Shown piece by piece: positions 1 through 38,946 of a stretch of DNA of 38,946 nucleotides. The first letter of the stretch is position 1; each line of letters begins with the position of its first letter. The notes under the pieces are model-generated. The model ran no database searches. It was not told where the DNA came from and worked only from the letters and a program-made list of their open reading frames with translations. The translations under genes and the position numbers were made by a program. The DNA is from Promethearchaeota archaeon. Its GTDB lineage: Archaea > Asgardarchaeota > Lokiarchaeia > Sigyniarchaeales > SOKP01. The stretch covers positions 1 to 38,946 of the forward strand of contig JBHLPW010000048.1 in NCBI GenBank assembly GCA_048939015.1. Reading direction: 5' to 3'.

Positions 1-1
1 A

Positions 2-901
2 ATATATATTCCAACTAAAAGATTTCCTGCTATCAGTGTAACTGGAATTGAATGCGCTTTAGAGTGTGAACACTGTAGTAAGAAATACTTGAAAGGAATG
101 AAAGATCTAGTAGATAATAAAGATTTAGAACAATTTTTAATTGAGCTTTATAAAAATAATGGGGTAGGAGCGTTAATTTCGGGAGGTAGTAATCATGATG
201 GTTCAGTACCAATTTTGAATTTTTTAGATACCATTCAAAAAGTTAAGAGAAACACAAATCTAATTATAAACACTCACACTGGTTTGTTAAATAAAGAGAC
301 CGCAGAAAAACTCGCTGATGCTAATGTTGATATCGTATCTTTCGATGTTAATATGGATGATGAAGTAGTTAGAAATATATATCATTTGGATATTGAATTA
401 AATGAATATAAAAGAGCAATCGATTTATTAATAAAATATAAATTAAATATTGTACCTCATATTTGTGTTGGATTGTATTATGGTATACTCAATAAGGAAC
501 TAGACTCTATTAAATTTATCAAAGAAACTCTAAAAAATCCATCTTTGATTGTTGTTATTGCGTTAATTCCTCCAAAAAATTCTAAGTTAAAATTTAATAT
601 GCCCAAACCAAAAGATATTGCTAAAATTATTGCTTTATTAAGATTTATTTTTCCTAAAACTGAAATTTCTTTAGGTTGTATGAGACCTCGTGGACGTATA
701 AAAACTGAGGTTGAAAGATATGCTATCAAAGCAGGAATAACGCGTATCGAAATTCCATCAAGAGACACATTAAAATGGTTAAAAAAATACAATCAAGAAG
801 TCCAATTTAAGTTTTTTTCTGCCTGTTGTGCAATTCCTAAAAAATTTGAAAATTTAGCAGAAAGCAACCAAAGAGATATAAAAAGGTATATTAAAATCTA
901 A
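2..901 (+). CDS. lipS1: Radical SAM protein, probable archaeal lipoyl synthase subunit LipS1 (5'-partial, begins before the window)
   Basis: The frame is open from nt 2 (IYIPTKRFPAISVTGIECALECEHCSKKYLKGM), giving the CxxxCxxC motif upstream of the tracked start at 89. It also has LISGG, GCMRP and C-terminal SACCA. GC(M/A)R and CC are the motifs described for Thermococcus LipS1 (TK2109). Confidence 0.75.
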   Translation: MYIPTKRFPAISVTGIECALECEHCSKKYLKGMKDLVDNKDLEQFLIELYKNNGVGALISGGSNHDGSVPILNFLDTIQKVKRNTNLIINTHTGLLNKETAEKLADANVDIVSFDVNMDDEVVRNIYHLDIELNEYKRAIDLLIKYKLNIVPHICVGLYYGILNKELDSIKFIKETLKNPSLIVVIALIPPKNSKLKFNMPKPKDIAKIIALLRFIFPKTEISLGCMRPRGRIKTEVERYAIKAGITRIEIPSRDTLKWLKKYNQEVQFKFFSACCAIPKKFENLAESNQRDIKRYIKI

Positions 902-913
902 AATTGAATTATC

Positions 914-2332
914 ATGAATCACAAACAAGAAATTAAAATTATAGGATTGAAAGAGATTCCATTAATCAAAAGAGGAGATAATCTCTCAAAAATTATAATA
1001 AACGCTTTGGATAAAAATAAAATTACTTTGGAAAATGGAGATATAATAGTAATTGCTCAATCTATAATCTCTAAAAGTAATGGAAGGATCAGAAACTTAA
1101 ATAAGATCAACCCCAGTGAAAGAGCCATTGAAGTATGTAATTCAGTTGCTCCAAAAGCTAAGATTTTGGGATTGCCAAAAAAAGATCCTAAATTAGTTCA
1201 AGCTATTCTAGATGAATCCAAAGAACTCATCATGAGTGAGCACGTATTAATAACTGAAACTAAACACGGATTTATTTGTGCTGATGCAGGAATAGATAAA
1301 TCCAATATTGGTGGTAAAGATATTATTTCCTTACTACCCGAAAATCCAGATAAAGATGCTGAGAAAATTAGAATTGCACTAGAAAATATGTCTAATAAAG
1401 AAATTGCAGTAATAATTTCTGATTCATTTGGAAGAGCTTTTAGAGTAGGTGCGATTGGAACGGCGATAGGTGTTTCGGGGATAAATCCAATTTTAGATAT
1501 GAGAGGAAAAAAAGATTTGTATGGATATGAACTCCAAACAACAATCGTTGGTCAGGTTGATAGTTTAGCAGCAGCAGCACAGTTAGTCATGGGAGAATCA
1601 AATGAAGGGATTCCAATCGTGTTAATAAGAGGGTATAATTTCAAAATTAATGAGAAGGCTACAATAAAAGCTATTCTACGAGATAAACAAATTGATTTAT
1701 TTCGAAAGAAGAATAATAAGGAATTTCTAGAAATTCTTAAAAAGAGAAGAAGCTACAAATTTAACTTTGCTAATAAGCATGTTGAAAAGAAAATTATTGA
1801 AGAATGTATAGAACTAGCGTGTTGGGCTCCCAGTGCTCATAATGGTCAATTTTGGAGATATATAATTTTAGGAAAAGGAATATTACGTGAAAAGTTAATA
1901 GATAAAATGAATGAGAAATTAATAGATGATTTACTGAAAGACGGAATTGAACTAAAAACTATTAAGGAAAAAGTATGTAAAACTAGAAATAAATTTATAG
2001 ATGCTCCGTTTCTAATTTTATTGTGCTTAGATGATAGAGATTTGGAAAAATATAAAGATACTGAAAGAACTCAAAATGAGTTTTTTTTGGGTATACAGAG
2101 TATTAGCAGTTCAGCAACATATTTACTCCTTGCTTTTGAAATGAAAGAATTAGCAGCATGCTGGTATTGTGCTCCGCTTTTTGCAGGAGAAGTCATAAAA
2201 AATGCATTGAAACTTCCAACCTCTTATATTCCAATGGCATTTTTTACCGTAGGATATCCAAAAAAAAGAATAAAAGCTCCAAAACGTAGAACTTTGAAAG
2301 AGATAATATATGAACCAAATGTTATTTTTTAA
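914..2332 (+). CDS. cofE: Coenzyme F420-0:L-glutamate ligase fused to a C-terminal nitroreductase-family domain (FbiB-like)
   Basis: N-terminal CofE motifs (GDIIVIAQSIISK, ADAGIDKSN, IISDSFGRAFR, DLFR) over ~265 aa, then nitroreductase motifs (KRRSYK, WAPSAHNGQFWRY, LAACW, FFTVGYP). Confidence 0.9.
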   Translation: MNHKQEIKIIGLKEIPLIKRGDNLSKIIINALDKNKITLENGDIIVIAQSIISKSNGRIRNLNKINPSERAIEVCNSVAPKAKILGLPKKDPKLVQAILDESKELIMSEHVLITETKHGFICADAGIDKSNIGGKDIISLLPENPDKDAEKIRIALENMSNKEIAVIISDSFGRAFRVGAIGTAIGVSGINPILDMRGKKDLYGYELQTTIVGQVDSLAAAAQLVMGESNEGIPIVLIRGYNFKINEKATIKAILRDKQIDLFRKKNNKEFLEILKKRRSYKFNFANKHVEKKIIEECIELACWAPSAHNGQFWRYIILGKGILREKLIDKMNEKLIDDLLKDGIELKTIKEKVCKTRNKFIDAPFLILLCLDDRDLEKYKDTERTQNEFFLGIQSISSSATYLLLAFEMKELAACWYCAPLFAGEVIKNALKLPTSYIPMAFFTVGYPKKRIKAPKRRTLKEIIYEPNVIF

Positions 2333-2335
2333 ATC

Positions 2336-3271
2336 ATGAAAAAAAATTATTACGTTGTATTAGCCGGAGGTATTGGTGCAGCAAAATTTATTAGAGGATT
2401 AATAGAAGTAGTTAACCCTGAATTACTTAAGATTATTATAAATACTGGTGATGATATTGAATTGTTTGGCTTAAAAATTTGCCCTGACTTGGATATCATA
2501 ACTTATACATTAGCAAATTTGATAGATAGAGAGAAAGGATGGGGATTTTCAAATGAAACTTTTAATTGTTTACAAAATTTAAAGAAATTTTATGATATAG
2601 GATGGTTTAATCTTGGGGATAAAGATTTAGCTACACATATTTATCGTACAGATTTATTTAATCAAGGTTTTGATAAAGCAGAGATAACTAATTTGATATG
2701 CAAAGATCTGGGTATAAAAGCTCAACTTTTACCTATGTGTAATGAACCTGTTGAAACATATATTACAACATCAGCGGGAAAAATGCATTTTGAAGAGTTT
2801 TTTATAAAATACCAATGTAAACCGGAGATTTTAAAAATAGAATTTAATGGAATTGAAAAAGCTGAACCCGTTGAGGGGATACTGCAATATATAGAAGAAG
2901 CTAAAAACATCATCATCTGTCCTTCAAATCCAATTGTATCAATTGGAACAATTTTACGAGTAAAAGGAATTAAAAAAGCTCTCTCCTTAGTTAAGGAAAA
3001 AGTAATTGCTATAAGTCCAATAATAGAAGGTGCCCCAGTTAAAGGTCCTGCTGATAAAATGATGAAAAGTTTGGGTTTAGAGGTTTCATGTGTGGGTGTT
3101 GCAAAATTTTATCAGGATTTTCTAGGACATTTTATTATAGATAATAGAGACTCTAAGTTACAACCATTTATTGAAGAATTAGGAATTAAATCGTATTTAT
3201 ATGATACAATTATGGTAAATTTAAGAAAAAAAATTGAATTAGCTCAATTTGTGATAAATTTAGGTAGATAA
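2336..3271 (+). CDS. cofD: 2-phospho-L-lactate/PEP transferase CofD (FbiA)
   Basis: LAGGIGAAKF, NTGDD, CPDLD, WFNLGDKDLATH, PSNPIVSIG and KGPAD motifs; 3 nt downstream of cofE. Confidence 0.95.
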   Translation: MKKNYYVVLAGGIGAAKFIRGLIEVVNPELLKIIINTGDDIELFGLKICPDLDIITYTLANLIDREKGWGFSNETFNCLQNLKKFYDIGWFNLGDKDLATHIYRTDLFNQGFDKAEITNLICKDLGIKAQLLPMCNEPVETYITTSAGKMHFEEFFIKYQCKPEILKIEFNGIEKAEPVEGILQYIEEAKNIIICPSNPIVSIGTILRVKGIKKALSLVKEKVIAISPIIEGAPVKGPADKMMKSLGLEVSCVGVAKFYQDFLGHFIIDNRDSKLQPFIEELGIKSYLYDTIMVNLRKKIELAQFVINLGR

Positions 3272-3284
3272 AAATAATAGTGAT

Positions 3285-4766
3285 TTAAGTAGATTCTGTG
3301 GCCACTTCTTTAGCTTCTTCCTCTATTGGGGTTTCAAATTCTTCTTTTTTAACATAATCTCCTACAGATGCTAAAATTTCTTTTATACGTCCTTCTTGCT
3401 GTAATCTGATGATTAAATTTCTATGTTTGATAAACGAAATTAATTTACCAATTACTGGAAAAAGTAGCATTATTGGTCCTAGTATGATTATAATAACTTC
3501 AGGAGAATATATTGCAACACTTTCAGTAATTGCTGGAGGTAAATGTAAAATTGAACCCAAAAACCAATGGGGGTGTATTATAATGAAACTTATAATTAAA
3601 AGTAAACCTAACCGATATGTAAAGTTAAATAAAGTTGACGTTAACAAATTTCGAGATCTAGGGGCGGATGAACTGGCAGTTAGTGTATCTCTGGCTTCAG
3701 AATCTTCTCGAAAGAGTCGATTTACATATCTTCCTAATCTTCTTGTTTTTGAAGCTGCAGTGACCAATTTCTTTTCCTCCTCCTCTAATTTTTTCTTCTC
3801 TATCATCTCTTTTACATATGAAAATCTTTTGCCTGTCTTAGCGAAAAATTTTCCGATAGCTATTCCTTCTTTTTGTTCTGATTCCAGTTCTTGGATTCTT
3901 TCTTTAGCCTCTTGTTTAATTTTATCAATATTAGCAGTAATAAAATATGACTCTCTTGAGAGTATATCCAACTGGGCTTCGAGTCTTTCGCTTCTTTCTA
4001 ATGATGGTTTTGTGACAGTGTCAGTATAATTAATTTGGAATGCCATTTCTAAATAAATGTAAGATATAATAGCAAAAGATATAACAGGACTAGCCATAAA
4101 TGCAAAGAAGTCATCAAGAGGTATTTGATCTAAACTTGGGTCGATAGGGTTAACCATTTCGTCTAAATATGTAATATGGATATTTATTAAGCCCATCATA
4201 TTTCTTAATCCTTCCACCATGAGAGGAATAATAATCATAAGAACTATTGCTCCAGCTGCAACAAGTGAATGCTTTGGATCATTTGAGAAAAAAGCTCTAA
4301 TTGCATAAATAACAGATACAACAATAAGAACTTGAAAAATAAACAAATAGAGATCATTAAATAATACTTCTGTTTCACCCATTATTAAGGGAAGAATGTG
4401 TCCCAATTCTAGATCTTGTAACTGGAATGTAGGATTACCTAAAAGGTTTCGAATATGCTCCAGATCAAAAGAGAACCATGAAGTTAAGTATCTTTTAAAA
4501 AATCCTTCAATAAATCCAAACATAAAATCAAGATCATAAGCACCAAGTAAGATCGCACACGCAAATGCTATTAACATGCCCCCACCAAAAATTATATAAG
4601 AGAAAATATTTCGAATAGCCCCAAAAAATGCTAATATAACGAGTTCATTATCTGCGGTTGTAATAACTTCATTAAAATGAAAAATTGAAATAAGAAAAAT
4701 AAAGAATAACCAAAAAAATATTGCTAAATTGATAATTTTCAAAACTAACAAATAAATACGAGTCAT
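3285..4766 (-). CDS. Polytopic membrane protein of unknown function with a large charged coiled-coil loop
   Basis: 493 aa; about 5 N-terminal and 2 C-terminal hydrophobic segments flank a ~130-aa E/K-rich helical region; starts 3 nt after the DUF58 stop. Confidence 0.8.
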   Translation of the reverse strand: MTRIYLLVLKIINLAIFFWLFFIFLISIFHFNEVITTADNELVILAFFGAIRNIFSYIIFGGGMLIAFACAILLGAYDLDFMFGFIEGFFKRYLTSWFSFDLEHIRNLLGNPTFQLQDLELGHILPLIMGETEVLFNDLYLFIFQVLIVVSVIYAIRAFFSNDPKHSLVAAGAIVLMIIIPLMVEGLRNMMGLINIHITYLDEMVNPIDPSLDQIPLDDFFAFMASPVISFAIISYIYLEMAFQINYTDTVTKPSLERSERLEAQLDILSRESYFITANIDKIKQEAKERIQELESEQKEGIAIGKFFAKTGKRFSYVKEMIEKKKLEEEEKKLVTAASKTRRLGRYVNRLFREDSEARDTLTASSSAPRSRNLLTSTLFNFTYRLGLLLIISFIIIHPHWFLGSILHLPPAITESVAIYSPEVIIIILGPIMLLFPVIGKLISFIKHRNLIIRLQQEGRIKEILASVGDYVKKEEFETPIEEEAKEVATEST

Positions 4767-4769
4767 TTT

Positions 4770-6224
4770 TTAATACGCCTTTCCTTTTTTCTTAGCTTCC
4801 ATATAATTACTTAATACTTGATTCATCATATCATCAGGTCCACACGTTATTATATTTATTCCCAAGTTTCGAAGTCCGTGCCTTATAGACAAGATGTGCT
4901 CCATCATTTCTTCACTTATAGCTTCTGCCAATGCTTTATCTGTTGATGATAAATCTATTTCATGAATTTCAAACCATGGGCTAAAAGGATTTATTACTAT
5001 GATACTATGATTAAATGGAACTAACTTTTTTATAGCTTGGGAAATATCCTTAGGATTTGCTTCTAGATCCGAAATGAGGAAAATTAAACTCCTTTTTTGA
5101 AAACGTTTCGTAAAGTGGTCCATAGCCTCAATAAATTTGCACTTTCCTTGTGGTTTTATTCTTGCCACAAAATCTAATACTTGGTAGAAATGTTCTTCTC
5201 CACTATCTGGCTTTAGGAAATTAAAATTCTTTTTATCTGAAAAAGTAAACACACCCACATTATCCCTTCTAGTTAATGCGACTTTTGTTAAAAGCATACA
5301 AGACCTTATGGCATACTCAAATTTAGTATTTTCAATTGCTCCACCTGCCATTGTATCTGAAGAATCTACAATAATCATTACAGTTACATCTCTCTCACTT
5401 TCATACTCTTTAACGATTAATGTTTGAGCTCGTGCACTAGCCTTCCAATCTATTAATCTAAATTGATCTCCAAATACGTATTTTCTCATACCATAAAATT
5501 CTGAACCAAGACCTTTTTGTTTTGATCTTTGCAACCCATAATTTAATTGCAATGATCTTTTTGAACCTAAAATTTCAATCCTTTTAATGTCTTCATATGG
5601 TGGATAAATAAGAATATCTGTAACGCTGTCTGGTACAATTCTTTCAACTGAATTAAAACCCAATCTATCTTTTACAATCACAGATAAAGGTCCAAGTGCA
5701 TACTCGCCTCTGACTCTTGGTTCAAGAACATAAGAAAATTTAATCGTACTCTTCGGTCCAATTCTGGTAGATATAAAATTTTCACCTAAAATTAATCTGA
5801 ATAACTGTGGATTGTAATTATCTCTAATTTCAATAAAATCAAAGCTACTACGTCCTATATTTTCAATTACTACTTTAATATGGACAAAATCATCTTTGAA
5901 TACTTTCTCTTTCTCCAATTCTCTATGTACTCTTAATTCCTCAACATTCATTTTATAGTAGAAAATAGGTAGACTAATGATCGTACTGAATAACAACAAT
6001 ACAGCAAAAAAGATTAAGAAATAATTTACAAATGCAAATCCCGCGGTTAGAAAGAATACCGCGAATAAAATTAAAGTTCTACCTTTACCTCCTAAAATAT
6101 AACTCCACCACTTTTTTTCCTTATTTTTTTTAAATATATTAAACCATAAAAAAAGAAGATTATTAGGGTTAAATAGGTACGGGAATTTCTTCAATGATTG
6201 ACTTAAGAACACTCTGTGTATCAA
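4770..6224 (-). CDS. DUF58 / von Willebrand A domain protein, MoxR partner (start uncertain)
   Basis: GSEFYGMRKYVFGDQFRLIDWKASAR DUF58 signature, MIDAS-like IVDSSDTM, LISDL, N-terminal TM helices and an Ig-like segment (PRVRGEYALGP). The only in-frame start before the TM region is a TTG inside moxR. Confidence 0.9.
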   Translation of the reverse strand: MIHRVFLSQSLKKFPYLFNPNNLLFLWFNIFKKNKEKKWWSYILGGKGRTLILFAVFFLTAGFAFVNYFLIFFAVLLLFSTIISLPIFYYKMNVEELRVHRELEKEKVFKDDFVHIKVVIENIGRSSFDFIEIRDNYNPQLFRLILGENFISTRIGPKSTIKFSYVLEPRVRGEYALGPLSVIVKDRLGFNSVERIVPDSVTDILIYPPYEDIKRIEILGSKRSLQLNYGLQRSKQKGLGSEFYGMRKYVFGDQFRLIDWKASARAQTLIVKEYESERDVTVMIIVDSSDTMAGGAIENTKFEYAIRSCMLLTKVALTRRDNVGVFTFSDKKNFNFLKPDSGEEHFYQVLDFVARIKPQGKCKFIEAMDHFTKRFQKRSLIFLISDLEANPKDISQAIKKLVPFNHSIIVINPFSPWFEIHEIDLSSTDKALAEAISEEMMEHILSIRHGLRNLGINIITCGPDDMMNQVLSNYMEAKKKGKAY

Positions 6225-7149
6225 GACCTTCTAATTCGGCTTCTGGCTTTAAAAGAATTCTATGATTTAATGCGGGGACAACTAATGCTCTTACATCATC
6301 AGGAGTAACATATGATCGTCCTAGTATTGCAGCACGTGCTTTAGAACATTTCATTAATGTTAAAGAAGCACGAGGTCCGCATCCAAGAGCAATTTGTGGA
6401 TGATTTCTAGTTTTAAGTATAATATCACGAATGTATTTTAAAATTCTGTCATCAATATACACTAGATTCATAATTTTTTGCGCAGCTAGAATTTCTTCTC
6501 CGGTAGTTATGGCATCTACTGAAGGTGATTCACCTGAGATCTGTCTTCGCATAATTTCAACTTCTTCATCTTGTTCTGGATAATCTAACCACAGTTTGAA
6601 TAAAAACCTGTCAACTTGTGCTTCAGGTAAGGGATATGTTCCCTCCATTTCTACTGGATTTTCAGTTGCTACGACTATAAATGGTTTTTCTAATACCAAT
6701 GTTTGACCTTCAATGGTTATCTGACGTTCCGCCATTGCTTCTAGTAAGGCTGCTTGTGTTTTAGGAGCACTTCTATTAATCTCATCAGCGAGAACCATAT
6801 TCGCAAATAGTGGTCCTTTTTGAAGCACAAACGCCCCCTCATTTTGGTCAAATATCTTAGTACCAGTAATATCCGCGGGGAGTAGATCAGGAGTAAATTG
6901 AACTCTACGAAATGATATTCCCAGTGTTTTTGCAAAAGTTTTTGCCATAACTGTTTTACCTAATCCTGGTACTCCTTCTAGGAGTACATGTCCATTAACA
7001 AGTAAAGCTATGAAGAGTTGCTGTAAAATTTCTCCATAACCAACAATAACACGGCTAACTTCACTTAAAACTTCTTGAGCAATCTCCCTAATAGGTGCAA
7101 CATCTATTTCTTCATGGTCATAATATTTTGCTTTATCTGGAGCTTCCAT
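6169..7149 (-). CDS. moxR: MoxR-family AAA+ ATPase
   Basis: GHVLLEGVPGLGKT (Walker A), RVQFTPDLLPADITG, LADEINR (Walker B), TENPVEMEGTYPLPEAQVDRF; SD-like GAGGT at 7159-7163. Confidence 0.95.
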   Translation of the reverse strand: MEAPDKAKYYDHEEIDVAPIREIAQEVLSEVSRVIVGYGEILQQLFIALLVNGHVLLEGVPGLGKTVMAKTFAKTLGISFRRVQFTPDLLPADITGTKIFDQNEGAFVLQKGPLFANMVLADEINRSAPKTQAALLEAMAERQITIEGQTLVLEKPFIVVATENPVEMEGTYPLPEAQVDRFLFKLWLDYPEQDEEVEIMRRQISGESPSVDAITTGEEILAAQKIMNLVYIDDRILKYIRDIILKTRNHPQIALGCGPRASLTLMKCSKARAAILGRSYVTPDDVRALVVPALNHRILLKPEAELEGLDTQSVLKSIIEEIPVPI

Positions 7150-7220
7150 ATATTTATAACCTCTTTATTTTTTATTTTATTTTCTAATAGTTTTATTATA
7201 AATTTGGATTTTGGATAAGA

Positions 7221-8999
7221 TTAAATATTATTAACTGCCCAACTCATCTCGAAAAATAATTCTTCGAAGTCTTGGTCAGTTTTAACTTTATATTTTCCTT
7301 CTTTAATTGACAAAATTCTATCCATAAATTTACTCAATCTTTTTGTTTTTAATTTTGTTGTTGCTGGATTTTTTGAAATAACTAAATTTATTACATTATC
7401 AGTGGTAATTTTGGCACCTCCTAATTGACTATTCAATTTACGTTCTAGGCGTCTATAAAGTAGTTTTAAAGCATCTCCATATTTCATTTTATCTCTATAT
7501 TCCTCAATCTTTTGAGCGAAAAAGGAGGACGTTCGAAACCGAGCCATTTCTTCTTTTTTTTCTTCCTCTTCAGCAATTTTTTCTTCTTCCTTTTTCTTAT
7601 CCTTTTTAGGAAGATATCTCCTTAATGAATAATACGCCAAGAGCGGATAAATCCAAGCAGTAATAGGATTTGTTGATAAATGTACAATGTATTGCATTAT
7701 ATATCCAAATATTCCTGCTGATGTAAGATCTCTTGAATATTCAGGTCTAAGATGTGCTTCATCAAAAACTACAATCCATTCATCTTTACTCCTTCCTTCG
7801 TTGGCATAAGTGAGCCACTCAATAATGTTCAAACCAAATTGTAGGTTATCATAACCAGATTCAACAATTAATTCATTATTAAATAGACTAGCATCAGCAG
7901 ATACAAATATGCGTTGCCTACCCATATCATTTGCTAAAAATACACTTTGAGAGTATCCACCAAGTGGTAAACTTGTTGGAAAAGGAAGAGGAAGACTTCC
8001 TGCAAGTATACTCATAAATCCTAAATCAAGATCATCATTGGGAGAATCATATCTATGATTAAAAGGTTCTTTATCAATGAAACCGTATTCAGTTGTAGTT
8101 CCAATAGAAGTCCAACCGAAGGCCTCAATAAAGGGCCCTCCCACTGCACATGAAGCACGTGATAAAATTACTTCATTTACACCAGATGTTGTTGGATGAG
8201 CAGCAAAATTTTTGATAACAGGAAATTCTGGAGTTGTATCATATGATGCATTGTCTCTTAATATTCCATCCGGAAAAATAGTTAGAGGAACATTTATTGT
8301 TGGTTCAAACACACTCGCTATTAATATTTCCCATAATAATGTGCTTGTAGATCCATGATCATGACATATTAATAGAGAGTTAGTGCCTTGAAAAAAATCA
8401 ATAAAATATGGGACTTCAAAAATAGGATCATAAAATTGATTTGGTCCCATTAAAACAAGTAATATTGAAGTCTTTTCTTTATTATTAATTGTTTGATTTA
8501 TTAACCTGTCAGTAGCACTCAAACTTGATTGGACAGTCATCACATCATATCCATCTGATTCAATTTCACTTTTAAAGGTTCCAGCACCGTTCCAGGAATC
8601 AATATTATATACTGAATTATTTTGATTGTTTTCACCCTGATCAATTATAGGGGAAAATAAAGGTATGAAAACAAATATAAATATTATTATAAAAAGAGCT
8701 TGCTTATATATTGATCCAGATTTGATTTTCTTTCGCGATTGACTTTCACGCATCTTTTGTGTTGTAGCATTTCTAATAAATACAATAAAAGTAATGCCAC
8801 TAAATATTGACCCTAAATAACATAGGAGAGGAATATAAGTCACAAAAAAAGGCAAGTCTACTGGATGTTCTTCTTTAAAAAGGCCAATAAAATTAGTAAT
8901 AATAATTCCAAAAATAATTAGATATATTGTTAAGAATGTAAAAATTATTCCTTTTGAAATATTTATACTCTTTTGTGTTGCTTTTCCAGGTTTCACCAT
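7221..8999 (-). CDS. DUF4350-like (GATase-like fold) membrane protein with C-terminal cytoplasmic helical domain
   Basis: Three N-terminal TMs; NGAGTF, RIFVSADASLFNNELI, DNLQF and VVFDEAH motifs typical of DUF4350 proteins in MoxR operons; then a TM and a charged tail. Confidence 0.65.
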   Translation of the reverse strand: MVKPGKATQKSINISKGIIFTFLTIYLIIFGIIITNFIGLFKEEHPVDLPFFVTYIPLLCYLGSIFSGITFIVFIRNATTQKMRESQSRKKIKSGSIYKQALFIIIFIFVFIPLFSPIIDQGENNQNNSVYNIDSWNGAGTFKSEIESDGYDVMTVQSSLSATDRLINQTINNKEKTSILLVLMGPNQFYDPIFEVPYFIDFFQGTNSLLICHDHGSTSTLLWEILIASVFEPTINVPLTIFPDGILRDNASYDTTPEFPVIKNFAAHPTTSGVNEVILSRASCAVGGPFIEAFGWTSIGTTTEYGFIDKEPFNHRYDSPNDDLDLGFMSILAGSLPLPFPTSLPLGGYSQSVFLANDMGRQRIFVSADASLFNNELIVESGYDNLQFGLNIIEWLTYANEGRSKDEWIVVFDEAHLRPEYSRDLTSAGIFGYIMQYIVHLSTNPITAWIYPLLAYYSLRRYLPKKDKKKEEEKIAEEEEKKEEMARFRTSSFFAQKIEEYRDKMKYGDALKLLYRRLERKLNSQLGGAKITTDNVINLVISKNPATTKLKTKRLSKFMDRILSIKEGKYKVKTDQDFEELFFEMSWAVNNI

Positions 9000-9054
9000 T
9001 GTACTTTCATATCATTAATTATTGGAATTTATTAGACAATAATGTAAATCGAAC

Positions 9055-9432
9055 CTAGAGTTCAAATGCAAAAGATTTTCCTGTGATCTCATTGTATAAA
9101 TTCGTGAACAAATCAATTGTGTAGTTTAATTCCTTATTCGTTGGTTCTACTCCACCATAGATAATATCTTCTATTTTTTTTATAAATGGGTACACCGATT
9201 CTGGTTTCAAACTCTTTTCTAATTGATTGACACATGCAATAGCATATTCACGAATTGTCTCATGTGCAAGCCTAGGTTTTTTAAACTTTATATTGATAAG
9301 ATCGTCATATACAAGATAAATGTAAGCAATTGCTTCTTTAGGTCTATTTGTTTCAACTAATATTTTTACATTATCAAATCTTTGTTTAATATTAATCTCT
9401 GGTTCTGGTTGTTTCTTTTTCTTTTTTGCCAT
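9055..9432 (-). CDS. Stand-alone DUF4129-like soluble protein, paralogue of the C-terminal domain of 9549-11147
   Basis: ETIREYA...VYPFIKKIEDIIYG aligns with ETIRDFA...IYPFIQKVEEIIYA in the upstream gene; ETxRE and late Y pattern as in DUF4129. Confidence 0.7.
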   Translation of the reverse strand: MAKKKKKQPEPEINIKQRFDNVKILVETNRPKEAIAYIYLVYDDLINIKFKKPRLAHETIREYAIACVNQLEKSLKPESVYPFIKKIEDIIYGGVEPTNKELNYTIDLFTNLYNEITGKSFAFEL

Positions 9433-9548
9433 TATTTTTTACCATTTTATATATTTTTTGAAATATCTATTATATAATTTTTTTTGATTTTATATTTCTT
9501 TTTACTTTTTTTTAATTTTACTCTTAATTTTTTTATTTTTGATGAGTT

Positions 9549-11147
9549 TTAAAAATTTAATACAAAATTATAGCCTGTTAATTGAAAATAAATAGGTGAA
9601 AACAATCCACAAGTATTATAGAAATCTTTTTCACTTATATTAAAGGGTCTTGCATATATTATCTCCTCAACCTTTTGAATAAAAGGATAAATCGATGCGG
9701 GAGTTAGTTTTAATTCTTTTACAGAAATTATTGCAAAATCTCTAATTGTCTCATTATAATTTCTTGTCCGATTAAATTTTGCATTGATTAAATCCATATA
9801 GATTGCATTAAATAAATATGATATTGATTCCTCAATTCTTCCTGAATCTTTAAGAATTTTAAGATTTATGATTTTAGATTCAAGTGGTAAATGAACAACA
9901 CGAGACTCTTTTTCCTGTTTCTTATAATATCTATAGCCAAATACTGCTAGTACTGCAATAATGACGCCTAAGATTGGAAAAAATATTATGGAAAATACTA
10001 AAAATGGAGGCCATCGAAATTGTTCTGTGGTTGATGTAGGAGCAGATTCAATTACTATCCATTTTAAAGAGGAATTAATTTCTCTTCCCAAAACATTATG
10101 AATTAATCGCGCTTGAATTGATGCTGTTCCATTTGGTGGATTGATTTGAAAAGTATGGGAGAAAGTACCATCAGAAGCTGTTGTCGTTGTACCTTTTGAA
10201 GATCCATTATACAAAATTTCTATTTCCCTATCATTAATTCTAAGAGAGGGAACCGTTAAAGAAAATAATGTTCCAGTTAATTCATAATTATCTCCCACAG
10301 TAGCTAAATAATTAATGTTTAAATCCCATGCTACATCTGAGAATACTTTAATGTTAGTTATACTAACTTCTGAATAATTAACATAAGGAGCGTTTGAGTA
10401 ATTAAATTTAAGAGTCAAATAACTTACAACAGTAATTGGAATTTGCAAGCTTGTAAGAAGAGCTCCTGAAGAATCAGTGAGAAAAGAACCTTGAGAAATA
10501 ATTATAGAACCAGCTAACCAATAATAGTTAACACTTACAGAACCTATTCCATTTCCATTATCGTAATATAAGAATCCATTAAAATTGAAATCCTCTTCGG
10601 TTAATTTAGGGATTGAAACATCATCATGAGAAGCTATATTAAAGTAAGATGTAGCGTTAACTTCAATAGTATAGAAGTCTAAATATTCGATTTCGCTCCC
10701 TGGTCCTCCAGGTTCTGAATCGGTCACTATAACATCTATTTTATGGCTTGAATAAATATCAAGCAGAGGATCAATAGTATAGAAAATATTGAATCTTCCC
10801 AAGGAATCAGTTATATCTGTATATCCCATGTCAGTAATATCATTAACTTGAATAGCCACATTAACACCTGATTTATTACTTCCATCAATTTTATTATAAA
10901 GATGTCCTTTTATAGAAATGATGGAGTTACGATAGAATCTCTTATTGTGAACTTCACTTGGGTTTGTAAGCTCCAGAGTTGCCCAAAACCAAGACATTTT
11001 TGGATTATTTTTTGAATTTGGGTAAGTTTCTTTAAAATTAAGACGAGAAATTGAAGCAAAATTAATAAATAAGAGTAAAGATATAACTAGAATTCCAAAT
11101 ATTTTCATCTTATTGTTAAGATGTTTAGGAATCTTGTACTTTTTCAT
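9549..11147 (-). CDS. Surface/membrane protein: N-terminal signal or TM, ~3 Ig-like repeats, TM, cytoplasmic DUF4129-like domain
   Basis: Repeats of GxL...TDxxGxF (TDSLGRF, TDSSGAL, TASDGTF), many NxS/T sequons, TM (FLVFSIIFFPILGVIIAVLAVFGY), then a DUF4129-like tail. Confidence 0.75.
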   Translation of the reverse strand: MKKYKIPKHLNNKMKIFGILVISLLLFINFASISRLNFKETYPNSKNNPKMSWFWATLELTNPSEVHNKRFYRNSIISIKGHLYNKIDGSNKSGVNVAIQVNDITDMGYTDITDSLGRFNIFYTIDPLLDIYSSHKIDVIVTDSEPGGPGSEIEYLDFYTIEVNATSYFNIASHDDVSIPKLTEEDFNFNGFLYYDNGNGIGSVSVNYYWLAGSIIISQGSFLTDSSGALLTSLQIPITVVSYLTLKFNYSNAPYVNYSEVSITNIKVFSDVAWDLNINYLATVGDNYELTGTLFSLTVPSLRINDREIEILYNGSSKGTTTTASDGTFSHTFQINPPNGTASIQARLIHNVLGREINSSLKWIVIESAPTSTTEQFRWPPFLVFSIIFFPILGVIIAVLAVFGYRYYKKQEKESRVVHLPLESKIINLKILKDSGRIEESISYLFNAIYMDLINAKFNRTRNYNETIRDFAIISVKELKLTPASIYPFIQKVEEIIYARPFNISEKDFYNTCGLFSPIYFQLTGYNFVLNF

Positions 11148-11174
11148 TTTTCTTTACTTCACTCTTTTTAATTT

Positions 11175-14100
11175 TTATGGTACTCTAAATACTTCTTGTT
11201 CAATTATTAATATATATAGTCCATCAGGAATACCAAAATTACTGGGATCTTCAGGGTAGAAGTTTACCCATACTTCGGTATTATCTGGCCAATCTCCAAC
11301 AATAAATGTTAGATTGAAAAACCCAGTACCATCAGTAAAGCCTAATTGAGTAGCTAATATTGTACCAGCTCCATCTGTAATGGTTACATTAATTTCCATT
11401 CCTACCATTGCTGTTCCGTTATCCCAATAAAGATATCCATATACATAACAATCATCCCCATAATACCAATCATCTTTAACGACATTGGTTTCATAATTTC
11501 CTGTAATATAATTGCCTGCTAGTACATCAATTGATATTAGTGTTAGTGCAGTACTATTTTTTTCCATATAATTTGTTAAATATATACCTGGAGCATTTAT
11601 ATCTCCATCAAAATCAATTCTTATATAATAATCACCTTGAGGACAACTCATATCAATCGAGTTATCAAATTGGTAGTAACCTAGAGCATCAGTTATGATT
11701 GAAGTAGATCCACTTAGGTATGATATAGAAACATCAGTTAAAGTGTCATCCAACAATCGAATATTAACAACTAAACCTCTTAGTAATTCGCCATTCTCTC
11801 GAAGAGTACCATCAACAATAAAACTATCAACGTTTCTAATTAGAGTAGCTTGATTAATACTTGCAAAGATACTAGCAGTTTTATTAATAATAACATAAGT
11901 ACTATTTACTGCTGGAGATCCTGACCACTGAACTTCTATTCGATGAAGACCACCATGCCATCCAAGTGTAGAAACTGAAATTGAGGCAAAACTGTTAATT
12001 ACAGATTGAGGAGTACCTAATGTTAAACCAGTATAAATATCGGTGAATGTAACTGTACCAGAATTAACTATACTGCTGTACTGATAGACATATACAGAGA
12101 AATTTATATTTTCGATTCCAGTATATGTCTCAGGGGGATTTCCATTCGAATAAAATGATTGAGTTGGATTTCCGTCAATAAAGAAATATATATCAACATC
12201 TAGGGGATCAATAACTTTTAAATCATAAAATCCTGGTGTACTATCAGTAAAGTTTGCTATAGTCCACAAATCAAAATATTGGGGATAATTTGGGTTGGTA
12301 TAAATAAATACTCCATTATAATCAACTTGAAGGGTATAATTTCTGGTTGGTGTTGAATCTGAAACTGAATAAGTGAGATCTATTTCTCCCGATGCTCCTA
12401 GCTGTAAAGAGCCGGAAACCAAATTTAAATAGAATGATACTGGCGTAATTCCATCATACAAAAGAACACTTATCTCTCCATATTTAACGGGATTTCCATT
12501 AAGAGAATCGTTCAGATATCCATGGATTATGAAGTCTGTACCTACACTCCCACTTCGGTTAACAGATCTAGGCTCAGGACATATATCCAGAGTAACATTA
12601 ATAGGGGCATCTAATATAAAATATGAGTAATTGTATCGATTATTCCATGTGGCATAGATTAAATGTGGACCTGCTGTGGTAGTAAATCCTGTAGAATAAG
12701 AAACTTGTGCTGTTCCATTAATCGTTTGATCAGAGCCAATTAAAAGATTATCTTGAGTTACATCATAAAAATGAACCCACTCATCATCACCAATAGGAAC
12801 ACCCCCATATTGTATAAACGCTGTGAGATTCAAATCATCATAACGATCAATAACCGGGTTAAAAGGATCATCGGATGAAAATCCATCTATCCAGAAGCTA
12901 AATCTTAATGTAGCTGGGATATTTATTTGCAATTCATAGCTGAAAACTGTTGAAGTATTAATAAATGGTAAATTGAATGAATAAGAATAAGGATAGGATG
13001 ATAAATCGATTGTTCCATTAAAATCTAATCTTAAAGTGTAGTTTCCGGGAGGAGTAGTTGAGAAAACTCCAAATGTTAAGTCAAAATTACCAGTTGAATC
13101 CGTTTGATAGGGATAAATTTCACTTGGAACTAAATATGATGAAAAGTCTACTCCACTTTTTAATAATTTCAGAGTGATTTCTGAGAAACTTATAGGTAAA
13201 GTTGGAGTAATACTATCTACTATCTCTCCTACAATATTAAATTGGGTAGCACCTCCGCCAGTACGGTTTATAACCCTGGGTGTTGGTCCAGAAATAATAT
13301 TTATAGTAGGAGCTTCATTTAATACAAAATATGAATAATTTGGTTGTAATCCAACCATTGCATATAATAAATTAGGTCCAGCTCTGCAGTAATCATCGAC
13401 TGTATAAAGAATAGAGGCTATTCCATTAGAATTTGAAATATCAGATCCAATCCAAACATTACCTCTTGAATAATCATAAAAATTTACAATTTTATTAGGT
13501 ATAGGTCCTGTTCCTAAAGATAATACTTGAGCTGTGAGATTCAAATCATGATATCGAGACACCGTAGGACTAGTAGGATTATTTGATGAGAATCCATCAA
13601 TATAGAACCATACGTCTAAAGCTTTTGTAATATTAAAATCAATTCTGTTACTGGAATTAGTAAATGGAAAATAATAAGCTCCAAATCCAATGGATAAGAT
13701 GAAATAATCATAGGATCCTAAAGGGGTATCAATCCACCATGTTCCATTAAGATCAGCTCGTACTTCATAATTTCCAGCTGAAGCATAAATAAGATTTAAA
13801 AAGTCATCGAAATCACCATTAGTAGATGTGTTTATAGAGGAGGGGGAGAAGGCGTTAAACACTTCATTACTTGTACCTTTTTGGAATAAACGTATATTTA
13901 TCTCAGGACCCTCAACTCTTCCACTAATCGGTCCTAGTAGTGGATCATATACAAAACCAACTATGTTTGTGACATCTGGAAGAGTATCAGAAATATTAAT
14001 TGCTCCTGGATTGACGTTAGTTAGTGCGATTGAAATATCTCCCAAAATTGTTGTCAGATTATAACCTGCTGTAAATAAATCATATCTTGCTTCAATTAAG

Positions 14101-15668
14101 TGAGGGCCAACTATTTGAGAGCTGTCAACATTAAATGAAACTGATGCTCTACCTGCGAAATCAGTGACACTTTGACCAATCTCTTGCCCAGTAGTCGTAT
14201 CTGTAAATGTGAGTGTTAAACCTTCAACAGGGTCAGAGCTTGAATTTATTGTAGCATTTATAATTGCAACATCTGGTCTAATATAAGATAGTTGATCGAG
14301 AGTAACAGTAATATTGTAATTACCTCCTATTACTGGATTCCCACCGCCTCCATAAGCGTCGAAAACATTAAATTGGACCCATTTTCCATTTCCAGAGACA
14401 TCAGTGGGAACATAAATTTCTGCCCAACTAAATAAATTTTCATATTTTATTGCAAACGCATTTTTTCCTTCATCAACATCATAAAACTCTTCAATTGTAT
14501 AACTTTGAAAGCCATCAACAAATCTGCTTGCTATTCCAAATGCACGAGAAAAAGCACAAAAAGCGGAAGCAAAATCGGACCAAATTCCTTGCCCAGTCTC
14601 ACAAAACCATTCTACTATATCTGTTCCTTCGGGAGCGGGATTATAATCATCAGCAGTCATTGGAAATGAGAATTGACTTTGAAGATAGTTCCTAATTTTG
14701 CTAGCAGCAAAGAAAGCGTTATCACTGGGATTTATTATTCCATCTAACACATTATAATGAGTAGTAAAATCATCGTTGTTTGTCTTGTATAGTTCTATTG
14801 AAGGTGGTAATTGCAGATATTTATCTTTTATATACGCTGGTGTCCAAACAGCTTCAACGGCACTTGAATTTAACTCCTCAGCGGAAGGTAAATGATTATA
14901 TAATCCAAACATATCAAATGTCATGTTAACATCATCCGCTGCATTAAAAGATAGATCTAACGTAGTACAATTATACTCACCTTTATAGAATTTAGGTGAT
15001 GCTAAATCTAAGTTTGGAGCATAAATACTTCCATCAATTACAAAGGGAATAGGAAAGAGAGTAGGTATAGTCATTGTATTAGAACCCATATTTGGTGATA
15101 GTGGCATTTTAATTGTCAAGAGTTCAGGATCAGGAGAATATTGTGAAAGATATTCACCATAAGAGTAAAAATTATAGAGATCACTACCTGCATTAGACGT
15201 CCATCCATCACCAGTATATTCATCAAAACATTCCATCTTCCATAGAACATTTGTCATATTACTAAAGTCAAGATAATCATACACCCTAAATACCTCAATT
15301 TCACCAGCTTGTGTAAATAATAGATCACGGAGAGCATCAGAAAAATCATTTAAATCTAAATCATCAATATCTCCATCAAACATATCTGATAACATATCAA
15401 GTAAAGATTGGGGATCATCCACTTGATCTAACAAATCCTGCCAAAAATCTTCGTCAAACGGAAAAGGTGGTTTTATTAATAATGCATCTTCAGTTGGATG
15501 ATCCTTAAGTTCTTCACTTGGGAATGGTCTTTGAGAGCCAAAGAGAACGCTAAAAAAAACAGTGGAGAAGGCAAAGATACTAATAAGGATAATTACTACT
15601 AGTATTGTTCCAATAATTCTTTTTTTATTGATGCCGCCTCCTAGTATTTCCTCTCTCAATTCAGACAT
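11175..15668 (-). CDS. Large membrane-anchored glycoprotein with a degenerate transglutaminase-like domain and tandem Ig-like repeats
   Basis: N-terminal TM; WKMECFDEYTGDGW (TgpA-like N-region); GIWSDFASAF..RAFGIASRFVDGF, FSWAEIY and WVQFN match the TGase scaffold; ~1000 aa of beta-rich repeats with abundant sequons. Confidence 0.85.
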   Translation of the reverse strand: MSELREEILGGGINKKRIIGTILVVIILISIFAFSTVFFSVLFGSQRPFPSEELKDHPTEDALLIKPPFPFDEDFWQDLLDQVDDPQSLLDMLSDMFDGDIDDLDLNDFSDALRDLLFTQAGEIEVFRVYDYLDFSNMTNVLWKMECFDEYTGDGWTSNAGSDLYNFYSYGEYLSQYSPDPELLTIKMPLSPNMGSNTMTIPTLFPIPFVIDGSIYAPNLDLASPKFYKGEYNCTTLDLSFNAADDVNMTFDMFGLYNHLPSAEELNSSAVEAVWTPAYIKDKYLQLPPSIELYKTNNDDFTTHYNVLDGIINPSDNAFFAASKIRNYLQSQFSFPMTADDYNPAPEGTDIVEWFCETGQGIWSDFASAFCAFSRAFGIASRFVDGFQSYTIEEFYDVDEGKNAFAIKYENLFSWAEIYVPTDVSGNGKWVQFNVFDAYGGGGNPVIGGNYNITVTLDQLSYIRPDVAIINATINSSSDPVEGLTLTFTDTTTGQEIGQSVTDFAGRASVSFNVDSSQIVGPHLIEARYDLFTAGYNLTTILGDISIALTNVNPGAINISDTLPDVTNIVGFVYDPLLGPISGRVEGPEINIRLFQKGTSNEVFNAFSPSSINTSTNGDFDDFLNLIYASAGNYEVRADLNGTWWIDTPLGSYDYFILSIGFGAYYFPFTNSSNRIDFNITKALDVWFYIDGFSSNNPTSPTVSRYHDLNLTAQVLSLGTGPIPNKIVNFYDYSRGNVWIGSDISNSNGIASILYTVDDYCRAGPNLLYAMVGLQPNYSYFVLNEAPTINIISGPTPRVINRTGGGATQFNIVGEIVDSITPTLPISFSEITLKLLKSGVDFSSYLVPSEIYPYQTDSTGNFDLTFGVFSTTPPGNYTLRLDFNGTIDLSSYPYSYSFNLPFINTSTVFSYELQINIPATLRFSFWIDGFSSDDPFNPVIDRYDDLNLTAFIQYGGVPIGDDEWVHFYDVTQDNLLIGSDQTINGTAQVSYSTGFTTTAGPHLIYATWNNRYNYSYFILDAPINVTLDICPEPRSVNRSGSVGTDFIIHGYLNDSLNGNPVKYGEISVLLYDGITPVSFYLNLVSGSLQLGASGEIDLTYSVSDSTPTRNYTLQVDYNGVFIYTNPNYPQYFDLWTIANFTDSTPGFYDLKVIDPLDVDIYFFIDGNPTQSFYSNGNPPETYTGIENINFSVYVYQYSSIVNSGTVTFTDIYTGLTLGTPQSVINSFASISVSTLGWHGGLHRIEVQWSGSPAVNSTYVIINKTASIFASINQATLIRNVDSFIVDGTLRENGELLRGLVVNIRLLDDTLTDVSISYLSGSTSIITDALGYYQFDNSIDMSCPQGDYYIRIDFDGDINAPGIYLTNYMEKNSTALTLISIDVLAGNYITGNYETNVVKDDWYYGDDCYVYGYLYWDNGTAMVGMEINVTITDGAGTILATQLGFTDGTGFFNLTFIVGDWPDNTEVWVNFYPEDPSNFGIPDGLYILIIEQEVFRVP
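12820..13549 (-). repeat. Intragenic ~711-nt (237-aa) repeat unit in the 1497-aa protein
   Basis: Identical 19-mer GCTGTGAGATTCAAATCAT at 12820-12838 and 13531-13549; protein repeats IDGFSS..RYxDLNLTA..IGSD..AGP..NYSYFxL..NYTL..NG; a more diverged third copy starts at FFIDGNP. Confidence 0.85.
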
Positions 15669-15918
15669 ATTAAATTAAAATATAACTTTTTTTTTCCTAC
15701 AAGGAGTTAAGAATATTAATTATAATTATTATATATATAATTTTCCACATATCATCTTAAACTATTAAGTTTTTTAAAAATAATTTTGTGAAGTACTTTA
15801 ATGTATTTCACAAACAAAAATGTATTATAATTAGCTGATTTTAGATATGAATATATCAGGCTGTTTATAATCTGAATTAAAAGTCTCCATAATGATATAA
15901 AAGAAAAATGTAAAGATA

Positions 15919-16857
15919 CTAAAATTCAAAACCGCATTTAGTACAGACCAGTTTTTTAGCATATATTGGTTTTGGAATGTAGCTAATTATTCGTGTTTTA
16001 TCTTCAACTTCTTTTACAGCAAAACCACTCGCACCGCAATTGGGGCAAAGTCTTCTTCCAGAAGCTGATTGAACTGATGGACTGGGAGTAGATGTTGTCG
16101 TAGGAGTTAAAGATGGACCAGTACTATAGCTAGTTGTTTGATTTGTAATGCCTTGTGCTAAACTAGAGGGCATAACTGCTTTAGGCTCTTTCAATTCTTG
16201 GATTCGTTTTTCTTTGTATACAACCTCTTCCTGTAATTTAGTTATTTGTGCCTGCAAAGGTCCAATTTGTTGTTGTAGCATTGAATTATGTTGTTGTAGC
16301 TCTTGAACCTGTTGCTGTAATCCAGGAATATGAGCTTGTAGTTGAGCATTTTCATCAGTCAATTGCTTTACTTGTTGTTGATATGCTTCATTTGAACTCT
16401 GAAGAGATTGTAACTGATTTGTTATTCTATTCACTTGACTTTCCTTTTCTCTAATAAAAGCATTTAATTGTGAATTCTGGCTGCTAAGTTCATTAATTTG
16501 CGATTGTAATTGATTCAAAGTTGAATCTTTTTGTTGAAGTTGCATTCTAACTGAATCAAATTCCTCTTGTGAGGGACCTATCGAAATTGAAGGTGCTGGT
16601 TCTATTCTAGGAGGGGCTACAGTTTCCATGGTTGGTGGTGGAGTTCGTTCAAGTGAAGGTGGAGAAGGTATTTGGAGAGTAGGAGGGGCAGGAGGTGTCG
16701 TAAGAGGTGGAGCAGTACTAGGTGGTGTAGCTGTAGGAGGAGGCATTGATGGAGGAGGTGTTAATGGGGTTACTGAAGGAGGTGGCATTGAAGGTGCTGA
16801 AAATGGTTTTTTTTCCCTTTCTTTATCATTATCATTTCTCTCATATTCGTCCGACAT
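15919..16857 (-). CDS. Proline-rich / coiled-coil / C-terminal zinc-ribbon protein
   Basis: N-terminal poly-Pro low-complexity segment (PSMPPP twice), ~125-aa Q-rich heptad coiled coil, S/T linker, then CPNCG...CTKCGFEF. Confidence 0.85.
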   Translation of the reverse strand: MSDEYERNDNDKEREKKPFSAPSMPPPSVTPLTPPPSMPPPTATPPSTAPPLTTPPAPPTLQIPSPPSLERTPPPTMETVAPPRIEPAPSISIGPSQEEFDSVRMQLQQKDSTLNQLQSQINELSSQNSQLNAFIREKESQVNRITNQLQSLQSSNEAYQQQVKQLTDENAQLQAHIPGLQQQVQELQQHNSMLQQQIGPLQAQITKLQEEVVYKEKRIQELKEPKAVMPSSLAQGITNQTTSYSTGPSLTPTTTSTPSPSVQSASGRRLCPNCGASGFAVKEVEDKTRIISYIPKPIYAKKLVCTKCGFEF

Positions 16858-16965
16858 AATAATCTCTTTATCGTTTTTAATTATATTAAATTTTTTTATA
16901 TAAAAACAAGTACAATTATAATAATAGCATAAATGTAAATATAAAAGTGTTTTGTAAGTTACTTC

Positions 16966-18066
16966 TTAAAAGCATTCCCAGTATGGTTTTAGTTTTTCTT
17001 TCAGTGCAGGAATTAATTTGTTATTAAAATAATCTAGTAATTCTGGTCTAGAAAATCTTGGTTCTTCTAATATTAAATTATCATCTTCATCATTAAGAAC
17101 TCTTAGGCAATTATAAACTGCTCGAGCTTGTTTATCTAATTCATACCCTCCTTCTAATGTTATTAGAATTCTGTCACTAGCATATTTATGTGCAATTTCT
17201 TTTATTTTTTTTAGATAGTTTGCAGGTGCTTGATATGTCCAACCCATGTTTGTCAATTGATCTGTCCAATGAGTATCAAAACCTGCAGAAATTAAAATAA
17301 ATTCAGGTTTAAACTCATCGCATATCGGTATAATTATTTGATTTAAATAAAGAGGTATTACATCATCAGCTGAACCAGCAGGCATTGGATAATTAATGAT
17401 TTTTCCTACTCCATTACCTGTACCAATTTCATCATAATTTCCTGTACCTGGATAAAAGTAACCATATTGATGTGAATTAAACATTACTAATTCACCCAAA
17501 TTTGATTTAGTACCTTGATAAAATACATCTTGGGTACCATTTCCATGATGACAATCCCAATCAATGATAACTATTCTTTTCACTCCTTTTTCTCTAAATA
17601 GATATTCTGCAGCAACAGCAATATTATTGAATATACAAAATCCAGCAAATTTATGGGAATTAGAATGGTGACCAGGAGGTCTTACCAATGCAAAAGCATT
17701 TTTTACATTTCTATTTAATATCTCGTCTATAGCTTGCAAATTTCCACCAACTGAAAACAATGATGCCTCATAGGTTTTTGGGGAAGCCACAGTATCCATA
17801 TCAATGGCTTGAAGACGGTTCGTTTTAGCACTTAAGTCGCATATTTCTTGAATTTCTTTAATTAATCGTTCTCTATGGACATATTTGATTTGCTCTAAAG
17901 TTGCTTTTCTTGGTTTAATGATTTTGAAGTTTGGATCTTCAAGTATTTGTTGTTCTTTTAAAAAATTCATTATTGAAATTAACCGTTCATGACTCTCAAC
18001 ATGTTGCAGTTGAGTTCCAATATCATGTTCTAGGTAAATATCATCATAAACAATTCCTGTAGACAT
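16966..18066 (-). CDS. Histone deacetylase / AcuC-family Zn-dependent deacetylase
   Basis: HVESHERL, RPPGHH, GFCIFNN, DWDCHHGNGTQ, SAGFD and LEGGY all intact; ATG at 18066 (MSTGIVY) is preferred over the tracked start at 18096. Confidence 0.93.
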   Translation of the reverse strand: MSTGIVYDDIYLEHDIGTQLQHVESHERLISIMNFLKEQQILEDPNFKIIKPRKATLEQIKYVHRERLIKEIQEICDLSAKTNRLQAIDMDTVASPKTYEASLFSVGGNLQAIDEILNRNVKNAFALVRPPGHHSNSHKFAGFCIFNNIAVAAEYLFREKGVKRIVIIDWDCHHGNGTQDVFYQGTKSNLGELVMFNSHQYGYFYPGTGNYDEIGTGNGVGKIINYPMPAGSADDVIPLYLNQIIIPICDEFKPEFILISAGFDTHWTDQLTNMGWTYQAPANYLKKIKEIAHKYASDRILITLEGGYELDKQARAVYNCLRVLNDEDDNLILEEPRFSRPELLDYFNNKLIPALKEKLKPYWECF

Positions 18067-18166
18067 AGTAATTTCTCTTTCTATTTCTTTTATCAATATT
18101 TTGAATTTAATTAGTTTAATATTTACGTATAAACTTAAAAAAGTTTCTTCATAGACTTAATTAAAT

Positions 18167-18691
18167 ATGAACAAAACCATTAAATACACGCTGAAGATCA
18201 TTGTAGTTGGAGAACCTGCTGTAGGGAAAACAAGTTTAGTTAAGAAATTTATTACAGGGCAATTTACTAAAGACTATCGTTCTAGTATTGGTACAAATAT
18301 TTTTACCAAAAATATTAAATTAGAAAATGATATCAATATAAAGATACAGCTTTGGGATATCGCGGGACAAGAACGTTGGATAAATATGAGACCGTCTTAT
18401 TATATGGGAGCAAAAGGTATTATTATTGTTGGTGATTTAACACGCATGAACACATTTTCTCAAATTGAGAAATTCTGGATTCCTGATGTAAAACAATACT
18501 GTAATCGTGCTCCAGTAATTTTACTCGCAAATAAGAATGATTTAGGATCTGAGTTGAGTGAAAAAGAAATTAACTCATTAGAAAAGAGAACAAACTTTAT
18601 TTCAATTATTCATACATCAGCAAAAACAGGAGAAAATGTTGAGTCAGCATTTAAGATTATCTCGACTGAAGCATTAAAAATGTTCTATTGA
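18167..18691 (+). CDS. Rab-like small GTPase (Ras superfamily)
   Basis: G1 GEPAVGKT, G3 WDIAGQE, G4 NKND, G5 SAK; no C-terminal Cys prenylation motif. Confidence 0.95.
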   Translation: MNKTIKYTLKIIVVGEPAVGKTSLVKKFITGQFTKDYRSSIGTNIFTKNIKLENDINIKIQLWDIAGQERWINMRPSYYMGAKGIIIVGDLTRMNTFSQIEKFWIPDVKQYCNRAPVILLANKNDLGSELSEKEINSLEKRTNFISIIHTSAKTGENVESAFKIISTEALKMFY

Positions 18692-18730
18692 AAAGGAAAT
18701 TTTCTATAAACTAATTATACAAGAACTATA

Positions 18731-20854
18731 TTATTCTATTTTATTAGTAAATTTAATTTGGTTACTTTTTGGTTCATATAGAGTCCCTTCCTTAATCAAT
18801 TCATCTAACGCGTTCTCTATAAACTTTTTATCTAAGTTCTCTTCTAATTCTAAGATCTGGATAACATTAGATTTTTCAAGCGCTCTCCAACTATTTTCTT
18901 CAAAGATTTCTTTAAGTATGTCCATAATAGTCTCTAATTTATTTAGATTAGTTCTTGATTGCCCCACAAAAATTCTATCCATATCAATTTTACCAGTCGT
19001 TTCATCATAACCAGTATCTTTAAGATATCTCTTGAACAATTCTATAATAGCTTCTACATCTTCCTTAATAACTTTATTTCTTAGCGCCATTTTAGCATAT
19101 GCTTCACTGAGTCTTACTAAAGCATCTAGGTTTCTAGCTAAGATTGATATAATCGCATCTTCACTATCATATTGCCCTCTTAATTCAAGGTAGAATTCTT
19201 TTATTCTATCTTTAGCCTCATCAGATAAAACAGGATTACATGTCCTTCTTGCATGTTTAATATATTTTTTTAAAAGATCTCTTGAAATTGGCGCGACAGA
19301 ATTGCTTTCTTCAAGTAATTCTTCTGAAGTTATCATAGAATTTTTTAAAATAAATTCAGCCATTTGAGCATCATCCGCTTTATTAGGTTTGTCAACAACA
19401 ACAAAGATCAAATCAAATCGAGATAATAGAGAAGGGGGTAATCGAATGTTTTGAGTTGGTGTTTTGTATCTATCATATCTTCCCGAGTAGGGATTAGCTG
19501 CTGCTATAATGGCTGTTTGTGCTTTTAATGTAGCGACTATCCCCGCTTTAGCTATACTTACAGTTTGTTGTTCCATAGCTTCATGAAGTGCAGATCTATC
19601 AGCAGTGTCCATTTTGTCAAATTCATCTATGGCAGCGACACCTCCATTTGCCAACACTACAACTCCAGCTTCAAGGTTCATTTGACCTGTTTCAGTATCT
19701 TTTATTACTGCTGCGGTTAAACCTACTGCAGTCGATCCTTTCCCAGAGGTATATAATCCTCGTGGCGATACTTCTATAGCACTTTTCAAGATTTCTGATT
19801 TTCCAGTTCCTGGATCCCCAACAAAGAGAACATGGATATCACCCCTCTTATATCCTCCCCCTGGTTTTTTCTTCCTTGTTCCTGCGAATAAGCTTAAAGC
19901 TGATGCTAGCTTTAGATCTTCTCTGCCATATATATCCGGAGCCAAAGATCTTGCGATTTTTTTTTGTATAAATGGTTCTTTTGATAGATCTTCAATTTTA
20001 TTCTTGTCTTCTTTCGTTAAATCAATAGCATCTTCTGTTTTATCTTCAGGATCTATATAATTGGTGTCAAAGTAAGTCTTGAACAATGTAGAATTATTAC
20101 TTTTAATTGATTGTGCTAATACAGATCTAAAAATTCCGGTAAACTTCACTCTATCGCCTGGTTTTACCGTATCAACAAGATCGTACGTTAAAATTCCTTG
20201 TACGGATCTGGGAATTCTCCCAGGAGGTAAATCTTCTGGAATTTCTTGAATCATAATATTCTGCCAATCAATAAATTCTGAATGTTTTGATATAAGTCTA
20301 AAATCAGTTTGAGCTTTCGCTTTACATCGTTTATTTGTACAGAATTTAGGCCATCTTATTCTTGAGGTTAGTTGAGGTATATCAATCTGAGCTCCACATA
20401 ATTGACATATAAAAGAAGCTTTTTCTAATTTTGGTCTAATACTAGAACATCTAACTAATATCCCTTTCGACCATACTAGTGAACCAATATGTTTAGCTCT
20501 CAAACCTCTTAAAGGAATTAATAAAGGGCTCATTTTGTCTTTTGTAATTATTCTTACAAAATAATCTATATTGCTCATCTGTGAGCCCTGAAATTTTAAC
20601 AAATTTTTAAATGCTTCCACAGCATCTTCTAGTAAGTCTTCAGGATCTTTTTTTAGCATTTCTGCAATATCAGGATCGCTAGCTAATAAGTCTTCAAATA
20701 AAACAACTAAAGTATTTTCACCTTTAGCATAGATTTCATTAATTTGGTCTTTATATTTATATACTCCAGGGGTTTCTTGAAAAGACCGATAAAAATCCTC
20801 AAAACGTTGAACTTTATTAATCGGTTGACTAGGGCTCGATAAAGGAGTTGTCAT
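18731..20854 (-). CDS. mcm: Replicative helicase MCM
   Basis: Zn finger CQLC...CTNKRC, QEIPEDLPPGRIPRS, Walker A GDPGTGKS, IDEFDKM, Arg finger LLSRFD, C-terminal winged helix; no intein. Confidence 0.97.
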   Translation of the reverse strand: MTTPLSSPSQPINKVQRFEDFYRSFQETPGVYKYKDQINEIYAKGENTLVVLFEDLLASDPDIAEMLKKDPEDLLEDAVEAFKNLLKFQGSQMSNIDYFVRIITKDKMSPLLIPLRGLRAKHIGSLVWSKGILVRCSSIRPKLEKASFICQLCGAQIDIPQLTSRIRWPKFCTNKRCKAKAQTDFRLISKHSEFIDWQNIMIQEIPEDLPPGRIPRSVQGILTYDLVDTVKPGDRVKFTGIFRSVLAQSIKSNNSTLFKTYFDTNYIDPEDKTEDAIDLTKEDKNKIEDLSKEPFIQKKIARSLAPDIYGREDLKLASALSLFAGTRKKKPGGGYKRGDIHVLFVGDPGTGKSEILKSAIEVSPRGLYTSGKGSTAVGLTAAVIKDTETGQMNLEAGVVVLANGGVAAIDEFDKMDTADRSALHEAMEQQTVSIAKAGIVATLKAQTAIIAAANPYSGRYDRYKTPTQNIRLPPSLLSRFDLIFVVVDKPNKADDAQMAEFILKNSMITSEELLEESNSVAPISRDLLKKYIKHARRTCNPVLSDEAKDRIKEFYLELRGQYDSEDAIISILARNLDALVRLSEAYAKMALRNKVIKEDVEAIIELFKRYLKDTGYDETTGKIDMDRIFVGQSRTNLNKLETIMDILKEIFEENSWRALEKSNVIQILELEENLDKKFIENALDELIKEGTLYEPKSNQIKFTNKIE

Positions 20855-21020
20855 GTTAAATCTTAACAGATTTTTTTAATATACCTAATTATATTTGAAG
20901 ATTTTTAATCCATTGTATTAATGAATTAGTTATTAAAGAACAAATAAGTGAAAATAAAAAAAATGGGACTGTCGCAAGAATTACTAAATTTTCTTATTTG
21001 CTTCTAAAAGGTATTTTTTA

Positions 21021-24000
21021 TTAATTTCCTTTTAACTCTTGTAGAGTTCCACAAATAATAGGATCTTGACTCATTTCACATCGTATTTTTAATAAAGCAA
21101 TTATTCTTTTCTTTGTTTTGGCAACTTCATATTTTGCGGTTCGACCCAAAATTAACGCTATTGAACGTTGGATTTCTAAAGAACCCTCTCCACTGAGATT
21201 TTGTAATAATTTATTCAAGATCTTGTCCAATCCTACTTTTTGTACTATTTGTACAATACTGTTAATACTCCTTGTTCTTACTTCTTTTGATTCGTCCTCC
21301 AGTAATACAATAATTTCATCAAATATTTTTTCAATTTGATTACTATAAATCTGGATTAAACCCGCTGAGGCTTCTCTAATTTTAGGATCACTACTTGCCA
21401 AATTATCTTTAATAATTTCAAATGGAATATGTGAATCATTAACTTCTTTAGTATTTGATAAGATATTCAAGACAGACCTGCGAACCCAATTTTGCTCATC
21501 ATTTATTAAAGTAATAAGTTTCTCAAGGATTTTTTCTTTTTCTTCGATATGATTTATAATTTTACCTAAACTTGAAACTGCTGCTTCTCTAACTATCCAC
21601 TCATCATCATTTAATGCTTTATTTATCAATTTATCAACGGTTGAAGACGGTTGATTATATCCTATAAAACCTAATATTTTTACACTTGTTTCACGGACAA
21701 ATGAGTCTTGATCGTCAAGAAAGTTTAGAATTTCGTGAACAGGAATAATATTAGGTGATTCTTTTGCGATTTCTAATAAAGATTTAGAAAACACAATCCT
21801 AGTCGATAAATCTTGTTTTACTAAAATTTGTAAAAATTCAGATATAAAAGGTTTCATTAGAGAGGCGTCTTTTTGTGCTATTTTTGAGATAGCATTAGAA
21901 GCTGTTTTCTTAATTTGTTTACTTTTATCCTTCTCTAATAGTGTTAGGATTGGTCTTAAATTAACATATTCAATGAATTCCTCTACTAAACCATCTAATG
22001 AATTAATAGCATTTAATCGAATATCATCATTTTCATTATTTAAATAATTTAATAAAATTGGAATTATATGCTCTGGATCATTTTTACCAATTTTAATAAA
22101 TGTTTGTGAAATGATTCCTTTTGTAATATATTTTGAAATATCTGGGATTTTTATTAAATTTTGAATTATTAAATCTGGTGTACTATTATAATGTTCTATT
22201 AAAATCTCCGAGATTTTTTCTTTTAGTGAGTCATTATCAAATTTTATAAACGTTAATAAAGTCTCTAAGATCTTTTGTGGATTATATTTCCACAGTTTTC
22301 CAAGTAAAGAAATAACACTAAATACTATTTTAAAATTATTTGGATCTATTTTGTTAATAATCTCCTCTATATCAAATAAATTTGGTTCCTCCTCGAAGTA
22401 TTTTACTAGGACTTTTATCGCAGCTTGTCTTGTTGATTCATTTGAATCCGTTAAACCATCTAGGAAGGGAAAAAGAGGAATATTATTTTTTTTGAAATTA
22501 CCAATTTTTGCCAAAACCTCATAAATAGAGGTTCGAACAGAACTAGAGGGGTCTTTAATCAGTGGTAAAATTTTAGAAATCAATTTTTTATCTATTTGTT
22601 TAATATTAAGATTTCTTAGGTTCTTAACTGCTGCTGAGCTAATTTCATTATTCACATCAAAAATTTTATCAATAATAATATCAATAGGGAGTGCAAAAGA
22701 TGAAGCTGATAATATGTTAAGAATTTCAACCTGAATAAGAATATTAGGGTCGTTAATTAATTCCTTAACGTTTAAATTTAAAATTAAGTCAGGGTTATTC
22801 TCTATCAATCTACTTAATATTTTAAGTCCCAATATCTTCATTCTCCATTCTGGATCTTCAATTATATTAAAAAGTATATCCTTAGGAATTTTTTCTACAA
22901 AATTTTTATTTGAATTTAATAATATTTTTGCAATAGGAACAGACTTATCATAATTCGGCGACTTTAATGCTTCTATTATCCAAGGTAATATTAATTCTGG
23001 AACATCATTTTCCAATTGTATCAAAATTCTATTACTTACTTGTCTCACATTTGGATTATAATCACAAATACCATCCAAAATTGAATTTTTAAATTTCCAG
23101 TCATCGAGATTTATTTCATCCTTTAAAGGAATTCTTTCAAACATCAAAAATAAAGTTTCTTCTGCATGTTTTCTTATTTTAGGATTACCATGTTTAATAA
23201 AATTGAATAAGGGAATAGGATCAAATGTTTGACCACTTTCAGTAATTTTCGAGTACCTAATATTTAAACCAAATTCATTATTCCTTGATAAAATAAAATA
23301 AGATGTAAAAATAACTAGAACTATTTCTTCAATAACGGCAGCCCACGCAAACATATAAAAATTTGAGTAAATCTGGTTTGTAATTGTCCATAGATTAAAA
23401 GTATATTGCAGTTTTTCAGGATTGACAATTAAAAAATTAATTAATACATTTATTCCTATAGATGCCATCAAATAGGCTGCAAAATAAATATCAATTCCTC
23501 TATATTTTATTTTTCTTCCCCAAAAGCGTGTAAAATATCCAAGTATTCCAAATAGAAGTGTTACAAAAACAAAAACTGAAGACATTGTTGAAATTGCTAT
23601 TGTTCGAGTAAAAAAGAACATCACAGTTTGAATTAAAGAGATCCAAGCCCAAACAAATACAAATATCATTAAACCGAGTATTATATAAGAACCTGGATCA
23701 GATAAGAATTGTTTCATTCCTCTTTTACTATCTTCAAAATTAAGGAAAATAGATCTCCTTAGATCTGGAATATGATAGTAAACATTTGAAATACCAGCAA
23801 CATAACCTTTTGATCCATAAAAAGTTAATATCATTAAAGGATAAATAAGCATCCAAGTTATCCATATCATGATAAATGGTAATCCAATTATGGTTAGCAG
23901 AAAGGGAGGGAAAATGAATACCATTAGATAAAGAACTAAGGCAATTAATACCTTTATAATCCGATTTCCTGACAAATTTATTATCTTATTACTTAAAAAT

Positions 24001-24374
24001 TTATGAAACGGGGTCATACCTTCATCTGATTCTTTGCTTAAAGCAATAAATAAAAAATCAATCAAGGGATAAAATGAAATATAAACTAGGCAGAAAATAA
24101 ATGGTACTAATAAGACAAGAGGATGTACATTTGGAGGAGTAGTTTCTGGATCCCAAAATTCTGGTGTTCTTACAGTAAAAATGACTGCGACACTAAAAAC
24201 TACCATAATTGATAAGCTAAAAATGATTCCATAGATAACGCATTGAAGTCGGTCTTTGTTTCTAAAATCTCCTTTTTTAACCAATGCTACTTGTTTATAA
24301 ATTATAAAAAACCCAAGTAGAAAAAATGCAATAAAGAATATTAGAAGTATTATTTCTATTACCAAGATTTTCAC
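21021..24374 (-). CDS. Multi-pass membrane protein (~9 TM) with a long C-terminal HEAT-repeat solenoid
   Basis: First ~360 aa hold about nine hydrophobic helices; the remaining ~750 aa repeat at ~38-39 aa (LDDQDSFVRETSVKILG, LNDDEWIVREAAVSSLG, INDEQNWVRRSVLNILS, LEDESKEVRTRSINSI). GTG start. Confidence 0.88.
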   Translation of the reverse strand: MKILVIEIILLIFFIAFFLLGFFIIYKQVALVKKGDFRNKDRLQCVIYGIIFSLSIMVVFSVAVIFTVRTPEFWDPETTPPNVHPLVLLVPFIFCLVYISFYPLIDFLFIALSKESDEGMTPFHKFLSNKIINLSGNRIIKVLIALVLYLMVFIFPPFLLTIIGLPFIMIWITWMLIYPLMILTFYGSKGYVAGISNVYYHIPDLRRSIFLNFEDSKRGMKQFLSDPGSYIILGLMIFVFVWAWISLIQTVMFFFTRTIAISTMSSVFVFVTLLFGILGYFTRFWGRKIKYRGIDIYFAAYLMASIGINVLINFLIVNPEKLQYTFNLWTITNQIYSNFYMFAWAAVIEEIVLVIFTSYFILSRNNEFGLNIRYSKITESGQTFDPIPLFNFIKHGNPKIRKHAEETLFLMFERIPLKDEINLDDWKFKNSILDGICDYNPNVRQVSNRILIQLENDVPELILPWIIEALKSPNYDKSVPIAKILLNSNKNFVEKIPKDILFNIIEDPEWRMKILGLKILSRLIENNPDLILNLNVKELINDPNILIQVEILNILSASSFALPIDIIIDKIFDVNNEISSAAVKNLRNLNIKQIDKKLISKILPLIKDPSSSVRTSIYEVLAKIGNFKKNNIPLFPFLDGLTDSNESTRQAAIKVLVKYFEEEPNLFDIEEIINKIDPNNFKIVFSVISLLGKLWKYNPQKILETLLTFIKFDNDSLKEKISEILIEHYNSTPDLIIQNLIKIPDISKYITKGIISQTFIKIGKNDPEHIIPILLNYLNNENDDIRLNAINSLDGLVEEFIEYVNLRPILTLLEKDKSKQIKKTASNAISKIAQKDASLMKPFISEFLQILVKQDLSTRIVFSKSLLEIAKESPNIIPVHEILNFLDDQDSFVRETSVKILGFIGYNQPSSTVDKLINKALNDDEWIVREAAVSSLGKIINHIEEKEKILEKLITLINDEQNWVRRSVLNILSNTKEVNDSHIPFEIIKDNLASSDPKIREASAGLIQIYSNQIEKIFDEIIVLLEDESKEVRTRSINSIVQIVQKVGLDKILNKLLQNLSGEGSLEIQRSIALILGRTAKYEVAKTKKRIIALLKIRCEMSQDPIICGTLQELKGN

Positions 24375-24469
24375 GAAATTTTCAAATTATTAATAAAATA
24401 ATAGTATGTTTATTTCTTTTGTATTACTTTTTACATAGTATATAAAGACTTATTAATTTTTTAAATCTG

Positions 24470-25036
24470 GTGCATAAGTTATTGAACGCAATTGAAGAAC
24501 GCTTTGCAGATTCATTGAATAGATTCAATTTTATATTCAAAAATGAAAAAATAGTTACTGAATGTATAAGTAATTTTGAAGGTTTTTCACTATTAGGAGA
24601 ATCTTTTGGTCCTTTCGAGAAGGGCAAGAAATATAAATTAAATTTATTTTCCTCGCTTCCTTTTATTGAAAAAAACATTTTAAGAGTTGCAGCTACAGAT
24701 AAATGTGATAATTTCGACGTTCAACGATACGCAATAGGAGAAAGAGATGATGTTAAATTAAATAGAAGAAATAATAACTTTTTCTTAAACAAAATAAAAG
24801 AATTTAGAAGAATTTTGGAAATGGAAATTGAAAAAAATACTAGACCAAAAATAGATTTTGATAGATATAATTCATATGCTTCTAATATCATTGATAGTCG
24901 TTTATTAAAAATATTGAAGTTATCTATGACAGAATTATCTCTAGAGGATGAGAGAAGATTAACGAACTCAGAAAAAATTTTTTACATAAATCTCTATCTA
25001 CTTATTAAAACATGGAGAGAGTTTTTTACATTTTAG
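24470..25036 (+). CDS. gins23: GINS complex subunit, BA-type (Gins23 / Psf2-Psf3-like)
   Basis: N-terminal beta domain (FGPFEKGKKYKL) followed by a helical domain with RLLKILKL..LTNSEKIFY..LIKTWRE; close to mcm as in other archaea. Confidence 0.7.
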   Translation: MHKLLNAIEERFADSLNRFNFIFKNEKIVTECISNFEGFSLLGESFGPFEKGKKYKLNLFSSLPFIEKNILRVAATDKCDNFDVQRYAIGERDDVKLNRRNNNFFLNKIKEFRRILEMEIEKNTRPKIDFDRYNSYASNIIDSRLLKILKLSMTELSLEDERRLTNSEKIFYINLYLLIKTWREFFTF

Positions 25037-25715
25037 CAGTTTTAAATTTAATCCGACTAGTACCATATTTCTTAAAATAATCCTCAATATGTATCTGCAT
25101 ATTTTTATCCATTTTCATTCGGGGTAACAAATCAATTGCATTACTCATTGCATAATATTGAAGATTTTGTTCTTTTATAATTTCTTCAACACTTTTTCCA
25201 TCATCTCTTAATTCATTTCTATTTGTCAGTCCAATAGTTGCTATTATATTCACATCTAATCTTTTCAAATTCTTTATGGTGGTGATGAGTGAATCACCTG
25301 TTGTTGTTACATCTTCAAGAATAATAGTTTTTCCTTTAGGAATTCCAACAAAAAATTTATCTTTTGGATCACCGTGTTCTTTTTGTTTAGCTCTACCCAT
25401 AGATAAAGGATAAATTCCAGAATTATAATTTATTTGTTTTCTTGCCCATTTATATTGCGTTATTATACCTAATTTTGTTGCCCCTTCTGGAACACCATAA
25501 AAGCATAGCGGATTTAATCCTAAATAATCGATAAATAATAAAATAAAATCTGTTAATTGATCAAGTAAATATACATCAGAAGAAATATTCCTCCAATTTA
25601 CATACCAATATGACAATCTACCTGATTTTAATTTTAGAGGTTCTTCAAAGAATCCAATAATCTTATTATCTAAGATAAAATTATAAAAATTGTCTATTTC
25701 ATTCTCCCAATTCAT
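25026..25715 (-). CDS. pyrE: Orotate phosphoribosyltransferase
   Basis: LKSGRLSYWYVN, RAKQKEHG loop and PRPP-binding IILEDVTTTGDS; 11-nt convergent overlap with gins23. Confidence 0.85.
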   Translation of the reverse strand: MNWENEIDNFYNFILDNKIIGFFEEPLKLKSGRLSYWYVNWRNISSDVYLLDQLTDFILLFIDYLGLNPLCFYGVPEGATKLGIITQYKWARKQINYNSGIYPLSMGRAKQKEHGDPKDKFFVGIPKGKTIILEDVTTTGDSLITTIKNLKRLDVNIIATIGLTNRNELRDDGKSVEEIIKEQNLQYYAMSNAIDLLPRMKMDKNMQIHIEDYFKKYGTSRIKFKTAKM

Positions 25716-25754
25716 AAGAATTAAAAATTGTCATTCAATGTTAAATATTTCTTA

Positions 25755-26423
25755 TTAACCTGAATTAAAGTAAAATCTTGCACTTTTTATTCCATTAACC
25801 CCTTTATTTCCCCAGAATTCAATTATTTTTTTGTGTACTGTATTAGGATGTATATTTAGTATCGAGGATATTTGTTTCTTAAGAAGTCCTTGTTTTATCA
25901 GATTTTTCAAATTACTCTTATTAATCTCTTTATAATTATGATTTTTTTCACCAGATCTAGATAAACTCATTTTAATTTTAGTTGTTTCACTTAATTTTTT
26001 GTTTAACTGAGCTCTTCTGTTATTCTCAATATGTTTTTGACTACATTTTCTTCCTGTCAATCCTTTGCTAATATTTTGAGCATGATCTTTTGTTTTAGGT
26101 TTACAAAGTCTCTTTCTTGCCTCTAAAGTCCATTTCCCATCATCTCCTCCTTCTCTAATATTGTATCCACGATCAGGATTTCGAGTATCCAATAAATTAA
26201 TCCAATATTTTTCTTTTTTGATTAATTCTTTAGTATTTTGACAGTTATCAATCTCTTTAATTTGAAATTTATTTTTTCCATACTTTTTAACAGCATAATC
26301 AAAATGTTTATTAGTTTTTTGTCTTAGGTGTTCGTTTAATCTTTTTTTTAAAGATCGTTCAGTTTTTCCAATTTATAGTTTCCTATTTTCTATATTTGTA
26401 ATTTTATAGATTTTCCCAATCAT
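25755..26423 (-). pseudogene. GIY-YIG homing-type endonuclease with NUMOD3-like motifs and C-terminal HTH, interrupted by one in-frame TAA
   Basis: From ATG at 26423 it reads MIGKIYKITNIENRKL*IGKTERSLKKRLNEHL...KEKYWINLLDTRNPDRGYN, in frame with the tracked 145-aa ORF. The stop is at 26375-26373. KKLSETTKIKMSLSRSGEKNHNY is NUMOD3-like. Confidence 0.88.
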
Positions 26424-26627
26424 TAAATCTACCTTTTAATTGAGCGAAAAAGAGATAATTATCTTAGGTTGTAAAATGTGTTATTATTAAAACAATGAGA
26501 AAGAATAAAAAACTCAAGACTGTATTAGAAATTTGATTTTTAATAAGATAAATATAAAATTCTTTGCTATAACTTCTATTAATAATGTTTTTTTAGTTAT
26601 AACTGATTTATTAAATTGATTCAAGAA

Positions 26628-27146
26628 TTATTCTTTAAGTGTTAAATATTCTCGTCTATATTTCGCGTATTCTTCTCCACTAATTTTACCTTCTAGGAAA
26701 GATTTTTCTTTCTCACGCATGGTCTTCCTTCTTCTTGCTAATTCTTTCTTTCTTTCAGCACTTGCGAAATTACTTGAAATATTTTCAGCTAACTTCACAA
26801 TTTGTTTATCTTTATTCTCTAGAAGTTGGGATAGATATTTTTGTATTGGTTTCGCCATTTCAATATCTTTTTTTGAAATTTCTTCAATACGAGTTAAAGC
26901 CAATATTATATTTTCATTATCATCTCCTTCTAAAACACTAACTAATCTAGGAATTGCGACTTCAGTCATAATTTCATCGAGGTATGACTCGACTTCTTTT
27001 TTTGCACTGCCATAATTATCTAATTGTTTAGATCTTATATATTCAATGAAAATTAAAGGTAATTCAATTGGCCATTCTATCATATCCTCCTTATCGATCA
27101 ATTGAACAACACCACCATCGCTTTTTTTAAAAACTCTTATATCCAA
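26628..27146 (-). CDS. Hypothetical helical protein (HEAT-like pair, coiled coil, SHOCT-like C-terminus) overlapping top6A
   Basis: AIPRLVSVLEGDD..YLSQLLENKDKQIVKLA helical repeats and GKISGEEY tail; TTG start overlaps the top6A stop by 10 nt. Confidence 0.7.
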   Translation of the reverse strand: MDIRVFKKSDGGVVQLIDKEDMIEWPIELPLIFIEYIRSKQLDNYGSAKKEVESYLDEIMTEVAIPRLVSVLEGDDNENIILALTRIEEISKKDIEMAKPIQKYLSQLLENKDKQIVKLAENISSNFASAERKKELARRRKTMREKEKSFLEGKISGEEYAKYRREYLTLKE

Positions 27147-28324
27147 TCACCTGTTGTGAGTTTTTCTGGCAAGTATCTATCGGTTAAAAATTTAAATCCA
27201 TGCGAAGCAAATGCTTGTATTTCCGCCTTTATTTTTAATTTAAGTGCTAACTTGAGATCTTCTTCCCAGGCTTTATTTTTTTTTACAAAATCTTCATTCA
27301 ACAAATCTTTTGTACGTTTTTCATCTTGTTTATTCATTTTTATTCTGACTTCTTGTGGAATTTTATATTTATCTAAATCTCTAGTTAAAACTCCAAGAAG
27401 ATTTATATCTGGTGTAGCGAGAAAAGGTGATTCATAGCTTAACCTCTTAGAACCTCTTAAATATACTGAATGAATATAATGACCATAAGGATCACTATCG
27501 ACTAAACTAAATACTGGAAGATTTAATTCTTTGCTTAATCTCTTCAAAAACATTCTTACTGCAACATTTCCAACCCCTTGAGCCGTTAATAAGATGCAAG
27601 GATATTTTCTCCAAAATCTGGCTTCTGCCAAGCGCATCATAGCAGCATCCTTCTCTATAACAAGAATAAATTCAGCATCAGACTCAATTATTTCAATATT
27701 ATCAAGCATTGGGGATATTGTCCATCCTCCACTCCCTAAACCTTCCAAATCAATGATATCGTTTCTATCACGAATTCTTAATCTTCCTACACAGGTACCT
27801 TTTGGAGCAGCTACAATATGTGTAGAGTTTCTTGTAGTATATAACATTGTAGCAACATCTTCAATACTTTTATCACTATTTTTTTGTTCTTGGAATAAAT
27901 TAACATCTGTATAAAATACTTCCCTTTTCGTAGCATGGATATCTTCATTAAGAAGTTCATAGACAACTTCTAATACCCTCATTAGTCTAGTGATATCAGC
28001 AACACTAGTAAGTGAGTGAAATTGCTTTTCCATTATTTGCTTACCAAGTAATAGTAAATCATTTTCTTCATCCCAGATGATGTTTGTACTTGATCTAGAA
28101 GGCAATTCAATGTAGGGCCTTCCTGTAGCATAAATTTTTTCAAGAACTTTATCAACTAATTTATATAATCGATCAAGCATTCTCTTTCTACTAAGATCAT
28201 CTATTTTTACGGTGTCTGGTGGAAGTCCAATTTCTTTTACCTCTTTTCCTCTTTCTAAATATTCTAAATATAACTCTTTTGCTGCTTTTAAATCATAAAC
28301 TTCTGTATTTTGCTTTTTAGCCAT
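27137..28324 (-). CDS. top6A: DNA topoisomerase VI subunit A (Spo11 homologue)
   Basis: TKREVFY (catalytic Tyr region), FQEQKNSD, TOPRIM LVIEKDA and DSDPYG, KAEIQA. Confidence 0.97.
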   Translation of the reverse strand: MAKKQNTEVYDLKAAKELYLEYLERGKEVKEIGLPPDTVKIDDLSRKRMLDRLYKLVDKVLEKIYATGRPYIELPSRSSTNIIWDEENDLLLLGKQIMEKQFHSLTSVADITRLMRVLEVVYELLNEDIHATKREVFYTDVNLFQEQKNSDKSIEDVATMLYTTRNSTHIVAAPKGTCVGRLRIRDRNDIIDLEGLGSGGWTISPMLDNIEIIESDAEFILVIEKDAAMMRLAEARFWRKYPCILLTAQGVGNVAVRMFLKRLSKELNLPVFSLVDSDPYGHYIHSVYLRGSKRLSYESPFLATPDINLLGVLTRDLDKYKIPQEVRIKMNKQDEKRTKDLLNEDFVKKNKAWEEDLKLALKLKIKAEIQAFASHGFKFLTDRYLPEKLTTGDWI

Positions 28325-28335
28325 TTTTTTTTACC

Positions 28336-31300
28336 TCATTTCAATTTCCAGTGTTTTCTACCCATTTTAATATCAACGAGTACTTCTCCCTTCCGTTCTA
28401 ATTCTTTCAATTTCAATTGAAGGTATCGTGCATCCATCATATCTTTAATTTTTAATTTGAAAATTAGATGTTTTATACTTTGCCAGTCTTTTGATAAAAC
28501 TGAGACAATTTTATCAGTGGTTATAACTGGTAATGTTGTTTGAGTAGATTTTGGTATTGGTGTTGGTATTTTTGTAGATATTGGGGCACGTTCTTTTTTA
28601 ACAGAAGTTTCTATTGGTTTGGATTCTTTTGGGATGATTTCCGAGATGATAGGTTTAATAATTTCTGCTTTCTCAATGTCTCGTTCAGTTATAAATGATT
28701 GTAATATTTTTTCAATAATATCGTTTTTCCTTTCTTTTGATAGTATTACAATATTATTTTCTTCGCAATAATCTTTAAGTTCTTTCACTGTCCAGTTAAG
28801 CAAGGTTTTTTTAGAAATAACTTCTTTTTTTACTTTCAGTTTTTCAGAAGGAATTTCTTCTTTAATAACTATCTTTTCTTCAGTAACTTCAATTTCCTCT
28901 GGTATTTCTTTTGAAATTTTTACCTCTTTGACTTCAGCTTTCTCGGGTCTTAAATCTTGTGCAAAAACTTTAGGAGGTTTTTTACCAATTGCTCCTTTCA
29001 TTAATTCTTCAAGTTCTTTAATATCCAATCTTGCTTTAAATTTACTTTCTCCTTGATAAGCGATATTATACACACTTTTGATAAAAGTGGGGATATATTT
29101 CTCTATTAGACTTGCTCTTTTCTCACTTTTATGAATTTTTGCTCTTCTATTAATATATACTCGTAATCTTCTTCCTATGGCTTCAAGACAATATTTTATT
29201 TCTTTTATTAACTCCTCATCATCTGCAAGGGCATTTTTTGATTGCGACTTAAACATTAAATGTACAAAAGGTCCAGAAACATTAACTAATAATTTTATTG
29301 GGCCTCTTGGTAAGCCATTATCATATGTTTCGAGATTATAATTCTTCCAATTTACTGATTGAACTGCTTTTGATATTGCACAATCTGCATTATCTCTTAA
29401 TTTAGGAGTTCTATTAACAAATCTCGATAATACATCTCTTGATCGTTTAGGCGTTTCTATGTTTCTGGAATATGCCATTACGGCTTCAACTACATATGCT
29501 AATCCTTTTCCACTTGTAGGGGCTCTCGTTTCAGCTGCAACAAAATCATCATCCTTTGTAAAGGTTTCAAGAAAATAATCAAAAACTTCACGATAACTTT
29601 CAACAGAATCGATATCTGAATAAGTAATAAAACCATCTATTGTTGATTTTAATTGTTGAAAATCTTGAGAATCGTCTATAATTTCAATATTTCCTAATAT
29701 TTCAGAATTTAAGTTTATAAGCTCTTCTGAATTCATATCACTATCAGTAATTTCAATTCTACCTATGGTTTCGGTTGGTGAGTCAAAGTCATCAATATTA
29801 TCAGAAATTTTTAAACCAATTTCTTTAATTAAAGTATTTTCTAAAATCGATTCTCCCACTGGTATTGCTGTATCTGTTGGAGGAGCCATATATTTCATTG
29901 ACTTAAAAGCTAAAAATAGAGAATTAAATTGCTCTCTTGTTAGATCAACAGGTTTTGCTTTAGACAATTCGACTTCATTAACTAAACTTTCAAGATCTGC
30001 TCTATTTTTAGACTTTTTAAGCTCAATCAATCCTTCCTTAGTATCTTTAAACAAGTTATTTAAATTTGTTTTTATTCTATCCTTTTCTTTCCTGATATCG
30101 TCAATATTATTTAAGAATTTTTTGATTTCTGTTTCAATAGCCTTAATTTCTTTTTTTGTTTCAGTTTTATCAATTCTATTGTTTAATTTCGCTATTTCTT
30201 TGTTTACCTTTTCAAAATCTTTAACACATTTATTGTAATTTGAAATAAAATCCCAATATCTTTCCTTCAAGATTTCAGATTCAACTTGATAAATTATTAT
30301 TTTCTCTCGAGGTTTTGTAGAACGCCCATATACTCTCATTTCGTAACGCATGAAATAGATTTGATCAGGTTTTTTCTTAACAATGTTTACAAAACCATCT
30401 TTTAATATTAATAAATTTAGTTTGTCTTGTAGATCTCTTTCAGCAATATCTACAATTTCTTTAGCTATTTTTGAACTCATCCTAACAAAATTTTCTTGCA
30501 AAAAAGCTGAAATGGTTTTATTTTCTGATTTTGTAATTAAATCTTGTAGATCACCTATGTTAACGGATGAAGGGTGAGGTTTAGCATATTTTGGTTCTGG
30601 TGGGAAAGAAGTAGCTAGTCTTCGGTAGATTTTTTCTTTTCCCTCAGGATCAATGTAAATAATTGTAACATGGGGATTCATAAATGCTGTTTCTTGGATG
30701 TACTTTTCAACATATCCTTTGACATATTTCACATTTAAATAATTGAGTTTAATATAAGTACCATGTAAAAAGGGACTATCAATTTCTGTTGGATGGATCA
30801 AATATTTTTTTTCATTTTTAGAAGTGGTGAAAAATTCTGAGCACATAGCATATACCTGGTCACTTGATTTTGAAACTGTAACCACTGGTTTACCAGTGGT
30901 GTTTTGAGCATCACTAAAAGCACTTGGTGCTCCGAATCCTTGACTTCCTCTAGTCTGTTTTAATTCCATAGATTTTGATGAAGCAAGATATCGTCCAAAT
31001 TTTCTTAAATCGATTTTTGACATTCCTGTACCATTATCGAAAATTTCAAATATATAACTCATTATATTTTTCTGACTAATTTCCGAAGTTAATAATGAAG
31101 GTGCTTCATATTCTCTAAGACGAACAATTACTATTGGTTCTAGATCAATAATATATTCAACAGGTTTAATTATCTCTTGCATGTCATCAATAATCCTTTT
31201 GACTTCCTCCTCTACTTCTAATTCTTCTTTATCGATTATCTCTCCAGATTCTTCTTCTCTAACTTCGATTTCTTGTTTAGTAGAGGAATCAGATTCAGTG

Positions 31301-31638
31301 GATTCAATACCAAATTCTTGCATTAGAGTTTGTTTTGCTTCATTATCTAAATGTTGAGATCTTTTTTCTTCCTTTGCTGCCTCAACGATCGAGAATTTTT
31401 CTAGAAATAATTCTTGATCGAGAGAGAACGCAATTTTTGAATCTGGTTTTGCTAATTCTTTCCATTGAAAACTTTCAATTGCATCCAATGCATTATCTAT
31501 AAATTCTGCACAATATTGAACATGTTTCCAATAACCAAACTCAAAACCAACTAACTGAGTTCTCTTTCGCATATATTCTGCGATCGTGCCTTGTTTAATT
31601 TTTTCTTCTTCTTTGGATGTAATTTTAAACGCACTCAA
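28336..31638 (-). CDS. top6B: DNA topoisomerase VI subunit B, greatly extended (1100 aa)
   Basis: GHKL motifs EFIDNALDA, DNGTG, RGSQGFG, HGT; NPH, KPHP; transducer RFVNRTP, WKNY, KSQSKNA; 11 nt upstream of top6A. Confidence 0.93.
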   Translation of the reverse strand: MSAFKITSKEEEKIKQGTIAEYMRKRTQLVGFEFGYWKHVQYCAEFIDNALDAIESFQWKELAKPDSKIAFSLDQELFLEKFSIVEAAKEEKRSQHLDNEAKQTLMQEFGIESTESDSSTKQEIEVREEESGEIIDKEELEVEEEVKRIIDDMQEIIKPVEYIIDLEPIVIVRLREYEAPSLLTSEISQKNIMSYIFEIFDNGTGMSKIDLRKFGRYLASSKSMELKQTRGSQGFGAPSAFSDAQNTTGKPVVTVSKSSDQVYAMCSEFFTTSKNEKKYLIHPTEIDSPFLHGTYIKLNYLNVKYVKGYVEKYIQETAFMNPHVTIIYIDPEGKEKIYRRLATSFPPEPKYAKPHPSSVNIGDLQDLITKSENKTISAFLQENFVRMSSKIAKEIVDIAERDLQDKLNLLILKDGFVNIVKKKPDQIYFMRYEMRVYGRSTKPREKIIIYQVESEILKERYWDFISNYNKCVKDFEKVNKEIAKLNNRIDKTETKKEIKAIETEIKKFLNNIDDIRKEKDRIKTNLNNLFKDTKEGLIELKKSKNRADLESLVNEVELSKAKPVDLTREQFNSLFLAFKSMKYMAPPTDTAIPVGESILENTLIKEIGLKISDNIDDFDSPTETIGRIEITDSDMNSEELINLNSEILGNIEIIDDSQDFQQLKSTIDGFITYSDIDSVESYREVFDYFLETFTKDDDFVAAETRAPTSGKGLAYVVEAVMAYSRNIETPKRSRDVLSRFVNRTPKLRDNADCAISKAVQSVNWKNYNLETYDNGLPRGPIKLLVNVSGPFVHLMFKSQSKNALADDEELIKEIKYCLEAIGRRLRVYINRRAKIHKSEKRASLIEKYIPTFIKSVYNIAYQGESKFKARLDIKELEELMKGAIGKKPPKVFAQDLRPEKAEVKEVKISKEIPEEIEVTEEKIVIKEEIPSEKLKVKKEVISKKTLLNWTVKELKDYCEENNIVILSKERKNDIIEKILQSFITERDIEKAEIIKPIISEIIPKESKPIETSVKKERAPISTKIPTPIPKSTQTTLPVITTDKIVSVLSKDWQSIKHLIFKLKIKDMMDARYLQLKLKELERKGEVLVDIKMGRKHWKLK

Positions 31639-31897
31639 AAAGTAATTTCTTTATCAATTTTAATTAAAACATATTATAAATATATATACATTTATTACTA
31701 ATTTAATTAAGAAATCAATATGATTTTAGACATTAATTCTTAATTCTAAGTATTCAATTTCTTGTCAAACTTTAATTCTTTCTTCACTTCTTACAGTAAA
31801 TAATTTAATATTTAAATATTTTCATTAGATAATAAATTATAATATAGGTTGATGATTTTCCAAAGAAAATTCTTAATATCAACTCTATAGAAAAAAT

Positions 31898-33178
31898 TTA
31901 AGAGTTTCTTGTTTGATACGATTGTAAAACAACATCAATTATTTTAGATGCTATATATCGTTTAGTGTTTCTCTCTACATGAGTAATATGTTTTTTTTTG
32001 TCTATAATAAAAACTTCATTATATTTACTGCTAAAACCTATATCTTGCCTTCCTATATCATTTGCTACAATTAAATCGACCTCAGATTTAATGAGTCTAT
32101 TATATGCACGTTCAATTAACTCACTTTTAGAAACATTGGTTTCTGCTTTAAATGCGACAATAAATAGACTATAATCTTTTTTTCTGGCTACATTAATTAT
32201 TTTTGGAGTTAATTTCATATTTACTTGTAATTCTTCTACATTATCAGATGAAATTTTTCCCTCAATACATTCAATTGGTTTATAATCACTTACTGCTGCT
32301 GCTGAAATAAAAATATCATAATTATTTAGTGAGATTTCATCTTTAACAGCTTCTATAAAATCATCGGTTGAAATAACACGTTTAATTTTTAAATAATTTG
32401 GAAGTTTTGCCATGCACTCACCAGCAATTAGAGTTACATTTGCACCTCTAGCAGAAGATTCTTTGGCTAACTCAACCCCCATCCTTCCTGAGGATTTATT
32501 AGAAACGAATCTAACTGAATCTATAGCCTCTCTAGTCGGACCCGCAGTAATAAGAACTTTCATTTGGTCTAGATCTTTTTTAGTGACTAATAGATCTATA
32601 ACCCTATCAATTATATCATCAATTCTCGCGATTTTTGCTTTCCCTTCGGAAATTCTTGGACCTAAAATCTCCACTCCGCAATCCCGTAATTTCATTTCAT
32701 TTTTTTCTAAGATAGGATGCCTATACATACTTTCATGCATTGCCGGGACAATTACGATTGGTAAGGAAGATCCAAATGCAGTTGATGCTACTGTTGTAAC
32801 TGGAGTATCATCAATTCCATTTGCTATCTTTGAAATTGTATTTGCGGTGGCGGGACATATTAAGATCAAATCAGCTTTTCCTACACTTCTAGGTCTATCC
32901 CCCGCGAGATAAACATGTTCAACTGCTCCAGTTAATTTTGTAATAACCTTATTTCCTGTTGCCCATTCCATTAAAGCAGGGTTAATCAATTCCGTAGCAG
33001 CCTTTGACATGACACATATTACTTCAGCTCCCAATCTCATAAGTTCACGGGCTACAATAGGAGATGAAATTACTGCTACTGAACCTGTTAAGCACATACA
33101 TACTGTTTTTCCTCTAAGAATTGTTCCTTTACTTTCAGAAATATCTTTTGAGGGGTGTTGAAAATTATTTCTTGACAT
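31898..33178 (-). CDS. coaBC: Bifunctional phosphopantothenoylcysteine decarboxylase / synthetase
   Basis: HPSKDI N-terminus, LTGSVA, CPATANTISKIANGIDD, PAMHESM, TAGPTREAIDSVRFVSNKSSGRMG, AAVSDY, FKAET, IVAND. Confidence 0.97.
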   Translation of the reverse strand: MSRNNFQHPSKDISESKGTILRGKTVCMCLTGSVAVISSPIVARELMRLGAEVICVMSKAATELINPALMEWATGNKVITKLTGAVEHVYLAGDRPRSVGKADLILICPATANTISKIANGIDDTPVTTVASTAFGSSLPIVIVPAMHESMYRHPILEKNEMKLRDCGVEILGPRISEGKAKIARIDDIIDRVIDLLVTKKDLDQMKVLITAGPTREAIDSVRFVSNKSSGRMGVELAKESSARGANVTLIAGECMAKLPNYLKIKRVISTDDFIEAVKDEISLNNYDIFISAAAVSDYKPIECIEGKISSDNVEELQVNMKLTPKIINVARKKDYSLFIVAFKAETNVSKSELIERAYNRLIKSEVDLIVANDIGRQDIGFSSKYNEVFIIDKKKHITHVERNTKRYIASKIIDVVLQSYQTRNS

Positions 33179-33323
33179 ATTATTATAATTTTTTACTAAT
33201 TTTCAATTAAATGCAATCAATTAAGATAATCGCACCATTATTTTTTTATTTATGCAAAATTTTGTTAAAAAAATTATTTTTCCTTCTAATATAATTTAAA
33301 AATTTCAGATTCTATTTGAACCG

Positions 33324-33671
33324 CTATTGTTCATTGCCATCTTTTAGATAAATTCCTATGTAGATAAAACTTCCACTCGATCTTGCGACCCAATACACAT
33401 ACTCGGACTCGCCTAATTTTTTGCTCGCATCATCAAGATTAGATGATTCCGTAGTACCAAAAATTAGTATTCTCATCGCATTTATTGCTTTTAGACTAAG
33501 CTGAGTGGTGAAGCTCCCAATCACTCCTAGATCAATCATGGACTGTATTCTTTTATGCACGGCATTAACTGATAAATTTACTTTTTCTGCCATTTCACGA
33601 TACCGGATTCGTGAATTCTGAAGCAAAAGAAGGGATAGAATCGCATCTTTTTTGTCCATATTCATCTCCAT
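33324..33671 (-). pseudogene. Lrp/AsnC-family HTH regulator, apparently C-terminally truncated
   Basis: MDKKDAILSLLLLQNSRIRYREMAEKVNLSVNAVHKRIQSMIDLGVI is an AsnC HTH; the effector domain stops at 115 aa and AT-rich non-coding-looking sequence follows. Confidence 0.6.
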
Positions 33672-33813
33672 TTTTTATTCATTATTCAATTTAAAGGGAT
33701 CTTTTTTCCTGTGAACATTTGGATAAATTTTCCAAAATTCTTGATTTATTTTAGTTTTTATCCGCTAAAAATGAGCCCAAGGTAACTTTGGAAAGAAATG
33801 CCGTTGAGAAGTA

Positions 33814-34839
33814 TCAGGGCATTCTCCCATTTTTAACTACAACTGACTCTGCCCAGTTACATATGCTTTTGAGGATTAGTGGCTCAATTTCTCTGTTCAT
33901 TTTACTTATGTAGCTTAATTGACTAGACTGATAAGGCTCAAACTTTAACAGGTGATCAATGTTCGGGAATAACAACAGTCTTATGTTGCTATTTCCTGAA
34001 TTCTCCAATGCATCTCTAAGAGTTAACGCGTTGTTAAAAGGTACTTGAAAATCTTTTTCGCCTTGTACAATCAATATAGGACATTTCACTTTCTTAATTG
34101 TCTCCAGAGGATCATGTGCAAAATGCTCACGAAACCATTTAGTATAAACCTTATGCCCTTCAATTTCTACATATTCATCACCACGCTTAACCTTCTCAAT
34201 CAGCTTTTTAACTATTTCTACTGGATCAGGGGTATGCATTACCCTCAATTTCTCTTTTTGTTCTTGTGATAGCCTGCTGAGCATTTCTTTGGTGAATTTT
34301 GCTTGTTGTATCATAATATTGTCAAGCTTCTGGCTTGTTCCAGCACAAATAACAAGTGCAGCAATAGTAGGATCCTCTACACACAAAACAGGACCAATGA
34401 TTCCACCTTCACTATGCCCTAATATAATAATTTTTAAAGGATCTACCTCTGTTCTAGTACGTAAAAATCGGATTGCTGCATGAGCGTCTGATATGAAATC
34501 TTTGAAACCGGCTGTTTTGTAATCTCCTTCGCTTTTACCGATTCCTCTCTTGTCATACCGCAATGTAGCGAAGCCCACTTTTACAAAATAATCAGACATT
34601 TGATTAAACACATTAAGTTTGTATTGACTCACATCTAAGTTGAAAACTTTCAATGTTTTTACAAGCTTTTCTTTATCATTCGAAGACATAAGGATTAAAT
34701 CTGGATTCTCATCTCTATCGTTCGGACCTGATCCATGTACGAACACGAAAGCTGGGAGTTTTTCTGCATATTTATCGGGAATAGTCAAGGTTCCTGCTAA
34801 GTTGATATTCTCATTAGCGATACTAACTTCAAATTCCAT
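33814..34839 (-). CDS. Alpha/beta-fold hydrolase (serine aminopeptidase / esterase-like)
   Basis: VHGSGPNDRDE, RYDKRGIGKS, nucleophile elbow GHSEG, GEKDFQV and IDHLL give a Ser-Asp-His triad. Confidence 0.92.
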   Translation of the reverse strand: MEFEVSIANENINLAGTLTIPDKYAEKLPAFVFVHGSGPNDRDENPDLILMSSNDKEKLVKTLKVFNLDVSQYKLNVFNQMSDYFVKVGFATLRYDKRGIGKSEGDYKTAGFKDFISDAHAAIRFLRTRTEVDPLKIIILGHSEGGIIGPVLCVEDPTIAALVICAGTSQKLDNIMIQQAKFTKEMLSRLSQEQKEKLRVMHTPDPVEIVKKLIEKVKRGDEYVEIEGHKVYTKWFREHFAHDPLETIKKVKCPILIVQGEKDFQVPFNNALTLRDALENSGNSNIRLLLFPNIDHLLKFEPYQSSQLSYISKMNREIEPLILKSICNWAESVVVKNGRMP

Positions 34840-34860
34840 CTCTATTTCAACCCAAATCTA

Positions 34861-35232
34861 TTAAATGATTTGCAATGATGGTTTTATAGCATCATTGATC
34901 TTTTTCGCCATAGCTTCCTTATCATCCACTTCAAAAACGATCTTCTTAAAATGTTCATGATCCAAAGAGACAGTAATACATTTATCAGGGTCATGCATCT
35001 CAAAGAACATCATACCTTCAGAAGTCAGAAATCTTCCATCCTTAATAATTGTTGGAAGACGAGTACCAATTAACCTCATCTGGAATTTTGGGTCCAGAGT
35101 AACATGTTCTGTTGATACAGAGGTTATATGTTTAAGAGGAACTCTTATTTTCCTTTTAATACTAAGTATGGTATCAATTCCGTGTAATTCAAAAATAAGA
35201 TCTGATTTATCAGTTTTAACAGTTCCTACCAT
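34861..35232 (-). CDS. Hypothetical protein, probable PH-like beta fold
   Basis: 123 aa; IRVPLKHITSV, RLIGTRLP and a C-terminal helix; AAGGAG SD upstream. Confidence 0.7.
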   Translation of the reverse strand: MVGTVKTDKSDLIFELHGIDTILSIKRKIRVPLKHITSVSTEHVTLDPKFQMRLIGTRLPTIIKDGRFLTSEGMMFFEMHDPDKCITVSLDHEHFKKIVFEVDDKEAMAKKINDAIKPSLQII

Positions 35233-35242
35233 TTTTCTTATT

Positions 35243-35248
35243 CTCCTT
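35243..35248 (-). promoter_or_regulatory. Shine-Dalgarno AAGGAG
   Basis: 10 nt upstream of the ATG at 35232. Confidence 0.55.
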
Positions 35249-35428
35249 AATTATTTTTAAATTAAACTGACAATTAAATATTTAAACCAATGTGTAAAAA
35301 ATTATAAAATATGGTAGAAAAATTAGTTTAAATATGGTGAAAAATCTAACTTTAGAACAATGGAATAGGTTTTAGGATATGGTTTATGTTATATTTATTG
35401 TGTCGGAACTGTATTAAGTGCAGATCCT

Positions 35429-36355
35429 CTAATGATTAAATGAATTTCTAAATTTGTTTAAAAATATATGAGAAATGTCTTGAATTATTACTTGAATTAA
35501 TATTTCATTATACAACCGTACTAATGTATTAAACATTTTAACCCATACTATTTTCCACTCTTTTGTAAAGCACTGAATTTCAATAGGGGGTAATTTTTCT
35601 CCTTTTGTTAGTTTTTTAAATACATCTTCGAGTAAAGAACGTTGATTGGATGGGAAATTGATAAATTCTAGAAACTTTTTATTAATTAGCTCATCTTTAT
35701 TATACTCGAATAATTTTTCAGTTAAGTAGTTACATTCTATTATTCTTCCCTCAAAATTGAGTAATAGAATTGAATATGGCGATGTTTTGAATATATGACG
35801 AAACTTCTGTTCTGCATCTTTTAGAATAATTTTTTGTTGTAGAAATTTTTCTTCCAAATCCTTATGGAAATCTTCTGTCTTTAAAATCCGATATGGAATG
35901 TTAAATCTTTTTAATAATTCTTCCACAACACTGAGTTTTGCTAAATTATTTGAAGTAAGTTCAAATACGGGAGTTGGCTCAGGAATTTTGATAATAGTGA
36001 AAAGGATTGCTAATCTATTATTATAATAAAAATTTATGGAAAAAACTTCGATCCATTTTGGTTTACCTGATTTTAATAAAATTCGACATTTATACCTTGT
36101 TGTGTTGTAGTTTTTCTCCTTTAGCTTAGTCTCAATTTTTTTTCTTACTATAGATAAATCATCGGGGTGGATAATTTTCCTCCAGAAATCTTTTTCTTGA
36201 ATTTCATTAAGAGAATATCCGAATTGTTTTGAGATTGTGGTATTTGCATATATGATTCTGCCATCTTGAAGAACTCCGATTCCTAGTAAAGAATTATCAA
36301 TAAAATCTTTCTCGGAAAAAATATTTTTGCATATCTCGTGATAACTTATGGTCAT
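35429..36355 (-). CDS. Tandem PAS-domain sensor protein without an output domain
   Basis: PAS1: QDGRIIYAN..FGYS..IIHPDD..KSGKPKWIEV; PAS2: FRHIFKTSPYSILLLNFEGRIIECN..IIQDIS; no HisKA or HATPase follows. Confidence 0.85.
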   Translation of the reverse strand: MTISYHEICKNIFSEKDFIDNSLLGIGVLQDGRIIYANTTISKQFGYSLNEIQEKDFWRKIIHPDDLSIVRKKIETKLKEKNYNTTRYKCRILLKSGKPKWIEVFSINFYYNNRLAILFTIIKIPEPTPVFELTSNNLAKLSVVEELLKRFNIPYRILKTEDFHKDLEEKFLQQKIILKDAEQKFRHIFKTSPYSILLLNFEGRIIECNYLTEKLFEYNKDELINKKFLEFINFPSNQRSLLEDVFKKLTKGEKLPPIEIQCFTKEWKIVWVKMFNTLVRLYNEILIQVIIQDISHIFLNKFRNSFNH

Positions 36356-36549
36356 TTTCTAATACAGTACTCAAATTATTTTTTAAATTAAGGTTTGCTG
36401 AAATATGAAAATTTCTTTAATTTTTTTTTGATAAATCCATCATTATATCTACTTAATTTTTTTTCTCTTTTTTACTTGTTAGATTAAAAGAAAATACATA
36501 ATCCATTTTTTTCTTTTTTAAAGATATTGGTTTTATTAATTTAATTAAT

Positions 36550-36590
36550 AAAAATAGGGAGTTTATCATTTAAGATAACTCCCTATTTTT
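36550..36590. terminator. 17-bp inverted repeat (hairpin), terminator-like or operator
   Basis: AAAAATAGGGAGTT(T)ATC-ATTTAA-GATAACTCCCTATTTTT, one bulged T; about 75 nt past the stop of the 92-aa gene. Confidence 0.6.
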
Positions 36591-36664
36591 GGAAGGGATT
36601 CAATGGATTTGCGTTTTTTTTATTAACATAAATAATATTTTCTGTTGTTTTATTTTTAAATGAA

Positions 36665-36943
36665 TTAATTTTTAAGATCCTTAAGAATATCATAGAAAAT
36701 TGAAGAGTTTATTAATTTCCTACTTTGAGTCGATATATTATCAAATAAATCTTCCACTCGTTTAAAAGTACCATTCTTTTGATACATTTTTGCCTCTTCC
36801 ATTAAAAGAAATTTACTGATAAAAGGATTCAATAATACTAATATTTCTCTAAGAGAATCTATAATATTTGCTATAATTTTGAGTTTATACTTAATAATCA
36901 ATTCATAATCAACAATTTCTTTCTTATTATTGTCTTTCCTCAT
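36665..36943 (-). CDS. Small helical hypothetical protein
   Basis: 92-aa ORF with a strong SD (GAGGAGTGA, 36950-36958) 6 nt before the ATG. Confidence 0.7.
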   Translation of the reverse strand: MRKDNNKKEIVDYELIIKYKLKIIANIIDSLREILVLLNPFISKFLLMEEAKMYQKNGTFKRVEDLFDNISTQSRKLINSSIFYDILKDLKN

Positions 36944-37092
36944 AATCTATCACTCCTCAGGTTTATATTAACTTTATTTAGGGTTATTCACTCTTTTTAA
37001 AAAAAAAATATGGAATTTATCCACCTTTATTAGTATTTTATATATCGTTTTAGTAGTTGGCTTGAATCTATTCGTTCGTATTTCACTAGTGT

Positions 37093-38817
37093 TTATTTAT
37101 TTTTGATATTTTTTAAAATGGTTAATGACTTTTTTAGCGCTTTTTTCTTCTTAGACTTTGTTATTTCCTTCTCTTCACTTGTTTCCTCTGAAATTTTCCC
37201 ATTTCCTCCAGATTCGGTTAATTCTGTCTTTAGTTCTTCAGCTAAGTTTCCTAATTTACTTGCAGTAGAAGTGATTTCTTCCATCGAAGCCGTTTGTTGT
37301 TCAGAAGATGCACTAATTCCTTCTAAGGCTTGAGAATTCTCTTCTCCAGCAGCAGTCGTACTTTCAATATCTTCTGTAATATCTCCAATTAATTTCACAG
37401 AAGATTTAATTCGATTCATAATCTCTTTTATTTCTGAAGCGGTTTCGTCAACTGCGCTTTTTGATTCTTCTGCAAGTTTTCGAACTTCATCGGCAACTAC
37501 CGCAAACCCTCGTCCATACTCACCAGCCCTTCCCGCTTCTATGCTTGCATTGAGTGCTAGCAAATTCGTTTGATCCGAAATGCCTGTTATTAGATCCATG
37601 ATTCTATTAATGTCATCAGTTGATTTCATCATTTCATGGGAAAGTTTATTAATCTCAGCTGCCCTTTTACTAATATCTACTAATGAATTGACTTGAGCCT
37701 GAGTATTAGCTGAAACTTCTTGTGTTGAAGAAGAAATCTCTTCGGATGCCGCATTCACTTCACTTGCACTTGCTGCTAATTCAGTTGCCATATTTGATAC
37801 ATTCACACTTGCCATAGATCCTGCTTTTAAAACTTTTTCCATATTTTTTGTTACTTTTACAATCCCTTTCACGGTAGGAACCGCAACTGCTATACCTATT
37901 CCGATGGAAACACAAATAACCACTATAATGATTATATTTGCTGTTAATGCCGTTGTTTGAGCTGCTAACACATTTACTTCAGTATTACTGTCCATAGCGG
38001 AGTTTAAATCACCTAATTCGGCGACTAAATCTTCGTAATTTAATTCAATTTGTGATTGATTTCCCTCCAAAAAGTCTTTATCGTCAAATAATGCATCACT
38101 TCCTGCAATAGCAGCAACAAAATCGTCATGGTTTATTTGTATTTCGTTTAACATCGTTAAAATCGAAGTATTGGTAGCATAATATGTTGCAATATTTTGT
38201 GAAGAGTTATCAAAAGCATCTTTTGCAGCTTTAAATTCATTTCTCGTCTGATTGTCTGGATCAACCAAATATTCCATCATATAATACATTTGTTCGTATA
38301 CACAAGATTTCATAACTGTAGCATTTCTCTTCATTCCTTCATTTTCCACTGCGTTTAAAAGATTTACTAAGTCTTGATCAAGTTCTTCATGCAATATATA
38401 AACAAGATCTATATCTGTTTGAATATTATCCTCTAGTGCAAGGCATCCATTTACTTCGTTAAGAATCAAATCTACAATTAAATTATGATCAGACTCAATT
38501 TCATCAATTTCCTGCCTATATTCGGGAGTTATACTTAACATTTCTTTAACAGTATTGTCGAAACTGTTAACATGTTCTGCTATATCGGTTCTTGCTTCAG
38601 GATCAGAGCCTTCTATGTATTGATACATTTCTCGTATGATATTATCACATTCATATGCTAATTTTTCTATATCTTCCATCGCAATTATGTCTATAGAAGA
38701 TATATGTGTAATATCTTCATTTAAAGCCATCGTTTGAGTATAACTAACAATTCCTAGTGCTGTAGTTAATGTCATTAAAATGACAAAACCTGTTGTCATT
38801 CGTCTACCTATATTCAT
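37093..38817 (-). CDS. Methyl-accepting chemotaxis-like protein with duplicated four-helix sensor domain
   Basis: TM1, two related helical repeats (EIESDHN / EIQINHD), TM2, and the signalling hairpin [40 protein letters not shown]; AGGTG SD at 38823-38827. Confidence 0.93.
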
Positions 38818-38946
38818 GTTTACACCTTTTTTAATACATTATTTATATGATTTATATGTGTTTTTTTTAATTCTGATCTTTTTTCTATTATATTCATTTC
38901 TCATAATCACCTTGTTTAAAACTCTATTGTAATCTAAATTCTATAT

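What the first reader, a model, noticed from the sequence alone, without database searches (positions are those of the whole stretch)
3285..15668. Seven-gene MoxR-vWA envelope system built around a catalytically dead transglutaminase-Ig surface protein
Seen: seven co-oriented genes with short gaps encode a 1497-aa pseudo-TGase/Ig glycoprotein, an Ig-TM-DUF4129-like protein, a free DUF4129-like protein, a DUF4350-like membrane protein, MoxR, DUF58/vWA and an unknown polytopic protein with a coiled-coil loop. Established: MoxR-DUF58-transglutaminase-DUF4129/DUF4350 operons are widespread and functionally uncharacterised, and their TGase normally has a Cys-His-Asp triad. Inference: this version has turned the enzyme into a binding or structural subunit, split the anchor onto a second chain and added a membrane subunit. 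It may be an ATP-driven trans-envelope machine for assembling or remodelling a surface appendage or adhesin, relevant to Asgard cell-surface structures and partner contact. Best candidate here for an undescribed system.
Basis: partly seen in the sequence, partly recalled or inferred. Interest (0 to 1): 0.82.

Follow-up and report, generated by a model that had tools for sequence, protein, structure and literature searches.

The report
Asgard-wide MoxR–vWA–pseudo-transglutaminase membrane operon
The seven genes are real and are the Lokiarchaeial form of an operon found across almost all Asgard archaea: an ATPase and its adaptor inside the cell, giant surface proteins outside, and a membrane protein found only in Asgard; this kind of system was predicted by others in 2012 and 2015, and its function has never been tested in archaea.

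Summary
Seven co-oriented minus-strand genes (3285-15668) encode a TgpA-type transglutaminase/Ig surface protein that has lost its catalytic triad (W363/F413/N434), an Ig-TM-DUF4129 protein, a free DUF4129 protein, a DUF4350 (GldG-like) protein, MoxR, DUF58/vWA and a polytopic protein with a long helical hairpin.

- The order TGase-Ig-TM-DUF4129, DUF4350, MoxR, DUF58, polytopic protein holds in loci from 12 other Asgard families.
- Orthologues of the polytopic protein occur in 267 of 301 sampled genomes, and of DUF58 in 281 of 301.
- In most lineages the first two window genes are one fused gene, so the split is derived. It is not unique to this order.
- The polytopic subunit was not added in this version. 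It is phylum-wide, and I found it nowhere outside Asgard.
- The triad is intact in two families and replaced in different ways in the others, so inactivation was repeated.

The kind of system is already in the literature: the MoxR-vWA-TGL operon (2012), the arCOG01314 complex (2015) and the TgpA operon of Pseudomonas. I therefore call it a new variant of a known but uncharacterised kind. The mechanism I propose is inferred: MoxR and vWA remodel membrane-anchored surface proteins through their cytoplasmic DUF4129 tails.

The parts
11175..15668 (-). P0001, 1497 aa. N-terminal signal-anchor TM (aa 21-39), TgpA-type transglutaminase-like domain without the catalytic triad, then repeated Ig-like beta-sandwich domains. 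Predicted extracellular and acidic, with 34 N-x-S/T sequons.
   Evidence: Transglut_core 7e-13; topology and sequons; profile hit to TgpA 6g49, E 1.8e-15; internal repeats.
14367..14744 (-). Transglutaminase core (aa 309-434). The triad positions read W363 (14580-14582), F413 (14430-14432) and N434 (14367-14369) where Cys, His and Asp are expected.
   Evidence: In the genus the Cys position is W, Y or F and the His position is Y or F. Asp is kept in most relatives but is N here.
9549..11147 (-). P0002, 532 aa. Signal/TM, Ig-like ectodomain (aa 39-381), TM (382-400) and a cytoplasmic DUF4129-like domain (aa 405-530, coordinates 9558-9935). It corresponds to the C-terminal half of the fused protein of other Asgard lineages.
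   Evidence: (DUF4129 profile 97.4%).
9055..9432 (-). P0003, 125 aa. A free cytoplasmic DUF4129 domain that models as a five-helix bundle. It is 82-90% identical across the genus.
   Evidence: invariant R61; near-invariant E88, F109, G118; pLDDT 86.
7221..8999 (-). P0004, 592 aa. Three N-terminal TMs, an extracellular DUF4350 (GldG/ABC_transp_aux-like) domain, a TM, and a cytoplasmic K/E-rich linker followed by a probable third DUF4129-like domain.
   Evidence: weak; orthologues 1e-18 to 1e-20; 99.5%; C-terminus against DUF4129: 75%, E 2.5e-5.
6169..7149 (-). P0005, 326 aa. MoxR-type AAA+ ATPase with Walker A GVPGLGKT and Walker B LADEINR. Cytoplasmic. It is 90-97% identical across the genus.
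   Evidence: (AAA_3 7e-64, AAA_lid_2 9e-25).
4770..6098 (-). DUF58 protein. N-terminal TM hairpin, Ig-like domain, and a vWA domain with a MIDAS-like D-x-S-x-T motif. Predicted cytoplasmic. The likely start is ATT at 6096-6098, after GGTGGAG at 6103-6109. The longest ORF from TTG 6224 adds 42 residues that are not conserved.
   Evidence: DUF58 4e-32, VWA_2 4e-9; profile maps to 4773-6098.
3285..4766 (-). P0007, 493 aa. Polytopic membrane protein of about 7-8 TMs with a K/R-rich, presumably cytoplasmic, helical hairpin (aa 227-354) and conserved motifs YxYLExxFQ, RRL, LTA..AP and SVE..PE. The family was found only in Asgard and is always next to DUF58.

Best explanation
The seven genes encode one membrane complex. 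It is the Lokiarchaeial form of an Asgard-wide operon that joins two known but uncharacterised prokaryotic modules: MoxR-DUF58(vWA)-TgpA-like transglutaminase, and DUF4129-DUF4350-MoxR-DUF58. To these it adds a polytopic subunit found only in Asgard.

What is shown: the domain content, the gene order, the conservation across the phylum, the gene fission and the loss of the triad.

What is inferred from topology:
- On the cytoplasmic side sit the MoxR hexamer, the Ig+vWA part of the membrane-tethered DUF58, up to three DUF4129 helical domains (the P0002 tail, free P0003 and the P0004 tail) and the helical hairpin of P0007.
- Outside sit the roughly 1450-aa pseudo-TGase/Ig ectodomain, the Ig ectodomain of P0002 and the GldG-like DUF4350 domain.

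What is inferred by analogy with other MoxR-vWA pairs (CbbQ-CbbO, NorQ-NorD, RavA-ViaA, midasin): DUF58 uses its MIDAS site to hold a cytoplasmic element of the single-pass surface proteins, most plausibly the DUF4129 domain with its conserved Arg and Glu. MoxR then uses ATP to remodel it. This would drive assembly, maturation or a conformational switch of the resident surface complex, with P0007 acting as the membrane scaffold.

In this lineage the TGase domain no longer catalyses anything and serves as a binding or structural module.
For: - Domains.
- One module: the same order was found in loci of 12 further Asgard families. DUF58 and the polytopic gene stay adjacent even where the cluster is interrupted (L013, L014, L015, L016).
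- Phyletic pattern: the polytopic protein is in 267/301 genomes and the DUF58 orthologue in 281/301. Neither was found in the same five families, f5, f6, f14, f17 and f20, which include genomes 96-100% complete.
- Copy number: the window's own genome has a single DUF58 gene.
- Topology: positive-inside charge pattern, and sequon density of 2.0-2.3 per 100 aa in the ectodomains against 0.3-0.4 in MoxR and DUF58.
- Rates of change across six same-genus species: MoxR 90-97%, DUF58 87-93%, free DUF4129 82-90%, P0004 67-77%, P0007 66-69%, P0002 48-66%, P0001 40-68%. The flanking housekeeping genes are 68-82%. This is the pattern of a constrained cytoplasmic motor with fast-evolving surface parts.
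- Pseudoenzyme kept: intact ORFs and conserved scaffold motifs with aromatic residues at the Cys and His positions throughout the genus. The operon is kept whether the triad is intact (f12, f23) or lost, so the conserved function does not depend on catalysis.
- The bacterial four-gene core DUF4129-DUF4350-MoxR-DUF58 lacks a TGase altogether. That points to DUF4129 and DUF4350 as the core clients or partners.
- Literature: PA2875-PA2874-tgpA are co-transcribed and TgpA is periplasmic and essential (PMC3507681). A related archaeal complex was predicted in PMC5898192.
Against: - No physical interaction is shown, and co-transcription is untested.
- The step from the vWA MIDAS site to DUF4129 is pure inference.
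- Makarova et al. 2015 predicted the vWA protein to be secreted. If DUF58 faces outward, the model fails.
- A TM count of 7 or 8 for P0007 leaves the orientation of its N-terminus open.
- The DUF4129-like nature of the P0004 C-terminus has only moderate support (75%).
- P0007 could have remote homologues in euryarchaeal arCOG01314 neighbourhoods. I could not test this.
Confidence: 0.55

Rival explanations
1. It is a dedicated secretion or export and assembly system, as Makarova et al. 2015 predicted for arCOG01314 neighbourhoods. In this reading the DUF4350 (GldG-like) protein, the membrane proteins and MoxR-vWA form a conduit or assembly platform that exports the giant Ig-rich protein and mounts it as a surface-layer component.
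For: - DUF4350 is GldG-like. It also matches ABC_transp_aux, and PMC5898192 section 3.2 makes the same link.
- The largest product is a 1497-aa extracellular Ig-rich protein.
- Most components are membrane or extracellular proteins.
Against: - P0001 and P0002 carry ordinary N-terminal signal or anchor sequences, which fit Sec-dependent insertion.
- No pore-forming or ABC permease component was identified.
- P0007 gave no informative fold match to transporters.
- The bacterial four-gene core has no large secreted cargo gene.
Confidence: 0.2
2. It is a membrane-proximal, ATP-dependent protein degradation or processing system, as Zhang and Aravind 2012 proposed for MoxR-vWA-TGL operons. In this reading vWA recruits substrates, MoxR unfolds them and the TGL domain cleaves them.
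For: - The same three-gene association of MoxR, vWA and TGL is present (PMC3495828).
- The triad is intact in two Asgard families, f12 and f23.
Against: - In the window the Cys, His and Asp are all replaced.
- In most sampled Asgard families at least the nucleophile is replaced.
- The TGL domain lies after a signal anchor, in a sequon-rich acidic ectodomain, on the other side of the membrane from MoxR.
- TgpA's domain is periplasmic and has transglutaminase activity (PMC3507681).
Confidence: 0.07
3. It is a general envelope-stress or homeostasis module, like the Bacteroides aerotolerance (Bat) MoxR-DUF58 operon or the MoxR stress phenotypes seen in bacteria. In this reading MoxR and DUF58 serve diffuse membrane clients, and the surface proteins are regulators or sensors rather than the clients.
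For: - MoxR-DUF58 pairs occur in stress-linked operons (literature listed).
- A third DUF4129-like tail and a free DUF4129 protein could act as adaptors or decoys.
Against: - No BatA-E-type partners (TM-vWA or TPR proteins) are present.
- The strict phylum-wide linkage to the TGase-Ig-DUF4129 and DUF4350 genes argues for dedicated partners.
Confidence: 0.1
4. It is a chance neighbourhood: the MoxR-DUF58 pair and the surface protein genes are functionally unrelated and only happen to be adjacent.
For: In family f2 the cluster is interrupted by 4-7 kb of unrelated genes. In some genomes the TGase gene lies on another contig.
Against: - The order is conserved in 12 other families, with matching presence and absence across the phylum.
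- Homologous linkage is found in bacteria.
Confidence: 0.03

Closest known systems
MoxR-vWA(DUF58)-TgpA/YebA-like transglutaminase operon (Zhang & Aravind 2012, PMC3495828; P. aeruginosa PA2875-PA2874-tgpA, PMC3507681)
   Same: - A MoxR AAA_3 ATPase, a DUF58 vWA protein and a membrane-anchored TGase-like protein are encoded together.
- The best solved relative of the TGase domain is TgpA (6g49, E 1.8e-15).
- In the fused Asgard orthologues DUF4129 follows the last TM, as in TgpA-type proteins.
   Different: - The triad is lost here (W/F/N).
- There is a single N-terminal TM instead of the polytopic TgpA_N domain.
- About 1000 aa of Ig repeats have been added.
- The DUF4129 anchor is split onto a second gene.
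- There are extra DUF4350, free DUF4129 and Asgard-only polytopic genes.
arCOG01314 (DUF4350/GldG-like)-MoxR-vWA-Ig protein neighbourhood, a predicted archaeal secretion or membrane-remodelling complex (Makarova, Galperin, Koonin 2015, PMC5898192)
   Same: - A DUF4350 membrane protein, a COG0714 MoxR ATPase and an Ig+vWA protein are present.
- Ig-rich surface proteins and small or polytopic membrane proteins sit in one operon.
   Different: - That description has no TGase and no DUF4129.
- Its S-layer-like arCOG02884/pfam07760 proteins are not seen here.
- Its 5-TM proteins (arCOG07126, arCOG11232) could not be compared with P0007.
- I infer that the vWA protein is cytoplasmic, not secreted.
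Bacterial DUF7544/DUF7847-DUF4129-DUF4350-MoxR-DUF58 (+SpoIIM, RDD) cluster, seen here in Chloroflexota, Gemmatimonadota, Myxococcota, Cyanobacteria, Armatimonadota and Poribacteria
   Same: - The same four-gene core is in the same order.
- DUF4350 matches at 99.5% and DUF4129 at 97.4% by profile comparison.
- These loci hold the nearest non-Asgard DUF58 relatives found, about 30% identical.
   Different: - The bacterial clusters have no TGase or Ig ectodomain.
- Their accessory membrane proteins are DUF7544-like, SpoIIM and RDD. None is detectably related to P0007 (probability below 1%).
PFNA cluster of bifidobacteria (pkb2-fn3-MoxR-duf58-tgm; PMC8430577)
   Same: A beta-sandwich-rich surface protein, MoxR, DUF58 and a membrane transglutaminase are encoded together, and the surface parts evolve fast.
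   Different: - PFNA includes a Ser/Thr kinase and phosphatase, and FN3 rather than Big/MG2-type repeats.
- Nothing in the passages I read says the PFNA TGase is inactive.
- Those passages do not mention DUF4350 or P0007-like genes.

Membership tests
MoxR-vWA-TgpA/YebA-like TGL operon | A MoxR-family AAA+ ATPase (AAA_3) is encoded in the operon | tested here: met
   AAA_3 E 6.8e-64 and AAA_lid_2 E 8.6e-25 in P0005.
MoxR-vWA-TgpA/YebA-like TGL operon | An adjacent DUF58-type vWA protein | tested here: met
   DUF58 E 3.9e-32 and VWA_2 E 3.9e-9. The MIDAS-like D-x-S-x-T motif and the invariant D348 are in the orthologue alignment.
MoxR-vWA-TgpA/YebA-like TGL operon | A membrane-anchored protein with a transglutaminase-like core related to TgpA | tested here: met
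   Transglut_core 7e-13; profile against 6g49 TgpA, E 1.8e-15.
MoxR-vWA-TgpA/YebA-like TGL operon | A catalytic Cys-His-Asp triad | tested here: not met
   W363, F413 and N434 stand at the aligned positions. The triad is intact only in orthologues of families f12 and f23.
MoxR-vWA-TgpA/YebA-like TGL operon | A polytopic N-terminal TgpA_N (DUF3488) membrane domain on the TGase protein | tested here: not met
   a single TM at aa 21-39. Orthologues give only weak partial TgpA_N matches (E 0.001-0.007) to the non-TM part of the profile.
DUF4129-DUF4350-MoxR-DUF58 core (bacterial and archaeal; arCOG01314 neighbourhood) | A membrane protein with an extracytoplasmic DUF4350/GldG-like domain | tested here: met
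   The window protein is weak (E 0.004), but orthologues score 1e-18 to 1e-20 and hhalign against bacterial DUF4350 gives 99.5%.
DUF4129-DUF4350-MoxR-DUF58 core (bacterial and archaeal; arCOG01314 neighbourhood) | A membrane protein ending in a cytoplasmic DUF4129 domain | tested here: met
   There is no Pfam hit on P0002 or P0003 themselves. The orthologous fused proteins score up to 4.6e-13, hhalign gives 97.4%, and the alignment is.
DUF4129-DUF4350-MoxR-DUF58 core (bacterial and archaeal; arCOG01314 neighbourhood) | Accessory SpoIIM, RDD or DUF7544-like membrane proteins (bacterial form), or arCOG02884/pfam07760 S-layer-like proteins (archaeal form) | tested here: not met
   None of the seven proteins has such a Pfam hit. 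P0007 against the bacterial accessory families gives below 1%. The euryarchaeal 5-TM arCOGs were not tested.
Bat (Bacteroides aerotolerance) operon | BatA/BatB TM-vWA proteins, the TPR protein BatC, and BatD/BatE next to MoxR-DUF58 | tested here: not met
   only a weak BatD-like Ig match inside DUF58 (E 0.022). The cluster has no second vWA protein and no TPR protein.
PFNA cluster | A Ser/Thr protein kinase (pkb2) and an FN3 protein upstream of MoxR-DUF58-tgm | tested here: not met
   no kinase or FN3 domain in the cluster or its flanks.

The most novel reading that the evidence does not exclude
The operon encodes a previously unrecognised kind of ATP-driven inside-out machine that is specific to Asgard archaea. 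A cytoplasmic MoxR-vWA motor, docked on the Asgard-only polytopic protein P0007, pulls on the DUF4129 tails of single-pass proteins. This switches or assembles a giant, fast-evolving pseudo-transglutaminase/Ig adhesin on the cell surface or on protrusions, and so controls contact with syntrophic partners.
Probability: 0.15. Interest if true: 0.8.

Novelty: new variant of a known kind. Interest (0 to 1): 0.55.

Why it matters
Little is known at the molecular level about the cell surface of Asgard archaea, the closest known archaeal relatives of eukaryotes. This operon has four properties that make it a good target:
- It is single-copy in the window's genome and present in about 90% of the sampled genomes of the phylum.
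- It encodes one of the largest predicted surface proteins in the window.
- It is coupled to a highly conserved ATPase.
- It includes a membrane subunit found nowhere else.

That makes it a concrete, testable candidate for a core component of the Asgard envelope in cultured Lokiarchaeia.

It also offers a natural experiment on how pseudoenzymes evolve. The same operon carries an intact Cys-His-Asp triad in two families and at least four different replacement patterns in the others.

It may also help to explain the uncharacterised MoxR-DUF58-DUF4129-DUF4350 modules that are widespread in bacteria. One of these systems, with TgpA, contains an essential gene in Pseudomonas aeruginosa.

Tried and rejected
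- Complex prediction on the DUF58 cytoplasmic part with free DUF4129: no verdict, so it is not used as evidence either way.
- The look-up of sequencing runs: no RNA holder is listed, so co-transcription could not be examined.
- The search for related loci with the DUF4350 alignment failed because no stretch was conserved enough.
- The search for homologous proteins with a Hodarchaeal DUF4350 protein returned only Asgard proteins. I therefore could not fetch euryarchaeal arCOG01314 loci, and P0007 was not compared with arCOG07126 or arCOG11232.
- P0007 model against PDB: Foldseek gave no match at E <= 0.001. VIA wide gave only generic helical bundles, Z <= 9.4, below the level that means anything for helical proteins.
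- P0007 in the Atlas: only Promethearchaeota clusters scored above 0.9.
- phmmer of the window's TGase region against PDB gave nothing. The profile search was needed.
- The DUF4129 model gave only weak HEPN-like helical-bundle rows (E >= 0.5). I treat this as a lead and nothing more.
- I considered and rejected the idea that P0007 is the detached TgpA_N membrane domain or a SpoIIM, RDD or DUF7544 homologue: there is no Pfam hit and hhalign gives below 1%.
- The apparent scattering of the cluster in the 'one-contig' genomes G006 and G022 is probably an artefact of concatenated scaffolds: a 100-N gap interrupts the G006 cluster. G022 was not checked.

Full report
**What is in the window**

Seven ORFs lie head to tail on the minus strand between 3285 and 15668. 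They are bounded by a convergent F420-biosynthesis block (radical SAM/CofE/CofD, plus strand) at the 3' end. At the 5' end, after a 250-nt gap, comes a coiled-coil/Zn-ribbon gene, then a histone-deacetylase-family gene, a Ras-family GTPase and MCM. Names attached to near-identical proteins place the contig in Lokiarchaeia/Promethearchaeota.

Pfam finds the following:
- Transglut_core in the 1497-aa protein, aa 309-434, E 7e-13.
- AAA_3 and AAA_lid_2 in the 326-aa protein, which is MoxR.
- DUF58 and VWA_2 in the next protein.
- A weak DUF4350/ABC_transp_aux signal in the 592-aa protein.
- Nothing significant for the 532-aa, 125-aa and 493-aa proteins. NCBIfam also finds nothing for them.

**Checking the weak domain calls through orthologues**

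In other Asgard lineages the orthologue of P0004 scores DUF4350 at 1e-18 to 1e-20. The protein that corresponds to P0001 plus P0002 ends in a Pfam DUF4129 domain, with E as low as 4.6e-13.

I built profiles from the Asgard orthologues and compared them with the bacterial families. DUF4350 matches at 99.5% and DUF4129 at 97.4%. The C-terminal 130 aa of the DUF4350 proteins resemble DUF4129 at 75% probability, E 2.5e-5, so a third copy is plausible but not firm.

P0003 aligns over its whole length with the cytoplasmic tail of P0002 and with the tails of the fused proteins. R61 is invariant, and E88, F109 and G118 are nearly so. P0003 models confidently as a five-helix bundle (pLDDT 86).

**The transglutaminase is dead, and this happened more than once**

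A profile of the N-terminal regions hits the solved periplasmic domain of P. aeruginosa TgpA (6g49) at E 1.8e-15, and factor XIII and TG2 more weakly. In those alignments the window's W363, F413 and N434 fall on the catalytic Cys, His and Asp.

Within the genus:
- The Cys position is W, Y or F.
- The His position is Y or F.
- The Asp is usually kept, but is N in the window.
- The ORFs are intact and the surrounding motifs (SDFASA, NWAEIYV, WVQFD) are conserved.

Across the phylum:
- The triad is intact in families f12 (named Jord-/Freyarchaeia-like) and f23.
- It reads Ser-His-Asp in f25 (Hodarchaeales-like) and f7 (Odinarchaeia-like).
- It reads Asp-His-Glu in f30.
- It reads Pro/Thr-or-Met/Leu in f11 (Thorarchaeia).
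- In the other families of the window's order, Pro or Tyr stands at the Cys position.

The operon is kept in all of these lineages, so its conserved role does not require catalysis.

**Conservation of the gene order**

The 493-aa polytopic protein has a single-copy homologue in all 41 relatives searched, and in 267 of 301 genomes sampled across the phylum, which is 60 of 70 genera.

I fetched 20-kb stretches around it from 12 other families. They show the order [TGase-Ig-TM-DUF4129], DUF4350, MoxR, DUF58, polytopic protein.

- In most families the first element is one protein of 1170-2377 aa. The window's P0001 and P0002 are therefore the products of a gene fission.
- The fission is shared by families f1 and f2. 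A comparable split with a small DUF4129 gene is also seen in f9 (L028).
- Free DUF4129 genes occur as well in Thorarchaeia and in f26.
- In f2 unrelated genes (TPR, LRR and a DEAD-box helicase on the other strand) separate MoxR from DUF58, yet DUF58 and the polytopic gene stay adjacent.
- In six species of the same genus the whole block, from the HDAC gene to CofD, is collinear.

A profile of the DUF58 orthologues finds the gene in 281 of 301 genomes. Neither DUF58 nor the polytopic protein was found in the same five families (f5, f6, f14, f17, f20), which include genomes 96-100% complete. In the deepest lineages (f21, f24) a profile still finds weak polytopic homologues of 393-420 aa in two of four genomes tested. 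The window's own genome has one DUF58 gene.

**The polytopic protein**

The alignment of 21 orthologues shows conserved motifs at the cytoplasmic end of a TM helix (YxYLExxFQ), in the hairpin (ER..L, RRL, LTA..AP) and in a short acidic outer loop (SVE..PE). The model has pLDDT 78 and shows about seven or eight TM helices plus a helical hairpin at aa 227-305 and 313-354.

- A profile search of 1.84 billion representative proteins returns only 138 clusters.
- Every named cluster member that I looked up carries an Asgard name. Some of the most divergent carry an old 'Korarchaeota' label inside Njordarchaeales clusters.
- There is no informative fold match.
- There is no profile similarity to the accessory membrane proteins of the bacterial clusters.

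I could not compare it with the 5-TM arCOGs listed by Makarova et al.

**Relatives outside Asgard, and the literature**

The nearest non-Asgard DUF58 genes found, about 30% identical, lie in bacterial clusters of the form DUF7544/DUF7847-like polytopic protein, DUF4129 protein, DUF4350 protein, MoxR, DUF58. SpoIIM and RDD genes sit beside them. I recovered this in about 37 of 67 bacterial loci from several phyla, and none had a TGase.

In the literature:
- Zhang and Aravind (PMC3495828) described the widespread MoxR-vWA-TGL operon and proposed a membrane-proximal degradation system.
- Milani et al. (PMC3507681) showed that PA2875-PA2874-tgpA are co-transcribed and that TgpA is essential, with an active periplasmic TGase.
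- Makarova et al. (PMC5898192) predicted a secretion or membrane-remodelling complex from archaeal DUF4350-MoxR-vWA-Ig neighbourhoods.
- The bifidobacterial PFNA cluster combines an FN3 surface protein with MoxR, DUF58 and a TGase.
- Full-text searches for 'Asgard' together with 'MoxR', and for 'Asgard' together with 'transglutaminase', found no paper whose title or abstract concerns this operon in Asgard archaea. I did not open those papers.

**Topology and proposed mechanism**

Charge distribution and sequon density place the proteins as follows.
- Outside: the large parts of P0001 and P0002. P0004's DUF4350 domain is put outside on its TM order and loop charges, though its sequon density is low (0.6 per 100 aa).
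- Inside: MoxR, the Ig+vWA part of DUF58, the DUF4129 domains and the K/R-rich hairpin of P0007.

MoxR and DUF58 keep their Walker and MIDAS-like motifs.

Across the genus the cytoplasmic parts are far more conserved than flanking housekeeping genes, and the ectodomains far less so:

| Protein | Identity to window, six same-genus species |
|---|---|
| MoxR | 90-97% |
| DUF58 | 87-93% |
| P0003 (free DUF4129) | 82-90% |
| Flanking HDAC and CofD | 68-82% |
| P0004 (DUF4350) | 67-77% |
| P0007 (polytopic) | 66-69% |
| P0002 | 48-66% |
| P0001 | 40-68% |

By analogy with characterised MoxR-vWA pairs, I propose that DUF58 tethers MoxR to the DUF4129 tails and that ATP hydrolysis remodels or assembles the resident surface complex, with P0007 as the membrane scaffold. 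This last step is inference. The one complex prediction I ran gave no verdict, and no RNA data were available.

**Verdict**

This is a new variant of a known, computationally described but functionally uncharacterised kind of system. Its notable features are:
- conservation across the phylum;
- a subunit found only in Asgard;
- repeated inactivation of the TGase;
- gene fission in some lineages.

Noticed in passing
window 6096-6109 (minus strand); L143-L148: The DUF58 gene seems to start at a non-canonical ATT or ATA codon. In six same-genus relatives an in-frame stop lies a few codons upstream of the conserved N-terminus ILGGKGR, with no ATG, GTG or TTG in between. A Shine-Dalgarno-like GGTGGAG or AGGTG(G) lies about 5-12 nt upstream in about four of the seven, including the window. 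A weak start codon could keep the vWA adaptor scarce relative to MoxR (inference).
   Followed up: partly
L013:4551-11962 and L014:10879-15249: In the sister Lokiarchaeial family f2 the cluster is interrupted between MoxR and DUF58 by 4-7 kb. The insert carries TPR and LRR proteins, a DEAD-box helicase on the other strand, and several genes with no family match.
   Followed up: partly
L028:4-3558: Genome G065 (family f9) has a second, more divergent DUF4350-MoxR-DUF58 module directly upstream of the main seven-gene cluster.
   Followed up: no
L031:6304-11016: The orthologue in family f12 (Jord-/Freyarchaeia-like) carries two TGase-like domains in tandem. The first has an intact Cys-His-Asp triad.
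   Followed up: partly
L024:13449-14741; L018:13199-14602: Asgard DUF4350 proteins give weak matches, below the cut-off (E 0.005-0.007), to the IFT52 GIFT domain. MoxR has been proposed as the precursor of dynein and midasin, and inactive TGL domains occur in ciliary proteins (PMC3495828). One Asgard operon thus brings together three domain families that have ciliary relatives. I have no evidence of direct descent, and the TGL domain here is extracellular.
   Followed up: no
window 9055-9432 (model m28ca98d1dbed): The DUF4129 domain models as a five-helix bundle. Its best, non-significant, Foldseek rows are HEPN-domain proteins (probability 0.8-0.87, TM 0.46-0.56).
   Followed up: partly
window 15919-16857: The upstream proline-rich coiled-coil/Zn-ribbon gene keeps its position next to the cluster in all six same-genus genomes examined (64-79% identity). 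It is not found upstream of the cluster in the other families, so it is probably not part of the system.
   Followed up: partly
L046-L112: A seven-gene bacterial neighbourhood (DUF7544/DUF7847-like polytopic protein, DUF4129, DUF4350, MoxR, DUF58, SpoIIM, RDD) recurs across Chloroflexota, Gemmatimonadota, Myxococcota, Cyanobacteria and Armatimonadota. In Myxococcota the polytopic and DUF4129 parts are fused.
   Followed up: partly
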